Under the pieces are notes generated by a model. The model was given only the letters and a program-made list of their open reading frames with translations. It searched no databases and was not told where the DNA came from. Shown one piece after another: positions 1-64,000 of a DNA stretch of 64,000 bases. The stretch spans positions 1-64,000 of IMG/VR virus record IMGVR_UViG_3300018878_000133; one strand, written 5' to 3'. A program made the translations under genes and the position numbers. Origin of the DNA: a virus (taxonomy: Duplodnaviria > Heunggongvirae > Uroviricota > Caudoviricetes). The number at the start of each line of letters is the position of its first letter. Positions within the stretch are counted from its first letter, which is position 1.

Positions 1-369
1 AAAGTTCGTGAGGCAGTTTATAATAAATATGACGGGCATTGTGCATATTGTGGTAAGAAAATTGAATATAAAGATATGCAAGTAGATCATCTTATTCCAG
101 TCCAAAGAGAACGGTTTGGTAGCTATACAGAAGAACAAATTGAGTGCTTTGAAAACTATATGCCTGCATGTCGTAGGGATAATCACTACAAACGTTCCCA
201 TTCATTAGAAGTATTTAGAAAAATGATTGAAGAAATACCAAGTAAGCTTTTTCGTGATAATTACATATATAAGGTTGGTTTAGACTATGGCTTAGTCGAG
301 GCTCATGAACATAAAATTAAATTTTATTTTGAGCAAGTAGAAGAATTAACTAAATCAGATAATAAATAA
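1..369 (+). CDS. HNH endonuclease (5'-truncated at window edge)
   Basis: Frame is open from nt 1. 'HCAYCGKK...DHLIPVQ...CRRDNHYKRSH' gives Cys pair, His-His and Asn/His spacing typical of HNH nucleases. Confidence 0.6.
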   Translation, partial: KVREAVYNKYDGHCAYCGKKIEYKDMQVDHLIPVQRERFGSYTEEQIECFENYMPACRRDNHYKRSHSLEVFRKMIEEIPSKLFRDNYIYKVGLDYGLVEAHEHKIKFYFEQVEELTKSDNK

Positions 370-414
370 ACGCTAAATTAATCGATAAGTTTTATTGAAA
401 GGAATAAATTATTT

Positions 415-2268
415 ATGAATATGTTCCGAGCGTTTATGGAACTGGATGCGCTTAATGAATCTTTTGGTGATCGTCAAGACCTCATAAATAAAATTGAAGC
501 TTCTGGCAGAAGCTATAATTTCGATAAATATTCTGATGCACAGTTATATAGAATGTGGCAAAGAATTCAGGATGAGGATAACCAAGAACGAGAGTATTAT
601 GAAATGACACGTGAACCTGAACAGGACGTAGAAGTTAGTTTTTGTGACTACTGCGGTTTAGAACTAAATCCATTAGGCCAGTGTCCAGAGTGTGATCTTG
701 GTGATCGATTAGATGAAGATGTTAAATACTGTTGGTTTGGATACTACTTAGACCGTAAAAATAATAAAAAGTTTATATATGCTTTCAAAGACAATACTTC
801 TCTTGATGCAGACGAAGCCGCAGATATGCTAGAAGATATGATTCCAGAGCCTTATACTAAGTTTGTATTTAGAGGAAGCATTGATAGTTTTCTTGCAGAA
901 AAAGAGGGTTACGCCTTAGTAGAAAACCTTTTAGAGTGGAAGTTAAGCGATGGTTCTTCTATTAGTAAAACTTCCGTAGCTACGAGTGCTCCATCTGCCA
1001 CTACTGCTAAGGCTGTATCTGCTACACAACAAGTACAAAAGCAAGCTGCTTCTGCTGGTAAATATATTGTAACGATAGTAGATGACGGTCATAAGCTAAG
1101 AGCGAGAGCTGACGATGGTGTGCACGGTGAAGCAAATGTAGCTTTTCCTAATAATCTAAGAAACCACGAAGGTCAGCAATATGAGGTAGAAATCCTAACT
1201 TGGAATGGAAAGAATTATCGTGCCTCAGGAGAAATTAATCCAGTAAATAGTGTATCTAATACACAAAATATAAATGAAAAAATTAATAAGGAGAATAACA
1301 AAATGAATTTTTTTGAGACCCTAGACGAGCTTAATAAGCTTTATGAAGCTACAAACGAAGAAGCGCTAGCAGACGAAGTTGCTGCTGAAGAAGAAATTCC
1401 TGTAGAAGATGTCGTTGATGATGAGGTCGTTAAAGAAGAGCCTGAAGTAGACGAGCCTAAGAAAGTTATTTTAGAGTGCTCTAAGTGCGGTGCTCTCGTA
1501 ATCAAGGATGAGTCCGATGTAAAAGCAGACGAAGAATCTGATTTAGTAAATGTTGATGAAGCTTGCGCTTTCTGTGAAGAAACTGCTGGTTATGCTATTG
1601 TAGGTGCTATGGTTCCTTATAAGGCAGCAGAAGAGATTGAAGAAGGCCTTTTTGGCAAGAAAATTGAAAAGACTGTTACTGCTGATAAGGTAAAAAAGGG
1701 AGATAAGATTTTAGCTGTAGGCGGTAGAAAAGAGCAGTATCCAGGTAGGGTTCAAAGCGTTTCAAATCGTGCTAGCGGTGGTGGTGTGGATATTTTCCAC
1801 AGTAATGGCAGCATGTCGCTTGCAAATGATACAGAAGTTCGTGTTTTAACTAAAGAATCTTTAGAAGAGGAAGTATCTCTTACTGAAGGTAAGCTTAAAG
1901 ATAGCCTAAAAAAGGTTGCTACTAGACTTGGCGCCGATGGTGCAACTGTTATAAGAGCCTTTGGTGAGCTAATTTCTAATATTTTACCTGAAAAACAGGG
2001 TGATGCTCTTTATGATGCTGTTGAGAATATGGAAAACAAAGCAACTCTCAAGGCACTTATGAATGGTAATGAAAAAGTTCTTAACACTCTTACTGTTGAG
2101 GATATTGATGAGCTAAAACAGGATATCGAAGAATACGCCAAAACCAAGGCCGCTAAGAAAGCTGGAAAAGCTGATGATAGTGAAAACCTTGATGAGATTT
2201 TAGATGTAAATTTAGATCTTGATGCTAGAGGTTTTGGCGGTAAAGGAAACGATGTTTCTGTTCTATAA
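415..2268 (+). CDS. hypothetical acidic protein with two CxxC...CxxC zinc-ribbon-like pairs
   Basis: 617-aa ORF with RBS-like AGGAATAAAT upstream. 'CDYCG...CPEC' and 'CSKCG...CAFCEE' motifs; very acidic; rho-independent terminator follows. Confidence 0.55.
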   Translation: MNMFRAFMELDALNESFGDRQDLINKIEASGRSYNFDKYSDAQLYRMWQRIQDEDNQEREYYEMTREPEQDVEVSFCDYCGLELNPLGQCPECDLGDRLDEDVKYCWFGYYLDRKNNKKFIYAFKDNTSLDADEAADMLEDMIPEPYTKFVFRGSIDSFLAEKEGYALVENLLEWKLSDGSSISKTSVATSAPSATTAKAVSATQQVQKQAASAGKYIVTIVDDGHKLRARADDGVHGEANVAFPNNLRNHEGQQYEVEILTWNGKNYRASGEINPVNSVSNTQNINEKINKENNKMNFFETLDELNKLYEATNEEALADEVAAEEEIPVEDVVDDEVVKEEPEVDEPKKVILECSKCGALVIKDESDVKADEESDLVNVDEACAFCEETAGYAIVGAMVPYKAAEEIEEGLFGKKIEKTVTADKVKKGDKILAVGGRKEQYPGRVQSVSNRASGGGVDIFHSNGSMSLANDTEVRVLTKESLEEEVSLTEGKLKDSLKKVATRLGADGATVIRAFGELISNILPEKQGDALYDAVENMENKATLKALMNGNEKVLNTLTVEDIDELKQDIEEYAKTKAAKKAGKADDSENLDEILDVNLDLDARGFGGKGNDVSVL

Positions 2269-2292
2269 TTTTTAATAAGATAAATTAATTAA

Positions 2293-2326
2293 TAAAGACT
2301 GGTTTTGTGCCAGTCTTTATTTTTTT
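2293..2326 (+). terminator. rho-independent terminator
   Basis: AAGACTGG-ttttgtg-CCAGTCTT hairpin followed by T7 run. Confidence 0.7.
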
Positions 2327-2408
2327 ACTAAATAATTAATTTTAGTATAAAACCGTTTAGTAAGCTATTGTATATTATAATAGAATGAAAAAATGAAGGA
2401 GTCTTATT

Positions 2409-2831
2409 ATGGCTAATTATATGTTTGTATTACGTCCTACTGAGAAAGTAATAAAGACAGTATGTCCTGAGTGTACTAAACGTGGTGAAGTTTTAAATAG
2501 CTGTCAAACATGTCACGGCTCAGCTATTAAAAAGTATAATTTTACTCAGTATTATGTACAAGATAAGCCTATTCAAATTACTAATATAGATCGTGACCCT
2601 AAAAATGGGGTTTTGCGTTATTGGGAAGGCGCTTGTGATTTTTTCTATGAAACAGTTTATCCTGAACTGAACAGATATGTGCCTGAAGTGCCTCATGGTA
2701 TTCATCTTTGTCATGATACTATGCTATCTGCAAAACAAGAGTGCGAGCGAATTAATAAATACCTTGCAAGCAAAAAGCTAAAGACTAGTAGCATTGTTGA
2801 GGATGATATGTCTCATATTATGAATTTTTGA
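2409..2831 (+). CDS. small Cys-rich (zinc-finger-like) protein
   Basis: 'CPECTKRGEVLNSCQTCHGS' four-Cys cluster near N-terminus; RBS GAAGGAG 8 nt upstream. Confidence 0.5.
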   Translation: MANYMFVLRPTEKVIKTVCPECTKRGEVLNSCQTCHGSAIKKYNFTQYYVQDKPIQITNIDRDPKNGVLRYWEGACDFFYETVYPELNRYVPEVPHGIHLCHDTMLSAKQECERINKYLASKKLKTSSIVEDDMSHIMNF

Positions 2832-3021
2832 GGAGACCTAATATTGGATATTACCTATTGTAATGAAGAATGTCCAATTGGGCAAGAAGCAAGAAACAGT
2901 TTTTTAGAAAGTAATAATTCTGCTTATGATGCCGTTATCGATTTTTGGCATTTTGTAGATAATTGCTCAAAAACTTGCAAGTATAAGCAGGTAGACACAG
3001 AAAATACTAAGGAGTAAATAT

Positions 3022-3552
3022 ATGAAAGTTTGTTGTATTAGTGCAAAAGCACAACATGGTAAAGATACTGCCGCTAGTATTATTAAAGATTACTTAGAAG
3101 CTAAAGGTAATAGAGTGCTGATTACTCATTATGCTGATCTTGTAAAGTTTGTATGTACAAACTTCTTTAACTGGGATGGCCAAAAAGATGAGAAAGGTCG
3201 AACGCTTCTTCAATATGTAGGAACAGATGTGATTTCTTCACAACAGCCATCTTATTGGGTAGATTTTATTGTTGATATCCTTAAGTTTTTTGAGAATGAG
3301 TGGGATTATGTTTTGATTCCTGATTGTCGTTATCCGATTGAATTTACCCAGGTTGAAAAGAATTTTCCTACTAAGCTTCTTAGAGTTGAACGTCCTAATT
3401 TTGAAAGCGGTTTAACAGAAAAGCAGAAACAGCACGTTTCTGAAACTTCTATGGATAATTATAATTTTGATGCGATTATTCATAATGATTCAACTTTAGA
3501 TACTTTTAGAGATAGATTAATCTGGTTTACTGATACTTTTTTGTTAAATTAA
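3022..3552 (+). CDS. P-loop kinase, deoxynucleoside monophosphate kinase-like (T4 gp1-like)
   Basis: 'SAKAQHGKDT' phosphate-binding loop and 'LIPDCRYPIE' resembling the 'GKDT'/'IVPDTRQDHE' motifs of phage dNMP kinases; RBS AAGGAG. Confidence 0.5.
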   Translation: MKVCCISAKAQHGKDTAASIIKDYLEAKGNRVLITHYADLVKFVCTNFFNWDGQKDEKGRTLLQYVGTDVISSQQPSYWVDFIVDILKFFENEWDYVLIPDCRYPIEFTQVEKNFPTKLLRVERPNFESGLTEKQKQHVSETSMDNYNFDAIIHNDSTLDTFRDRLIWFTDTFLLN

Positions 3553-3564
3553 AATAACAAGTCT

Positions 3565-3594
3565 TTGACTTGATTTTAATATATAATATAAATA
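3565..3594 (+). promoter_or_regulatory. sigma70-like promoter candidate (TTGACT ... TATAAT-like)
   Basis: TTGACT at 3565-3570 followed ~17-18 nt later by ATATAA/TATAAA; precedes SPFH gene. Confidence 0.35.
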
Positions 3595-3615
3595 ATTTTT
3601 AAGGAGTTATGAAAA

Positions 3616-4506
3616 ATGGCAATTGGATTTTTTGTAGGTATTTTGTTAGCGGTCTTGGCTATTGGCTGCGGCATTGGTGTTTATTACTGCTCAGAGAATG
3701 ACATTGCGGCTGGTAAGGTAATTTGTATTATTTTAACTGTTATCTTCTGTATTAGCTTTATTGCGGTACCGTTCTCGTTTCGTACTGTGAATTCTGGCGA
3801 GATCGCTGTAGTTAAAACTTTAGGTAAGATTACAGGTACTAGAGACGCAGGCACGAATTTTGACCTTTGGATGACCACTTCTTATTCAAAGTATGATACT
3901 AAGGTGCAGAATGTAGAAATTATTACTGCTGCTTATTCTAGTGATGCACAAACTATGGATGTAGCCATGACACTTCAGTACCGAGTCGTTCCTGATAAGG
4001 TAACTGATATTGCTACTCAGTATGGTACTCTTGAGGTACTACAGGGACGTATTCAGTCTATTGTTATTGAAAAAACTAAGGCTGTACTTTCCTCACATAA
4101 AGCTATGAATATTATTGCAAATAGAGCTGCTATCTCGCCTGAGGTAGAAGCAGCAGTCAAAGCAGCTGTTGACGAGGGCTACTTTATCAGTGTAGAAGCT
4201 GTAGTGCTTACTAATATCGATTTTTCTGATTCTTTTGAAAAAGCAGTAGAGGACAAGATGGTAGCCGAACAGGCAAAGCTTAAGGCTGATTATGATAATG
4301 AGACAAAGATTGCAAAGGCAGAGGCAGATGCAAAAGCTCTTAAAATTGCTGCTGAAGCAGAAGCAGCTGCTAATAAGCTTCTTACTCAATCTCTGACTGA
4401 CCAAGTACTTGAATCTAAATTTTACGAAAAGTGGGATGGCAAGCTTCCTCAGGTTATGGGTGAAGGTTCAGCTATCCTAGATATTAGAGACGAGATTGAA
4501 GAATAA
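3616..4506 (+). CDS. SPFH/band-7 (stomatin/prohibitin-like) membrane protein
   Basis: N-terminal TM helix, then 'RTVNSGEIAVVKTLGKI...DLWMTTSYSKYDTKVQNVEIITAAYSSDAQTMDVAMTLQYRV' typical of the SPFH domain; Ala/Glu/Lys coiled-coil C-terminus. Confidence 0.75.
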   Translation: MAIGFFVGILLAVLAIGCGIGVYYCSENDIAAGKVICIILTVIFCISFIAVPFSFRTVNSGEIAVVKTLGKITGTRDAGTNFDLWMTTSYSKYDTKVQNVEIITAAYSSDAQTMDVAMTLQYRVVPDKVTDIATQYGTLEVLQGRIQSIVIEKTKAVLSSHKAMNIIANRAAISPEVEAAVKAAVDEGYFISVEAVVLTNIDFSDSFEKAVEDKMVAEQAKLKADYDNETKIAKAEADAKALKIAAEAEAAANKLLTQSLTDQVLESKFYEKWDGKLPQVMGEGSAILDIRDEIEE

Positions 4507-4521
4507 CCTTTAAATAACTAA

Positions 4522-4556
4522 AAGCCTAGGGTTAAAATATCCTAGGCTTTTATTGT
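4522..4556 (+). terminator. rho-independent terminator
   Basis: AGCCTAGG-gttaaaatat-CCTAGGCT followed by TTTTATTG. Confidence 0.65.
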
Positions 4557-4592
4557 ATTATATATTGATAAATATTAGTTAGGAGGCGTTAC

Positions 4593-5087
4593 ATGTTAAA
4601 TACTTTGTTTTCAATGACAACTCTATATTTCTTTTTAATTAGTTTAACTAACGTTATTTTATCTAGTACAAAAAGTATCTGTACTGTCAGATATGGCAGA
4701 GGTATTAATGTACTAACCAATGTTATTGCTTATTCTTTTTATACAGTAGTAGTTAAACAGACTGCCAATCTCCCTTTAGAGATTACGGTTATTGCTACAG
4801 CCATTGCTAATGCTTTAGGCGTTTGGATTAGCTATGCTATTTTGGACTTAATTCAGAAAGATAGGTTGTGGAAGATTGAAGTTGTTGTTCCAAAACATTA
4901 CGAAGTAGTTATTCACGAAACGCTTATTCATATTCCGCATGACTATATTGAGGTAGGCCCTAAGACGCTATTTAATTTTTATTGTAGCACAAAAACGGAA
5001 ACTAAAGAAGTTATAGAGCAATGTAAAAAATATCATGGAAGATTTTTTGCTGTAGAGAATAAATATAAAGGATTTGAGAGAGAATGA
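4593..5087 (+). CDS. membrane protein, possible NfeD-like partner of the SPFH protein
   Basis: Several predicted TM helices in the N-terminal half and a beta-rich soluble C-terminus; adjacent to an SPFH gene as NfeD-type genes usually are. Assignment is inference only. Confidence 0.4.
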   Translation: MLNTLFSMTTLYFFLISLTNVILSSTKSICTVRYGRGINVLTNVIAYSFYTVVVKQTANLPLEITVIATAIANALGVWISYAILDLIQKDRLWKIEVVVPKHYEVVIHETLIHIPHDYIEVGPKTLFNFYCSTKTETKEVIEQCKKYHGRFFAVENKYKGFERE

Positions 5088-5449
5088 TTTATACTACCTA
5101 TTTTGCAAAACTTAAAAAATTACCTAAAGATATTATTACTTTTTCTATTTGTGGTAAGGCTCCAGCAGGTTATAAAGGCTTTCAGTATAAGAAGTTAGCG
5201 CCTAAGTATGATTTCTTTATGGAATGGAAACGCACTGGTGATAATGATTATTATATAAAATGTTTTAAAGAGCAGGTCTTAAACAAGTTAAATGCAGATG
5301 AGGTCATATCTGAAATGATAGATCCGCATTCTGGCGTTGATATAGCTCTTGTTTGTTATGAAAAGCCTAATGATTTCTGTCATAGGCATCTAGTAGCTGA
5401 ATGGCTTAGAGAGAATGGTTACAGGTGTGAAGAATTTATATATAATTAA
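5084..5449 (+). CDS. DUF488-family protein
   Basis: C-terminal 'DFCHRHLVAEWLRENGY' matches the conserved 'E..HNHA.VL.E.L' end of DUF488; ATGA overlap with upstream gene. Confidence 0.55.
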   Translation: MIYTTYFAKLKKLPKDIITFSICGKAPAGYKGFQYKKLAPKYDFFMEWKRTGDNDYYIKCFKEQVLNKLNADEVISEMIDPHSGVDIALVCYEKPNDFCHRHLVAEWLRENGYRCEEFIYN

Positions 5450-5460
5450 AGGAGTTTTAT

Positions 5461-6321
5461 ATGAGTAATATTATTGATGGTAAGGTTGTATCAAAAGCGG
5501 TTAAGGAGCGTGTAGCCGAAGAAGTTAAACAACTAAAAGAAAAAAGAGTTTATCCTTGTTTGGCTGTTATCTTAGTTGGTGAAGACCAAGCTTCGCAGGT
5601 ATATGTAAGAAATAAGCAAAAGGCTTGTGAGGAGACGGGTATTATTTCAAGACAGTTTAATTTACCTGCGGATATTGGCCAGGAAAAGCTTATTAGACTT
5701 ATCTACGACTTAAACATTGACGAAGCAATTGATGGTATTCTTGTGCAGCTCCCCCTCCCACCTGGTTATGACGAGAAAGCTGTTTTGAACGCAGTTAGTC
5801 CATACAAAGATGTAGATGCCTTTCACCCAAAAAATGTTGGTAAAATTATGATCGGCGAATATGATTTTCTTCCTTGTACCCCCGCAGGTGTTATGGAAAT
5901 GCTTGACTACTATAATATTGAAGTAGCTGGCAAAGAGTGTGTTGTTGTAGGTAGATCTAATATTGTCGGAAAGCCAATGAGCATGCTATTGCTTCACAAA
6001 GACGGCACTGTCACAACAGCGCATTCTAAAACTAATGACTTGACAGAAGTTTGTCGTCGGGCTGACATTCTTGTGGTTGCCGTCGGCAGTCCTGGGTTTA
6101 TTACAGCAGATATGGTTAAAGACGGCGCTGTCGTTATTGATGTCGGAATTAACCGTGTAGACGGCAAGCTCTGTGGTGATGTCGATTTTGAAAATGTTTC
6201 ACGCAAAACATCATGGATTACTCCGGTACCTGGTGGTGTCGGACCTATGACAATTGCAATGCTTATGCAGAATACCGTCATCGCAGCTAAAAATCAAAAT
6301 AAGTATAAGCTATATCTGTAA
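5461..6321 (+). CDS. folD: bifunctional 5,10-methylene-tetrahydrofolate dehydrogenase/cyclohydrolase
   Basis: Full-length match to the FolD fold: 'ILVGEDQASQVYVRNK', 'DGILVQLPLPPG', 'DVDAFHP.NVG', 'GRSNIVGKPMSMLL', 'PVPGGVGPMTIAML'. Local GC is higher than the surroundings. Confidence 0.9.
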   Translation: MSNIIDGKVVSKAVKERVAEEVKQLKEKRVYPCLAVILVGEDQASQVYVRNKQKACEETGIISRQFNLPADIGQEKLIRLIYDLNIDEAIDGILVQLPLPPGYDEKAVLNAVSPYKDVDAFHPKNVGKIMIGEYDFLPCTPAGVMEMLDYYNIEVAGKECVVVGRSNIVGKPMSMLLLHKDGTVTTAHSKTNDLTEVCRRADILVVAVGSPGFITADMVKDGAVVIDVGINRVDGKLCGDVDFENVSRKTSWITPVPGGVGPMTIAMLMQNTVIAAKNQNKYKLYL

Positions 6322-6366
6322 TTTAAAATTTCTTTTGCTAAATTTAATAGCAAAGGAGATTGTAGT

Positions 6367-6552
6367 ATGTTCAATATTAATAGCAAAACTGATAAAGTTA
6401 ATTTAGATTTTAATGTAAATAAACTTATTATAAAATTAAATAAAGATACATTAGTTGACACTAGCATAGAGCCAAAAGAAATAAAAAGCAACGACCAGGA
6501 GATTCAACCAGTAACTAAACGAGTAACTGAGCCTATGTTTGAAATTTATTAG
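6367..6552 (+). CDS. small hypothetical protein
   Basis: 61-aa ORF with RBS AAGGAG 8 nt upstream; followed by a terminator. Confidence 0.35.
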   Translation: MFNINSKTDKVNLDFNVNKLIIKLNKDTLVDTSIEPKEIKSNDQEIQPVTKRVTEPMFEIY

Positions 6553-6592
6553 GGTAGATTCATTATTGAGTCTACCCTATTTTTATTTTACA
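6551..6592 (+). terminator. rho-independent terminator
   Basis: GGGTAGA-ttcattattga-GTCTACCC followed by TATTTTTATTTT. Confidence 0.65.
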
Positions 6593-6606
6593 AAAGTTAA
6601 GAAAAC

Positions 6607-6618
6607 TGCTAAATTATA
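6607..6618 (+). promoter_or_regulatory. conserved TGCTAAATTATA promoter-like motif (copy 1)
   Basis: Exact 12-mer shared with 19023, 43365 and 44496; lies 33-44 nt upstream of a start codon. Confidence 0.45.
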
Positions 6619-6650
6619 TGATACTAAAATTTTACTAGGAGGGCTTGCGC

Positions 6651-7229
6651 TTGCTAAGTTATTGTACAAATTATCTCGCCACTATGCCGGATATAACTGT
6701 ATATATGAACTGTGATACCAGACTTGCAATAAATTTACGCATGTTTGACTTGGGCGAAAATGACGAGTTTATTTTTGCCATAAAAAATTACAGCTACATA
6801 GACTCGCCATACGTATTTTTATTTCGAGCTAGAAAAACAGACATAGACGAAAACGGCGAAGTCATCTTTAAGATTACTCCTGAAGCATCTAAACACCTAA
6901 AGCCAGGAGCTTTTTATAATTTTGCCGTTTTAATTAATGCTTTTGATCCTAAAGAAGAGACAGAGTATAAAAAGTTAACTGAAAACGGAAATATTCAAAT
7001 TGAATATGGTGCTCAAGATTTACTGATAAAACCTGAACCTGGCGAGTTCCAAGGGTCTATTATTGGAGTACGTTTAGAACTTTTGGACGATATTTCTTCA
7101 ATTGATCCTGATATATATAAATGCGAAGTGCTTGGTGTTAGACTAGAGTTACTGGACGAAATTTCTTCTGTACCTCCGGCTATAAACGAAATTATTAGTA
7201 TGCGTTTAGAGCCTCTAGAAAATAACTAA
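6651..7229 (+). CDS. hypothetical protein with internal tandem repeat (start uncertain, TTG)
   Basis: Track ORF starts at TTG 6645, only 1 nt after the AGGAGGG RBS; in-frame TTG at 6651 is better spaced. C-terminus carries a 3x repeat 'IIGVRLELLDDISSIDP / VLGVRLELLDEISSVPP / IISMRLEPLE'. Confidence 0.5.
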   Translation: MLSYCTNYLATMPDITVYMNCDTRLAINLRMFDLGENDEFIFAIKNYSYIDSPYVFLFRARKTDIDENGEVIFKITPEASKHLKPGAFYNFAVLINAFDPKEETEYKKLTENGNIQIEYGAQDLLIKPEPGEFQGSIIGVRLELLDDISSIDPDIYKCEVLGVRLELLDEISSVPPAINEIISMRLEPLENN

Positions 7230-7244
7230 GGAGGTACACTCTAA

Positions 7245-7541
7245 ATGATTGAATTACGCAAACCTACACAAAAGCCAGTTGTTGTTATACGAGCAGCTAC
7301 TGGCAATGAGCTATCAAACTATGAAAAACGTAAATTAGCTAACATAGAAGATAATGCTCAAGAAAATAAAATTGAGATTATTAAGGTTAATGACCAAAGA
7401 CTTGCAATAGACCCTCTTAATAAAGAGGTTCGTATCGATCTTGGAAATCTTGCTTTTAAAAATAAAGTTGGTCCGCAAGAACTTTCTGCTGATGAACTAT
7501 TTTTTATTAAGTGTGAGCTTGATGACCAAGATTTAGTATAA
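7245..7541 (+). CDS. hypothetical protein
   Basis: 98-aa ORF with strong RBS AAGGAGG. Confidence 0.5.
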   Translation: MIELRKPTQKPVVVIRAATGNELSNYEKRKLANIEDNAQENKIEIIKVNDQRLAIDPLNKEVRIDLGNLAFKNKVGPQELSADELFFIKCELDDQDLV

Positions 7542-7570
7542 ATACACTAATTTTAAGGAGAGAATGTATT

Positions 7571-7855
7571 ATGGCAACTTATAAAGTATGGCTTACTGTA
7601 AAAGATAGCTATGGTAACATTAAGGAAATTCCTGGTGATGAGATCCATGTTGATTTAGCTACTTTGACACCGGACGAAGTTACACAGATTGAAGAAGCCC
7701 TTCCTTTGGAAGACTACTTAAGAAAAGATGAGATGGTGGTAGAATTAGACCCTCATTTTGCAAAGGATGAAGCAGTCGAAGAGGCTGTTAAACAGACTGT
7801 AAAGTATGGAGACTTTAAGTTCAAGGATACCCAATTAAAAGGGGATGGTGAATAA
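7571..7855 (+). CDS. hypothetical protein
   Basis: 94-aa ORF with RBS AAGGAG; stop overlaps next start (TAATTATG). Confidence 0.5.
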   Translation: MATYKVWLTVKDSYGNIKEIPGDEIHVDLATLTPDEVTQIEEALPLEDYLRKDEMVVELDPHFAKDEAVEEAVKQTVKYGDFKFKDTQLKGDGE

Positions 7856-7857
7856 TT

Positions 7858-10800
7858 ATGTCTGAGCTTAATATTAGACGAGGTCTATCTACTGACCTTT
7901 TTATTGATGGGGAGCTTAACCCTAACATAGTTTTAGAAGAAGATTGTTGGTATCTTTGTACAGACACTGCAGAGCTCTTTTTAAGCGTTTTTGATAAAGA
8001 CGATAGTGGCCAAGAATTATTGACGCTAAAGCAGATTAATTATAGTAACAGTGATGGGATAGACTTAGCTGATTACTATAGTAAAGAAGAAATTGATACT
8101 ATAATTAATAATATCGAGCATCCAGCTAATCCTACAAAAGTAAGTGAATTAGAAAATGATGCTAATTACGCTACTGAGCAGCATGTTGAAGCTGCTGTTG
8201 CTGGGCTTACTCCTAAAGTTGAGCAGGTACAAACAAAACTCGAAAAAGAAGTTATTCCTACAGTTGAGCAACAGATTTTACCAACAGTTCAAAAAGTTGA
8301 AACAGAAATTATTCCAACAGTCCAAGAACTTACTGAAAAAGCTGCAACTCAAGAATGGGTAGCAAGTCAAAAATACTTACAAAATAAGTATGAAGTACTT
8401 CCTGTTGACGGAATGTTTGTTAGTTATAACAATAGCGAAGTTAGAGTGAATACTGAGCATGTAGACATCAATGCTCTGCCTCCTCAGAATGCCGGTGATG
8501 GTAGTTCAGATTCTTACTACTATATGACATTCCGAGCATATGCTCCAGAGAATGCTACAAGCGTTATTGAAGGCTCAAATGATAAGATGGATGCGGAGCA
8601 TAGTGCTCTTGCTACTGACAGTTTAGGCAGAAAATATACCACGATATGGTCGGCTATTGCCAACAAGAGTGGTGACAGCTGGTCAAAGTTTGGCGACAGA
8701 TCTACTATTGATAAATACCTTGGATTCTACTACAACTTCCACTGGTATGCTGATGATAAACTTATTAGTAAGGACAAAGTTCGTGTAATTCTTACCAATG
8801 ATACTTGTCACAACGATCTTGTGCCAGATGCTGTTGCTCGTCGTATTGATGAGAGAATAAGTACTGTTGCAGACATTGACCATAAGCACGATGACTTATA
8901 TGATATTAAAGGAACTGCTCAGGCTATTAAAGATGAACTTCTTAATGGCGCAGGTGAAGCTTATGATACTCTTAAAGAGCTTGGAAGCTTAATAGATAAT
9001 AATAAGGACGCTATTGAAGCTTTGACTACTATCGCTACAGGTAAGGCTGACGTAGATCATGAGCATACTGAATATGCAGTTGTTGAGCATAGTCATGCTA
9101 ACTATGCAACAACTGATCATTTACATGAAGATTATGCAAATAAAGTACATGGCCATGAAGAATATGCGACAATAGATCATGCTCATAATGAGTATATTAC
9201 AGAAGACACACTTGACAAAAAAGGCTATCTTACTGAACATCAAAGTTTAGAAGCTTATGCTAAAAAGGATGAGCTGTTTAGTAGAGACTATAACGATTTA
9301 AATAATAAGCCTGAGATTCCTAGTACCGAAGGTTTGGCTACAGAAGAATTCGTTAACACGGCTATCAATAATATAGAGCTTCCTGAGGCTGAACTTTATA
9401 AAGTTGATTTCAACGCTCCTGATTATGCCGAGGCAGTTGAAGCTTACAATAATGGAAAAGTATTAGTTTTAGTTAATGCGGCTCCAGACGTTAATAGCTA
9501 TGCCGTAATGAATTATGTAAGTGAAAAATATATTACATTTACAAAATTCTTAATGAGTAGAAGTGAAACCTACGGCGCATTTAATACTTATTATCTAAGT
9601 CCGGCTAATACCTGGGAAGTTTCAAAAGAAGTTAAACTTAATAAAGTTGAAATTACTGAGGATAACAAGCTCAACGTTGGTAAGCAAGAACTTGACGTCG
9701 CTACTAAGGAGTTTGTTACTCAGAAAATTGCTGAAGCTGAACTAGCTGACCAGGACGTCGACCTTAGCGCTTATTACACTAAGTCTGAAGTTGATGTACT
9801 TATCCCTGCAGTACCTACTAAAGTAAGTGAACTTGAGAATGATGCAAAATATGCTACTGAAGAATATGTAGATAATGCAATTAGTAATATTGAATATCCA
9901 ACAAAAGTAAGTGAATTAGAAAATGATGCAGGCTACATCACTGCTAAAGATATTCCTGAAGTTAATTTATCTAATTACTATAATAAATCTGAAACAGAAG
10001 CCTTAGTTAATGAAGTAATAAATGGAATTGATATTCCTGATACTTCTAGCTTTATTACTATGGAAGATGTTGAAGCTAAAGGTTATTTAACTGAGCATCA
10101 AAATCTTAGTGAATATGCCAAGAAGTCTGAAATTCCTAGTATTGAAGGACTCGCCTCGGAAGATTTTGTTAGAAGTGAAATTGCTAAAGCTGAGCTCAAT
10201 GGTGGCGAAGTAACTGAGGAAGAGCTTGATAATCTTCTTGCGAATTATTATAACAAGACTGAAGTTGATAATAAGTTCAAAGAGCTTGAAATTCCTTCTA
10301 TAGAAGGTCTCGCAACTGAAGAGTTTGTAAATAACGCTATTGCAGGTATTGAAATTCCTGAGACAGAACTATTTGTTGTTGATTTTGCTGCACCGGACTT
10401 TACTGCTGCAATTAATGCATATAACAATGGCAAATTCCTGGTTTTAGCTAATGCTGCTCCTGATGTAAATGGTTACGCAGTGATGAATTATGTCAGAAGT
10501 GACATGATTACATTTACAAAATTCTTAACAAGCAGAAGTGAAGCTTATGGTTCATTTAATACTTATTATTTACACAGTGATAATACCTGGGAAATTTCCA
10601 AAGAAGTTAAATTAAATAAAGTTGAAGCAAACGCTGACGGCGAAGTTAACGGTGAATTAACTAGTATCAGAATTGGTAAAGAGGTTTATAGCCTTCCAAA
10701 TACCGATGGGCTTGCTTCTGAGCAATATGTTAATGAACAGATTTTTGCACTTGAAATTCCAGAGGTTCCTACCAACGTAAGTGCATTTACTAATGATGCT

Positions 10801-11916
10801 GGATATCTTACTGAGCATCAAGATCTTAGCGAGTATGTTAAGAAGACAGAGCTGCCAGTTGTTGATGGTTTTGCAACAAAAGAAGAACTAAATAACGCAA
10901 TCGAGGCCATTGAACATCCAGTAGTGAACTTAGATAATTATGTTACTAAGGATGAGATTGAAGGTTTTATTAGCGAAGTTCCTGCTGAATACATAACTGA
11001 GGGCGAACTCGAATCTAAGGGTTATTTAACACAGCATCAAGATATTAGTCATTTAGCAACTAAGAAAGAAATTCCTGACGTGAGCAATTTCGCTCTAAAG
11101 TCTGATATTCCTGACGTTTCTAAGTTTATCTCAGAAATACCTAGTGAATATATTACAGAAGAAGAGCTTACAGCTAAAGGCTACTTAACTGAACATCAAT
11201 CACTTGAAGATTATTCAACTACTTCAGAAATAGCTAATGCAATTGCAACAGCTGTTGATGTTAAAGCTAATGATACTCCTTTTACAACTGCTAAATTTAT
11301 TAGTAACCCTATTGGAGATTTTAAAGTCGGCGATAATATAAAAGACCTTAAAATAGCAGAAATATTGGCTAAATTATTAGGGCTTACTGATGAACAGCCA
11401 GGACAAGAACCTGAAAATCCTGACGAGCCAGAAGGTATTATAGATAATTTAATAGCTAATGAATTACCTATGTATCAAATAGCTGCTGGTGGCCAACTTG
11501 AGGAAGTTGCTTTTAACTATAAAACGATGACTGTAGAAGAGTCAACAAAAGCTCCTGATACTGCTGGATTCTATCAAGTTATTGATGGTGATACTGTTAA
11601 TGAGTCTGGCTATCAACAATTTACAAGTTATGAAAATGAATTGTTTTATATGATTGCACTTCCAAACAGTCTTGATTTAAACTCAGATAAATTACAAGTT
11701 TCTGTAAAAATTTGGGACAACGGTTCTAAAGAATGGAAAAACACTTCCCCAGATTTTGCAAGTCAATTAACTTGTGATAAAGATCTAATTAGTGAAACAC
11801 TTGAGAGCTGCGGATTAGACGTCCCAACAGTTCCTAATGACTACACACTCTGGGTAAATCTTGATAGTGTAAATAATGGAGAGAAGTATAGATACATCAT
11901 TAAGGAGGTTATTTAA
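7858..11916 (+). CDS. large repeat-containing tail-fibre-like structural protein
   Basis: 1352 aa. Repeated 'KVSELENDA.YAT' and 'IPSIEGLATEEFVNNAI' motifs; an ~85-aa domain duplicated (aa ~510-600 and ~830-920); His-rich HxxxY repeat block. Confidence 0.7.
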   Translation: MSELNIRRGLSTDLFIDGELNPNIVLEEDCWYLCTDTAELFLSVFDKDDSGQELLTLKQINYSNSDGIDLADYYSKEEIDTIINNIEHPANPTKVSELENDANYATEQHVEAAVAGLTPKVEQVQTKLEKEVIPTVEQQILPTVQKVETEIIPTVQELTEKAATQEWVASQKYLQNKYEVLPVDGMFVSYNNSEVRVNTEHVDINALPPQNAGDGSSDSYYYMTFRAYAPENATSVIEGSNDKMDAEHSALATDSLGRKYTTIWSAIANKSGDSWSKFGDRSTIDKYLGFYYNFHWYADDKLISKDKVRVILTNDTCHNDLVPDAVARRIDERISTVADIDHKHDDLYDIKGTAQAIKDELLNGAGEAYDTLKELGSLIDNNKDAIEALTTIATGKADVDHEHTEYAVVEHSHANYATTDHLHEDYANKVHGHEEYATIDHAHNEYITEDTLDKKGYLTEHQSLEAYAKKDELFSRDYNDLNNKPEIPSTEGLATEEFVNTAINNIELPEAELYKVDFNAPDYAEAVEAYNNGKVLVLVNAAPDVNSYAVMNYVSEKYITFTKFLMSRSETYGAFNTYYLSPANTWEVSKEVKLNKVEITEDNKLNVGKQELDVATKEFVTQKIAEAELADQDVDLSAYYTKSEVDVLIPAVPTKVSELENDAKYATEEYVDNAISNIEYPTKVSELENDAGYITAKDIPEVNLSNYYNKSETEALVNEVINGIDIPDTSSFITMEDVEAKGYLTEHQNLSEYAKKSEIPSIEGLASEDFVRSEIAKAELNGGEVTEEELDNLLANYYNKTEVDNKFKELEIPSIEGLATEEFVNNAIAGIEIPETELFVVDFAAPDFTAAINAYNNGKFLVLANAAPDVNGYAVMNYVRSDMITFTKFLTSRSEAYGSFNTYYLHSDNTWEISKEVKLNKVEANADGEVNGELTSIRIGKEVYSLPNTDGLASEQYVNEQIFALEIPEVPTNVSAFTNDAGYLTEHQDLSEYVKKTELPVVDGFATKEELNNAIEAIEHPVVNLDNYVTKDEIEGFISEVPAEYITEGELESKGYLTQHQDISHLATKKEIPDVSNFALKSDIPDVSKFISEIPSEYITEEELTAKGYLTEHQSLEDYSTTSEIANAIATAVDVKANDTPFTTAKFISNPIGDFKVGDNIKDLKIAEILAKLLGLTDEQPGQEPENPDEPEGIIDNLIANELPMYQIAAGGQLEEVAFNYKTMTVEESTKAPDTAGFYQVIDGDTVNESGYQQFTSYENELFYMIALPNSLDLNSDKLQVSVKIWDNGSKEWKNTSPDFASQLTCDKDLISETLESCGLDVPTVPNDYTLWVNLDSVNNGEKYRYIIKEVI

Positions 11917-11918
11917 TA

Positions 11919-12473
11919 GTGGCAGGCTCGCAAATTGAACTACAGTATAAATATTCAGGTAAAGGTCCAGTAGATGCTAAATCATTAGTTAAAACCTATA
12001 ATGATTTGCTACTCTCTGAAACCTGGTATAATGATGCAGGTAAAGTATCTGCATATAATGGTATGATTGTAGCTGTTTGGCTAGATAGTGACTCAGCTAG
12101 AAACGGTATATATTTTTTACATGATAGTACTGTAACGAATATTTTAAAAGTACCTGATGTAACAAATGAAGCTAACTGGCATAAGCTTGGAGGTCTTAAC
12201 GACCTACCAGGCTTAGCCGAGCAAGTAGCAACAATTAAGACAAATCTTGAAACGCTTCAGTCTGAAGTAGATGAGCTACAAGATACCTCTACCGTTGTGG
12301 TAGATACAAAAGAGCAGTTGCCAGATAATGGTATTTCCGGAAGACTTTATGTTGTAACAGAAGAGGCTACTACTTATGTTTGGTACAATAATGAATATCT
12401 TCCTGTCGGCGACGGTGGTACAGATGATGCATCTGATATTGAAATTATTGACGGCGGCGGACCGTCAGCTTAA
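11919..12473 (+). CDS. hypothetical structural protein (GTG start)
   Basis: 184-aa ORF; AAGGAGG 9 nt upstream of GTG. Confidence 0.5.
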   Translation: MAGSQIELQYKYSGKGPVDAKSLVKTYNDLLLSETWYNDAGKVSAYNGMIVAVWLDSDSARNGIYFLHDSTVTNILKVPDVTNEANWHKLGGLNDLPGLAEQVATIKTNLETLQSEVDELQDTSTVVVDTKEQLPDNGISGRLYVVTEEATTYVWYNNEYLPVGDGGTDDASDIEIIDGGGPSA

Positions 12474-12537
12474 ATAAAGTTTTATAATTATCGAAAGATA
12501 ATAATAAATAAAAAATATTTTTTAGAGAGGTAAACAA

Positions 12538-13731
12538 ATGGCACAAAAGACATTGAATACTATTATTGTCTTGAGAAATGGCTCTAAAGAAGCATGGGAA
12601 GCTGATAACAGCTATCGCCTACAAGCTGGTGAAGTTGGTGTTGGCTACATGACTGTTGCTAAGACTATTGATGGTGAAACCAAAAATGTTCAGGTTCCAA
12701 TCATCAAAGTCGGTGACGGTTCAGACACTGCTTGGAAAGACCTTCCTCAAGCAGAAGGTGTTTTTGAGGAAGACCAGATCCTCACTTACAACTTCGGACG
12801 TCATACTACTTCCAACGGTTTCGTAAACGCTGGTGGTAAGGGTATGACAACTTCTGAATGGCTACTTGATGCTCTTTCAGAGACAAAAGATCCTGCTGTT
12901 GGTCAACCTTCATTTAGCATGATGGTGAAGACTCATAACGGTAAGTCTAATGGTACTGTTCTTGGTTATGGTATTGTAACTAACACAGGTACTGCTGAAA
13001 TCGGTAGTAAGATTAAGACAATTTCTTGGGATGGCACATTTAGCGCTGGTTCTTATGAATTTGGTTCTAAGATTGGTGACACAAAATATACTGACACTGC
13101 TACAGGTGTAACAGCTTCTTATGACGTTTCTTGTACTAAAGAAGGTACATTTACCGACGGCGTAGATGGTACTGTTACTCTTAATCCGCAGATTTCTATC
13201 AGTTCTACTTCTTCTGCAGAAGTCGCAAAGATTACAAACGTATGTACTTGGGGCGATTCTCCAAGAACTCCTGTTAATAATGTTGGTGCTATAGTTGATA
13301 GTAAGAGGATTAAAGGTAGTTCTTCTTCTAAAGAGATTACTTTCAGCATTACAGGTTTCCGTGAGGGCTTTTTCTTCGGTACTACTTCTGATGTGACTGC
13401 TACAGCTGATCTAGATAGTGCTACTATTAGAGGTCTTGCTAAGACTGGTGCTAAGTATGCAGCTGGTACAAAGAACATGACTGTTCCTGTTGGTGCTTCT
13501 ACTATTATACTTGCTTGTCCTGCAGGCTCTACTGGTGTAACTAAGGTTTATAATAATACTGTTAATGCAGACATGACTACTTCATTCACTAAGACTGAAG
13601 GTATTTCTGTTGGCGGTGCTGATGCTACTGCTACAAGTATTGGTGACTATGCAGAGAATTATAATGTTTGGACATTTACTCCTGCAGAAGCTTATGGCAC
13701 AGAGACTTCGCTCACTGTTACTTTAGGTTAA
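12538..13731 (+). CDS. tail fibre/receptor-binding protein with conserved N-terminal fibre motif
   Basis: 'IVLRNGSKEAWEADNSYRLQAGEVGV...IIKVGDGSDTAWKDLP' matches the shared N-terminal fibre motif; Gly/Thr/Ser-rich beta C-terminus. Confidence 0.65.
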   Translation: MAQKTLNTIIVLRNGSKEAWEADNSYRLQAGEVGVGYMTVAKTIDGETKNVQVPIIKVGDGSDTAWKDLPQAEGVFEEDQILTYNFGRHTTSNGFVNAGGKGMTTSEWLLDALSETKDPAVGQPSFSMMVKTHNGKSNGTVLGYGIVTNTGTAEIGSKIKTISWDGTFSAGSYEFGSKIGDTKYTDTATGVTASYDVSCTKEGTFTDGVDGTVTLNPQISISSTSSAEVAKITNVCTWGDSPRTPVNNVGAIVDSKRIKGSSSSKEITFSITGFREGFFFGTTSDVTATADLDSATIRGLAKTGAKYAAGTKNMTVPVGASTIILACPAGSTGVTKVYNNTVNADMTTSFTKTEGISVGGADATATSIGDYAENYNVWTFTPAEAYGTETSLTVTLG

Positions 13732-13745
13732 GGAGGAAATAAATA

Positions 13746-16559
13746 ATGGCGGAACTTTTAACTAGAATTCCTACAAATTTAACTGAGTATCCTAATAGCT
13801 TTAAAAGACAGGGTTGTTTCCCTCTAGAAGCTTATAGCGTATTCTATGCTACTGCTGATAAAACTGCTCTTGAGGCTGCTCAGGATTATGCGACCAAAAA
13901 TGCTATTGCATATGTAGGTCAAACACTTGCTGTTGTTACTACTAACGCAGAAGATGCTACTGTAGTAGATAACGTAACATTCTATATTATTGCCGACGCC
14001 GCTGGTACTCTTCAAGAAGTTGGTAAAGCTACTAACGGCGATGGTAAGAGCATCGTTCTTGATGAGAATGGTGTTTTAAGCTTAGCTGGCTTTGAGGCTG
14101 CTGCAGAATCAACTCTTCCACAGAAGCAGGCTGATGGTTCAATCAAGTGGGTTCCAATCGATTCTATTACAGAAGGCGATACTAACACTAAAACTGTAAT
14201 CGCTGCTGGTGATGAAGAGACTCATGTACTAATCGAGAAGGTACGTGATGATGATACAGATACTAATACCTATAAAATCTCTCTCGATCTTTCTGCCTAT
14301 GCTACTACTACTTCTGTAGAGACAGCTATTCAGGGCGTTAAAGATGAGTTTAATGGTAAGATTGGTGCAGCCGCTGAGGGTGACCAAAATGCAACAGGTC
14401 TTTATGCCGCTATTGCAGAAGCTGAGCAGAGAGCTAAAGACTATGCAGATTCTGCTGATGCTGACACTGTTTATGATGACACAGATGTTAAAGCTAGAAT
14501 CAAAGCTATCGAGGATGATTATCTAACTTCTGAAGATGCTTATGACGATACCGAACTTGCTGATCGTGTAACTGCTCTTGAAAAAGATATCGATGATGAA
14601 GCTAAAGCTCGTGAGCAGGCTGATGCTGATACTCTTAATTCTGCAAAGGGCTACACTGACGAACAGATCACTGGGCTTGACATAACCATTGAGAAGAAGA
14701 CTGTTAACGAAGTTGAATCTGACTATATCGTAATTAAGAATAGTGCAGGTACAGAGGTTGCTTCTGTAAATGCTGCTAAGTTCGTTAAAGACGGTATGCT
14801 TGATAGTGCTGCGTATGATAAGGATTCTAAGAAGCTTACTCTTACTTGGAACACTGATGCAGGTAAAAATGCTACTGAGATTGAGCTTAATGACCTTATC
14901 GATACCTACACTGGTGGTAACGGTATTACTGTTAGCACAGACGGTGAAATTGCAATTGATGAAGCTGTAGTTGCTACCGTTTCTGCTTTAAACGATGTTA
15001 AGGCTACTGCTGAAGCAGCACAGACTGCAGACGAAGTTACAAGTGCTATTGAAGAAGCTATTGAGGCTGAAAATCTTGGCCAATATGCAAAAGCTTCTGC
15101 CGTAGAAACAGAACTTGGCAAGAAAGTTGATAATACTACTTATGAACAGCATGTTGCTGACTATACTGCTGACAAGGCTACATTTGCTCTTAAAGCTGAT
15201 GTAAATGCTGACCTTGCTAAGAAAGTAGATGTAGACTCTTATACTACTGACAAGGCAACTTTTGCTGTCAAGTCTGACGTTGAAGGCCAGTTTGAATCTG
15301 TTGGAACACGCATTGGTGATGTTGAAACAGACCTTGCTGATAACTATTATGATAAGACTTCAGCTGATGATAAGTTTGCTACCATTGCAAACGCCGCAAC
15401 TAAAGACGAATTAGCAGGTGTTTCTCAGGTTGCTTCTAATGCTGCTACTAAGGCGGATAACTTAGAAGGTAAAATTAAAGAAATCACTGAGGTTGGCGGT
15501 GAACCTAACTCTATTGAGTACATCGCAGTTAATGGCACTAAGCTAACTCCTTCTGATGATGATAAAACAGTAAATATTGAGGTTCCTGTAATCTCAAACG
15601 TCAAAGTTTCTGACCTTAAAGATGGTCAAAGCTTTATTGACGCTGTTAATGAAAATGCTACCAATATCGGAACTCATGATTCAACTATTGCAGCGATTCA
15701 GCAAAGATTAAATAGTGATGAGACTGGACTAACTGTTCTTAACACTAGATTATCTGCTTTAGAGACTGAGGTCGGTGTTGTTGAATCTTCTAGAATCGAT
15801 TCTCTAGAGGGTATTATTAACGGTGACGGCACTGATAATAACAAGGGTCTTGCTGGTGTTGTTGCTGTTCATGGATCAGATATTGCTGGTCTTAAGACTA
15901 GAGACACTGAGCTCGCCAACCTTATTAAAGCAAACACTGATAAGTTTGATGGCTATTACACCAAAGACGAAGTCGATTCTGCAGTTCAGGGTGCTATTGA
16001 TGCAATTCCAGATGTAGACTTTGATCCTTATCTTGAGAAGGCAACATTTGAAGAGTTTAAGACAGCCAATCAGTCTGCTCTTGATCTTAAAGCAAATGCT
16101 GCTGACGTATATACTAAGGATGAGGCTGATGATACCTTCTTAACAGAAGCACAGGTTGACGCTCGTGTAAATGCTCTTATCGGTGGTGCAAATGCTGAAG
16201 ATACTATTACCAACGTTACAAACCTTATTGAGTTTGTAAACGATAATGCCAGCGATATTGCTCAGCTAGTAACTGATGTAGCTAATAATAAAGCTGCTCA
16301 TGAGGCTAATGCTTTAGCTATTGCTGCTAATACTGCTGCACATGAGAAGAATGCGGAAGATATTGCAGCACTTATTGCTTCTGTTGCGGCTAAAGAAGTT
16401 AAAGAATCTACTGAGATTTCTGTTGCTGCTATTGAAGGCGAAGGTGCTACTGGTGTTCAGCTTGGCATTAAAGAAGTTAATGTTAATAAGCTTGTTCAGA
16501 CTGAGGGCGATGAGCTTATTCTTAACGGTGGTTCTGCTACCGCAAAAGCTACTGAATGA
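13746..16559 (+). CDS. fibrous Ala/Asp/Thr-rich structural protein
   Basis: 937 aa, low complexity with internal repeats ('TYEQHVADYTADKATFALKADV' / 'SYTTDKATFAVKSDV'); AAGGAGG RBS. Confidence 0.65.
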   Translation: MAELLTRIPTNLTEYPNSFKRQGCFPLEAYSVFYATADKTALEAAQDYATKNAIAYVGQTLAVVTTNAEDATVVDNVTFYIIADAAGTLQEVGKATNGDGKSIVLDENGVLSLAGFEAAAESTLPQKQADGSIKWVPIDSITEGDTNTKTVIAAGDEETHVLIEKVRDDDTDTNTYKISLDLSAYATTTSVETAIQGVKDEFNGKIGAAAEGDQNATGLYAAIAEAEQRAKDYADSADADTVYDDTDVKARIKAIEDDYLTSEDAYDDTELADRVTALEKDIDDEAKAREQADADTLNSAKGYTDEQITGLDITIEKKTVNEVESDYIVIKNSAGTEVASVNAAKFVKDGMLDSAAYDKDSKKLTLTWNTDAGKNATEIELNDLIDTYTGGNGITVSTDGEIAIDEAVVATVSALNDVKATAEAAQTADEVTSAIEEAIEAENLGQYAKASAVETELGKKVDNTTYEQHVADYTADKATFALKADVNADLAKKVDVDSYTTDKATFAVKSDVEGQFESVGTRIGDVETDLADNYYDKTSADDKFATIANAATKDELAGVSQVASNAATKADNLEGKIKEITEVGGEPNSIEYIAVNGTKLTPSDDDKTVNIEVPVISNVKVSDLKDGQSFIDAVNENATNIGTHDSTIAAIQQRLNSDETGLTVLNTRLSALETEVGVVESSRIDSLEGIINGDGTDNNKGLAGVVAVHGSDIAGLKTRDTELANLIKANTDKFDGYYTKDEVDSAVQGAIDAIPDVDFDPYLEKATFEEFKTANQSALDLKANAADVYTKDEADDTFLTEAQVDARVNALIGGANAEDTITNVTNLIEFVNDNASDIAQLVTDVANNKAAHEANALAIAANTAAHEKNAEDIAALIASVAAKEVKESTEISVAAIEGEGATGVQLGIKEVNVNKLVQTEGDELILNGGSATAKATE

Positions 16560-16577
16560 AATAATAAGCTAAATTAA

Positions 16578-16612
16578 ATAGGTTACTTGGCATTAATTAT
16601 GCCAAGTAACCT
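16578..16612 (+). terminator. hairpin terminator candidate
   Basis: GGTTACTTGGCAT-taatt-ATGCCAAGTAACC; weak T-tract, so may be attenuating. Confidence 0.45.
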
Positions 16613-16660
16613 GCTAAAATAAATTAAATTTTATTAAATTTTTATAGGAGATAAATAATT

Positions 16661-18952
16661 ATGGCTGATGTAAAGAAATTACAAACTAGAATTGCTCTTA
16701 AGTATGATACTTATGATCACTGGCATGACGAGTCTAAGACTGACCTAGGAGCAAATCTCGTACTTTTAAAAGGTGAGCTCGGTATCTGTGCTATAGAAAA
16801 TAAGAGTGAAGGCGCGCAGACCGCTCCTACAACACTTTTTAAAATTGGTGATGGTACTACCCCTTTTAAGGATCTAAAATGGGCTTCCTCCCTCGCAGCT
16901 GATGTTTATAGTTGGGCTAAGGCTGCAAAGATTGACCGCTCTGGTAAAGTTCTTCGCTTCTTAGATGCTAAAGATAATATTATCGAGTCAGTTACCTTTG
17001 ATTATTATACTGAAGCAGATGTGAAGGCTATTACAAATGGTTTAGATTCCAGAATCGTTGCACTCGAAGGCAAATTCGATGGTGAAGATTCTGTTCAGGG
17101 TCAGATTGATGCTCTTGATGAACGTCTTGAAACCGCTGAAGGCACTATTACAAACCTAGGTAATGATAAACTCGATAAGAGTGTTTATAATGCTTACATC
17201 GCAGGTAAGGCAATGTCTGATGATGAGCTAAAGAGCTATGCAGACGGAAAAGCAAATGCTGCTCAGACTGCGGCCGAAGCAACTGCTGCTGGTGCGTTAG
17301 CTACTGCTAAGTCTGCACTTGAAGCTGCTGACTCTGCTCTTGGTGGTCGTATCGACGCTCTCGTAGGTAACAATGGTACTATTGCTACTGGCGACGCAGC
17401 GACTCTTGAGGCAGCTAAGGCTGATGCTGCTTCTAAGGCTAGTGCTGCAGAGTCTGCTGCAAAGTCTCACGCAGAGACTAAGGCTTCTGAAGCACAGGCT
17501 GCCGCTGAAGCGACTGCTGCTAGTGCACTTTCTAGCGCTGTTAATACTTTAAATACAAAAGATGCAGAGCTCGTTGCTGAGGATACCAGACTTGCTGGTC
17601 TTATCTCTAATAATGCTAATGCTATTGTAACTGAAAAGAGCGACAGAGAGACTGCTATCACTAATGTAACTGATGCTTATACTTCTGCTATTGCAACTGC
17701 TAAGGGTGAAGCTATTGAGGCCGCTAAAGGTGAGACTACCTCTCAGGTAAATGCTCTTGCAGAAACTGTTGCGGCAAATACTAAGGCTATTACTGATAAC
17801 AATTCAGCTGTTACTGCTGAGATTACTAGAGTTGAAGGTCTTGTAACTACTGAAAAGGGTCGTGCTGAAGCGGCTGAAGCAGCTCTTGACGAGCGTCTTG
17901 ATAAAGTTGAAGCATTCTTTGATCCAAAAGATGCTGAAGGTAACTCTGTTACTATTGACAAAGCTCTTGACACTTTAGTAGAGATTCAAAAATATATCAC
18001 TGATGATGACACCGCCGCCGGCAAAATGGTAGAGGATATTGCAGCCAATGCTGATGCTATCGAAGCACTTAGTGACCGTATGGATACAGCAGAGGATGAC
18101 ATTGATGCTCTTGAAGGTCGTGCAACCGCAGTTGAAGGCCGTGCAACTACTCTCGAAGGCAAAGTTGGTAGTCTTGAAACGCTAACTGCAGGTTTTGATG
18201 GTACTATTAAGGCTGCTGTAGAAGCTGCAGCTGCAAAGGGCCAGACTGGTATCGATAATGCTGCTCTTGCGCAGGCTGCAGCGGATGCTGCTCAGGATGA
18301 CGTTGATGCACTTGAAGACGTTGTTGATGGCGTAAAAACAACTGCTGAAGGGGCAGCTGCTGGCGTAACTGCTCTTGAAGGTCGTATGACTACAGCTGAG
18401 GGCAAGATCACTGCTCTTGAGACAGAGTCTGCAAAGCATGCTCTAAAGACAGATGTTGAGACCGAGCTTGGTAAGAAAGTTGACAAAGCTACTTACGAAA
18501 CAGATAAGAATGCCACAGAGCAGGCTCTTGGTAACGTTTATACTAAGACAGAAGCTGATGGTAAGTTTGGGCTAAAGACTGTTGTTGAGAAGAACGCATC
18601 CGATATTGCTGCTAATACTGGTAAAATTGGTGAGAATACTACAGCTATCGCTACCGAGAAATCTAGAGCTGAAGGTCAGGAGGCTGCTATTCGTAGTGAA
18701 TTTGCTGCTGCTGATACTCAGATTAACGCTAGAATCGATACAGCTGTAAATACTACAATTCCTGCTGCAGAGGCTGCTGCTAAAAAACATGCTGATGATC
18801 AGGTAAAAGCTCTTAAGGAAAATGAAGTTGCTGATAACACTGCTGCTATTTCTGCTGTAGATGGTCGTGTTACTGCCCTTGAGGATAGATTTGGTGGTTG
18901 GTTCATAATTGACTGCGGCACTGCTGATACTGTAATAGACGAAACAAAGTAA
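16661..18952 (+). CDS. fibre protein with N-terminal fibre motif and Ala-rich coiled-coil shaft
   Basis: 'IALKYDTYDHWHDESKTDLGANLVLLKGELGI...LFKIGDGTTPFKDLKW', then ~600 aa of Ala-rich heptad-like sequence. Confidence 0.65.
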   Translation: MADVKKLQTRIALKYDTYDHWHDESKTDLGANLVLLKGELGICAIENKSEGAQTAPTTLFKIGDGTTPFKDLKWASSLAADVYSWAKAAKIDRSGKVLRFLDAKDNIIESVTFDYYTEADVKAITNGLDSRIVALEGKFDGEDSVQGQIDALDERLETAEGTITNLGNDKLDKSVYNAYIAGKAMSDDELKSYADGKANAAQTAAEATAAGALATAKSALEAADSALGGRIDALVGNNGTIATGDAATLEAAKADAASKASAAESAAKSHAETKASEAQAAAEATAASALSSAVNTLNTKDAELVAEDTRLAGLISNNANAIVTEKSDRETAITNVTDAYTSAIATAKGEAIEAAKGETTSQVNALAETVAANTKAITDNNSAVTAEITRVEGLVTTEKGRAEAAEAALDERLDKVEAFFDPKDAEGNSVTIDKALDTLVEIQKYITDDDTAAGKMVEDIAANADAIEALSDRMDTAEDDIDALEGRATAVEGRATTLEGKVGSLETLTAGFDGTIKAAVEAAAAKGQTGIDNAALAQAAADAAQDDVDALEDVVDGVKTTAEGAAAGVTALEGRMTTAEGKITALETESAKHALKTDVETELGKKVDKATYETDKNATEQALGNVYTKTEADGKFGLKTVVEKNASDIAANTGKIGENTTAIATEKSRAEGQEAAIRSEFAAADTQINARIDTAVNTTIPAAEAAAKKHADDQVKALKENEVADNTAAISAVDGRVTALEDRFGGWFIIDCGTADTVIDETK

Positions 18953-18976
18953 TAATTAGATACTAATATATGTTTT

Positions 18977-19013
18977 AAGCAGGTGACCTTAAGGTCACCT
19001 GCTTAATTTTTTT
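18977..19013 (+). terminator. rho-independent terminator
   Basis: AAGCAGGTGACCTT-AAGGTCACCTGCTT perfect hairpin followed by T8. Confidence 0.8.
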
Positions 19014-19022
19014 TAATCTATT

Positions 19023-19034
19023 TGCTAAATTATA
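19023..19034 (+). promoter_or_regulatory. conserved TGCTAAATTATA promoter-like motif (copy 2)
   Basis: Immediately after the terminator, 35 nt upstream of the giant ORF's ATG. Confidence 0.45.
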
Positions 19035-19068
19035 CGAACAATAAAACAAGTAGATTGGAGTTAAGCTT

Positions 19069-22000
19069 ATGGCATATAATATCATAAGACATCGTAGAGG
19101 TACTACAGAGGAATGGCAAAAAATTAATTTAGTACCTGAAAACTGTGAACTTGTTATAGAAGAGTGCTTTGATGGGTCTCGTAAATGCAAAATAGGTAAT
19201 GGTAAGACTAAATTTTTAGATTTACCATATGTAGATGACACAACAAAAACTGAGCTACTTAAAAAAATAAATTTAACTGAAAAAACTTTTGACACTAAAG
19301 TATCTAAGATAAAGAGCACACAAGGTGCTTTGCTCGTAACGGTAGAGAATTTAGATGAGAAGCTCACAAAGGCTGAAGAAGCTTTATCCGACTCAATTTC
19401 ATCAAATGTTGAAGTACTTGAAGAAAAACTGGATAAACTCGCAGAATCGACAAGTTCCGATCTAGCTATGAGCATTGCGTCGCTAGATGAAAAGCTTGGT
19501 AAAGAGATAAGTAACAAAGCTACTGGCACAACTAAGCAACTTAAAGCTCTAGAACAAAACGTTAACGGATTAGTGGCTACTTTAGAAGAACACATTCATC
19601 CTGCAATCACAGAACTTGATGTTAAAATTCAGAGCAAAGCAGAAGAACTTGAAAATTTACATTCAGTTGAAGTTCAAAATTTATATAATGAACTGGCTAC
19701 AAAAGCTGCTGAGCTATCTAATAAAATAAATGACTGTATATCAACTGACAAAGCATTACGTAAACTTATTAATGATACAGATACAAAGCAGTCTAAAGAC
19801 CTGCAGGATGCTATTGCTAATTTTGAAATTCAGCTCACCATGGTCGATGATCAGCATAAAAATAAATTGTCTGAGCTTGTACAACAAATAGAGGACCTTA
19901 TAATAGCAGACGGCACATTAGGTCAAGAATTAAATAGCTTTAAACAGCAAAGTTCAGATAGTGTTAATAATATTCTAACTCAGATTAATTCTTTAAATGA
20001 ACAGCTGAGTAATGATGATGTGCTGCTTTTAAATAAAATTTATGAGGTAAGTAATATACTTACTGCAATTACCGCCAGCATACAGGCAGAATTAGATAAT
20101 TTAGAAAAAGATACTAATGATAGATTTACTAGAATTGCTGATGAAATTACAGTAGCTGATCAAGCTCAAAAGGCTTCTTATGAAAATTTATTAACAACAC
20201 TGCTTAATTATGTCACAAAAATCTATGCAGAGATTGCTGATCTCGTAGATGATGATATAATGATTTTAAACAAGGTATATGCAGTAGAAAATGTATTAAA
20301 TGCTAAAATTAACCAGACTAAAAATACTTTAGCTACCGAAATTGCATATGTTTCTGAGGCTCTTAATCAGACTGACAGTCGCTTAACAGATGAAATTGCA
20401 AAAGTAGACGCCAATTTAAATGCTTTATCAGATAAAGTTGATACTAAAATAGTTCAATCAATAACTAATATTGAGAACTCCGTAGCTAAAACAATTGAGG
20501 AAACAAAATCAGAGCTAACTGAAAATGTTGAATCACTTAGATCTACAACTAATCTAACCTTTATAGAAAAACAGGAAACGCTTGATTCTTTAGATAAACA
20601 AATAAAAGATACTCAAAATTCTATAAGCGCTGAAATAAGCGCAGTTACTAGTAGTATTAAAACGAACAAAGAAGAGCTAGAAAAAGAATTATATGAACTT
20701 GGTGAAGTTGTTGAAGCTAACACGACCAGAATAACTGAAACAAATACAGAGCTGGAATTACAGTCAAAACGTATAAATAACCTTATAGCACCTAAGCCGG
20801 GAGAGCTTACTAGAGATGAAGAGGTAATTGACATCAGACTCGGTTATAATGGTATAGATCACGCTTCTGCTGGTGATGCAGTTAGAGCTATTGGTGATGA
20901 CCTCGACGCTCTTAAAGCAAGTCTACCTAGCTATATTCCTTCTAACGCTGTTGATGGTTTGCTCTACGAAGACAATCAGCTATGGTTAACTTCTAAAGAT
21001 ATACCGGTTGGTGACCCAGTAACTATTACTGGAGGCACAGGTGGTGGTGGAAGCATCTCCACGGTTAGAGTAATAAATAATCTTCCTTCTACTTCATTTA
21101 CTATTTCAAAGGGTAATGAAGCATTGATTAATTTCACTTATACATCATTCGAAAATGAAGTACCTACTGGTGATGGTGTTTATTCTGTTGTTATAAATGA
21201 TAAAAAAATTGAGACTCTATCTGGTAGTATTCAACATGGAATAGCTAAGTCTTTGAATGTTGCAGATCATTTAAAAAATGGTTCAAATACTGTTAAGGTA
21301 ACTTGTACTGACCAGTATGGTTCTTTGAGAACTTTAGTATATACCATTTCACAGATTGAACTCCGTCTTGAATCTGCTTTTAATAGTACACAAATTTTTA
21401 ATGATGCTATTACATTCAGATATAAAGTATTTGGGCAGATAGAAAAGACTGCCTATATCTTAGTAGATGGCGCAGAGGTTTCTATTAAAAAACTTGGCGC
21501 AAGTGTTAGTGGTAATGAAATAACCTTGCTAATTCCGAAGCAAGCTCATGGATGCCATAAAATTACTGCTCATGTATCCGCAGTTGTTGGCGACAATACT
21601 GTTACTTCTAATATTCTTGAGTATGAGATTATTTGTATTGAGAATGATAACAATACTGCTATTATCACATCTGTGTATGACTTTGAGGAAGCTACTCAGG
21701 GTGACCTTGTATCAATTCCTTACATGGTTTATGACCCTGCTAAAATTAATAGTGATATCGAACTTATTGTGTACTCTCAGGTAGCTGGCGAATTAATTGA
21801 AATAGACAGAACATCTATTACTGTAGACCGTAGCCAGCAATTCTGGAATACGAGAAAATATCCAAATGGTATTGCAGTATTTGAAATTAGTTATACTTAT
21901 AATTTGTATGGTGTACAAACGACTATTACTAAATCACATACTGTGAGGGTGGCAGAGCTTGAGGTAGATGTATCACCTGAAGAGGACAGTATGCAGCTCT

Positions 22001-25000
22001 ACCTGTCTGCACAAGGTCGCTCAAATAATGAGCAAAATCCAGCCATTTGGGAATATACTCAAGCACCTGATGGTGACAAAACATATAACACGGTTACTAC
22101 TTCTTTTGAGGGTTTTAACTGGACATCTAACGGTTGGATTACTGATAATGCCGGTGATACCTGCTTAAGACTAAATGGTGATGCTAAAGCAATTATTAAC
22201 TTTAAACCTTTTGCTGAAGACTTTAAGGCTAATGGTAAAACCATTGAATTTGAGTTTGTTGTTCGTGATGTTAATGACCGCGATGCTGTTGTAATCGATT
22301 GTTTCGATGGTTCTAAAGGTTTCAGAGCAACCCCAGATACTGCTTTCTTAAAGAGCTCTGGTACAGAGGTTTCTTGCAGATATAAAGATGAGGAGCGTGT
22401 TAGAGTCGCTATAGCAGTAGAACATTCAGATACGACTTCTCGTTTTGTTTCTATATATCTTGACGGTATTCTTTCTGGAGTACAAAGATATGCAGACACT
22501 GATAGCTTTCAGCAGAATAACCCATTAACTATTAAACTGGGTTCAAATTTATGTGGACTTGATATTTATAATATTCGTATTTATAATAAAGCACTTTCAA
22601 CATCTGCCGCTTTAAATAACTATATTGCAGACCAGACTGTGCCTACTACAAGACTACAGCTTATGACGGATAATGATATATTAGACGAAAACGGTAAGGT
22701 TTCATATGATAGAGTAAAAGCTCTCGGGCAGATTCCTATTATTACTTTTACAGGCCCAATGCCTACGTATAAAGGTGATAAAAAGAAGAAGACTACACGT
22801 ATGAAGTTTGAGGACCCAACGCACCCAGAAATGAATTTTGACGTACTTTTGGACCAGATTGACGTACAAGGTACTTCTTCACAGTTCTATATTCGTAAAA
22901 ACTGGAAAGTAAAGCTTCCTGAAGCAAGGGCTCATATGCCTGGGGCCATTCCAGCAAAAGTATTTTGTGTTAAAGTAGATTACGCAGAAGCTACTGGTAC
23001 CCACAATACAGGAGTTGCTAATTACGTTGAAACTTTTTATGATAGAGAAGAAGTAATTCTCCCGCCGCAGAAAGATGATACTAGAGTACGTACAACGATT
23101 CAAGGTTTCCCAATTATTATCTTTGAAAAAGAGACTGAAGACTCTGAACCAGTGTTTTCATCTAAGGGTAACTTTAACTATGATAAAGATGCTGAAAATG
23201 CTTTTGGATTTACTGAAGAGTATAAAGACTACGGCGTAGAATGTTGGGAATTCTGTAATAACACTTCTGACACAGTAAACTTCGCCGGTGAGATCACAGC
23301 TGATTGGCTAGAAGACTTTGAACCGAGATATGTACCAGAATCTGCTAACTTTGAGCGTATTGAAGAACTAAAAGAAGTTGAAGAGCTCGCAGCAAGCGGA
23401 AAAGGTACAATGACATCCGCGCAAAGAAATGAGCTCGCTACTTTAATGTCTAACTGCATTGCTAACTTTAAAGAAATGCATGATTGGGTACTCAGTACAG
23501 CTACATATTCTCTTATAGATGGTAAAAAAGTAGCAATTACCCCTGCACCATTGACTGAACCTATAGTTTATGGTGAAACAACTTATACTGAGGACAATGA
23601 AGAGTATAGATTAGCTAAGTTTAAGTACGAATTTAAAAATTACTTCAACATGCATTATAGTAGCATGTATTATGTATTCACGTTCTTTGCGCTAATGACT
23701 GACCAGAGGGCTAAGAACCTATTCCTTACTCGTTGGAAAGAGGACGATGGTGTTTTTAGATGGTATCCATACTTCTATGATAACGACACAATTTTTGGTA
23801 TCAACAATGAAGGTGCTCTAGTTTTTGACTATTTTCACGAAGATACTGATCAACTCGGTTCTTCTAATGTATTTAATGGTCAGAATAGCGTACTTTGGAA
23901 CAACTTCAGACTCTGTTTTCCAAAAGAGATCGAGGATACTTATTCTGAACTAAGAAGTAGTGGAAAGCTAACCTATAATAAAATTATAGAACAATTCGTT
24001 ACTAATGGTTCTGATAAATGGAGTGCTGCCATCTATAACGCTGACGCAGATTATAAATACGTTTCTATGGCAAGAGAGCATGTTGCTCATAAGGATGAAG
24101 ACGGTAATGAAGTAACTGGTATAGATGCTTCTAACCTTTATCAAGTTCGTGGCCCTGGTGAGCACCATTTAAGATACTTTATTGATAACCGTATAAATTA
24201 CTGTGATAGCAAGTGGTATGCAGGAAACTACCCGAGTGATGATATTTTCTTACGAATTTATACTCCTAAGGCTGCTGACGATGCTACACAGGAAGAAATT
24301 GATCGTATCAACGCTTCTTTGGCTGTTGTACCTGCTAATCCTAATATTACTATAACACCCTTCTCAGATATGTATGCTGGCGTTCGTTATAAGTCTGGTA
24401 CACTTCAGCAACAAAGGTTAAAAGCAGGTGAATCTTACACATTTAAACCGCTAAATGAGAATGAAACATTCGGTGACACTGAGACCGCTATCTATGGTGC
24501 CAGCGAAATCTCTTCTCTTGGTGATTTGTCTGGTTTATATTGTGGTGTTATTAACCTAAGTAATGCTGCAAAATTAACAGAGCTAACTGTTGGTAATCCA
24601 GACTCTGCATATTATAATGATAACTTCCGTGAAATTTCAGTAGGCTCTAATAGGTTGTTGCGCTATATTGATTTAAGAAACTGCTCAGGCCTTGGTATTG
24701 CGGGTGAAAATCCGCAAAAGACTTTGGAGCTATCTGGATGTCCTAATATTGAGCATATTTACACTGAAGGTACTAACCTTACCTCAGTAGACCTGCCTAC
24801 TAGTGGCTATATTAAGACGCTTCATCTTCCTGCATCGATTAATACGCTAGTTATTAAAAATCAACATTATTTGTATCCACAGCGTGGAGAGAACGGTTCT
24901 GATGACTTCATAGACGGATTTTATGTAGAGGGTTACCAAAACATAAGAACTTTGTGTATAGAAAACTGTCCTAATTTGAATACAAATGAAATACTTGCAA

Positions 25001-26823
25001 ATTGCTGCGATAATACTGGCAAGTACACTGTTGAGCGTGTCCGTCTTACCGGTATCGAGTGGGGCACGGCAGAAATGCCTTTAGCTGATGCTAGTTTTAT
25101 CACATCTTTGTTTCCAGTATTTGATGAAGCAGGTAATCTTGTTAGTGGTATAAGAGGTATTGACGAAAAAAACAATCCTTTAGATGACGCTTATTTAGTT
25201 GGTACTTGCTATATTACAAAGCTCACAGGTGAGGAGTATACAGAAATTAAAGCTCATTATCCTTATCTTGATATTATATATGGTGAAATGACTTCAGATG
25301 TTATATTTATGGGTGCTGATGGTGAAACAGTACTACATCGTGAAACCATTATATCATATAATTCTGAGATAGTTGATTGTGAAGATCCGGTCTATTTAGG
25401 TGACGATGGCCAAGTGCCTGAAGGTATGATTGCTAAGCCTACTAAAGATTCTACTGAAGAGTTTAATTACGAGTGGATTGGTTGGACTAGAAAATTAGGT
25501 GAGGGTGTTCATGCGGATGCTTTACTTGGAGTTGCTGGTAATCGAATACTTTATCCTGCTTTTGAGGCAATTAGGCGTAGTTATCTTATAACATTTATAA
25601 ACCAAACTGCCCCAGAGGGAAACCAATTATTAGCTGAAATTTATGTTCCTTATGGTGAAGATGCAGACTACTTTGGCGCTGGCTATCCCACTCCGGTTGT
25701 ACCATCTTCTGATATATATGAGTTTACTGGTTGGCATCCAGCACCAGAAAAAATTGTTGGTCCGATGACTTGCTATGCACAATTTAAGGTATCAGAAAGC
25801 TCCTGGCATGTAGTAGACATTTATGATATTGGTGAATATTATGATTATAATGAAAAGCTACAAGTCGGGCATACGCTCAATCCAGATGGTACAATGGCTA
25901 TTATTAAATATAATAACTATCAAAATGCTGCTGTTACTGTACCAAAAAATATTGAGGTCGCTGGCATGCCTTATACTGTAATACGATTAGGTGGTTTTAA
26001 CGATCATGATGAATTGGAGTTGATTAATTTACCTGATTCTCTAGAAACAATTGATTCAAGGGCTTTCCAAGGCTGTGATACAATAAAAGAAATAACTATT
26101 CCAGTTAATGTTTCTACTATTAATGACGGCGCTTTTGCAGAATGCTTGAAGCTAACGAAAATTAATGTTGCAGAAGGCAATACTAAATTTGTAGTTAAAC
26201 AAAATTGTTTAATTGATAAACAAAGTAAAAAGTTACTTCAAGGTCTAACTAACGAGATTCCACAAGATGGTTCTGTAGTCAGTCTTGGTAGATATTGCTT
26301 TGCTAAAATGCCAATTACAGCTATTGAAATACCTAATGGTGTAAGTTCTATTGCTGACAATGCATTTAGTCATTGTGAGCAACTACAAAATGTTGTGTTG
26401 CCAAGTACACTAAAAGAATTACGTGATATTTGCTTTTCTTGGTGTTATAAGCTATCTGAAGTAGTCTTACCAGAAGGCTTAACTGACATAAGAACTTATG
26501 TATTTAATCAATGTATATTAGAAAGTGTTATAATCCCATCTACTGTAACCAACATCATGGAGAGAGCTTTTGGATATATGTCAACTTTGAAGAGTGTAAC
26601 TTTTAAAAATACTGAAAGTGGTGACAAGCAGCCTTTCTATATTCATCCAGGAGCCTTCATAAATTCTGGTAGCCAGGATAACCCTGTTATATTTAATTTC
26701 CCATGGACAGAAGAGCAACATTACAATTACTATTCTGGAGTAGACGATCAAGGCAGAGAAAAAGACCCAACATTTGGTGCAAGTAATTGTATTCTTAATT
26801 TTGAGTATGAGGAGGAAGCATAA
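19069..26823 (+). CDS. giant multidomain fibre/adhesin with CotH-like and BspA-type LRR regions
   Basis: 2584 aa. N-terminal 'IIRHRRGTTEEWQKINLVPENCELVIEE...CKIGNGKTKFLDLPY' fibre motif, then a ~500-aa coiled-coil. CotH-family-like block 'YVFTFFALMTDQRAKNLFLTRW...YPYFYDNDTIFGINNEGALVFDYFHED'. C-terminal repeats 'NDGAFAEC..L..I.I..G' of BspA/LRR_5 type. Confidence 0.75.
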   Translation: MAYNIIRHRRGTTEEWQKINLVPENCELVIEECFDGSRKCKIGNGKTKFLDLPYVDDTTKTELLKKINLTEKTFDTKVSKIKSTQGALLVTVENLDEKLTKAEEALSDSISSNVEVLEEKLDKLAESTSSDLAMSIASLDEKLGKEISNKATGTTKQLKALEQNVNGLVATLEEHIHPAITELDVKIQSKAEELENLHSVEVQNLYNELATKAAELSNKINDCISTDKALRKLINDTDTKQSKDLQDAIANFEIQLTMVDDQHKNKLSELVQQIEDLIIADGTLGQELNSFKQQSSDSVNNILTQINSLNEQLSNDDVLLLNKIYEVSNILTAITASIQAELDNLEKDTNDRFTRIADEITVADQAQKASYENLLTTLLNYVTKIYAEIADLVDDDIMILNKVYAVENVLNAKINQTKNTLATEIAYVSEALNQTDSRLTDEIAKVDANLNALSDKVDTKIVQSITNIENSVAKTIEETKSELTENVESLRSTTNLTFIEKQETLDSLDKQIKDTQNSISAEISAVTSSIKTNKEELEKELYELGEVVEANTTRITETNTELELQSKRINNLIAPKPGELTRDEEVIDIRLGYNGIDHASAGDAVRAIGDDLDALKASLPSYIPSNAVDGLLYEDNQLWLTSKDIPVGDPVTITGGTGGGGSISTVRVINNLPSTSFTISKGNEALINFTYTSFENEVPTGDGVYSVVINDKKIETLSGSIQHGIAKSLNVADHLKNGSNTVKVTCTDQYGSLRTLVYTISQIELRLESAFNSTQIFNDAITFRYKVFGQIEKTAYILVDGAEVSIKKLGASVSGNEITLLIPKQAHGCHKITAHVSAVVGDNTVTSNILEYEIICIENDNNTAIITSVYDFEEATQGDLVSIPYMVYDPAKINSDIELIVYSQVAGELIEIDRTSITVDRSQQFWNTRKYPNGIAVFEISYTYNLYGVQTTITKSHTVRVAELEVDVSPEEDSMQLYLSAQGRSNNEQNPAIWEYTQAPDGDKTYNTVTTSFEGFNWTSNGWITDNAGDTCLRLNGDAKAIINFKPFAEDFKANGKTIEFEFVVRDVNDRDAVVIDCFDGSKGFRATPDTAFLKSSGTEVSCRYKDEERVRVAIAVEHSDTTSRFVSIYLDGILSGVQRYADTDSFQQNNPLTIKLGSNLCGLDIYNIRIYNKALSTSAALNNYIADQTVPTTRLQLMTDNDILDENGKVSYDRVKALGQIPIITFTGPMPTYKGDKKKKTTRMKFEDPTHPEMNFDVLLDQIDVQGTSSQFYIRKNWKVKLPEARAHMPGAIPAKVFCVKVDYAEATGTHNTGVANYVETFYDREEVILPPQKDDTRVRTTIQGFPIIIFEKETEDSEPVFSSKGNFNYDKDAENAFGFTEEYKDYGVECWEFCNNTSDTVNFAGEITADWLEDFEPRYVPESANFERIEELKEVEELAASGKGTMTSAQRNELATLMSNCIANFKEMHDWVLSTATYSLIDGKKVAITPAPLTEPIVYGETTYTEDNEEYRLAKFKYEFKNYFNMHYSSMYYVFTFFALMTDQRAKNLFLTRWKEDDGVFRWYPYFYDNDTIFGINNEGALVFDYFHEDTDQLGSSNVFNGQNSVLWNNFRLCFPKEIEDTYSELRSSGKLTYNKIIEQFVTNGSDKWSAAIYNADADYKYVSMAREHVAHKDEDGNEVTGIDASNLYQVRGPGEHHLRYFIDNRINYCDSKWYAGNYPSDDIFLRIYTPKAADDATQEEIDRINASLAVVPANPNITITPFSDMYAGVRYKSGTLQQQRLKAGESYTFKPLNENETFGDTETAIYGASEISSLGDLSGLYCGVINLSNAAKLTELTVGNPDSAYYNDNFREISVGSNRLLRYIDLRNCSGLGIAGENPQKTLELSGCPNIEHIYTEGTNLTSVDLPTSGYIKTLHLPASINTLVIKNQHYLYPQRGENGSDDFIDGFYVEGYQNIRTLCIENCPNLNTNEILANCCDNTGKYTVERVRLTGIEWGTAEMPLADASFITSLFPVFDEAGNLVSGIRGIDEKNNPLDDAYLVGTCYITKLTGEEYTEIKAHYPYLDIIYGEMTSDVIFMGADGETVLHRETIISYNSEIVDCEDPVYLGDDGQVPEGMIAKPTKDSTEEFNYEWIGWTRKLGEGVHADALLGVAGNRILYPAFEAIRRSYLITFINQTAPEGNQLLAEIYVPYGEDADYFGAGYPTPVVPSSDIYEFTGWHPAPEKIVGPMTCYAQFKVSESSWHVVDIYDIGEYYDYNEKLQVGHTLNPDGTMAIIKYNNYQNAAVTVPKNIEVAGMPYTVIRLGGFNDHDELELINLPDSLETIDSRAFQGCDTIKEITIPVNVSTINDGAFAECLKLTKINVAEGNTKFVVKQNCLIDKQSKKLLQGLTNEIPQDGSVVSLGRYCFAKMPITAIEIPNGVSSIADNAFSHCEQLQNVVLPSTLKELRDICFSWCYKLSEVVLPEGLTDIRTYVFNQCILESVIIPSTVTNIMERAFGYMSTLKSVTFKNTESGDKQPFYIHPGAFINSGSQDNPVIFNFPWTEEQHYNYYSGVDDQGREKDPTFGASNCILNFEYEEEA

Positions 26824-27515
26824 TGTATAAAATTATACTTAATAATAAGGTTATTGATGTAGTAAAGATACCTCGCTTCTTTAGACTGATGTCTACAGGT
26901 CAAGTAAATCTTACGGATAAGTCTTCCGCTCATGGAATAGTCGGTTCTGATAATACAACTTTATATGCATTTGCTCCTCTGGCGCAGAGAAAGTCAGATA
27001 TAGTTACTATTGAAGAAATTTCTTCTGAAGAGTTTAATAGACTACAGAGTCTATTAAACTCTGGTCAGGAGCCTAGCGCTAATGAATCAGCCCTTGCCAA
27101 GGCCAAGCGTGAAGTTATAAAACGTCTTTCTAATACGTGTAAAAATAAAATTACTGCCGGTTTTTCTGTTACTTTATCTGATGGCGAATTGTGTAGTTTT
27201 AAATTAACTACAGAAGATCAAATTAACTTAATGGTAATTGAAGGTCAGTTAGTTGCGGGAGAAGAAACCTTTATATATCACGCTACTGATAAACCGTGTA
27301 AAATATTTTTACGTGAAGACATGCTTAAGATTGTAAAAACTTTCAGGGCACACGTTCTTTACCATACAACATATTTTAATGCCGCTAAACAGTATATAAA
27401 ATCTCTATCAGACATGGAAAAAGTAAATATGTTTTCTTATGGTACAGATATATCTGAATCGGTAGACAATATGGTAATTAAACAAATTCTTAAAAATGGA
27501 GGTAACTTTAATTAA
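26823..27515 (+). CDS. hypothetical protein
   Basis: 230-aa ORF; its start overlaps the giant gene's stop (TAATG). Confidence 0.5.
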   Translation: MYKIILNNKVIDVVKIPRFFRLMSTGQVNLTDKSSAHGIVGSDNTTLYAFAPLAQRKSDIVTIEEISSEEFNRLQSLLNSGQEPSANESALAKAKREVIKRLSNTCKNKITAGFSVTLSDGELCSFKLTTEDQINLMVIEGQLVAGEETFIYHATDKPCKIFLREDMLKIVKTFRAHVLYHTTYFNAAKQYIKSLSDMEKVNMFSYGTDISESVDNMVIKQILKNGGNFN

Positions 27516-27772
27516 TGAAAGCTAGAATAAGTAATCTACATAAGACCGAGGCAGAATGGCTAAAGTTATCTTCTTTTAAACCAGAAGCAGGGGAATTAAT
27601 TATATATGATCCTGACGACAAAATCAAGTATTCTCGTATTAAAGTCGGTGATGGCGCTAGAACTTTACAAGAATTAGATTTTTTTATAAAATCTACAACG
27701 GAAGATGTTTTATATGAACATCGTTACGATGAAGAGGTTGACGGTGGGCGAATAACCGGTTTACCTGACTAA
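27515..27772 (+). CDS. stand-alone N-terminal fibre domain (possible truncated fibre gene)
   Basis: 85-aa ORF consisting only of the shared motif 'ISNLHKTEAEWLKLSSFKPEAGELIIYD...IKVGDGARTLQELDF'; followed by terminator and a 300-nt gap. Confidence 0.4.
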   Translation: MKARISNLHKTEAEWLKLSSFKPEAGELIIYDPDDKIKYSRIKVGDGARTLQELDFFIKSTTEDVLYEHRYDEEVDGGRITGLPD

Positions 27773-27780
27773 ACAGTAAC

Positions 27781-27832
27781 AAGAGCTTTAAGATAGATTT
27801 ATTAAAAATTTCTCTTAAAGCTCTTTTATTTA
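27781..27832 (+). terminator. rho-independent terminator
   Basis: AAGAGCTTTAAGA-...-TCTTAAAGCTCTT hairpin followed by TTATTTAT. Confidence 0.65.
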
Positions 27833-28074
27833 TATGCTAAATTAAAAGAAGAAAGTAAATTATAAATAAAAAATTTAAGGGTATGTCTGAAAAGATGACT
27901 ATCCTCGTGTCCGAAAATTTGAAAAGATAATTTTAAAGGAGACTTATAATATGAATATAAGATCATTATCAAACTCGTTTGTTATTAAAGTCTAGCTTTA
28001 TTTTATCTAGTAGATAACTAACGGGTTTATTTTATTTATATAAAAAATGATAAAAAGGAGTTAAATATAATAGT

Positions 28075-29772
28075 ATGTCTGCAAAAAAGATTACAACGCG
28101 AATTCAAAATAAGCATGACTTAGAAGTAAATTGGCTTAACGCTACTAATTTTAAACCTCTTGCAGGTGAGATCGTCGTTTATGATACCGAAGTAGACGAA
28201 AATGGAAACGTCCTAGTTGATGCTGAAGGTAATCCAAAATTACCGAAGAATAAAGATGGCACATACAGCAGAACTGAGCCATATACCTATGAACGTATGA
28301 AGATTGGTGACGGTAGAACTCCAGTAAATAAGCTACCTTTTTTTGGTATTGAACAAAAGTCCGAGGAAAGGTATGCTCCAATGGAAGTTGGAGATACAAC
28401 AACTTATGGTATTAGATGGCTTGGCGCAGCATCTATTCCGGAAATAGAAAATCTTCCAATTGCCGAAGGTCTTGATATCTTTAAATGCGTAGATAATACT
28501 GGATATGAAGGAACCTTTAGTATTTGGTACTATGACGATATGGGACAAAGAATTTATCAAACATTTCCCGGAATCAATGGTGCCGTGGATGTCTCTGGAA
28601 TGGACTTTTACAGTTCTTGGCAGCAATTGTTAAAAGAAGATTCTTCTAATGCGTTTGGTTACATGGACCCTCCAGAAACGCTCGGTATTACTTCTATAGA
28701 GATTACTTGGATTGCAGATTGGGCAAAACCTTATTTAGAGATCTACAAAGAAGTACGTATTGAAGACCAATATGTATCCTTTGACTCTCAAAAGTTGACA
28801 GAAGAACAAAAAGCTCAGGCAAGAGAAAATATTGGTCTGCCGCCAGATATATTAGAGCCAGTTATTTTTTCAAAATGGATTGATGGTAATACAGACTATT
28901 CAGATAGTTCAGATGGTATAAAAATTACTGTTGATAGTATTGACACACCTATTTATACATATGCAGATCCAAGTATAGACGGTGCATGGGCTTATTGTTT
29001 TCGAGTAAATAATATAGACTTTGGCTATGTTTCAGGCCTTTATGATTTAATCTACTTCCCAGCTAATAAGAACAATCCTGCAACTTTTACATTAAGAGAT
29101 TTTATTAACTCATTTAGTGCTAGCAGCATTTTATCAGAAACCTCTGCTCCGTATACAATAACGATTACTTCTGACGCAGGAGAGTCTGGTGAAGGTTACA
29201 TCTATGCATATGCTGATAAGAAAAGATTGCGCATAGATACAGATAAGTCTTTAACTCACGATGGTCTTGCAGCGGACGCTAAAGTTGTTGGAGACACTAT
29301 TAATAACCTTGTATCCTGTGAGTATGAATTTGAAGAAACTTCTATTAGCACTATACAAGAAATTACACAAGAACATATTGACAATGGCTTATACTGGAGA
29401 AGGTTTGACGTTGGTGTGGATGATTTTGGTTGTGGTTTATATGGCGAAGACGGTAGCACCCTTAGTTTTGACTATACGGAAGAGCGCGTTGAATCAACTG
29501 ATTCATCTATTACACTAAAAGTAATATTACCCCAAGCAGCACTAGGTCAATTTATTATGATTGACTGGTGGAATGAAAGTGGTGAAGAAGTAAAAGATCC
29601 TTGTTTCCTTAATTCTAAGCCTAAAAATATAAAAATAGGTAATATAAATATTAATATAGCTACTGATGAAGATGTAATGGAAATTTTATCAACTGTGTGT
29701 AGTCTTGAGCCCGTAACAACATCAAACGGTGCTATTCTAACTGATAATAGTGGTGCTGTTTATACAATTTAA
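28075..29772 (+). CDS. tail fibre/receptor-binding protein with N-terminal fibre motif
   Basis: 'IQNKHDLEVNWLNATNFKPLAGEIVVYD...MKIGDGRTPVNKLPF'; 565 aa. Confidence 0.65.
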   Translation: MSAKKITTRIQNKHDLEVNWLNATNFKPLAGEIVVYDTEVDENGNVLVDAEGNPKLPKNKDGTYSRTEPYTYERMKIGDGRTPVNKLPFFGIEQKSEERYAPMEVGDTTTYGIRWLGAASIPEIENLPIAEGLDIFKCVDNTGYEGTFSIWYYDDMGQRIYQTFPGINGAVDVSGMDFYSSWQQLLKEDSSNAFGYMDPPETLGITSIEITWIADWAKPYLEIYKEVRIEDQYVSFDSQKLTEEQKAQARENIGLPPDILEPVIFSKWIDGNTDYSDSSDGIKITVDSIDTPIYTYADPSIDGAWAYCFRVNNIDFGYVSGLYDLIYFPANKNNPATFTLRDFINSFSASSILSETSAPYTITITSDAGESGEGYIYAYADKKRLRIDTDKSLTHDGLAADAKVVGDTINNLVSCEYEFEETSISTIQEITQEHIDNGLYWRRFDVGVDDFGCGLYGEDGSTLSFDYTEERVESTDSSITLKVILPQAALGQFIMIDWWNESGEEVKDPCFLNSKPKNIKIGNININIATDEDVMEILSTVCSLEPVTTSNGAILTDNSGAVYTI

Positions 29773-29799
29773 TATATTTAAAGAAAGGCAAACTTTAAA

Positions 29800-30597
29800 A
29801 TGATAGATGTTATTATTCCTGCTTACAACTGTGCTAGCACACTAGGCAGAACACTTAGTTCACTAGTAGCTCAAACAGATCAGGATTTTACTGTTACAGT
29901 CGTAGATGACTGCTCTACTGAAGATATTAAATCAATAGTAGATGATTACAATGCTAAATTAAATATAAGATATATTCGTAATGAAACAAATATCGGATGC
30001 GGTATGACTAGACAGGTAGGCATAGATAATACTGAACAGAATTTTATAACATTCTTAGATTCAGATGATATGTTTATGCCTTACGCAGTCGAAACTTTTA
30101 ATGAAGTTATCAAAGCTTATCCTGATATAGAATTTCTTCACACGCATTTTTATGAGCAATACACTTTACATGGAGATAATGTTCTAAGTTTACGGACTGA
30201 TAATTATACTGCGTGTCATGGAAAATTATATAATGTTTCATCACTAAAGAAATATAATATCAGAAATTCTCCTGAAGTCAGATGGGCTGATGATTCGTAT
30301 TTTAATTCAATGTGTAATGCATTTATGAAGATAAATACCATCAAGGTAGTGACTATGTTATGGACTTTTAATAAAAATTCTGTGCTTAGAAAAACTGACA
30401 GCGAAAGAGACAAAAAGCAGGATTCTGATTTTATAAATGCTATGTACCTATCTGCAAAATTTATTGCTGAGAATAATGGTGACATGACATATATTAAAAA
30501 AACTGTAGAAGAAATGCAAAACAAATATAAAAATTTAAAAGGTAAAGATTTAGCCTTATTAAATAAAATAATAAATTATACAAGGAGGAAGTCATAA
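29800..30597 (+). CDS. family-2 glycosyltransferase
   Basis: 'IDVIIPAYNCASTLGRTLSSLVAQTDQDFTVTVVDDCSTED' and a 'DSDD' DxD motif typical of GT-A/GT2. Confidence 0.8.
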   Translation: MIDVIIPAYNCASTLGRTLSSLVAQTDQDFTVTVVDDCSTEDIKSIVDDYNAKLNIRYIRNETNIGCGMTRQVGIDNTEQNFITFLDSDDMFMPYAVETFNEVIKAYPDIEFLHTHFYEQYTLHGDNVLSLRTDNYTACHGKLYNVSSLKKYNIRNSPEVRWADDSYFNSMCNAFMKINTIKVVTMLWTFNKNSVLRKTDSERDKKQDSDFINAMYLSAKFIAENNGDMTYIKKTVEEMQNKYKNLKGKDLALLNKIINYTRRKS

Positions 30598-31406
30598 TGG
30601 CTTACCAATACAAAAAATTAAGTGAAGTAGAAATGCACGAAAATCCGTCCTCTCCTAACATTCTTGTTGAAGAAGGCGGAGAAGTTGTAAGAGTTCCAGC
30701 ATCTAACTTAACCACTTCTGGTTCAAAAGTTCAGGCTGACTGGAATGAAACCAATGAAGACAGTCCAGCATTTATTTTAAATAAACCAGATCTAGGTTCA
30801 ATTGGCGGTGGTGACTCAGCGGGAAGCACTGTACTGTATCATGGAAGCTCTGCATCTATTTATGTTGATGAGAATCACTCACAGATTGCCGATTATGGTA
30901 ATATTTATAATGATTTTATAGCTGGTAATAGAGTTCTTGTGAAAAATGACAACAACGGCGCGGTCGTAGAACTTTTAGGTGTTTATTATACAGCTTCAAC
31001 TGGTTCTGAATATGTTAGTTTAGTAATGCTAGATAGAATGAGTCTAGAAGGTGGTTCGCCGGCTATAACTGTACATCAAAGTTCTACAACAACTTCTCTT
31101 AATACAATTGAACCGTCAAAAGTTAGCGCTGACACAGTAGTATATAATAGTAGTTCAGCCGCCAGTGGTACAAATTCTAATCTGTATATAGCATCTACAG
31201 GTGAACGTTGCTCAGCTGCTGTCGCACAAGCAGACCTCAATGCTAATAAACGTATATTAATACACTACTCTAGTGATGAATCTGGTTGGAATATTGCTAC
31301 TTATGCCGTAATTGGTTCATATACTGGCAGTGACGGTTATTTACGTTTAATATTAGTTGAGCCGGCTGGCACTTCACTTAGAACACTTACATTCTATGCC
31401 AACTAA
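30597..31406 (+). CDS. hypothetical structural protein
   Basis: 269-aa ORF, start overlaps GT2 stop; Ser/Gly/Thr-rich. Confidence 0.5.
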   Translation: MAYQYKKLSEVEMHENPSSPNILVEEGGEVVRVPASNLTTSGSKVQADWNETNEDSPAFILNKPDLGSIGGGDSAGSTVLYHGSSASIYVDENHSQIADYGNIYNDFIAGNRVLVKNDNNGAVVELLGVYYTASTGSEYVSLVMLDRMSLEGGSPAITVHQSSTTTSLNTIEPSKVSADTVVYNSSSAASGTNSNLYIASTGERCSAAVAQADLNANKRILIHYSSDESGWNIATYAVIGSYTGSDGYLRLILVEPAGTSLRTLTFYAN

Positions 31407-31419
31407 GGGGTAAATTATT

Positions 31420-32736
31420 ATGGCAAACAACAACTTAATCACAGTTGATGTTTTAGCTTCTGTATTAGGAGCATTTAAAGAGTCATTACAAAAAAATGAC
31501 TCTTTAAATGCTGTTACGGAATCTCAGGATAGTGACGTTCCTGTTCTATTTATTACTGGTTCTATACCGGATTCGAAGAACTATGTTAATGGTGAACTTG
31601 AATATACCTCTAAAACATTAACTTTTAAAGCTTATACAAAAATTAAACTACAAGGAACCTCTACACTAGCGCTTCCAAAAAAGAATTTTACTTTTAAATT
31701 GTTTAGTGATGAGTGGCGTACAATGCCGCTAAGCATTAATTTTAGAAATTGGGGTTCATCTAACATCTTTACTCTTAAGGCAGACTATAACGATATTCTA
31801 CATGCTAGAAACATAGTATGTTCTAATTTATGGAGCAAGGTAGTTGCCAGCAGACATGATTATGATTCATTGCCAGAAGAACTTAGAAATAGCCCAAATA
31901 ATGGTGCTATTGATGGTTTTCCTGTAAAAGTTTATATTAACAATGAATATGTCGGTTTGTATGGCTTAGTTACTAATAAGAATGCCAAACTTTTCGGTAT
32001 GAATGAAAATAATCCTAAGCATACTGTACTTCAGGCTGAATTTAATGATAATGGTAATAGTTCCGTACAAAAAAATCCATGTAACTTTAATACTGTATGG
32101 AATGGTGAAGATACTTATTGGAGTGTTGAAGTCGGTAATGACGTAACAAATATTAAAAATAAATTTCAGACTTTATATGAAAATGTGCATGGTGGTTATG
32201 TTAACAACGTTTCTGATGCTATTACACGTAGTCTTGATAAACAGAGCCTGATAGACTATTACATACTTCAGGACGTCATTCTAGGTACAGATGGCTTAGC
32301 CAAGAACATGCTTCTTGTTACGTATGACTTAGATAAATGGTATTTAAGTGCTTATGATCTCGACGCTACTTTTGACTTATCTTGGGAGGGAGAATTGCTT
32401 AACTCAAGTAGAGTATCATTATTTGGCGACGACGGACGTCCTGCAATTAACAATCCTTACCTAAACCATTATAGTATACTTCCTAGCATTATTGGCAACT
32501 TTTATTCCAATGATTATATTGAGAGATACGCAGAGTTGAGAGAGTCAGTTTTAAGCTATAGTTCAATAATGTACGAGTTTGAAAAATATATTAATAGTTA
32601 TGGTGGCGAAGATGAGGCTATAAAAGATACTATTGCCAATCCGGATATTCCTTTAGTGACCACAAACACTTTAAGCTATTTAAGAACGTTTGTTAAAGAG
32701 CATCTTGAGTACTTAGATTCTAAATATCTTAATTAA
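31420..32736 (+). CDS. CotH-like domain protein
   Basis: 'LIDYYILQDVILGTDGLAKNMLLVTYDLDKWYLSAYDLDATFDLSW' resembles the CotH family core (...DY.......D....N...........W....WDLD.SFG). Confidence 0.5.
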   Translation: MANNNLITVDVLASVLGAFKESLQKNDSLNAVTESQDSDVPVLFITGSIPDSKNYVNGELEYTSKTLTFKAYTKIKLQGTSTLALPKKNFTFKLFSDEWRTMPLSINFRNWGSSNIFTLKADYNDILHARNIVCSNLWSKVVASRHDYDSLPEELRNSPNNGAIDGFPVKVYINNEYVGLYGLVTNKNAKLFGMNENNPKHTVLQAEFNDNGNSSVQKNPCNFNTVWNGEDTYWSVEVGNDVTNIKNKFQTLYENVHGGYVNNVSDAITRSLDKQSLIDYYILQDVILGTDGLAKNMLLVTYDLDKWYLSAYDLDATFDLSWEGELLNSSRVSLFGDDGRPAINNPYLNHYSILPSIIGNFYSNDYIERYAELRESVLSYSSIMYEFEKYINSYGGEDEAIKDTIANPDIPLVTTNTLSYLRTFVKEHLEYLDSKYLN

Positions 32737-32750
32737 GAAAGGTGAATTGA

Positions 32751-34346
32751 ATGGCTAAATATTTAAAAACAGAAGAAGGTTATAAAAACGCTTCTGATAT
32801 ATGTTACTCTAAAGAAGAGACTGATAATAAATTCCTCACCGCCGAAAAGGTTGATAATGCTATTTTAAGTACTACATTATTTACATACACTGTCAGTAAT
32901 ATTGAAGGCGCTACATACGGCTTTGCTTTGAATGACAATGGTTATTATGAGTCTCAGAATAAGGGTAAAGCTGGTTCTTATGCTATTTGTAGAGTAGATA
33001 TTGATGTACCAGAAAAGTGTGACGTTGTATTTGATGTAATTAATTATGCTGAGGCTAATTATGACTATGCCGTATTTGGTACTATAGACAAAGAGTTGGT
33101 GCGGAATGCCGCCAATACGACAACCAATGTAAAAGAGACACTAAAAGGTAAATCAAGTGCATCAGTAATCAATGTTATTTATTCTAATGTATCAGCTGGA
33201 AGTCATTTTATAGAAATTAAATTTATAAAAGATGGTAGTGGTAATAATAATAATGATTCAGCGCAATTTAAACTAATAGATAATAATTCAGAATTACAAA
33301 AAATTCTTCGTAATACACTAAAAGTAGATACAGCTGGTAATAGTTTTGTTAGTGGAAAAATCTATACCGGCACGACAACTACTTCTTCTAATAATCAGCT
33401 ATTAAACAGAAGTGAAGTACAATCATTAGTAAGTACGTCAGTGAGCTCTGCAGTAAGCTCTGCATCAACTAAGCTACAAAGCGCTATTGATAAGAAACTC
33501 GATGGTACGATTGCTGAACTAGTATACACTAGTGAACCTTACGGTAACACAGCAAGGTTCACGGTTAACAGCGCAGACGATGAAATAACTTTGGTGAATA
33601 ATACTAATGGTGATGTATATTACTATGGCGTAGATATAAACGGGAATGAGTTTATTAACTGTAGTTTCGGTTGTCATGCGGGTGAAAGAACAACTACTAC
33701 ACTTAATGAGCTTTACTATTACCATAATGGTAGCTATATGTCAAATCCTTATGGGCCATTTTATCTAGGTTTTAATCTAGATTATTCTATGGGTGATGAA
33801 GGCACTGTTAGCTTCTATGCATCAAGCAAGCACTTAGAAGCCAAAGACTTAATTACTCTCCCCGTATTACAAGAAAAACAGTATACTGTTATATCAAAAT
33901 CAGACATTAACGAACAGAAGACTTATAATATTACTTTGACTGAAACGAATGTTAAAACTGGCATTTTTTGTACTGCTGCTAATTCTGAGGCACATTTATA
34001 TATTACTTTGAAAACGGCTGACGGTAGGTTATTTGCAAATGATCCTAGTTTTGCTGATATATCAGTCTATCTAACATATGAAGGTAATAAACAGAATGTT
34101 TTAGACTGTGGCATTCTAGATAACTTAACAGGAACTGAAGCTGAAAAATTAGCCAGTATTGTAGGGTGTACTCTGGAAATACATGAATATGGTTTTAATG
34201 ATGGAAGTGACTGCGGTGTTAGCAGAATAGAATATATAAATTCACCAGAAATAAAAGCAACAAAGCAGACACTATTAGAGATGGAAATTGAGTGGGAAGA
34301 CGAAAATGAGGGAACTAGCATTTTCAAACTGATTGGGGTTGAATAA
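32751..34346 (+). CDS. hypothetical structural protein
   Basis: 531-aa ORF with RBS AAGGTG. Confidence 0.5.
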   Translation: MAKYLKTEEGYKNASDICYSKEETDNKFLTAEKVDNAILSTTLFTYTVSNIEGATYGFALNDNGYYESQNKGKAGSYAICRVDIDVPEKCDVVFDVINYAEANYDYAVFGTIDKELVRNAANTTTNVKETLKGKSSASVINVIYSNVSAGSHFIEIKFIKDGSGNNNNDSAQFKLIDNNSELQKILRNTLKVDTAGNSFVSGKIYTGTTTTSSNNQLLNRSEVQSLVSTSVSSAVSSASTKLQSAIDKKLDGTIAELVYTSEPYGNTARFTVNSADDEITLVNNTNGDVYYYGVDINGNEFINCSFGCHAGERTTTTLNELYYYHNGSYMSNPYGPFYLGFNLDYSMGDEGTVSFYASSKHLEAKDLITLPVLQEKQYTVISKSDINEQKTYNITLTETNVKTGIFCTAANSEAHLYITLKTADGRLFANDPSFADISVYLTYEGNKQNVLDCGILDNLTGTEAEKLASIVGCTLEIHEYGFNDGSDCGVSRIEYINSPEIKATKQTLLEMEIEWEDENEGTSIFKLIGVE

Positions 34347-34980
34347 TATGTCAAAACCAAGAACAATAAAAATAAATGGTCAGCCAGTAAAGTCTGTTAA
34401 GATAAATGGTAAATTATGGTTTTCTTCTGGACCTACCAAGATCAATACTCCGCATTTACCTCATACTACATTTAGTTACTGTGACAGTTATATAGATGTT
34501 CGTGCCTACCTTGCGGACTACAATGATACTACTGTAAGAATAACTGGCGAATATGAACAGATAGCAAGTGGTACATATGCTATTTATATTGAACCTCTAG
34601 AAGGCTATTGCTGGCGCGATGGAAGCACAGATAGAATAGTGCTTACTTGGGAAATTTTACCTAGACAGGCATCCTACATTACTGTTCGTTACCAAATGCA
34701 AACAAATGACTATGGCGATTGGGATGAGGGATCACTAGTTACTGTGAGTGGTTCGTATTGGATAGACGCCTACGATGAATACGGTCATCTTAGTACATCA
34801 GATTATCTACCTATAAATAATGTATACGGTGATTATTCTTATGAAAATGAATATATCGATATTAGCGGTCATTATGAAGATATTTATTATTCATTTGAAA
34901 TAGAAATACCAGTTATTGATGATAATTATCCAGATACTGTCTATAGTGAAGATAATGGAAATTTAATTTTCTATAGATAA
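34333..34980 (+). CDS. hypothetical protein
   Basis: 215-aa ORF overlapping upstream stop; Tyr/Asp-rich. Confidence 0.45.
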   Translation: MGLNNMSKPRTIKINGQPVKSVKINGKLWFSSGPTKINTPHLPHTTFSYCDSYIDVRAYLADYNDTTVRITGEYEQIASGTYAIYIEPLEGYCWRDGSTDRIVLTWEILPRQASYITVRYQMQTNDYGDWDEGSLVTVSGSYWIDAYDEYGHLSTSDYLPINNVYGDYSYENEYIDISGHYEDIYYSFEIEIPVIDDNYPDTVYSEDNGNLIFYR

Positions 34981-35012
34981 ATAAAAATTTAAATATAAAG
35001 GAGAAGAATACT

Positions 35013-35993
35013 ATGACTAATTTACCTATCAGCGGTGAATTTAAAATCACTGCAATATTTGGTCAGCAAGGAAAATATTGGGCTAATAGTCACAAAGGCC
35101 TTGATATTGTCTGCTCAAATAGAACAATTTACGCCACATGTGATGGTACCGTTCGCAACGTAGCTTTTGACGAGGGTGGCTGGGGACAGTACGTCTCAGT
35201 TGGTGATGAAGCTGGAAACAGACACATTTTTTGTCATCTAGTAAAAGGTAGTGTTAAGGTAAAGAAAGGACAGAAAGTATCTAGAACTACTGTTTTAGGC
35301 ACCATGGGTACTACAGGCAATAGTACCGGTGTGCATCTTCATTATCAAATTAATAATGCAAATAACACAGCTATTGACCCGACACCTTATTTAGGTATTC
35401 CTAATGTTAAAGGCGCATATAATAGCGATAATTACCATATTAGAGATTTATTTAAAGACGACAAAAAGATAGCTTCGTGGGCAAAAGATGCAGTTTACAG
35501 TCTTAAAGAGTCTAAGATTATGAATGGCAATACTGATGGTACTTTTAATCCAACCAATAATATTACCAGACAGGAAATGGCTGTGCTTGTTAACAACGTT
35601 TGTAATGTTAAAAAATATAAATTCACAGCACAGGCTGATAGTGCAAAGTACTTAGACGATAAGAAAATAGCTTCATGGGCAAAAGACGCTGTTTATAGCT
35701 TAAAGAAAAAGAAACTAATGAATGGTGATGGCTCTAACTTTAACCCTACAGCTAATATTACTCGTCAAGAGGCTGCTGTTTTGATAAATAATATTTATGC
35801 AAAGTCAAGCACAGCTTCAACAGCTAAATTCCTAGACGACGCTTTAATTGCTAAGTGGGCAAAAACTGCTGTATATAATCTTAAAAAAGCTGGTATCATG
35901 TCAGGTAAAGGTGCAAACAGATTTGATCCTAAAGGTTATTTAACCAGACAGGAAGCAGCCATGCTTATAAGCAATCTTATCAAAAAGAAATAA
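35013..35993 (+). CDS. M23 peptidase fused to three SLH (S-layer homology) repeats
   Basis: M23 motifs 'HKGLDIV...DGTV...' and 'GTTGNSTGVHLHYQI'; three C-terminal repeats 'DDKKIASWAKDAVYSLK...MNG..DG.FNPT.NITRQE.AVL' of SLH type. Confidence 0.8.
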   Translation: MTNLPISGEFKITAIFGQQGKYWANSHKGLDIVCSNRTIYATCDGTVRNVAFDEGGWGQYVSVGDEAGNRHIFCHLVKGSVKVKKGQKVSRTTVLGTMGTTGNSTGVHLHYQINNANNTAIDPTPYLGIPNVKGAYNSDNYHIRDLFKDDKKIASWAKDAVYSLKESKIMNGNTDGTFNPTNNITRQEMAVLVNNVCNVKKYKFTAQADSAKYLDDKKIASWAKDAVYSLKKKKLMNGDGSNFNPTANITRQEAAVLINNIYAKSSTASTAKFLDDALIAKWAKTAVYNLKKAGIMSGKGANRFDPKGYLTRQEAAMLISNLIKKK

Positions 35994-36031
35994 GTTTTTA
36001 AAATTAAATAACAGAAAGGGGCGAGTAGCCT

Positions 36032-37006
36032 ATGTCTTTTAAGTTGGCTTTATCTGCTGGGCATTATTTGTATACTGCAGGTAAAAGATGCTTAAAGTCT
36101 CTAGACGTGACTGAAACTAGAGAGTGGTGGCTAAATGATCGTATTGCCGATAGGCTTGAGCTCCTTTTGTCTGACTATGAAGGTATAGAGATATTAAGAT
36201 TAGATGATACTTCTGGCAAGAAAGAAATTTCTCTTTCTAAACGCGCCTCAAAATCAGACATGTGGAATGCGGATTTATATCTTGCAATACATCATAATGC
36301 TGGGATTAAAGGAGGTACTGGAGGCGGTATAGTTGCTTATTGCTATAGCGGCACAGTACCTCAAAATACTATTGATTGGCAAAAATCTTTTTATAATGAA
36401 TTAATACGATTAACTGGTCTAAAAGGTAATCGGGCCAACGGATGTGCTAGAGCGAACTTATTTGAATGCCGAGAACCTAAGGCAGACTCAGTTTTACTTG
36501 AGCTTGGCTTTATGGATAGTAAAACAGATGTTCCTATAATTTTAACTCAAGAATATGCTAATAAATGTGCTCAAGCTTGCTGTAATGTAATTGTTAAAAA
36601 AGCTAAATTAAGTAAGAAGGCATATACTGTAAGTAAGATAGATACCTATAAAGTTATTGCTAATTTAAATAAATATTCAAGTGCTGTAGACGCTATTAAG
36701 CAGATTAATAGTAAGGGTACTTATAAAACAGGCACATATTATTTATTTAATAAATATCCAAATGGTATAAGTGGAATGTACAATATTACCACTGATAGAA
36801 CAGGTAATACAGCAGGCGCTTGGATTAACCCAGCAGAAAATAAAATTAATAATAAGCTTTATAGAGTTAGAAAGTCTAAAAATGACGCAAAAACTCAAAA
36901 AGGTGCATACTCAAATTTAGAGAATGCAAAAGCTGCTTGTAAAAAAGCAGGTAAAGGTTATCATGTATTTGATTCTGACTATACAATAGTTTATTCAAAT
37001 ACTTAA
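36032..37006 (+). CDS. N-acetylmuramoyl-L-alanine amidase (Amidase_3-type endolysin) with C-terminal binding domain
   Basis: 'LAIHHNAG', 'ELGFMDSKTD' and the Glu/His spacing characteristic of Amidase_3; sits just upstream of small membrane ORFs. Confidence 0.75.
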   Translation: MSFKLALSAGHYLYTAGKRCLKSLDVTETREWWLNDRIADRLELLLSDYEGIEILRLDDTSGKKEISLSKRASKSDMWNADLYLAIHHNAGIKGGTGGGIVAYCYSGTVPQNTIDWQKSFYNELIRLTGLKGNRANGCARANLFECREPKADSVLLELGFMDSKTDVPIILTQEYANKCAQACCNVIVKKAKLSKKAYTVSKIDTYKVIANLNKYSSAVDAIKQINSKGTYKTGTYYLFNKYPNGISGMYNITTDRTGNTAGAWINPAENKINNKLYRVRKSKNDAKTQKGAYSNLENAKAACKKAGKGYHVFDSDYTIVYSNT

Positions 37007-37034
37007 TATAACTTAAAGTAAAGGAGAATCTTAA

Positions 37035-37439
37035 ATGCAATTAGATTGGTTAGACATTTTGTACAAAGTTTTTGAAGTAGCAATTATTCCGATTCTCGGT
37101 GCAGCTACTGTTTATTTAGTAACCCTTATTAAAGCTAAAAAGCAGGAACTGCTTGAGAAAGCAAAAAACGACACAACTAAGAAGTATATTGAATTACTTG
37201 ATAAAACAGTTACTGAGTGTGTTATTGCTACAAACCAGACATTTGTAGAGGCTTTGAAGAAGGAAGGATCCTTTGATATTGAAGCACAGAAAAAAGCTTT
37301 TCAGCTTACCTATGATGCTGTTTTAGACATCTTAACAGATGATGCACAGATTTATTTAAATGAAGCTGTTAAAGACCTTAAGGCGTATATTACAACTAAG
37401 ATTGAATCTGAGGTTGTTGTTGTAAAGCAGGCTGCTTAA
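37035..37439 (+). CDS. single-TM protein, holin/lysis-accessory candidate
   Basis: 134 aa; hydrophobic helix 'VFEVAIIPILGAATVYLVTLI' then a charged tail; adjacent to the endolysin. Confidence 0.4.
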   Translation: MQLDWLDILYKVFEVAIIPILGAATVYLVTLIKAKKQELLEKAKNDTTKKYIELLDKTVTECVIATNQTFVEALKKEGSFDIEAQKKAFQLTYDAVLDILTDDAQIYLNEAVKDLKAYITTKIESEVVVVKQAA

Positions 37440-37458
37440 GCTTAGGAGGTAATACCTA

Positions 37459-37683
37459 ATGACAAATAAACCAAAGAAAAATGTAAAAGTATCTAATATA
37501 TTATTAGTAGTTATTTGTACTATGATAACATTATATACAATAGCTGCTTTTGTACTACAATTTTTTACGAGTGTTGAAATTTCTTCTACACTAACAACTA
37601 GCTTTTTCTCATTTTGGGCTGGCGAATTGTTAATGCTTTGTGGTATAAAAATTAGTAAAGTTATAAAAGATCGTGATGAATAA
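37459..37683 (+). CDS. two-TM small membrane protein, holin candidate
   Basis: 74 aa; two hydrophobic helices and a charged C-terminus 'KVIKDRDE'. Confidence 0.45.
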   Translation: MTNKPKKNVKVSNILLVVICTMITLYTIAAFVLQFFTSVEISSTLTTSFFSFWAGELLMLCGIKISKVIKDRDE

Positions 37684-37731
37684 AAGTAAAGGCAACTAAA
37701 AATATAAATAAATTTAGAGAGGTAAAATTGT

Positions 37732-38043
37732 ATGCAACGAGTATATGGTGAGTTCGATATTACTGGAACAACCTCTGAAAATGTTGTTCAAGCAATAAGA
37801 GAACATGAAGTAAGTCTTGAACTAAACAAGGTGCCTGAAAATTTTGTACTTAGAAAATTAGGTATTAAAGTAGACGCTGCTTGCGAAGTTGAAGTAAATG
37901 GCAGAGACTTTTCTATTAATGCTAAAGAACCTTTAGAATTTGGCTATGATAGTATTAAAGTGAATAGTCTGGTATTTAAAACGACTGGAATAAATGCAGT
38001 TGTTAGATACATGTATTTTAGAGAGGATAAGGTGTATCAATAA
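37732..38043 (+). CDS. hypothetical protein
   Basis: 103-aa ORF; start-stop overlap with next gene (TAATG). Confidence 0.4.
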   Translation: MQRVYGEFDITGTTSENVVQAIREHEVSLELNKVPENFVLRKLGIKVDAACEVEVNGRDFSINAKEPLEFGYDSIKVNSLVFKTTGINAVVRYMYFREDKVYQ

Positions 38044-38771
38044 TGAGTATGTACGACCTTCCTTTCTTCCCTGTTGCTGGTGGTATAGGAGACACCGGCA
38101 AAGACGGTATTTCTCCTACAATTACAGTTACAGATACTGATGGTGGGCATAGATTAACTATCGTAGATGCTGTTGGTTCAAAAACTGTAGATATTTTAGA
38201 CGGTGCTGATGGCATTGATGGTCAGCAAGGCGCTGCTGGCAAAAACGGAATAAATGCCATAATCACAGGTGCTACCGCATCTGTTGATAATACTTCTGGA
38301 ACACCTAAAGTCTCTGTGGCTTTAGGTGGTACTGAAAGTGCTAGAACTTTTGAATTCTCTTTTACAGGGTTAAAAGGTGCTAAGGGTGACCAAGGTCCTC
38401 AAGGAGCTAGTATCCAAGGAGAAAAGGGTGATACAGGTGATAATGGTTTAACACCGTTTATTAATGATGCAGGCAACTGGCAAATAGGTGATAATGATAC
38501 CGGCATAAAAGCTGCTGGAACTGCTGGTAAAGACGGCATAGGTATTAAATCAATATCTATAACTGATACTGATGAGCTTTTGATTACCTACACTAATAAT
38601 GACGAAGTTAATCTTGGTAAAATTGTTGGCAATGATGGTGTACAAGGCCCTGCTGGACCTCAAGGAGAACCTGGCCAACGTGGTGAAACTGGCCCTGCTT
38701 ATGTATTAACTGAAAGTGATAAAGCTGAAATTATTGCTGCTGTTGTTGCAGAAATTAATTCACAAGCTTAG
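38043..38771 (+). CDS. collagen-like (Gly-X-Y) repeat fibre protein
   Basis: Multiple G-x-x runs: 'GADGIDGQQGAAGKNG', 'GAKGDQGPQGASIQGEKGDTGDNG', 'GNDGVQGPAGPQGEPGQRGETGP'. Confidence 0.7.
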   Translation: MSMYDLPFFPVAGGIGDTGKDGISPTITVTDTDGGHRLTIVDAVGSKTVDILDGADGIDGQQGAAGKNGINAIITGATASVDNTSGTPKVSVALGGTESARTFEFSFTGLKGAKGDQGPQGASIQGEKGDTGDNGLTPFINDAGNWQIGDNDTGIKAAGTAGKDGIGIKSISITDTDELLITYTNNDEVNLGKIVGNDGVQGPAGPQGEPGQRGETGPAYVLTESDKAEIIAAVVAEINSQA

Positions 38772-38797
38772 ATTTAATTGAAAGGCATTTGATATAA

Positions 38798-39517
38798 ATG
38801 ATTAAATTTAGAAGAGGAAAAACTGCTACCTGGTATAAACAAAAGACGCCATTAGAAGATGGTCAGCCAGGCTATGATAAAGATACACATAAAATAAAAA
38901 TTGGTGATGGAAAATCTTCTTGGAGCACGCTGCCAAGTGCCAGTGGTCTTTCTGCAGAAGAAATTTTATCGTCCGAGGTAGAGGCTAAAAACCGTCGCAC
39001 AAAATTATTAAATATACTAGTTAATCCAGTGGCGGCTCTATTAAAGAGAGAAAGCCCGGCAGTTATTACTTACGGAACAGATGCGCCCGACGAGAAAACC
39101 GTCGGGCAAATCTATTTACAGCATTATGATGCTGAACCTGAAGTTGATTATGTAGTAGAATCTGGTGTCGGTAATGGTTGGGTGTACCAAAAATGGTCTT
39201 CAGGCATAGCAAAATGTTCTATGTCTTTAGTTGTTACTACAACTGTTCAAACCGAGTTAGGTGAATCATTATTTAAAAATTCTACTGAAATACCTAGGAT
39301 TAAATATCCATTTAATTTTATAAGCACAGCTGAATTAAAGACTCCAGCTGAAGTTGCTACAGTACAAAGTCCAGACGGTCTTGTATGGTTAGCTACGGCT
39401 AAAAACGGTACAAATACATTAAAAGAATCAGCATCTTATTATATAGTAAGCTCAAATAAGCAAGATAATAGTGCTAATTATAAAATATCAATAAGTGTTA
39501 CTGGTTTTTGGAGATAA
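38798..39517 (+). CDS. tail fibre protein with N-terminal fibre motif
   Basis: 'MIKFRRGKTATWYKQKTPLEDGQPGYD...IKIGDGKSSWSTLP'. Confidence 0.6.
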   Translation: MIKFRRGKTATWYKQKTPLEDGQPGYDKDTHKIKIGDGKSSWSTLPSASGLSAEEILSSEVEAKNRRTKLLNILVNPVAALLKRESPAVITYGTDAPDEKTVGQIYLQHYDAEPEVDYVVESGVGNGWVYQKWSSGIAKCSMSLVVTTTVQTELGESLFKNSTEIPRIKYPFNFISTAELKTPAEVATVQSPDGLVWLATAKNGTNTLKESASYYIVSSNKQDNSANYKISISVTGFWR

Positions 39518-39541
39518 TAAAATTTAAGTGGAGTAAGTTAA

Positions 39542-40588
39542 ATGACAAAATCAATAAGAATAGGTCATGCGTCGCTTAGTGAAAATCGTACAGCTTATGG
39601 TGAAGCTGGCGACCAGGGCTATTATGATGAGTATGGCCGCCACAACGAAGAAGTTAGAATACAAAAGTATTCAGAAAAAACTATAAAAACATCAAACTTT
39701 CACACTGTACTAAGACCAAAAGATTCTGCTGTAGCGGAAAAGTCTGTTATTGCTTGTGAACAGGGTTGTAATAATAATTGTGTAGGGTATTCGCAGAATG
39801 ACCGCCTTTCACTTTATAATGAAGCAGAAAAAGTTGGTTTCGACCTCTCTAAGATAACAGTTAATTGTAACACAGACTGTTCAGCATTTATGGCTGTATG
39901 CGCGATAGCTGCCGGTGTCAATGTGTCTAAAAGTGTAACTACCACATCTATGGTAAAAGCTTTTAAGGATAGTAATAAGTATAATGTTATAACTGACACT
40001 AGTTATTTTAGCGATATTAGTAAACTTGCTCGTGGCGATATATTAGTTAAGCATGGTCACACCATAATGGTTTTAGGAGATGAGGGATCTTCAGCAGATC
40101 CTAGTGTTCCAGGCCCAGAAGTTACTAGTACAATTAGCTTTTCTGGTTTAAAATTAAACGCAAATCTAACTAAAATAACAACATCTTCAATAAGTCTAGC
40201 ATTAGATATTATTAAAATAGAGAATGATGAAGTAGTAGATTCAGTTGATAACACTGAGTATAATTGGTCCTATTTATTAAGTCCAATTACAGCTAAAACT
40301 GAACCATCAGCTGTATCTTTGAGTATGAAAAGTAATAATATAACAATTAATAATGGAATATCTAAAGATTCTACATATAAATTAATAATAAAAGCAACAA
40401 AAAAGTCAGATTCTACAGTATACACTTCGCCAAATATTATTTTTACTACAAAGACAAGTTTTGTGCAGTCTACTAAAACACAAAAGTTTGGTACTGGCAA
40501 TTTTAATAATATAAAAAAATGTAATATGCTTATTAATATAAAAGACTCTTTTAAGCCTACTATTTTATATCATAAGGAGGAGCTATAA
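39542..40588 (+). CDS. hypothetical protein, possible Cys/His peptidase-like N-domain
   Basis: 'NCNTDCSAFMAVCA' ... 'ILVKHGHTIMVLG' gives a Cys-then-His arrangement like NlpC/P60/CHAP enzymes; the family is not confidently recognised. Confidence 0.4.
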   Translation: MTKSIRIGHASLSENRTAYGEAGDQGYYDEYGRHNEEVRIQKYSEKTIKTSNFHTVLRPKDSAVAEKSVIACEQGCNNNCVGYSQNDRLSLYNEAEKVGFDLSKITVNCNTDCSAFMAVCAIAAGVNVSKSVTTTSMVKAFKDSNKYNVITDTSYFSDISKLARGDILVKHGHTIMVLGDEGSSADPSVPGPEVTSTISFSGLKLNANLTKITTSSISLALDIIKIENDEVVDSVDNTEYNWSYLLSPITAKTEPSAVSLSMKSNNITINNGISKDSTYKLIIKATKKSDSTVYTSPNIIFTTKTSFVQSTKTQKFGTGNFNNIKKCNMLINIKDSFKPTILYHKEEL

Positions 40589-40591
40589 GAA

Positions 40592-43363
40592 TTGGCAACA
40601 CTAATAATAGGTGATTTTACAGCTGCACAGATGCACAAACAACACAGAAGAAATGATGAGCTTTATCACGAATTTTCCTACCTTACTGATGATTCTGGTG
40701 AGCTTTCTTGGTTAACAACTAATGCAAAAAATACTATATCATCATTATCCACAAATATTAATAACGTTGTTATAATGATAGGCTTTAATGATTGTGTATA
40801 TAGTTGTATTTGGGATAGTGCTTATAAATTAACTGATATTACTGAAAAGTATATAAATGCAATTAATGACTTAAAAGCTCAGTATCCTAATTTAAAATTT
40901 TATGTTTGCTCTGTTATTCCTGTAGACAGTGATTATCCGCATTCAGAATGCTCAGGCGGAGCTATTTCTAAAAGCAAATTAAATGAGAAAATAGACTCAT
41001 TTAATACGGAAATAAATACAGCAATAACCGACGGCAAATGTAATGTAGCAGGTTTTATAGACTGTAATAAGTATCTAAAAGAGATGAATTTTAGCACTTT
41101 TGACGGTAAACGTTACACAAGAGATGCTATTGTAGCACTAAAAAATTATATTGGATGTTATGTCGATGTATTTACCTCATTTGGTAATTTAACTAGCTTA
41201 GATGGCCCGAGATTTGACTTAAATGAATATCTTGTGTCTGGCAAACTTGTGCCTATTCCACCAAAGGAAGCTGAGCAAGACATCTATAATTATTATGCCA
41301 GCAATAAACAAACTGCTCATGAGGGCACAGGCTCTTGCCCGGCTGGAAAACTAGGTAAAAACCCACATAACCCGCATGATAAAGAGAGTTGGTTTGTACT
41401 TCCAAACTGTAATGCGTATGCTTGGGGTAGATTTGCTGAAATTTATGCAGGACTAACTGGTGATAGTGAACTTGAAAAAAATCCAATAACAGGCGAAGGT
41501 AAATTTTCGTTTATTAATAATAGCCAGGTACTTCCAGGTAAATGGGTTGATATAGCAAAAGGAGAGGGTTATACAGTTTCTTTTGAACCAGAAGTTGGGG
41601 CGGCTGCTTGCTGGCATAAAAACGACCTTGGCGAAGGTCATATAGCCATTGTTGAATATGTATCAGAAGATCGAAATACTATTATAACATCTGAAAGTGC
41701 ATGGTCAAATAACTATAGTTCATGGATTGGTTATGACCCAAATAACAATTCAAAATGGGGACATTTTTTTGTTGCGGAGCGTCACCGAGGTACTAATGGT
41801 CAATGGAATGATCTCGCGCCCAACCATAGATTTGATGGTTTTATTTATCAACCTACAAATAATAGAATAGTCGTTAATAAGTCAGAAGAAACTACAGATG
41901 ATACACCACAACAAGTTGTATTAGATACTGTAGCTAAATCTGATGTCACATGTTCTAATGTAGATTTGCGCAGCTATCCTGAAAAAATGACAAAAAATGC
42001 TTTATATATTTGGCAATATTTATGTGGAAAAGGTTGGTCACCTTCAGCAGTTGCTGGAGTGCTTGGTAATATGGAAGTTGAATCTGGTATGAACCCAGGT
42101 AGAGGCGAAGATGGAGGTAGTGGTTTTGGGCTAGTACAGTGGACACCGGCAAATGATACTTTAATACCTTGGTGTAATAAAAATGGTTTAGATTATACAG
42201 ATATTAATGCACAGTTAGATCGAATTATATATGAAAAAGATACTAATATAGAATATAAAAAAGGTGTCGTTGGAAGAGAATTTGGAATTAAAACGTTTGA
42301 TGAATTTGCAACTAGTGATAAAGACCCTTATACTTTGGGGTGTGCTTGGGCTTTTGATTATGAGCGTTCAGGAGTAGCTATTTGGGGATTTCATCGTAAT
42401 ATAAAAAATGCTAATGTACTGCCTCCACATAGTGGTACTAATTCAGATGGAAGTAAATGGCGACGTACCTATTGTGCTAAAAAAGATTATGATTCAAACT
42501 GTGAAACAACTTGTGAAGCTTATGAGAGCTGTTACAAAAATAGATTCGGAGAAACACGCTGCAATCAGCGAAAAGAAGAAAACAGAGATGTCTTATGTGA
42601 TGAAAGAGGAGGAGCTGCAGAAAGATGGTATGAACGCTTTTCTGGAAAATCTTTTACTGCTAAAAAAGATTTTCTAGCTACAAATCTTATATTGACCAAG
42701 CAAACGCCCACCACAATTAACGCTGCATTTATAACGTTATTTGGAACATCTGGTAGTTGTAGACTTATAAATAATAAGAATGCTTTAGAAATCAATCCGA
42801 CAATAATGATGTCAGACCCTATAGACAATATTAGTATTGGTACTTTTAAATGCGCTAATTTAGTTCCAAATACTGAATATACTATGCTTGTAAGTGTTAA
42901 AAACGACAGCTCTGGAGAAGAAGTATTACTCTCACAAGTATTTACAACTGAGCAGAGCCGCCCAGTACCAGTTAAAACAGCAGAACTTATCACTACGGAT
43001 AACAAAATGCCTTATAACTCTTTTCAATTAAAAACTTCTAAAATTTCAGACTGGGGCTATTGGAAAGTGCATGGTAAGAAAGATACTGAGCTGAAGCAAA
43101 GTTATGGATATACTATCAAGTTAATAGTAAATGGCACTGTAAAAAAAGAAAAAAAATTAAAATCATTAAATAAACCTTTAGATTTCAACATAACTGAATA
43201 TTTTGAATATATACCAAAAATAGGAGATAATATTCAGATAGGTATTCGTACTTGGACGGTAGATAATAATGGCACCATTGTTTATGATAGCCAAGTGGTA
43301 ACAACGTCTAATCCTATTTGTATGTTAACAAAACCTATAGTAACTTATTTAAATACAAATTAA
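40592..43363 (+). CDS. tail-associated multidomain cell-wall hydrolase (SGNH-like N-term, CHAP, phage tail-lysozyme-like domain)
   Basis: TTG start 10 nt after AAGGAGG. 'IIGDF...MIGFNDC' is SGNH-like. CHAP signature 'NCNAYAWGR...GEGHIAIVEYVSEDRNTIITSESAWS'. 'AGVLGNMEVESGMNPGRGEDGGSGFGLVQWT' is tail-lysozyme-like. Confidence 0.7.
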   Translation: MATLIIGDFTAAQMHKQHRRNDELYHEFSYLTDDSGELSWLTTNAKNTISSLSTNINNVVIMIGFNDCVYSCIWDSAYKLTDITEKYINAINDLKAQYPNLKFYVCSVIPVDSDYPHSECSGGAISKSKLNEKIDSFNTEINTAITDGKCNVAGFIDCNKYLKEMNFSTFDGKRYTRDAIVALKNYIGCYVDVFTSFGNLTSLDGPRFDLNEYLVSGKLVPIPPKEAEQDIYNYYASNKQTAHEGTGSCPAGKLGKNPHNPHDKESWFVLPNCNAYAWGRFAEIYAGLTGDSELEKNPITGEGKFSFINNSQVLPGKWVDIAKGEGYTVSFEPEVGAAACWHKNDLGEGHIAIVEYVSEDRNTIITSESAWSNNYSSWIGYDPNNNSKWGHFFVAERHRGTNGQWNDLAPNHRFDGFIYQPTNNRIVVNKSEETTDDTPQQVVLDTVAKSDVTCSNVDLRSYPEKMTKNALYIWQYLCGKGWSPSAVAGVLGNMEVESGMNPGRGEDGGSGFGLVQWTPANDTLIPWCNKNGLDYTDINAQLDRIIYEKDTNIEYKKGVVGREFGIKTFDEFATSDKDPYTLGCAWAFDYERSGVAIWGFHRNIKNANVLPPHSGTNSDGSKWRRTYCAKKDYDSNCETTCEAYESCYKNRFGETRCNQRKEENRDVLCDERGGAAERWYERFSGKSFTAKKDFLATNLILTKQTPTTINAAFITLFGTSGSCRLINNKNALEINPTIMMSDPIDNISIGTFKCANLVPNTEYTMLVSVKNDSSGEEVLLSQVFTTEQSRPVPVKTAELITTDNKMPYNSFQLKTSKISDWGYWKVHGKKDTELKQSYGYTIKLIVNGTVKKEKKLKSLNKPLDFNITEYFEYIPKIGDNIQIGIRTWTVDNNGTIVYDSQVVTTSNPICMLTKPIVTYLNTN

Positions 43364-43364
43364 T

Positions 43365-43376
43365 TGCTAAATTATA
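43365..43376 (+). promoter_or_regulatory. conserved TGCTAAATTATA promoter-like motif (copy 3)
   Basis: Exact 12-mer 37 nt upstream of the 43413 ATG. Confidence 0.45.
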
Positions 43377-43412
43377 TATGAAATAAGATTTCTTTGAAAG
43401 GACTTTATATAA

Positions 43413-44432
43413 ATGGCAAAAGAATTAAAAAATACTATTGTAATTGAAAATTCTACTGGTACTGAAGAAACCTTTAATATAAATGCTGTTGAGGCAGAGC
43501 TAGCTCATACAGCTAATAAGTTAACATCTAAGTTAACTCTTACAAAAGTCAATCTTACCGGTGAGGAAAGTTCAATAGAATTTGATGGCTCTTCTAATCA
43601 AAGTTTAAAAGTTGTTCCAGCAGGTGGAGGTAGTTTTAAGGGTAGAATAACAGTTCCTAATATAGGCGACACTGTTACAGATCAAAAGTCGGTTTTGAAT
43701 TGGTATGATATTAAAAATAAAGTTGTCGATGGCGCGGTAGAAGAATTAGCAAAAACTTCTATTTCTTACAGCTGGGATGGCTCTAATTTAAGCGCAGCTA
43801 CTGATATACCGCAAAGTGCTTTTAATAAAATTCATAGTATAAGTATAATTACCGGTAACGAAAACAACTTAAAAAAGTTTTCAGCTTATAATAAAGTAAA
43901 TAAAAAATTTTCTACTTACTTATATATAAGCAGTGGTACTGGAAATATTTATTTTGGTACTTATGACGAGACAGAACCTTTAAAATTAGCAACTAATGCT
44001 ACACATATAGTTAATGAATTAAATGAGTCAGAGAGTTATGATTATGCGGAAATTGTGAAATTAGCAGAAGAACTCGATAACTTAGATGGAAAAATTGAAG
44101 AAATTAATGACTCAATTAATAACTCTTCTGAAGGTTTACTTGCTCGTCTTGATGCAATACAGCCTATAGTAACTGAATTAAATAGAACAAAAGTGCCAAA
44201 TATTATAACAGACCTTGATAACATTCTAAAAGGTTCTACAAAGGTTCCTAACACTGAATTAGCAGACCTTGCTACAAAAGCAGTATCGGATACGGAAGGT
44301 AAGCCTATTCATTATAATTATTATCGATCTACTTATAAAACTGATCGTACAAATTCTATTTATTTTAGAACGGCTGCCCCAACAGATTCTGATGGTACTG
44401 AAGGGGATATATGGATTGTGTACAATAGTTAA
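43413..44432 (+). CDS. hypothetical structural protein
   Basis: 339-aa ORF; followed by a terminator. Confidence 0.5.
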   Translation: MAKELKNTIVIENSTGTEETFNINAVEAELAHTANKLTSKLTLTKVNLTGEESSIEFDGSSNQSLKVVPAGGGSFKGRITVPNIGDTVTDQKSVLNWYDIKNKVVDGAVEELAKTSISYSWDGSNLSAATDIPQSAFNKIHSISIITGNENNLKKFSAYNKVNKKFSTYLYISSGTGNIYFGTYDETEPLKLATNATHIVNELNESESYDYAEIVKLAEELDNLDGKIEEINDSINNSSEGLLARLDAIQPIVTELNRTKVPNIITDLDNILKGSTKVPNTELADLATKAVSDTEGKPIHYNYYRSTYKTDRTNSIYFRTAAPTDSDGTEGDIWIVYNS

Positions 44433-44439
44433 CACATAA

Positions 44440-44482
44440 ATAAAAATAGCCTTAGTATTTTTTAGCTAAGGCTATTTTTATT
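44440..44482 (+). terminator. rho-independent terminator
   Basis: AATAGCCTTAG-tattttt-TAGCTAAGGCTATT followed by TTTATTT. Confidence 0.7.
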
Positions 44483-44495
44483 TACTAAAAGTATT

Positions 44496-44507
44496 TGCTA
44501 AATTATA
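44496..44507 (+). promoter_or_regulatory. conserved TGCTAAATTATA promoter-like motif (copy 4)
   Basis: Exact 12-mer 28 nt upstream of the 44535 ATG, right after the terminator. Confidence 0.45.
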
Positions 44508-44534
44508 TAGACTTATACTATAAGGAGACTAGAG

Positions 44535-44906
44535 ATGTCAACTAAAATAATTAAACTAAATCGTGGCGATTCTTACATATTTAATATAGATATAACAGAA
44601 AATAATTCAACTGTAAAGCACTTATTAGGTACTAATGAGGCTGTATACTTTGCTTTATTATATCCAAATCAAAGATTTGAAGAGGCTATTGTTTTAAAAG
44701 GTTACAGTTTAGATGATCAAAATCCAGAAACAGGCAAAATTTCTATTAAAATAGAGCCAAATGATACCAGAGCTTTAACACCAGGAGTATATTATTATAC
44801 TGTTAAACTTCAACGAGGCGGCACCTTGGAAGTTGTTGATGACTTTGATGATGCAGAAGAAGTTAGAACTTTAATAGAAAGAACAAAATTTATCATAAAT
44901 GAATAA
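44535..44906 (+). CDS. hypothetical protein
   Basis: 123-aa ORF with RBS AAGGAG. Confidence 0.5.
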   Translation: MSTKIIKLNRGDSYIFNIDITENNSTVKHLLGTNEAVYFALLYPNQRFEEAIVLKGYSLDDQNPETGKISIKIEPNDTRALTPGVYYYTVKLQRGGTLEVVDDFDDAEEVRTLIERTKFIINE

Positions 44907-45090
44907 AATAACTGAAAAATTTATCGTATAATAAATTAAAAAATAATAAAAGTATATTATATATAATAATATAATTAATTATTATAATATATTTATAATA
45001 TATTTTTTATTTGCACAGCAAAATTTTTTAGTTATTGTTGTGCAAAATTTAAAACTTAATACTGTATAATATGATGTAATTAATTTAGAG

Positions 45091-45113
45091 CCAATACTTA
45101 TTTCTTAATGCTG
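45091..45113 (+). repeat. repeat family 'TAGAGCCAAT(A/G)CTTATTTCTTA' copy 1
   Basis: Other copies at 45163-45184, 47378-47399 and 48438-48458; copies 1 and 4 are followed ~30-35 nt later by TTGGCCTTTAT. Confidence 0.55.
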
Positions 45114-45162
45114 GTATAACAGGATACATAAAAGTAGTGTAGTTTGGCCTTTATTATTTATT

Positions 45163-45184
45163 GAGTCTATGCTTATTTCTTACT
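45163..45184 (+). repeat. repeat family copy 2 (TGAGTCTATGCTTATTTCTTA)
   Basis: Near-identical 15-nt core ATGCTTATTTCTTA. Confidence 0.5.
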
Positions 45185-45354
45185 ATCAAGCCATATATTT
45201 TTGATTAACAGAAGCTAGACCAAAATGTACGAGCACAACATTTAAAGAAACTGTACTTATTTCTAAACAATTTTATGGGAAAATTATTTAGTCAGTTCTA
45301 AATATTGTGCTCGTTTTAATTTAAATAATAATAAAAATTAAGGAGAATAGTATT

Positions 45355-47352
45355 ATGCAAATTAACGAAACTTTGAAGTCTATTTTAAGAACTCGTCATT
45401 ATTTAGTTATTGATGATAGTGATTTGGCTACAAATAATTCAGCTTATTTAAACGCATATTTGTTAGCTAATTTCGGTATTATTGTAGATAAGCCTAGTTT
45501 TCTTACTAAGACTATGGTTAATCAGATTGACGAGGAATTTCATTTGAATGTTCCTAAGTCTTTTTATGAGAATCCTCAGGATACTAAATATTTTACTTGT
45601 GAAGAGCTTTTGATTGAGCAGATTGTTTCTTATTTTGCATATGGCTCGGACCTTGGTAGAATTGAAATTTTTAAGAAAGATCTTCCTGAATATGTTGTAG
45701 GTGATGAGCTTAAACTTAGAACCTTCTATATTATAAATAATGAAGAAGCTCGTAAAACTCTATACGATATTACGGATGCTTATTGTGCTTACACTCGTCC
45801 GTTTTCGTGTGATGAATTAGCTGAATTTCTTACTTTGTTTACTAATGGTTTTTATGATGGGTCAGAGGAAATTAAGTGTAAAGACAATGTTTTTGCGCTC
45901 CTTCCTACAGATAAAAGATTTGCTAGATTCTTAGATAAAAAAGATATTGTAAAGCTTTCTGTTCAAAGATTTGGAGATAAAGCACAATTCAAGAATTGCA
46001 AAAAGAATCCTTATGCTTGGAAAGAATTACAGATGCATTTCAGTGAAATTGCTTCTTATATTCCTTATGTAAAACATTGTCCTATGTCTAAGAAACAGGC
46101 AAAGTATTTTAATAAAATCGTTTCTCTTGGCAACCTAAAATTACCCAAAGAAACTAATGTGCAGTCCCCTGATAGAGCGGCTCTTAAAATGCTTTCCGAT
46201 GGTGATATTGTTGCTGCGGCTGATATTTATGCTTCTAATGGTTCTATGTTAGAACGTCGCATTAAGATGCTTCTTTCAAGAGCAAATCCTCAGGAAGCTG
46301 TTGAAATTCTTAATATGATTCCTGCATCTAATCCTGTAGTTCTTTATCAGCTTCTTGCAACTCTTTCAGCAGATGATACTGAAGCAAGAACCTTTACTTA
46401 CTTCCATAATAATAAAGTAAAAACTCACAAGGAAACTGACTATGAAGCTAAATGGCGAAAGTCTAGACTTAACGAAAATACACGTAAGTTCCTTGCTTCT
46501 GTTTGTCTTGATAAGATTAAAGAATATTACAAGTCTTTGCCTTCTCTTGGTAAGATTTATGTAGCTGATAATTTCTATAAGTTAGGTATGCCTACTAATA
46601 CTTCTGCTAGCGGTAAGGGTATTGATGTACTTCCTATTGGAAGCCGTATACCTTGTACTGGAAATAATATTAGAACTTTTGTACATTGGAAGAAAGCTTT
46701 TGATATTGATTCTTCTCTTATCGTTGTAGATAAAGATGATAATTTGTCTACTATGGGCTGGTTCAATTATGGTGCAAAATCTTTTGGAAATGATATCCTG
46801 TTCTCCGGTGATATTACTGGTCCTAATGGTGCAGAGTACTTTGATATTAACCTCGACTCTCTTGCCAAAAAAGGTTATAAGTATGTAGTTCAGACTTTCC
46901 ATGGTTACTGCAGTGAACTTAACAGTGGTGAGATTTATGCTGGTTACCAGAATAAAGAAAATCTTAATACTAAAGCTTGGGATCCTAAGAACATTGAGAT
47001 GCAGTTTAAGGTTTATGGTGATTCTCGTGCTTGCGTAGCTTTTGCTATTGACATTCAGAATCGAGAAGTAGTCATTCTTAATCAGATTCTTGACAGTGAT
47101 GATAGAGTAATTAGACCTGAAGGTTTTAAGACTATCGAAAAATACTTACAGGCTAATTATCTTGACGTTAATATTGGTATGATTGCCGAGTGTCGTGGCG
47201 AGCTTGCGGATAATCCTATGGATGCAAACGTTGTATTTGATGATACTTATGCTCCAGTCATTTCTGAAGACTCTGATGATATCGACCCTGTAAAGCAGAC
47301 CATTATCAGAAGTTATGAATTAGAAAAATTAGTAGCTTTTGTTAATAATTAA
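45355..47352 (+). CDS. hypothetical 665-aa protein
   Basis: Long ORF with RBS AAGGAG; no family recognised by eye. First gene after the AT-rich region and immediately upstream of the tRNA island. Confidence 0.5.
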   Translation: MQINETLKSILRTRHYLVIDDSDLATNNSAYLNAYLLANFGIIVDKPSFLTKTMVNQIDEEFHLNVPKSFYENPQDTKYFTCEELLIEQIVSYFAYGSDLGRIEIFKKDLPEYVVGDELKLRTFYIINNEEARKTLYDITDAYCAYTRPFSCDELAEFLTLFTNGFYDGSEEIKCKDNVFALLPTDKRFARFLDKKDIVKLSVQRFGDKAQFKNCKKNPYAWKELQMHFSEIASYIPYVKHCPMSKKQAKYFNKIVSLGNLKLPKETNVQSPDRAALKMLSDGDIVAAADIYASNGSMLERRIKMLLSRANPQEAVEILNMIPASNPVVLYQLLATLSADDTEARTFTYFHNNKVKTHKETDYEAKWRKSRLNENTRKFLASVCLDKIKEYYKSLPSLGKIYVADNFYKLGMPTNTSASGKGIDVLPIGSRIPCTGNNIRTFVHWKKAFDIDSSLIVVDKDDNLSTMGWFNYGAKSFGNDILFSGDITGPNGAEYFDINLDSLAKKGYKYVVQTFHGYCSELNSGEIYAGYQNKENLNTKAWDPKNIEMQFKVYGDSRACVAFAIDIQNREVVILNQILDSDDRVIRPEGFKTIEKYLQANYLDVNIGMIAECRGELADNPMDANVVFDDTYAPVISEDSDDIDPVKQTIIRSYELEKLVAFVNN

Positions 47353-47377
47353 TATATTTTATTGTAATATATTTATA

Positions 47378-47399
47378 GAGACTATGCTTATTTCTTAAC
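47378..47399 (+). repeat. repeat family copy 3 (TAGAGACTATGCTTATTTCTTA)
   Basis: Same core motif, directly upstream of the permuted tRNA-like element. Confidence 0.5.
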
Positions 47400-47408
47400 G
47401 CCTTTTAA

Positions 47409-47480
47409 GCGGGTGGTCGTTGGTTCGAATCCAACCATTTCATCTGTTAGGTGAAATGTAGCTCAGCGGTAGAGCACCTT
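47409..47480 (+). ncRNA. permuted tRNA-like element (T-arm + 3' acceptor strand joined by a 5-nt loop to 5' acceptor strand + D-arm)
   Basis: 'GTTGG-TTCGAAT-CCAAC CATTTCATC tgtta GGTGAAATG TAGC-TCAGCGGTA-GAGC'. GGTGAAA pairs with TTTCATC (one G-U) across a closing loop; no anticodon arm. Confidence 0.4.
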
Positions 47481-47569
47481 TTAGCTAGTCCAAATATTTT
47501 TAATAATTTATTAAATTATTAATTTAATAAGTGCTAAATTTATAAAGAACACATTGTATAATAAAATAC

Positions 47570-48230
47570 GTTAGGTGCCACGAAGCGTTGGTTTAGGCTG
47601 TGATTTAAGGTCAACGCCTAACTCTAGCGAAGAAGCAGCAGTGGTAAATGGAGTGTGATGAACAGCCTTAAATTGGTTTGTAAGTGTTGAAAACCTTTCA
47701 ATGAGATAAGTAATGCTTATGAGATTGATAAAAAACTTAAAAAAATAAATTCGGTTGAACTCCGATATGTCTATGAGGATGCACTGTGGAATAGATGATT
47801 AGTTGGATGCTCCGTAAGGGTCATTACAAGGTCATTTCCTCATAGATGAACCGCCCGCAGGCCATTAACTAGCATAGGCCGTTCCGTTTTATTATTGGCG
47901 GATGATTAAGGACAGTAGGGACAACTTCGCCTGCCGAGAGAATGAAGCTCGCTCAGGTAAAAGCCATAAGCTATCTGGTAACAGAACGTGGAATTAATGA
48001 TGAGAGATAAGTTGTCAGATAATCAGTGGGAAAGATTATCATTTATTCCGTAGTGAGTATAAAGCCATATTAGAATACGCTACAACGTACAACTTTGGAA
48101 ACGGACGCCTGTACAGCGTGACCCAAAGGTAGCAGAGTTTAGGCATAATAGTTTAATGGTAGAACACGGCCGAGTGTTGGGCTGGGTGGCGGTTCAATTC
48201 CGAATGTTGCCGACCAAAAAGAAAAACTCT
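47570..48230 (+). ncRNA. ORF-free GC-elevated structured segment (candidate large ncRNA/intron-like element)
   Basis: ~660 nt with no ORF >=60 aa in any frame. TGTATAAT promoter at 47565; long-range inverted repeats (GCGTTG...CAACGC; TCTATGAGGA...TCCTCATAGA); contains a tRNA-like 5' half (GGCATAATAGTTTAATGGTAGAAC) near its end. Confidence 0.35.
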
Positions 48231-48437
48231 TAAAAGTATTTAGATATGAAAAAGCAAGGTAAACGAATTAGATGCTGGTCACAAGAGTTAATGATAGAAG
48301 AAAGACCGTTGGAAGTGGTTGCAAACGCGAAGCCAACCCTTGCTCCTAAAGGTGAGAGTCCTTTAGCGGAAAAAATATTTTTAAAATTTTTTTAAAACAC
48401 TATAAATTTTAAGTAATTAGATTGTATAATATAACGC

Positions 48438-48458
48438 ATAGAGCCAATGCTTATTTCT
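48438..48458 (+). repeat. repeat family copy 4 (TAGAGCCAATGCTTATTTCT)
   Basis: Preceded by TTGTATAAT (48422-48430) and followed by TTGGCCTTTAT. Confidence 0.5.
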
Positions 48459-48505
48459 GCTGAATAGCGATCATCTTTTAAATGAATTTAGCTTGGCCTT
48501 TATAT

Positions 48506-48644
48506 GCGGGATTGGCGGAATAGGCAGACGCAAGGGACTTGCTTGATGACATAGTGTCTATCTAGTAGGGGCAGTACCTACATCAAGTACCAAAAATCCC
48601 TCGGTAGTGATACCGTATCGGTTCAAGTCCGATATCCCGCACCA
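48506..48644 (+). tRNA. tRNA-Leu-like gene with ~52-nt insertion in the anticodon loop
   Basis: Acceptor GCGGGAT/ATCCCGC + ACCA; Leu-type D-arm TGGCGGAATAGGCAGACGC; long variable hairpin CGGTAGTGATACCG; T-arm ATCGG-TTCAAGT-CCGAT. Anticodon stem AGGGA/TCCCT encloses 59 nt, including a 7-bp hairpin CTTGATG...CATCAAG. Confidence 0.5.
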
Positions 48645-48727
48645 GACCTTTATGTTTTTCAGTTTCTGTTGAATGGGTTAAATAGAAACGACCGTTTTGC
48701 TAGTTTTAAGTGCATAAACTAGTTTAT

Positions 48728-48804
48728 GGACCATTAGCTCAGTTGGTTAGAGCTCCCGGCTCATAACCGGTCGGTCCTAGGTTCGAGTCCTAGATGGTCC
48801 ACCA
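48728..48804 (+). tRNA. tRNA-Met (anticodon CAT)
   Basis: GGACCAT-TA-GCTC-AGTTGGTTA-GAGC...CTCATAA...CTAGG-TTCGAGT-CCTAG-ATGGTCC-A-CCA; clean cloverleaf. Confidence 0.85.
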
Positions 48805-48809
48805 TATAT

Positions 48810-48897
48810 ACGCCATTAGCTCAGCGGTGAGGGCACTGGTCTTATACACCACGGTAATCTTCGGGATTGCGAGGTTCGACTCCTCGATGGCGTACCA
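48810..48897 (+). tRNA. type-II (long variable arm) tRNA with apparent TAT anticodon
   Basis: Acceptor ACGCCAT/ATGGCGT, D-arm GCTC-AGCGGTGA-GGGC, anticodon arm CTGGT-CTTATAC-ACCAC, 17-nt variable hairpin with TTCG loop, T-arm CGAGG-TTCGACT-CCTCG, ACCA. Confidence 0.55.
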
Positions 48898-48965
48898 AAG
48901 AGTGAGAATTTAGAGGTAACGATGTAGCACACTCTTCTATGAAAAAAGCAACCTTCGTTACATAT

Positions 48966-49117
48966 GGCGCGTTGGTCAAGCGGTTAAGACACCGCCCTTT
49001 CGTTAGATTAGCCAAAAGGTAAGGCAGGCCACTAGAGATAGAGGTTATGTGTCAGTTCGAGTCTGACATCTAGCACCAACGGCGGTATCACGGGTTCGAT
49101 TCCCGTACGCGTCACCA
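48966..49117 (+). tRNA. tRNA-Glu-like gene (anticodon-loop CTTTC..AC) interrupted by a 77-nt tRNA-shaped insertion
   Basis: Outer gene GGCGCGT-TG-GTCAAGCGGTTAAGAC-A-CCGCC-[..]-GGCGG-TATCA-CGGGT-TCGATTC-CCGTA-CGCGTCA-CCA. Insert 49012-49088 has its own acceptor GTTAGAT/ATCTAGC, D-arm GCC-AAAAGGTAA-GGC, T-arm GTCAG-TTCGAGT-CTGAC and terminal ACCA. Confidence 0.5.
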
Positions 49118-49270
49118 CAGGGGTTATAATTAGTGGATAAGGTTCCCCAGCAGAAAAATGCCCATTCCATAGGATAGTAACCTTAATTTATAGAAGTAGT
49201 TTATTCATATGGTCACAGTGCCGCGGGCAAGGTTTAAATGAAAATATAAATTAAAATAACTTTTATTTAT

Positions 49271-49347
49271 TGGGCAGTAGCCAAGTCGGTAAGGCAACGG
49301 ACTTTGACTCCGTCATTTCGCTGGTTCGAGTCCAGCCTGCCCAGCCA
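49271..49347 (+). tRNA. tRNA-Gln (anticodon TTG)
   Basis: TGGGCAG-TA-GCC-AAGTCGGTAA-GGC-A-ACGGA-CTTTGAC-TCCGT...GCTGG-TTCGAGT-CCAGC-CTGCCCA-G-CCA. Confidence 0.8.
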
Positions 49348-49354
49348 AAATTGT

Positions 49355-49444
49355 GGAGGAGTACTCAAGCTGGTCGAAGAGGACGCACTGCTAACGCGTT
49401 AGGCCCGAAAGGGTGCGGGAGTTCGAATCTCCCCTCCTCCGCCA
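49355..49444 (+). tRNA. tRNA-Ser (anticodon GCT)
   Basis: GGAGGAG...CTGCTAA loop, long variable arm TAGGCCCGAAAGGGTG, T-arm GGGAG-TTCGAAT-CTCCC, CTCCTCC-G-CCA. Confidence 0.8.
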
Positions 49445-49467
49445 AATTATTTATTTAGAGGTACTTT

Positions 49468-49638
49468 ATGAAGGTAAAGTTACAGTGCCCAGAATGTAAT
49501 CACGAATGGGAATCTAATTATTGGAAATGGATCTTGAAAGCTCCTTTTCATGAATTTGTGTTTTTCCGAATGAAAGACTATAGAAGAACAAAATGTCCTA
49601 AATGTGGTAAAAAGTCTTGGATAGCACGAACTAGATAA
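49468..49638 (+). CDS. small zinc-ribbon protein (56 aa)
   Basis: MKVKLQCPECNHEWESNYWKWILKAPFHEFVFFRMKDYRRTKCPKCGKKSWIARTR; RBS AGAGGT 6 nt upstream. Below the 60-aa cutoff of the ORF track. Confidence 0.45.
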   Translation: MKVKLQCPECNHEWESNYWKWILKAPFHEFVFFRMKDYRRTKCPKCGKKSWIARTR

Positions 49639-49640
49639 TA

Positions 49641-49715
49641 TCTGCGTAATAGTTTAACTGGTAAAACACCTGACCTAATCTGTTGGGAGACACGGTTCGA
49701 GTCCGTAAGCGTAGT
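49641..49715 (+). ncRNA. tRNA-like element with good D- and T-arms but unpaired acceptor ends
   Basis: TAGTTTAACTGGTAAAAC D-arm, CTGAC-CTAATCT-GTTGG, ACGG-TTCGAGT-CCGT; 5' TGCGTAA and 3' AGCGTAG do not pair. Confidence 0.35.
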
Positions 49716-49926
49716 GCTATATAGTATTTTAATAAGTTCCCACTGGGTGGACTGGGGCGGGAATATCGTTGGACGTGAGAATCAGCTAATCGTCACCAGG
49801 GAGTAGAGTAGCCGTGCCCCTGTATTGATACTGGTAGTGCTTTATTGATAAAAGATAAACGTATTGTTAAAGGATGCTACACTGGTAATCTGGTGAACAA
49901 TGTAAGTAGTCCACGGTGAATTTTAT

Positions 49927-50000
49927 AGGTCGTTGGTGTAACGGTAGCATGACTGGCTCCAACCCAGTTGGTCAGGGTTCAAATCCTTGGCGGCCTGCCA
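49927..50000 (+). tRNA. tRNA-Trp (anticodon CCA)
   Basis: AGGTCGT/GCGGCCT acceptor (2 G-U), ACTGG-CTCCAAC-CCAGT, CAGGG-TTCAAAT-CCTTG, G-CCA. Confidence 0.75.
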
Positions 50001-50346
50001 TTAATATAATCTTTCTGAGGCGGCAGAGTACACTTAAGAGACGAAGCAATGCCAAAGGGCCCCCGAACTGTGGTGGAAGAAGTAAAGGCTGAAAAAATGA
50101 TCGGTACCACGAGAGATTCCCGCTGACTTGTGTTACAGTGGTGAGACTGAACGCCGACCTTCACAAGAGGTACCTAACGGGTTAGTAAGCAAGAATCGGG
50201 TCCAGGATGAGGAGTGGCTACGCAGACCAACTTAGTAATTTATCATACCATGCACGTCCCCGTATGGAGAGTGCTAAATACATGGTCGTAAGTGAAAATA
50301 GTGTCTAGGCGTAGAGTAAGAAAGCTTATATTATTTTTTAACTATA

Positions 50347-50420
50347 TATGCGGAGATAGTTTAATTGGATAGAACGCCGGCCTTTTGGTCGGAAGTATAG
50401 GTTCAAATCCTACAACCGTA
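50347..50420 (+). ncRNA. tRNA-like element with 6-nt 'anticodon' loop and unpaired acceptor
   Basis: GCGGAGA-TA-GTTT-AATTGGATA-GAAC-G-CCGGC-CTTTTG-GTCGG...ATAGG-TTCAAAT-CCTAC-AACCGTA; 5'/3' ends not complementary. Confidence 0.35.
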
Positions 50421-50736
50421 ACATAAGGACATCCTTCCTGATATTTAAAAATCACACAAATGGATCGAAGCTTAACGTAATCGGAGCGTACGGTGTTAGT
50501 CACACAAATCTTAAACGTATGACTGGTTTCTATGAAGGGTAAAGAGATAAAGGTTTCCCTTAATCTGGACCGACCAGAGTAGATGTGATACTACATAAAC
50601 AAAAGCCTAACCTGATTTGATTTATGTCAGTCAAGGGGTCGACTCAACTGCAGAACGAGTTACTCATAAATCTTTTTCTTTATAAAATAAATTCTTAAAT
50701 AAATTCTTGATGCTCTGCTGCGACATAAAGATGTTT

Positions 50737-50760
50737 TGTACTGTATAATATTAGTACAGT
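50737..50760 (+). promoter_or_regulatory. extended -10 promoter (TGTATAAT) embedded in a palindrome
   Basis: GTACTG-TATAATAT-TAGTACAG: inverted repeat flanking the -10 element, ~45 nt upstream of the 50803 ATG. Confidence 0.5.
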
Positions 50761-50802
50761 CAATAAAATTCTAATATCTTTATGTATCGAAGGGAGTAAA
50801 TA

Positions 50803-51567
50803 ATGAGTATTATTTTTAAGATGCTGAAGTATCTGAAAAACTACAGTAATCTTATAAAAACGTGCACAATTATTGCACTTGTGATTATAGTAGCTATACA
50901 AGCTATTAGTTTTACTAGTCACAGATCTTCATATAAAGAAGAAGTATCGGTATTACAAACAGAACTTGATTCTTTAAGAAAACAAAATGAAGAGTTAGAA
51001 ACAAAAGTGTCTGAGCAAGAAGAGACACTTGTTGAGAATGAGAAAGTCCTTCTTGACAAGGACGCACAAATCCAAGAGCTTAAAAAAGAATTACAGGAAA
51101 CTAAGAAGGTCGTTTCACAACAGAAGCAGATAGTTTCAAATTCTTTTAAGGCTGATGGTAATTATAACCAGGCTACTAAGGTATGGAAATCATTAAAAGC
51201 TTTAGGTCTTAATGATTACGTGTGTGCAGGTATCATGGGTAATATTATGGCAGAAGTTGGTGGTCAAACGCTTGATATTTCAAGATGGCCTCAGTATAGT
51301 CAAAAAACTTATTATGGTATTTGTCAGTGGGCTGGCAGTAGGAAACAAAGACTTCTAAATGATTTTGGCACAACACTTGAAGACCAGATAAGGTTTTTAT
51401 CTGTTGAATTGTTTGAAGTAATTCCGAAAGGCAATTCTTTCTATAATATGCAAGATGAAAAAGAAGCAGCATTGTATTTTGCAAAATATTATGAGAGATG
51501 TGGGTCTGGATCTTATGGCGTGAGACAACAAAATGCTACAAAAGCATTACAGTATTTCGTGAAGTAA
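50803..51567 (+). CDS. membrane-anchored coiled-coil protein with phage tail-lysozyme-like domain
   Basis: N-terminal TM helix (CTIIALVIIVAIQAI), Glu/Lys/Leu coiled coil, then 'CAGIMGNIMAEVGGQ...YGICQWAGSRKQ' paralogous to the domain in the 40592 ORF; RBS AAGGGAG. Confidence 0.6.
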   Translation: MSIIFKMLKYLKNYSNLIKTCTIIALVIIVAIQAISFTSHRSSYKEEVSVLQTELDSLRKQNEELETKVSEQEETLVENEKVLLDKDAQIQELKKELQETKKVVSQQKQIVSNSFKADGNYNQATKVWKSLKALGLNDYVCAGIMGNIMAEVGGQTLDISRWPQYSQKTYYGICQWAGSRKQRLLNDFGTTLEDQIRFLSVELFEVIPKGNSFYNMQDEKEAALYFAKYYERCGSGSYGVRQQNATKALQYFVK

Positions 51568-51964
51568 GAAAAAGACAGATATGTTTAACAAGTATTAAAA
51601 ATAGTAAAACATATTTAAGAATGAGTGTCAAGCTAAGAATTTAATTTATAAGAATATTATAGCCAGCTATCTATGAGTTGGCTATATTACATAAATTAAT
51701 TTACAGAAAAAATAAGATTTTTATAAAATATTTAAATTTTTTACTGTATAATATTACATGGTAATTTTTACCATTGTTTTGTGAATAGCTTTATTAATCA
51801 TATGCATTCCCCTTTCAATGATACATATGATACAAAGCAACAAAGTCCAAACGGTGAAAGCCCGACAAGACTTGAGAGAAAGAGCTTGGCAATTTTTAAA
51901 ATTCTAATTTAGATTATACGCTAAATTAGATATAGAATAAAAATAATTTAAGGAGATATTAGCT

Positions 51965-52082
51965 ATGAAAAAGTCAGTTAATTTTAATTATAATTCACTA
52001 ATTAAAACAGCTGGCGGAGCTATGCCTAAATTTGATTATTCAAGACCACCAGAGTGGCGTCATTGGTTATTCAGTGAGTAAA
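51965..52082 (+). CDS. small hypothetical protein (38 aa)
   Basis: RBS AAGGAG; terminated by the hairpin at 52101. Confidence 0.3.
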
Positions 52083-52100
52083 AATACTCGATAATCTAGT

Positions 52101-52141
52101 GACGCTTATAATGATTAAATTCATTTAAGCGTCATTTTTTA
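52101..52141 (+). terminator. rho-independent terminator
   Basis: GACGCTTA-...-TAAGCGTC followed by ATTTTTT. Confidence 0.65.
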
Positions 52142-52212
52142 TGCTTAAAATATTTATAAAATTTGTTAAAATATATAAATTCGTATCGTATAATAAATAT
52201 GTAATTAAATAT

Positions 52213-52290
52213 GAAGTGAAAAGGGACTCATAAGGCTGACAAAAAGTGTAGGCACTGAGGTTAGTTCGACTCTAACTCACTTCCACAAGG
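52213..52290 (+). ncRNA. D-arm-less tRNA-like element
   Basis: Acceptor GAAGTGA/TCACTTC, T-arm GTTAG-TTCGACT-CTAAC, internal 'CTCATAA' (Met-anticodon-loop-like) but no D-arm or anticodon stem. Confidence 0.3.
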
Positions 52291-52468
52291 TTAAGAGATA
52301 AGCCAAGATGTTTTTGCAAGAACGTCAAAATCTCCTGAGAGACGCGAAACTCCGAAAGTACAACACACTACAATGTATGGACGAAAAAGCCTTCAATGGT
52401 ATTCTGCAAGAAGTAAAATACAGAATCAGACTTATTCATTAGTGTGATGTAGATAAGTCATTTAATAT

Positions 52469-52551
52469 GCGGGCGTGGTGGAATGGCAGACACGATAGAT
52501 TTAGGATCTATTGCCAAAAGCGTGCAGGTTCAAGTCCTGTCGCCCGCACCA
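52469..52551 (+). tRNA. tRNA-Leu (anticodon TAG)
   Basis: GCGGGCG...ATAGA-TTTAGGA-TCTAT, variable arm TGCCAAAAGCGT, GCAGG-TTCAAGT-CCTGT-CGCCCGC-A-CCA. Confidence 0.8.
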
Positions 52552-52726
52552 AATGGTACCATTAACCGAAAGTCCAGACCGTTAAAGGAGTCGGCGAACG
52601 GGAAAGATATAATAATAAATCAAACTCCCGCCTGGCACGCGGACGGAATCTTTCTAGAAAGTCAAGGCCTCATGAACCTTGTGTCCGCAACCAAAAACAA
52701 TGCGGTATAGTTACCGCTTTATATAT

Positions 52727-52802
52727 GCGCCATTAGCTCAGTAGGAAGAGCAAAGCACTTTTAATGCTTAGGTCCCGCGTTCGAGCCGCGGATGGCGCAC
52801 CA
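52727..52802 (+). tRNA. tRNA-Lys (anticodon TTT)
   Basis: GCGCCAT-TA-GCTC-AGTAGGAA-GAGC-A-AAGCA-CTTTTAA-TGCTT-AGGTC-CCGCG-TTCGAGC-CGCGG-ATGGCGC-A-CCA. Confidence 0.85.
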
Positions 52803-52812
52803 AACCTAATAT

Positions 52813-52910
52813 CACGATATAGCTTATGTGGTAAAGCATCCGAATCCCAGGAAAAAGACCAAGATTGATTTCTTGAAGATAAGTAGGTTCAAGTCCTGCT
52901 GTCGTGTCCA
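52813..52910 (+). ncRNA. over-long tRNA-like element (~97 nt) without a canonical anticodon arm
   Basis: Acceptor CACGATA/TGTCGTG + T-CCA, D-arm GCTT-ATGTGGT-AAGC, T-arm GTAGG-TTCAAGT-CCTGC. The 44-nt central region forms CAAGA-TTGATT-TCTTG instead of a 5+7+5 anticodon arm. Confidence 0.35.
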
Positions 52911-53240
52911 AGAGGTTGAGCCCCTCTGTACAAGGCTACCACGTGTTCCTACGAAAGTGGAGAGTTTTGAAAGTGATTTATCTATAAAACTTTCCCCCTT
53001 ATAGTTCTTACTGCTTGTTCATCTAAGTTTGGGGTCAATAACTTAATCTAAAGTGTAAGTAGCGGAATTAATTTACTTCCGAAAATAGGATAAGGAAACC
53101 GGTCCTGTAAATTAATTTTTTAGATGAGTATACAAGAAGTCAAAGTAAGGGACCGTAATCTCTACTGATTAACCTTAGTATACATGTGGGTTATACAGTT
53201 TCGTTGGTGCAACTCCAACCTCATCTGTTTTATTTTATAT

Positions 53241-53326
53241 GGAAAGATATACCGTAAGTGGTAGCGGGGCAGACTGTAAATCTGTTGCCTCAGGCTCGGG
53301 TGGTTCGACTCCATCTCTTTCCACCA
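53241..53326 (+). tRNA. tRNA-Tyr (anticodon GTA)
   Basis: GGAAAGA...GCAGA-CTGTAAA-TCTGT, long variable arm, GGTGG-TTCGACT-CCATC-TCTTTCC-A-CCA. Confidence 0.75.
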
Positions 53327-53434
53327 CGTTGCCGTTTGTAGCAAATAGTCGTTGGGTCAGAGGTAGTAATCAGCCGGCTTAGATTATTATCGTAACGAGA
53401 TTCGCGGTTGAGGGACCTTAACTTCGCCAAAAAT

Positions 53435-53510
53435 CTAGGTGTAATTCAGTTGGTAGAATGCTTGATTTGGGATCAAGATGCCGCAGGTTCGAGTCCTGTC
53501 ACTTAGACCA
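53435..53510 (+). tRNA. tRNA-Pro (anticodon TGG)
   Basis: CTAGGTG-TA-ATTC-AGTTGGTA-GAAT-G-CTTGA-TTTGGGA-TCAAG...GCAGG-TTCGAGT-CCTGT-CACTTAG-A-CCA. Confidence 0.8.
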
Positions 53511-53773
53511 GAAGGGCAGAGAGCAAATGTCCGCCAGCCCTAGTGCTTAAATGAAAGTAATTACTAAGTAAATCTTGCTGCGCATATAGATTGAAAACGT
53601 TATTAGTAGTTGAAAGCAGGTCAAGAGAGGCGAGATGTGTGGTTCTAGGGAATCCTTAACCTATTTATATGTACAGTGCCTACGAGTCAGTAAAGAAGCC
53701 GCAATTAGTGGTAGCCCAGTGTGTGGAGTGACTTTTAGCTGTGAGAGCTATCGGGGTCAACACTGTATAACAT

Positions 53774-53850
53774 GCAGCACTGGTGTTTAATGGCTAGCAT
53801 CTCTGCCTTCCAAGCAGATGGTACGAGTTCGAGTCTCGTGTGTTGCTCCA
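53774..53850 (+). tRNA. tRNA-Gly (anticodon TCC)
   Basis: GCAGCAC...TCTGC-CTTCCAA-GCAGA...ACGAG-TTCGAGT-CTCGT-GTGTTGC-T-CCA. Confidence 0.8.
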
Positions 53851-54081
53851 CTTGTAGGTAGCTCCTACTGATTTGAGCGGTTTGCTTGCCCTCAAAAAGA
53901 ATGAAAATGACATAACAGAATAGGTTTTAGTGACGTAATCAGCTGTAATGACGTGCTACTGGCATTATGCGAGACCTTAAAAATTTAACGGTTCGACCGT
54001 TAAGGAAACTACGGTAGTCTGGTATGAAAGGCTATGAACCTGGATGGAATTTATTCTATTATGTAAAAGTATTATTTATAC

Positions 54082-54168
54082 GCACTTGTGGCGAAATTGG
54101 CAAACGCGCTATCTTGAGGGGGTAGTGATCGAAAGGTCTTGTGGGTTCGAGTCCCACCAGGTGCACCA
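54082..54168 (+). tRNA. tRNA-Leu (anticodon GAG)
   Basis: GCACTTG-TG-GCG-AAATTGGCAAA-CGC-G-CTATC-TTGAGGG-GGTAG, variable arm TGATCGAAAGGTCT, GTGGG-TTCGAGT-CCCAC-CAGGTGC-A-CCA. Confidence 0.75.
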
Positions 54169-54202
54169 TAATTTATACTAAAGAAACAATGGAGAATTAA
54201 AA

Positions 54203-54535
54203 ATGGCTATTAAGTATATTACTATTCCAGAAAAGAAAATGACTGTAGGTATTTTGGAAAATACAGAATTTGATGCAGTTCTTGCTATTCAAAAGAAATT
54301 AGAAGGTACTTCACTTGGTTGTACTTGGACTAGCTACTTAATGCCAACAAGTTTTAAGTCTTCTACTGTATGTCATCCTGATGATGAGTTCGATGTTGAG
54401 GTTGGTAAACAGGTAGTTAAAGATAAACTATTGAAAAACTACTATAAGAGTCTCGATAAGAAGTTTAATCAGTTTGAGCAGGATGTTAAAAAGCTCTATG
54501 ATAACTTATTTGTAGACGAAAAGTCGGAGCTTTAA
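54203..54535 (+). CDS. hypothetical protein
   Basis: 110-aa ORF between tRNAs; RBS GGAG 8 nt upstream. Confidence 0.45.
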   Translation: MAIKYITIPEKKMTVGILENTEFDAVLAIQKKLEGTSLGCTWTSYLMPTSFKSSTVCHPDDEFDVEVGKQVVKDKLLKNYYKSLDKKFNQFEQDVKKLYDNLFVDEKSEL

Positions 54536-54647
54536 AATACATAAACCTACTATTGTATGGGTGGTAAATAGCGGTAAGTATATATCGACATAGCCGGTTG
54601 AAAGTATACCGGATATACCAAATAGGTGAGAAGCCTTTTAAATATAT

Positions 54648-54736
54648 GGAGAGGTACCGAAGTGGTTATAACGGAACGGTCTTGAAAACCGTCGACCCGA
54701 AAGGGTCCGTGGGTTCGAATCCCACCCTCTCCGCCA
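54648..54736 (+). tRNA. tRNA-Ser (anticodon TGA)
   Basis: GGAGAGG-TA-CCG-AAGTGGTTATAA-CGG-A-ACGGT-CTTGAAA-ACCGT, variable arm CGACCCGAAAGGGTCCG, TGGG-TTCGAAT-CCCA-CCTCTCC-G-CCA. Confidence 0.85.
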
Positions 54737-54762
54737 CGATTAAATTTAAGGGAGTTGTTTTT

Positions 54763-54888
54763 ATGACTAGAGACGCACAGTATTTTGAAAATCGTATTGC
54801 ACTTTTGTCAGGTCGTGATCGAGATAATAACAGCATTATTAAAAAGCTTCAGAGACAGCTTCGTAAAGAGTTAGCGAAAAATAAATAA
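54763..54888 (+). CDS. small basic protein (41 aa)
   Basis: MTRDAQYFENRIALLSGRDRDNNSIIKKLQRQLRKELAKNK; AAGGGAG RBS 8 nt upstream. The 5' part of track ORF 54598..54888 is actually tRNA-Ser. Confidence 0.35.
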   Translation: MTRDAQYFENRIALLSGRDRDNNSIIKKLQRQLRKELAKNK

Positions 54889-54904
54889 TTTAGTTTATTT
54901 TATT

Positions 54905-54916
54905 AGCTAAATTATA
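54905..54916 (+). promoter_or_regulatory. AGCTAAATTATA (one-mismatch copy of the TGCTAAATTATA motif)
   Basis: 11/12 identity to the late-gene motif; ~70 nt upstream of tRNA-Asn. Confidence 0.3.
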
Positions 54917-54986
54917 TTGCAGCATAAAACAATGTCAATGAAGTTTTAGACAACCGGTGCTTGCACTGCTTGTATTTTTGTAATTG

Positions 54987-55062
54987 ATTTTATATTCCTC
55001 GTTAGTCCAGTAGGTAGAACGGCGGACTGTTAATCCGTATGTCGGTGGTTCGAGTCCACCAC
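54987..55062 (+). tRNA. tRNA-Asn (anticodon GTT)
   Basis: TCCTCGT-TA-GTCC-AGTAGGTA-GAAC-G-GCGGA-CTGTTAA-TCCGT-ATGTC-GGTGG-TTCGAGT-CCACC-ACGAGGA-G-CCA. Confidence 0.85.
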
Positions 55063-55630
55063 GAGGAGCCAGGTGGGTTTCGTAGAGTTACCGTTGAATA
55101 ACTATGTGCTTGTCGTTTTAAGAAACGAGTGGGTATAAAGCCCCACAAATATCAAATAGTAAGGGCACATGCGAGCTATGAAACCAGAAGTTAAGTAGTG
55201 AAGGAAGCATGGGTGTGGCTGGTTACCGCTTTATCAAAAATCATAGTGTTAACTATGTGAGGTAAAGATGTCTATGTGGTGATATCTACTGTGAACTGTT
55301 GTGCGAGTTCACCTATTTGATAGGGCTGGTTGAAAGACCCTGGTCCATCGAGTAAGGGAACATATCCCTTAACAAAATCCTTAATGGTCATTGTGCTGAC
55401 AATGTGGTAATCTGAAACATAGAATTTTGGTGTAAAGACTAAAATGTTTGGGCAAACGATAAATGCTCCCAAATTTGCTTATTAAGGAATAAGATAGTTG
55501 GCAGACAACGATAAAATCAGTTATAGCCTGTACCCTTGAGAAACTCGTATCAGGTAATTTATATTACTGTGGATAAGCAGGCAAGTAGTGAAATAAAAGG
55601 GTAAGAGAATAAACTACATTATAAAATATA
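55063..55630 (+). ncRNA. ORF-free GC-elevated segment (candidate structured RNA)
   Basis: ~570 nt between tRNA-Asn and tRNA-Met-like. No plus-strand ORF >=60 aa; only a 66-aa minus-strand ORF of doubtful reality. Many G/C-rich local hairpins (e.g. GGGTATAAAGCCCCAC). Confidence 0.3.
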
Positions 55631-55631
55631 T

Positions 55632-55706
55632 CGCGGGGTAGAGCAGAGGTAGCTCACTGTCCTCATAAGTCAGGTGTCGAAGGTTCGAATCCTTCCCCCG
55701 CCTCCA
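55632..55706 (+). tRNA. tRNA-Met-like (anticodon CAT) with C1xC72 and one anticodon-stem mismatch
   Basis: CGCGGGG-TA-GAGC-AGAGGTA-GCTC-A-CTGTC-CTCATAA-GTCAG-GTGTC-GAAGG-TTCGAAT-CCTTC-CCCCGCC-T-CCA. Confidence 0.6.
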
Positions 55707-55850
55707 AAGGTTCGCTTGTACCTTGCCAACACAAGTACGCACGGCTCAGCGGTAAATGAGCGTAACGGCAGTTCGCAGGAAGTTATGCGAACTAAGCGTT
55801 GGTACTACAGCAATGTGATACAAAGCATCGGCAATGCACTGTAGCTATAT

Positions 55851-55936
55851 GGCAAATTGGTGTAAGGTAGCATAAGACAGAATGCCCTATCAACGGGATT
55901 GGATTGTCAGGAACTAGTTCGAGTCTAGTATTTGTC
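55851..55936 (+). tRNA. tRNA-like gene with ~16-nt insertion in the anticodon loop
   Basis: Acceptor GGCAAAT/ATTTGTC (no CCA), T-arm ACTAG-TTCGAGT-CTAGT; anticodon stem GACAG/TTGTC encloses a 23-nt loop containing the mini-hairpin GCCC-TATCAAC-GGG. Confidence 0.4.
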
Positions 55937-56168
55937 TTTTAAGCTTCTTTGTTATAGCATTAATGCGCATTATCTATGCAATCCAAGGCTACGGTAATCG
56001 ACCTATAACAGAAGACAAATTGATGCATCAATCGTTTCACCAAGGTGTGAGCGGGTCAACATTCCAAGAGTAAGAACTTTGGTTGAGGAATGAGAGGTTT
56101 AATATAGATAGGATGAACAGTTAGCAACGCTTGAGGTAACCTTAAAAAACTCAGCCATGCTACCATAT

Positions 56169-56313
56169 GGCTCCGTAGTTCAGATGGTTAGAACGCCTGC
56201 CTGTGCTTTATTAGTTTAATAGTAAAACACTCTTATAAAGAGATGCTAGTGCAAGACTAGTATAAGGCTCCACACGCAGGAGGTCGTCGGTTCGATCCCG
56301 ATCGGAGTCGCCA
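56169..56313 (+). tRNA. tRNA (anticodon-loop remnants CTGTG..AC or CT..CACAC: His/Val-like) interrupted by a 68-nt tRNA-shaped insertion
   Basis: Outer gene GGCTCCG-TA-GTTC-AGATGGTTA-GAAC-G-CCTGC-[75-nt loop]-GCAGG-AGGTC-GTCGG-TTCGATC-CCGAT-CGGAGTC-G-CCA. Insert carries acceptor-like CTTTAT/ATAAGG, D-arm-like GTTT-AATAGTA-AAAC and T-arm-like CTAGT-GCAAG-ACTAG. Confidence 0.5.
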
Positions 56314-56522
56314 AAGGTCTACTGTTAGGTATTTTCATACGACCTTATACAAATAAACATTTAGAAAATATGCGGGAGCTTAGAGGTACGGTAGACTTAT
56401 CTACGAAGCGTTTTGACCCGGTTAAAACTCGAAACGAATCGTGTTTATAAGAAGCAATCATGAGCTCTTTTTAATCATGGTGTAGGCGAGGGTTGAGACC
56501 TGCATAACAGTCCCTCTTATAT

Positions 56523-56595
56523 GCTGGTTTAGCTCAGTTGGTAGAGCAGCTCACTTGTAATGAGCAGGTCGGGGGTTCAAGTCCGTCAACCAGCT
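56523..56595 (+). tRNA. tRNA-Thr (anticodon TGT), no encoded CCA
   Basis: GCTGGTT-TA-GCTC-AGTTGGTA-GAGC-A-GCTCA-CTTGTAA-TGAGC-AGGTC-GGGGG-TTCAAGT-CCGTC-AACCAGC-T. Confidence 0.7.
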
Positions 56596-56665
56596 GACTC
56601 ACAATGGACATACCTTCACGTGGTGTGAGTTGTTAATTAAACTGAATTGTCCAATAAATAAGTAA

Positions 56666-56705
56666 CCTAGTTAGTAATGCAGCTGCTACTAAGTTACTAA
56701 CTAGG
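56666..56705 (+). promoter_or_regulatory. large imperfect palindrome overlapping RBS/start region of the GIY-YIG gene
   Basis: CCTAGTTAGTAA-tGCAGCTGCtactaag-TTACTAACTAGG; 12-bp perfect arms around the palindromic GCAGCTGC core. Confidence 0.5.
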
Positions 56706-56713
56706 TGATTCTT

Positions 56714-57385
56714 ATGGCTTATATTTATAAAATTACAAATAATCTTAATGGCAAGGCTTACATAGGTCAAACACTTTATTCATTAGAAAAAAGGTTTGCA
56801 GAGCATTTAAAAGACAGCGCTAGAACTGGTCACAGTAAAAGACCTCTGTACAAAGCTATGTTAAAGTATGGTTATTCAGCTTTTACTATAGAAGTTGTTG
56901 AAGAACTAGCTGATGATCCAGAGCTTTTAAATGACCGAGAAATTTATTGGATTACGAAATTTCATACTTTTTGTAAAGATCCGCTTGGTCCTGGTTATAA
57001 CGCTACTTTGGGTGGCGGAAGCAAGATGCTTTATGATAGACGCGCGATTATTCAGTATTTACGTAATAATAATTGTGTTAAGGATGCTGCAGAAGTTTTT
57101 AAGTGCACAAAAGACACAATTATCGATATTGCTAAAGCTGCTAATATTCAAGTTAAGTCTAGCCCGGATTTAGTAAAAGAGCTTTATAGTAAACCAATAA
57201 ATATTTATGATTTAAAAAATAATTTAATTCATAGTGTTACTAATTCTTATGAAGCTGAGCAGTGGATTCGAGATAGTGGTATTTCTGATGCTAAAGGCGG
57301 CGCAATTAGAGCTCACATTCTAGAGGTTTGCAAAGGTAAACGAAAAACTGCTTATGGCTTTATATGGAGATACTTGAAAGATTAA
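56714..57385 (+). CDS. GIY-YIG homing endonuclease (free-standing, seg-like)
   Basis: 'YIYKITNNLNGKAYIGQT...RFAEH' GIY-YIG catalytic motif at the N-terminus and a basic C-terminal DNA-binding region. Track ORF starts at GTG 56705; the ATG at 56714 is preferred. Confidence 0.8.
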   Translation: MAYIYKITNNLNGKAYIGQTLYSLEKRFAEHLKDSARTGHSKRPLYKAMLKYGYSAFTIEVVEELADDPELLNDREIYWITKFHTFCKDPLGPGYNATLGGGSKMLYDRRAIIQYLRNNNCVKDAAEVFKCTKDTIIDIAKAANIQVKSSPDLVKELYSKPINIYDLKNNLIHSVTNSYEAEQWIRDSGISDAKGGAIRAHILEVCKGKRKTAYGFIWRYLKD

Positions 57386-57444
57386 TTTGTTGAATATGAC
57401 TGGCGTTAATGCTTAGGTAGCGAGGCGAAAAGTGATAGCTAAAG

Positions 57445-57497
57445 AACTTGCGGTGTACAGTTTCCTAACCGGCCGAGTCAGTCATATTTATATATGC
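57445..57497 (+). ncRNA. tRNA minihelix-like element (acceptor stem + T-arm only)
   Basis: TGCCCGT-tatggcgttga-GTGGG-TTCGAAT-CCTAC-CGCGGGCA-CC. Confidence 0.3.
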
Positions 57498-57613
57498 CCG
57501 TTATGGCGTTGAGTGGGTTCGAATCCTACCGCGGGCACCGAGTGCTGTTAACAAGCACAAAGATTTGCAAATGTGTTTTAGTTCTGGACGTAATTAACCC
57601 AGGGCTAAGATAT

Positions 57614-57689
57614 GGGCCCATAGCTCAATTGGGAGAGCACTAGTCCTGCAAACTAGAGGTCGCGAGTTCGACCCTCGCTGGGTCCACCA
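57614..57689 (+). tRNA. tRNA-Ala (anticodon TGC)
   Basis: GGGCCCA-TA-GCTC-AATTGGGA-GAGC-A-CTAGT-CCTGCAA-ACTAG-AGGTC-GCGAG-TTCGACC-CTCGC-TGGGTCC-A-CCA. Confidence 0.85.
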
Positions 57690-57738
57690 AAAGGTTTTTA
57701 AATATTTTTTAAAATTAAATTAAAATTTTAAAAAACAT

Positions 57739-57750
57739 ATTGTATAATAT
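57739..57750 (+). promoter_or_regulatory. extended -10 promoter TTGTATAATATA
   Basis: TGn-TATAAT consensus; starts an ORF-free unit that ends at the 58451 terminator. Confidence 0.5.
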
Positions 57751-58450
57751 AATATCAACAATTTGTACCTTGAAAGATAAATATAATTACTAACTCAGTG
57801 CTAAACACAAGACACGCTTCTTGTGCTGAGAATGCAACTAAGCGAAAGCTGAACAATGTGTGATGGTAACATAAGAGGGATACCTCGGAAACCGCGCTAC
57901 TTATATATGCGAGTATATGAGTTAAGGGTAGGACCCGAAACATATGTTGTATGTGCTGATGTTATAGCAAGTAATGGTAGGAAGAGTCTCGTGAGAGTAA
58001 TAGAAAGCTTGGTTAATAGCTGAGCCGAATCCAAGTTAGGGTTTAGTTGGTGACTGTATTACACCTTGGAAATGCCAATAATCTCATTTGTCGTGAACCA
58101 TAGAAATGTGGGTATAAGAGATTCAAGTAACCTCCTAGTAGCCGAAGACAATTAACAAAGAATTAATGCTAGTATATAATTAGGAATACTGATATTAATT
58201 TTTTCTGAATAGACGGTGAGGGGTGCAGGTAATCAATCCTGTCATAGTTTATGTAGTCCAGGGCTTGGCCGTTAACCAAGTACCCAGATTTCGTGGCAAG
58301 AAGTTAGGGGTCGCTCCCCGAAGCTCAGACTTGTCATCTATGTGACCGAATGTACTTGAATATAACAAGTGGTAAGGCGAAGGCCTAGGAATGTATTATA
58401 TTTATCTTTGAATGTATAAGGTGTACCTCCTTTGTTTATTTTGCAAGGAT
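57751..58450 (+). ncRNA. candidate long non-coding RNA (promoter-to-terminator unit without ORF)
   Basis: ~700 nt, GC noticeably higher than flanking DNA, bounded by the TTGTATAAT promoter and a strong intrinsic terminator. No plus-strand ORF >=60 aa. Confidence 0.35.
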
Positions 58451-58492
58451 TTTTTTTAAGAAAGTTACTTAGATATAAGTAACTTTCTTTTT
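58451..58492 (+). terminator. rho-independent terminator
   Basis: AAGAAAGTTACTTA-gata-TAAGTAACTTTCTT perfect 14-bp hairpin followed by T8. Confidence 0.8.
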
Positions 58493-58579
58493 TTTATTGT
58501 ATGATATTATAGTAAAAGTTTATGATCAAGTAATGATGAATTGGAATATCTTTATCGATTATGTATGGGAGAATTTAAA

Positions 58580-59131
58580 ATGAAAAAACCATTAGTTGTT
58601 AATTTAACAGGAGCTCCAGGTGCTGGAAAAAGCACTGGTGCAGCAACTATTTTTGCAGAGCTTAAAAAAGCTGGTGTTAATGCAGAACTTGTAACAGAAT
58701 TTGCTAAAGATAAGACCTGGGAGCATAATATTATGGCTCTAGGTTGTCAAGAATATGTGTTTGGTAAACAGTCTTATAGATTACGTAGATGCCGAGATGA
58801 TGTCGATGTGATTGTGACTGATAGCCCGCTTCCTCTTAGTATTATTTATAATACTAATCCTGCAATAACTGAGTCTTATCCAAGGTTAGTCATGGATGTT
58901 TATAATACATATGAAAATATTAATTTCTTTATTAACAGAGTTAAACCTTACAACCCTAAAGGCCGAAATCAGACAGAAGAAGAAAGTGATCGTATAAGTG
59001 TCCGCATTAAAGATTTATATAAAGGTCTTGGTATTGATTATTTTGAAATTAACGGCGATAATGAAGGTTATGACTATGCAGTTAAGACTGTATTAAGCAT
59101 ACTAGCAGGAGGTATAAAATATGAGTACTAA
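58580..59131 (+). CDS. P-loop NTPase (NadR/AAA_28-like kinase fold)
   Basis: Walker A 'LTGAPGAGKSTGAA'; Walker-B-like 'VDVIVTDSPL'; RBS GGGAGAA 7 nt upstream of the ATG at 58580. The track ORF begins earlier at 58541. Confidence 0.55.
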   Translation: MKKPLVVNLTGAPGAGKSTGAATIFAELKKAGVNAELVTEFAKDKTWEHNIMALGCQEYVFGKQSYRLRRCRDDVDVIVTDSPLPLSIIYNTNPAITESYPRLVMDVYNTYENINFFINRVKPYNPKGRNQTEEESDRISVRIKDLYKGLGIDYFEINGDNEGYDYAVKTVLSILAGGIKYEY

Positions 59132-59975
59132 AGATGCACTTGGTGATAGAATGAAAGAATTCTATGAAAATAGGAGTAAACATTATCTACCTAGACGAGT
59201 TCCTGTAATCATTAGACTTGACGGCAAAGCTTTCCACACCTTCACTAAAGGTCTTAAGAGGCCTTATGACGAGATTTTCCACAATACTATGAATGCGACT
59301 ATGAAGTATCTCTGTGAGAATATCCAGGGTTGTAAGCTTGGTTATACACAGTCAGACGAAATCACTCTTCTTCTCACAGACTATGACACTCTTGATACCG
59401 ATGCTTGGTTTGGTTATAATGTGCAGAAAATGTGCAGCGTGTCAGCAAGCATGGCAACAATGGTTTTCAATAAGTATCTTAGAGAATTAATTGATAATTA
59501 TTTACAGTCTGATGTATGGGTAAACCATTATTGGGAAGAAGATGTTGAGAAATATGCTAATACATTAAAGAAGGCTATTGACAATGGTGCAATGTTTGAT
59601 TCTCGCTGTTTTAACATTCCTAAAGAAGAAGTTACCAACTGCTTCATCTGGCGTCAGCAGGATGCTACTCGCAACGCAATTCAGATGCTTGGTCAGTGCA
59701 ACTTCTCTCATAAGGAACTACACGGTAAGTCTTGCAATGACATTCAAGATATGTTAATGACTCAGAGAGGTATCAATTTTAATGATATGCCTACTGAGTT
59801 TAAACGTGGTGTCTGCTGTAATCGTGTAGAAAAAGAAGATATTTGTATTGATTTTAAAACAAAAGAAGAGACTCGCTGTATGAGAAGTGAATGGGTAATC
59901 GATAAAGAAATTCCCATTTTTACTCAAGATAGATACTACATTGAACGGTGGGTTTACTCAGAAGGAGATAAATAA
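59121..59975 (+). CDS. Thg1-like protein (tRNA-His guanylyltransferase / 3'-5' nucleotidyltransferase family)
   Basis: 'VPVIIRLDGKAFHTFTKGL..PYDE.F...M' and 'GYTQSDEITLLL' match the Thg1 palm-domain signatures (V.RIDG..FH.F...F.KP.D; GESDEYSF). Confidence 0.7.
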   Translation: MSTKDALGDRMKEFYENRSKHYLPRRVPVIIRLDGKAFHTFTKGLKRPYDEIFHNTMNATMKYLCENIQGCKLGYTQSDEITLLLTDYDTLDTDAWFGYNVQKMCSVSASMATMVFNKYLRELIDNYLQSDVWVNHYWEEDVEKYANTLKKAIDNGAMFDSRCFNIPKEEVTNCFIWRQQDATRNAIQMLGQCNFSHKELHGKSCNDIQDMLMTQRGINFNDMPTEFKRGVCCNRVEKEDICIDFKTKEETRCMRSEWVIDKEIPIFTQDRYYIERWVYSEGDK

Positions 59976-60767
59976 ATGCCTAAGCTTTTTGTTGTTTCTG
60001 ATATTCACAGTTTCTTAGAACCACTTAAAAATGCTTTAGACAGAGCAGGTTTTGACCCTAATAACGAAGAACACTGGCTGATTTCGTGCGGCGATTGCTT
60101 TGATAGGGGTCCTAATAGTATTGAATTGTTGCACTATTTAATGTCGCTTGAGCGAAAGATTCTAGTAAAAGGTAATCATGACCTACTTTTTGACGATCTT
60201 TGCGCAAGATGTTTTCCATATAGCCACGATAAGTCTAATGGCACTGTAAGAACTGTTCAAGACCTCGGTGGAAGTCCTCTTCCGGCGGATTTTGCTAAGT
60301 GCTGTGATACAGCTTTGAATAAAACGGCAGCGTATCGCGACCTACTTGTAAACTATTTTGAAACTGAAAAGTATATTTTTGTTCATAGTTGGATTCCTAC
60401 TATTACTCATTATGATAAAGGTGCTAGTAAGCCTTGGCACCAGGTTGGAAAATACTACGAATACAATGAGAACTGGCGTAATGCTTCCGAGGTAGAGTGG
60501 GAAGAAGCTATGTGGGGTAATCCTTTCTGGAAAGCACAAGACGGTATGAACAAAACCGGTAAGACAATCGTATTCGGACATTGGCATTGTTCTTTAGGTC
60601 ATTTATGCGATAGTCAAGGTGAGCTATCAGAGTTTGGTGATGATGCCAAGTGGGATCCGTACTTTAACGAATCTCAAGGAATCATCGGCATTGATCGCTG
60701 TACTGCACATACTGGTGAAGTTAACGTACTAGTTTTAGATGATAATTTTATTGGAGGCGATAATTAA
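59976..60767 (+). CDS. calcineurin-like metallophosphoesterase
   Basis: 'VVSDIHS', 'CGDCFDRGPNS', 'VKGNHDLLF', 'GHWH' match MPP motifs I-V (DxH, GDxxDRG, GNHD/E, GH). Confidence 0.75.
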   Translation: MPKLFVVSDIHSFLEPLKNALDRAGFDPNNEEHWLISCGDCFDRGPNSIELLHYLMSLERKILVKGNHDLLFDDLCARCFPYSHDKSNGTVRTVQDLGGSPLPADFAKCCDTALNKTAAYRDLLVNYFETEKYIFVHSWIPTITHYDKGASKPWHQVGKYYEYNENWRNASEVEWEEAMWGNPFWKAQDGMNKTGKTIVFGHWHCSLGHLCDSQGELSEFGDDAKWDPYFNESQGIIGIDRCTAHTGEVNVLVLDDNFIGGDN

Positions 60768-61101
60768 CATGGTTGCTTTTAGTAAAGAAGTTTTTATCGA
60801 GACTTTAAATAAGATTAAAGACGGCTATAAACGCCGTTCAAAGTTTGAAAAAGCTGTAACTGAAGTTTGTGATTCGTTTTTTATTTGTAATGTAGGGCAG
60901 GAGTGGCTAGACCAGCTAATAAAAGTTCTTGAGTTCGGCATGAATGATTTGCCTAATAGAAAATATGGTTCAGTAATTAGTTGGTGGCTTTGGGAAAATG
61001 TTGATAAGAAGATCTGGTGTGAAGCTGATGGAGTAAAATATGAAAAAGACCTCACTACTCCTGAAGCTTTATACGATTATTTAGTAGAAAAAGCTGGTTA
61101 A
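60739..61101 (+). CDS. hypothetical protein
   Basis: 120-aa ORF overlapping the upstream gene's end; followed by a terminator. Confidence 0.4.
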   Translation: MIILLEAIINMVAFSKEVFIETLNKIKDGYKRRSKFEKAVTEVCDSFFICNVGQEWLDQLIKVLEFGMNDLPNRKYGSVISWWLWENVDKKIWCEADGVKYEKDLTTPEALYDYLVEKAG

Positions 61102-61127
61102 TTTTTATAACCAGCTTTATTTTTTCA
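61092..61127 (+). terminator. rho-independent terminator
   Basis: AGCTGGTTA-atttt-TATAACCAGCT followed by TTATTTTTT. Confidence 0.7.
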
Positions 61128-61174
61128 TTCTTTATAGTGTATTATATTATAGAATAACTTATTGAGGTGTTAGT

Positions 61175-61615
61175 ATGGCAAACAAATATGCTTGGTCGCG
61201 AAGAAGTGACGATGAAATTTGGCGGGGTGGACCGTGTGACTCGATACGAGAGTGTGTAGAGGAAGCTCAATGGGAAGAATATAAGTTAGAAGATACTTTC
61301 GCTCTTGGTCTTATTGAAAACTATGAGGTCAATTATGACTTTGCTCAAGATATTGTCGAAAGACTTTGTGAAGATGCTTGGGATGAAGTCGGTGAAGCTT
61401 CTGACGGTTGGCTTGACAGCGCTAAAAGAGAACAGTTAGATCTTTTAAATGAACGAATCGCACCTATTGTTAAAGAATGGCTGAAAGAGATAGGAGAACA
61501 GCCTAGCTTTTATAAGGTGTTGCCTTTTGAAGAGTGTACTCTCAAGGAAGCCTTAGATATTCATAATGAAAAAGTAGCAAACATGTCAAGAGGCGGCAAA
61601 ATAGAAAATCAATAA
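61175..61615 (+). CDS. hypothetical acidic protein
   Basis: 146-aa ORF with RBS GAGGTG. Confidence 0.45.
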   Translation: MANKYAWSRRSDDEIWRGGPCDSIRECVEEAQWEEYKLEDTFALGLIENYEVNYDFAQDIVERLCEDAWDEVGEASDGWLDSAKREQLDLLNERIAPIVKEWLKEIGEQPSFYKVLPFEECTLKEALDIHNEKVANMSRGGKIENQ

Positions 61616-61656
61616 TACATAATAAAATAAATTAAATATAAGGAAGGTATTTAAAA

Positions 61657-61932
61657 ATGTTTATTCTTAGTGGTGGTAAAGGTATTGGTAAAACTAAAAC
61701 TTTGATTGAGCGAGTAAAAGCTGAAGATGGTATTCTTATTTGTGAGGATACGACTGCTATGCGAGAGCGTGCATATGGTTATGGTATTACTGGACTTAAT
61801 TTAATGTCTTATGACGAATTGTATGCGTGCCCGATTGAGAGCTATGATAAACCTATTTACATTCATGATATTAATAAGTTTATTAAATGTGGTTTCCATG
61901 AAGTTAAAGGATATAGTGTTTGTAATGAATAA
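61657..61932 (+). CDS. small protein with Walker-A-like 'SGGKGIGKT'
   Basis: 91-aa ORF; RBS AAGGAAGG. Confidence 0.4.
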   Translation: MFILSGGKGIGKTKTLIERVKAEDGILICEDTTAMRERAYGYGITGLNLMSYDELYACPIESYDKPIYIHDINKFIKCGFHEVKGYSVCNE

Positions 61933-62155
61933 TAAAAATTATTTATATGCAGTGCGTGATGCTTCGACAGGTAAGCTCGTAAGAGATATTACCAACCCTG
62001 GACATAAGTTTTGGGAAAAGCGTGGAAATTGCCAGAAAGCAATTGATGAGTATAATGATAAATTATCTGGTAATGGTTCTATGCGTTATTTTAGAACTAA
62101 ATACGAAGGCCCATTGGAGCTTGTTACTTTTGAGCTTGTTGAAGTAAAAGAATAA
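61925..62155 (+). CDS. hypothetical protein (start ATG 61925 preferred over overlapping 61811 start)
   Basis: Track ORF 61811..62155 overlaps the previous gene. The internal ATG ('MNNKNYLYAV...') abuts the upstream stop (TAATGAATAA). Confidence 0.4.
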   Translation: MNNKNYLYAVRDASTGKLVRDITNPGHKFWEKRGNCQKAIDEYNDKLSGNGSMRYFRTKYEGPLELVTFELVEVKE

Positions 62156-62164
62156 TGGTTTTAA

Positions 62165-62202
62165 AGAAAGTTGGTTAATTATGCCAACTTTCTTTTTATT
62201 TT
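62165..62202 (+). terminator. rho-independent terminator
   Basis: AAAGTTGGTTAATTATGCCAACTTT hairpin followed by CTTTTTATTTT. Confidence 0.7.
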
Positions 62203-62245
62203 GTTGTATTATATATTATTGATATAAAAATTGGAGGACTTTATT

Positions 62246-62410
62246 ATGAAAAAGGAAGCATCTATTGATAGAAGAATGTTTAAAAAATCACCTGAAGAAC
62301 TTGAACTCTACATGTATTTCAAAAAACGTGGCTTCAAGCTTGAGAACAAAAAGGGAAAGGGCTCTTATGAGCGCCGTCCTAAGCATATTTGGAGGTTTTT
62401 AAATGACTGA
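62246..62410 (+). CDS. small basic protein (54 aa), translationally coupled to downstream NTase
   Basis: RBS TTGGAGG 7 nt upstream; stop TGA overlaps the next ATG (ATGACTGA). Confidence 0.4.
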   Translation: MKKEASIDRRMFKKSPEELELYMYFKKRGFKLENKKGKGSYERRPKHIWRFLND

Positions 62411-63197
62411 AAGAGAACTTAAGATTTGTGAAAGACTAAAGCACGATTATAATTATGTGAAAAATCAAGGATATGAAGTTTTTGGCATATTTTTGCAAGG
62501 CTCACAGAATTATCAGTTGGATTATGAAGGCAGTGATATCGATACAAAGTGCATTGTTCTGCCTTCCGCTGAAGACCTTATTTTAAATAAGCAGCCTACA
62601 AGTACTACTCTTATATTAGAAGACAATTCACACATTGATTTAAAAGATATTAGACTTATGTGGCAATGTTTTAAGAAGCAGAACGTAAACTACCTTGAGA
62701 TTTTATTTACTGAGTTCTTTTACGTACCGCGCGACTACTTTTATTTTTGGCTCGAGATGCTTAGAATTAATGAGGATATCGCACACATTGATAATTATGC
62801 TGCTGTAAATTGTATCGTCGGTATGATCTTAGAGAAGAACGCTGCTTTGTGTCATCCTTATCCTACGTTAAAAGACAAGATTGATAAGTATGGATATGAT
62901 AATAAACAGCTTCACCATATTATTAGATGTAGAGAATTTCTTGACAGATACATTGATGGTGTATTATACAAAGATTGTCTAATTCCATACGACCGTGAAT
63001 ACTTAATTAGTGTAAAAGCTAATTATAGATATGATTTAGATCAAGCAAAAGCTATTGCAAAAGAAGCTGTTGACTATGCTAAAGCTAGAAAGCAGGCTTA
63101 TATAGATACTAATGAACGTAAGGTAGCTGAAGATACTTGTAACAGAATGGACTGTATTTTAGTAGATATCCTAACTAAATACTGGACGGAGAATTAA
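62403..63197 (+). CDS. Pol-beta-superfamily nucleotidyltransferase with helical C-terminal domain
   Basis: 'FGIFLQGSQNYQLDYEGSDIDTKCIV' matches the GS-x(9-13)-[DE]h[DE]h NTase active-site signature. Confidence 0.6.
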   Translation: MTERELKICERLKHDYNYVKNQGYEVFGIFLQGSQNYQLDYEGSDIDTKCIVLPSAEDLILNKQPTSTTLILEDNSHIDLKDIRLMWQCFKKQNVNYLEILFTEFFYVPRDYFYFWLEMLRINEDIAHIDNYAAVNCIVGMILEKNAALCHPYPTLKDKIDKYGYDNKQLHHIIRCREFLDRYIDGVLYKDCLIPYDREYLISVKANYRYDLDQAKAIAKEAVDYAKARKQAYIDTNERKVAEDTCNRMDCILVDILTKYWTEN

Positions 63198-63198
63198 T

Positions 63199-63465
63199 AT
63201 GAATTGTTGTGTATGTGGTAGAGCTGGTAGTGATGTTGAAGAACATAAAAATACTTTAACAAATCAAATGGCTCCATATTGTTTAGATTGCTTATGGAGT
63301 GGTCGCGAGCCTTATAAAGATTTAGTTGATTTTGGTTGGGACTTTGGCTGGTTTAATAAAACATATCAGCAAAAAGTGATTATCCCAACGTTAACTTTTA
63401 ATAATAAAACTGTACAGCAATTTAATGAAGAAGTAAGAAAGAAACGAGCTGAAAAATATAATTAA
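63199..63465 (+). CDS. small Cys-containing protein
   Basis: 'MNCCVCGRAGS...CLDCLW' putative metal-binding; 88 aa. Confidence 0.4.
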   Translation: MNCCVCGRAGSDVEEHKNTLTNQMAPYCLDCLWSGREPYKDLVDFGWDFGWFNKTYQQKVIIPTLTFNNKTVQQFNEEVRKKRAEKYN

Positions 63466-63475
63466 GGAGGTACAT

Positions 63476-64000
63476 ATGTCTGTTTTTGTAATGATGGTAG
63501 GTTTACCTGGAAGTGGTAAAAGTACTTTTATTGAACGTAATTATCCTAATTATAGCGTACATAGTAGCGATGCTATTAGAGAAGAACTGTCTGGCGATGT
63601 AAATAACCAAAATATTAATAAGCAGGTGTTTGAACTCCTGCACAAGCGCGTAAAAGAAGACCTTTCTGACGGAAAGAACGTAGTATATGATGCAACTAAT
63701 ATCAGTTGGAAGCGTCGTAAGGCATTTTTACAAGAATTAACTAATATAGATTGTTTTAAGCGATGTATTATTATGGCTACTCCTTTTGAATTATGCGTTC
63801 AAAGAAATCAGGAGCGATCTCGTGTGGTGCCTTACCATGTACTTGAACGTATGTATAAGAGCTTTGATATCCCATGGTACAATGAAGGTTGGAATATGAT
63901 TGAAATTGCTTATGCAAATGCAGAAGCTATGAGCAAATATGGCGATTGGAGCCATTTTGTTACTGACCATTTCGATTTTAATCAGGAAAGTAAATGGCAT
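63476..64000 (+). CDS. polynucleotide-kinase-like P-loop kinase (T4 Pnk kinase-domain-like), 3'-truncated by window
   Basis: RBS AAGGAGG. 'MMVGLPGSGKSTFIE' Walker A; '...SRVVPYHVLERMYKSF' parallels T4 Pnk '...KAVPIDVLRSMYKSM'. No stop before nt 64000. Confidence 0.6.
   Translation, partial: MSVFVMMVGLPGSGKSTFIERNYPNYSVHSSDAIREELSGDVNNQNINKQVFELLHKRVKEDLSDGKNVVYDATNISWKRRKAFLQELTNIDCFKRCIIMATPFELCVQRNQERSRVVPYHVLERMYKSFDIPWYNEGWNMIEIAYANAEAMSKYGDWSHFVTDHFDFNQESKWH

Follow-up and report, generated by a model that had tools for sequence, protein, structure and literature searches.

A gene cluster of a large phage resembling a toolkit for mending RNA ends

The DNA analyzed here (the window, 64,000 nucleotides) comes from a large gut or rumen phage and carries, after its tRNA genes, a cluster of genes for which homology together with conserved synteny supports a role in the mending of RNA ends. 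With a probability of roughly 0.7, we read the cluster as a phage-encoded end-repair set for RNA, most likely tRNA, arranged in two tightly packed gene groups. The first group (59121-61101) combines a bacterial-type Thg1-like protein with a metallophosphoesterase of the lambda-phosphatase/ApaH/Pnkp type. The second, which spans 62246 to about 64420, combines a nucleotidyltransferase (NTase) of RlaP-like type with a bifunctional protein joining a Pnkp-type 5'-OH kinase to a CCA-enzyme-type HD phosphohydrolase. All five ORFs named in the original prediction lie on the plus strand at the starts given there, and the observation as a whole was confirmed; families were found for the ORFs by profile and homolog comparison. 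Its interpretation held in part: the repair families stood, while the membership of the kinase at 58580, the T4-like architecture of the last kinase and a ligase immediately downstream did not.

The cluster had been described as consecutive genes directly after the tRNA island. It does lie 3' of the island, whose last tRNA occupies 57614-57689, but a ROOL RNA (57770..58406, plus strand, 637 nt; Rfam RF03087, 286.2 bits against a gathering threshold of 99.1, E 3.5e-65, full model length) and, 3' of it, a terminator-like hairpin (58458-58489) are located in between; the ROOL RNA is reported as context and not claimed as part of the module. The shared strand and the gene order were likewise borne out, but not strict adjacency, as six small ORFs intervene between the named genes (60769-61101, 61175-61615, 61657-61932, 61898-62155, 62246-62410, and 63199-63465), and two terminator-like hairpins lie within the cluster (61090-61118 and 62163-62195). 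Packing is nevertheless tight at several points: the AAA_28 and Thg1 ORFs overlap by 11 nt, the Thg1 and phosphoesterase genes abut, and a small basic ORF of 54 aa (62246..62410, plus strand) overlaps the start of the NTase by 8 nt. This called gene had no match in family searches and has homologs immediately 5' of the NTase in the related phage loci L009, L017, L019, and L025. Two other small called genes on the plus strand are also conserved. One, following the phosphoesterase (60769..61101, 110 aa; called on the parent contig), ends at the hairpin 61090-61118, has syntenic homologs in L017, L019, and L025, and matched nothing in Pfam or PHROG; the other, a Cys-rich ORF (CxxC...CxxC; 63199..63465, 88 aa) between NTase and kinase, keeps its synteny in L017 and L019 and had no match in family searches, Pfam included.

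Judged by its family and homolog matches, the gene at 59121..59975 (plus strand, 284 aa) encodes a bona fide Thg1-like protein (TLP) of the bacterial type, by family a 3'-5' nucleotidyltransferase. The earlier call, made from motifs, was right: the product matched Pfam Thg1 at 2.4e-31 (108.8 bits, cutoff 29.2), Thg1C at 9e-5, and phrog_4717 at 1.9e-95, and the Bacillus thuringiensis TLP (BtTLP; PDB 4kgk, PMC3701042) aligned over the whole length at 1.6e-68, a match in which the catalytic motifs are kept and RxDG and the SDE carboxylate motif line up. It differs from BtTLP by an insertion of ~33 aa (residues 124-156) and by a gene context adjoining end-healing genes. TLPs are described in PMC4820378 as repairing tRNAs truncated at the 5' end by 3'-5' addition of nucleotides dictated by a template. 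The reaction for which Thg1 is named is the addition of the position -1 nucleotide to tRNA-His, and 163 phage records label homologs as tRNA-His guanylyltransferase. The enzyme could accordingly mature the phage tRNA-His by adding the position -1 nucleotide needed by histidyl-tRNA synthetase, a role proposed because the interrupted tRNA-His(GUG) gene 2.8 kb 5' of Thg1 does not encode this extra 5' nucleotide (position -1 is T). We consider this unlikely. The similarity to fungal Thg1 reaches only 2.3e-7, far from that to BtTLP, and inspection of the sequence found no HINNLYN, the tRNA-His anticodon-recognition motif of true Thg1. TLPs add Watson-Crick templated nucleotides, and opposite G73, the discriminator of this tRNA, that would mean C-1 instead of G-1. 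In relatives, moreover, the genes that accompany Thg1 are those of RNA ligase, phosphoesterase, and kinase/HD, and tRNA-His is not among them.

The abutting gene (59976..60767, plus strand, 263 aa) encodes a PPP-family binuclear metallophosphoesterase (Pfam Metallophos 5.4e-14), in line with the earlier call. Its family profile matched lambda phosphatase (1.9e-10), ApaH (3.8e-10), and 4j6o (1.1e-4), which we take to be the phosphatase domain of Clostridium thermocellum Pnkp (CthPnkp), placing the product by sequence in the lambda phosphatase/ApaH/Pnkp-phosphatase clade of PPP-type enzymes. The motifs DxH, GDxxDR, GNH, and GHxH are invariant in the family, and the gene is found 3' of Thg1 in 13 related loci. 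Phrog_246 is matched in its C-terminal (phosphatase) part by this protein (1.6e-30) and in its N-terminal part by the kinase encoded at 63476. These matches make the product a candidate end-healing enzyme for 2',3'-cyclic-phosphate or 3'-phosphate ends; lambda protein phosphatase and ApaH are as close to it as any RNA-healing enzyme, which counts against the repair reading.

In the second group, the product of 62403..63197 (plus strand, 264 aa) appears to be a divergent RlaP-like Pol-beta nucleotidyltransferase. The GS...DxD signature on which the NTase had been recognized is present: GS(33-34), D45xD47, and D79/D82 are invariant across 40 homologs. The protein itself matched Pfam RlaP below threshold (E 0.024, 14.8 bits against a cutoff of 23), whereas 27 of the 40 relatives matched this family and no second family recurs among them. 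A protein of Lysinibacillus phage LC76P1 that clears the Pfam RlaP cutoff, and whose gene adjoins that of a ligase, is a homolog (hhalign, 99.9% probability, E 6e-37). The AF2 model (pLDDT 94) joins an NTase domain to a helical one and resembles KNTase and HalB in fold. The missed RlaP cutoff and a weak alignment with T4 NrdC.11 (probability 19.6%) count against the repair reading. RlaP adds one or two NMPs to RNA 3'-OH ends and is required for restoring over-damaged tRNA (PMC12776372), and the same addition of one or two nucleotides at RNA 3'-OH ends is predicted for the phage enzyme.

The last gene starts at 63476 on the plus strand, fills the window to its end (63476..64000) with a polynucleotide 5'-kinase domain, and extends 420 nt further on the parent contig, to about 64420; the whole product is a 314-aa kinase-HD fusion. 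Pfam AAA_33 was matched at 2.2e-23 by the window part and at 9e-23 by the full protein, and the kinase region matched the NCBIfam bacterial Pnkp at 6.2e-24. It had been called T4-Pnk-like, and it does appear to be a polynucleotide kinase, closest in the PDB to the CthPnkp kinase domain (4gp7, 2.2e-17) and more weakly related to T4 Pnk (1ly1, 2e-3); the T4 architecture is not retained, as an HD phosphohydrolase domain (residues ~181-272, C-terminal; Pfam HD 2.4e-7) replaces the DxDxT phosphatase. With the motif LHDxGKP and a best match to the HD region of class II tRNA nucleotidyltransferases (3wfo-3wfs, 5e-3), this domain points to a Pnkp-type polynucleotide kinase joined to a CCA-enzyme-type HD phosphohydrolase. 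Full-length homologs occur in Tsamsa-like Bacillus phages, where their genes overlap an Rnl1 ligase gene.

The P-loop protein encoded upstream of Thg1 (58580..59131, plus strand, 183 aa; Pfam AAA_28 3.2e-13) had been counted as a repair component, which its profile and fold speak against. It matched phrog_2107 'thymidylate kinase' (9.4e-16), and its AF2 model (pLDDT 86.8) found thymidylate, adenylate, and deoxynucleoside kinases as top Foldseek matches (E 4e-6 to 1e-4), which suggests a kinase acting on small molecules, nucleotides or nucleosides. Its placement relative to Thg1 differs among related loci, and for this reason the gene probably stands outside the module core; more likely it is a nucleotide-metabolism enzyme upstream of the cluster by happenstance. 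Assignment to such a family, which the original prediction had set against its own reading, was found for this component alone. Just 3' of the cluster, the parent contig encodes a dCMP/cytidine deaminase fold, and with nucleotide-metabolism-type genes (the AAA_28 kinase and this deaminase) in the region, co-location alone is weak evidence. Early-region auxiliary genes with no common RNA substrate could thus be grouped incidentally, as a dNMP kinase, a NinI/lambda-type protein phosphatase or Ap4A hydrolase, a generic nucleotidyltransferase, and a P-loop ATPase; in the PDB the phosphoesterase is matched best by lambda Ser/Thr phosphatase and ApaH, and the NTase fold also resembles aminoglycoside nucleotidyltransferases, both of which would fit this as well. 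We consider it very unlikely, as the kinase resembles Pnkp specifically and shares its polypeptide with an HD domain of CCA-enzyme type, we know of no non-RNA substrate for Thg1-family enzymes, and both gene pairs persist across divergent phages and recur beside RNA ligases.

The order Thg1, phosphoesterase, small ORFs, 54-aa ORF, NTase, and kinase/HD recurs in L009, L017, L019, and L025, whose Thg1 proteins are only 62-75% identical to that of this phage, and the grouping therefore goes beyond chance. Related phage contigs retain two pairs, Thg1-phosphoesterase and NTase-kinase/HD; in 10 of 11 related loci with kinase/HD, the NTase lies upstream on the same strand, at 0.7 to 2.6 kb. Neither tblastn with four ligase queries (E<0.01) over the 64-kb window and 9.4 kb downstream nor a Pfam scan of the called genes in the same range found an RNA ligase. 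The absence of a ligase from the window, already remarked, was thereby upheld, the place proposed for a look, immediately downstream, gave none either, and the heal-and-seal pathway is incomplete as seen. Relatives do have one: Rnl, RlaP, and kinase/HD are consecutive genes in LC76P1; in Tsamsa, gp174 (Rnl1) overlaps gp175 (kinase/HD); the IMG/VR loci L026-L032 carry Rnl, a small ORF, NTase, and kinase/HD 3 to 6 kb 5' of Thg1; Rnl lies immediately 5' of a Thg1-like gene (71% identical) in L183; and in L245 Rnl is followed by two ORFs, Thg1 and, further on, Metallophos. Such ligase adjacency is the usual mark of heal-and-seal pathways acting on RNA, and it supports the repair reading. Adjacency to a tRNA island is not conserved, as an Rfam scan of nine related loci left seven in which Thg1 had no tRNA within 8 kb, and this counts against the repair reading.

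Four tRNA genes of the island carry anticodon-loop insertions of 22-77 nt according to ARAGORN with introns allowed: tRNA-Leu(UAA) (48506-48644), tRNA(UCA) (48966-49117), tRNA-Gly(CCC) (52813-52910), and tRNA-His(GUG) (56169-56313, where the Rfam tRNA model scores 50.5 bits). Three of the four are independently matched by the Rfam tRNA model, and the full precursors fold into cloverleafs whose anticodon arm is extended and structured. In Rfam, these sites matched no model of a known ribozyme or group I intron. Group I introns are longer than the insertions could accommodate, so that removal would need protein-based cutting; the toolkit might then process these tRNAs, with cutting followed by healing (kinase, HD, and phosphoesterase) and sealing. 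This seems highly improbable to us: the window yielded neither a splicing endonuclease nor a ligase, the repair genes of relatives occur without tRNA islands nearby, two exact-match scans did not recover the insertions in other phages, their predicted positions are heterogeneous (34/35, 35/36, 37/38), and the ARAGORN intron calls may be artefacts or decayed genes.

Under the preferred reading of RNA end repair, whose mechanism is drawn as a whole from family biochemistry, a host ribonuclease would cut or trim tRNA, leaving 2',3'-cyclic phosphate and 5'-OH ends. Conversion of the 3' end to a 3'-OH would fall to the HD domain, to the metallophosphoesterase, or to the two together, the kinase would make the 5'-phosphate, and the RlaP-like enzyme would restore one or two lost nucleotides at the 3'-OH. 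The Thg1-like enzyme would activate the 5'-phosphate with ATP and, with the 3' strand as template, rebuild the 5' side of the acceptor stem by 3'-5' addition of the lost nucleotides. Breaks in loops would still require a ligase, which adjoins in sister phages and was not found here in the window or the 9.4 kb downstream. The purpose would be counter-defence, with PrrC, VapC, PARIS, or retron effectors as conceivable targets.

This type of system has already been described for jumbo phages (Iyer, Anantharaman, Krishnan, Burroughs, and Aravind 2021, PMC7824862, building on Burroughs and Aravind 2016), and the present cluster is a good new example rather than a new kind. That survey lists PNK, phosphoesterases, RlaP, many tRNAs, and sporadic Thg1 for 5'-end restoration, the same inventory with the same proposed purpose of countering host tRNA attack; there RlaP and the healing enzymes track RNA ligases, whereas here none was found within reach, and its text, as far as read, does not describe the Thg1-phosphoesterase and NTase-kinase/HD pairings or the small conserved ORFs. 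The HD-Pnk of Runella slithyformis (Munir and Shuman 2017, as described in PMC6097658) also unites an HD 2',3'-phosphoesterase and a P-loop 5'-OH polynucleotide kinase in one healing polypeptide, but with the HD domain N-terminal instead of C-terminal. In Runella, Tpt1 and an overlapping ligase ORF accompany the gene, and neither was seen in this phage. The heal-and-seal systems Pnkp/Hen1 of bacteria and Pnk/Rnl1 of T4 share the kinase kinship, and the CthPnkp phosphatase and the phage phosphoesterase fall in one PPP clade; here, however, the kinase and the PPP phosphatase do not form one polypeptide but are encoded 2.7 kb from each other, with no ligase domain, Hen1, or T4-type DxDxT phosphatase. 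The LC76P1 and Tsamsa-like modules have the same order of NTase then kinase/HD (the NTase 36% and the kinase/HD 34% identical to the proteins of this phage) and the same N-terminal kinase and C-terminal HD domain. They differ in that the gene of an ATP-dependent RNA ligase adjoins, whereas those of Thg1 and phosphoesterase do not. The three genes of LC76P1 (Rnl, RlaP, and kinase/HD) are all annotated 'hypothetical', and we know of no experimental study of these modules. The context of the phage TLP gene, beside end-healing genes, suggests a physiological role.

The presence of the putative RNA-repair cluster was confirmed: the five open reading frames named in the original prediction (starting at 58580, 59121, 59976, 62403 and 63476) are real, lie on the plus strand with the claimed starts, and each gave a result in profile searches. 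The window belongs to a phage genome of ~220 kb; the ENA contig ERZ27248370 k141_4000472 carries an identical copy (14,880 of 14,880 bases agree where the two overlap), and no DNA-level match to the cluster was found among isolated phages. The genes form two compact groups, within which starts and stops abut or overlap. The first one consists of the genes for an AAA_28 P-loop protein, a Thg1-like protein, a phosphoesterase and a 110-aa ORF, and is closed by a hairpin at 61090-61118, while the second begins past a hairpin at 62163-62195 and holds a 54-aa ORF, a nucleotidyltransferase (NTase), an 88-aa ORF and a kinase. Six small ORFs without family match and two terminator-like hairpins are interspersed in the cluster.

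The first gene has to be set apart from the others. The AAA_28 protein (58580-59131, plus strand, 3.2e-13), which had been counted as a kinase of the repair toolkit, gave a good model (pLDDT 86.8) with thymidylate, adenylate and deoxynucleoside kinases as structural neighbours, in agreement with phrog_2107 ('thymidylate kinase'), and its gene was present in just five related loci at varying distances, both of which speak against such a role. A chance assembly of genes for nucleotide metabolism and phosphatases would account well for this gene, but it fails for the remaining genes of the cluster.

The second gene (59121-59975, plus strand) had been read as Thg1-like from its motifs, and this identity was upheld by Pfam Thg1 (2.4e-31, 108.8 bits vs. 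a cutoff of 29.2; phrog_4717, 1.9e-95) and by the metal-binding carboxylate motifs RLDGKAFH and QSDEIT, whose counterparts in the alignment are RIDGAHFH and QSDEIS in the Thg1-like protein of Bacillus thuringiensis (BtTLP, 4kgk); the C-terminal Thg1C domain was slightly under its cutoff (23.1 vs. 26.3). BtTLP is also the closest solved structure (1.6e-68), the phage protein carrying an insertion of ~33 residues relative to it, and the other structure matches, i.e., an archaeal Thg1-like protein (TLP; 5e-13) and Thg1 enzymes (1e-10 and 2e-7), were far below. Because the BtTLP match stands so far above those to true Thg1 enzymes, the protein is, on sequence grounds, assigned to the TLP subtype and not to the tRNA-His-specific Thg1. 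HINNLYN, the motif of the latter, is absent from its sequence. We know of no in vivo role of bacterial-type or phage TLPs so far. The TLP subtype repairs 5′-truncated tRNAs by templated 3′-5′ addition (PMC4820378). A mitochondrial-type 5′ editing role was considered and rejected, as all 18 standard phage tRNAs have fully paired acceptor stems, with the exception of the usual initiator 1:72 mismatch; CCA is encoded in 16 of these 18. It is worth considering that the TLP might mature tRNA-His, since an interrupted tRNA-His(GUG) gene (56169-56313, plus strand, 68-nt anticodon-loop insertion) without an encoded G-1 lies 2.8 kb upstream. This gene has T at -1, an encoded CCA and the discriminator G73, and both the absent G-1 and G73 are unusual for bacterial-type tRNA-His. 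However, the assignment to the TLP subtype, the discriminator G73 and the genes that travel with Thg1 all point elsewhere. Exact-pattern scans of IMG/VR for homologous insertion-bearing tRNA-His genes returned nothing, or chance matches only.

The third gene (59976-60767, plus strand; Metallophos, 5.4e-14) encodes a phosphoesterase whose PPP metal-ligand motifs (DxH, GDxxDR, GNH[DE], H, and GHxH) are all invariant in eight homologs. Its family profile matched lambda phosphatase (1g5b, 1.9e-10), ApaH (3.8e-10) and 4j6o (1.1e-4), which bears only the PDB label 'Metallophosphoesterase' and is presumably the phosphatase domain of Clostridium thermocellum Pnkp (CthPnkp). The protein belongs to the PPP family, in the clade of lambda phosphatase, ApaH and the CthPnkp phosphatase. 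It also matched the C-terminal half of phrog_246 (1.6e-30), the N-terminal part of which was matched by the kinase encoded at 63476. As for its activity, the sequence fits an RNA 2′,3′-cyclic phosphodiesterase/3′-phosphatase, a protein phosphatase and an Ap4A hydrolase equally well, and it is the conserved Thg1-adjacent position alone that points to RNA.

The NTase (62403-63197, plus strand) matched phrog_388 ('nucleotidyltransferase', 7.9e-10) and, below threshold, Pfam RlaP (PF10127; 0.024, 14.8 bits vs. a cutoff of 23). RlaP was also matched below threshold by 27 of 40 close homologs (best 2.3e-4), with no other recurring family; the databases hold ~3,450 homologs, of which the 120 listed all lacked a Pfam annotation. 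The motif GS...DxD and D79/D82 are invariant, and the confident AlphaFold model (pLDDT 94) resembles two-domain Pol-beta NTases (kanamycin nucleotidyltransferase, HalB) at a low TM-score, while sequence and profile searches against PDB gave no match. When the NTase family profile was compared by hhalign with gene 00029 of the Lysinibacillus phage LC76P1, which itself lies above the RlaP cutoff (28.3 bits), the probability was 99.9% (E 6e-37, 224 columns). The alignment with T4 NrdC.11, a named RlaP member, was weak and covered the NTase core only (19.6% probability, E 1e-3). The evidence points to an RlaP-like enzyme from a divergent branch that is joined to RlaP via intermediates and missed by the Pfam model. 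RNA 3′-OH ends are known to be extended by one or two NMP by Pseudomonas RlaP (PMC12776372).

The ORF at 63476 (plus strand; AAA_33 kinase, 2.2e-23 within the window) exits the window end, and on the parent contig it encodes a protein of 314 aa with the AAA_33 kinase (residues 5-133) followed by an HD domain (residues 181-272, 2.4e-7). The NCBIfam bacterial Pnkp kinase region (TIGR04075, positions 10-136) was matched at 6.2e-24, at the domain level only (84 bits vs. a whole-protein cutoff of 750). With the motifs GLPGSGKST, SSD and DATN readable, the kinase part matched the CthPnkp kinase domain (4gp7, 2.2e-17) and, more weakly, T4 Pnk (2e-3), and can be placed in the polynucleotide kinase clade. 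The best match of the HD part, which has an LHDxGKP motif, was a weak but specific one (5e-3) to class II tRNA nucleotidyltransferases in their HD region. The label 'T4-Pnk-like' does not hold for this chain, as T4 Pnk joins its kinase to a DxDxT phosphatase, whereas the phage protein has an HD domain instead. Bacterial Pnkp differs as well, combining kinase, PPP phosphatase and ligase in one chain with Hen1 as partner, whereas here the PPP esterase is encoded on its own; neither a ligase domain nor Hen1 was seen among the genes scanned. The protein is similar to Runella HD-Pnk, to our knowledge the only characterised HD-Pnk, in that an HD phosphoesterase and a polynucleotide kinase share one polypeptide. 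The Runella protein is a 2′,3′-phosphoesterase/5′-kinase healing enzyme (PMC6097658), and its domain order is the reverse of that in the phage protein.

The association of these genes was analyzed in 80 IMG/VR loci with Thg1-like proteins 54-76% identical to that of the window, in which homologs of the cluster genes were placed by tblastn. Four loci (L009, L017, L019, and L025) share the order Thg1, phosphoesterase, (110-aa ORF), 54-aa ORF, NTase, (88-aa ORF) and kinase/HD, with the genes being nearly contiguous in L025. In 13 loci a phosphoesterase homolog follows Thg1 on its downstream side within ~2 kb, and the NTase is upstream of kinase/HD on the same strand, 0.7 to 2.6 kb apart, in 10 of 11. 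RNA ligases (Rnl) are recurrent neighbours: in a sister group (L026-L032) Thg1 is preceded, at a distance of 3 to 6 kb, by genes in the order RNA ligase, small ORF, NTase, (ORF) and kinase/HD, in another locus (L183) a 478-aa Rnl is encoded immediately upstream of the Thg1-like gene (71% identical), and in a third arrangement (L245) Rnl is followed by two ORFs, Thg1 and, further on, Metallophos. Among isolates, Rnl, RlaP and kinase/HD are consecutive in LC76P1, where the NTase is thus ligase-adjacent as in the sister group, and the Rnl1 and kinase/HD genes of the Bacillus phage Tsamsa overlap. The cultivable Bacillus phages PK-3 and FADO carry Thg1, the NTase and kinase/HD. That the four core genes (Thg1-like, phosphoesterase, NTase, and kinase/HD) act on broken RNA is argued most strongly by these recurrent ligase neighbours. 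On the 146-kb contig of L245, a Tad8 family gene (PF25189; 7485-7757) is located 2.2 kb upstream of Rnl and Thg1.

A ligase had also been expected just downstream of the cluster, but neither tblastn with four ligase queries nor Pfam searches of the called genes recovered one, beside the NTase or elsewhere, in the window and the 9.4 kb past its end. Ligase scans of IMG/VR gave no match on the contigs of the four loci sharing the gene order described here. The contig of a relative with the same Thg1/phosphoesterase arrangement (L011) carries a ligase (L239) ~90 kb away from its Thg1, so a ligase far from the cluster is plausible for this phage as well. The only notable gene in the downstream stretch encodes a 128-aa cREC 'cyclic-phosphate processing receiver' protein (PF20274, 2.8e-17; 19208-19594 of L171), ~8 kb beyond the kinase; the cREC domain has been proposed to act on 2′,3′-cyclic or ADP-ribose cyclic phosphates. 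The third gene past kinase/HD, ~1.8 kb beyond the window (15814-16212 of L001), has a cytidine/dCMP deaminase fold (PF00383, 4.2e-9; HAE, PCxxC) and may act in nucleotide metabolism or as a tRNA/RNA deaminase. The original prediction largely stands; the exceptions are its first kinase, the label 'T4-Pnk-like' and the adjacent ligase.

Three more tRNA genes of the island, all on the plus strand, are interrupted in the anticodon loop, i.e., tRNA-Leu(UAA) (48506-48644, 52-nt insertion), an opal-suppressor-like tRNA(UCA) (48966-49117, 77 nt) and tRNA-Gly(CCC) (52813-52910, 22 nt). Together with tRNA-His, these four were missed by default ARAGORN, and three were matched by the Rfam tRNA model. Their precursors fold into cloverleaves with an extended and structured anticodon arm, and the insertions (22-77 nt) are too short to be group I introns. 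Splicing of the phage's own four insertion-bearing tRNAs by the healing enzymes is an attractive but unlikely explanation: neither a splicing endonuclease nor a ligase was found in the window, and relatives carry the repair genes without tRNA islands nearby. A full-length ROOL RNA (57770-58406, plus strand; Rfam RF03087, 286 bits, E 3.5e-65) separates the last tRNA from the repair genes, and a terminator-like hairpin (58458-58489) comes after it. ROOL has been described beside phage tRNA islands before (PMC12286853), and a conserved association with the cluster was rejected, ROOL being found in 0 of 82 Thg1 loci (nhmmer) and 0 of 9 close relatives (Rfam). Directly upstream of the island, a weak Y RNA-like match (YrlA, RF02553; 47391-47510, plus strand; 39 bits, below the gathering threshold of 69) would, if real, be a further element related to RNA quality control. 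Within the island, there are also a DUF3800-XI RNA motif (RF02975; 55322-55368, plus strand; 40.1 bits vs. a gathering threshold of 37.8) and, between tRNA-Thr and tRNA-Ala, a GIY-YIG homing-endonuclease-like ORF (56705-57385, plus strand; 223-226 aa), and several related loci have similar ORFs close to their repair genes.

Based on the biochemistry of the families involved, 2′,3′-cyclic phosphate ends would be opened and 3′-phosphates stripped by the HD domain, the PPP esterase or both, the kinase would phosphorylate 5′-OH ends, the RlaP-like enzyme could restore one or two 3′ nucleotides (PMC12776372), the TLP would activate the 5′-phosphate and refill the acceptor stem on its 5′ strand with the 3′ strand as template, and loop breaks would be sealed by a ligase where one exists. 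A counter-defence purpose may be proposed by analogy with the T4 paradigm and with the jumbo-phage survey of Iyer et al. (PMC7824862), which already contains every component as well as the overall concept. As these components are known and the same NTase and kinase/HD pair is seen beside ligases in unstudied isolate phages, the cluster adds an example to a described kind and is not a new system. In the literature searched, the conserved pair of Thg1 and PPP esterase, the kinase-then-HD domain order, the RlaP-like clade outside Pfam recognition, the conserved small ORFs within the module and the apparent want of an adjacent ligase in this lineage seem to be undescribed.

If the ligase is truly absent from the genome, the cluster would represent a terminus-repair pathway rather than heal-and-seal. 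One reading, which we regard as unlikely, is that the ligase was lost in this lineage, and that the kinase/HD protein and the PPP esterase clean the ends while the Thg1-like and RlaP-like enzymes refill the 5′ and 3′ strands of the acceptor stem, respectively, in a ligase-independent repair directed against host nucleases that clip tRNA termini and not anticodon loops. In a variant of it, the same enzymes would also mature the insertion-bearing phage tRNAs, including the tRNA-His without G-1. If true, such ligase-independent repair would provide the first physiological role for a bacterial-type TLP. The NTase clade and the reverse-order kinase-HD fusion are straightforward biochemical targets. 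More broadly, this phage and dozens of related contigs from gut and rumen phages show a linkage of the Thg1-like gene to genes for RNA ligase, RlaP-like, kinase/HD and phosphoesterase proteins, and this recurrent linkage offers a concrete and testable context for the role of TLPs, namely the repair of tRNA damaged by host defences.
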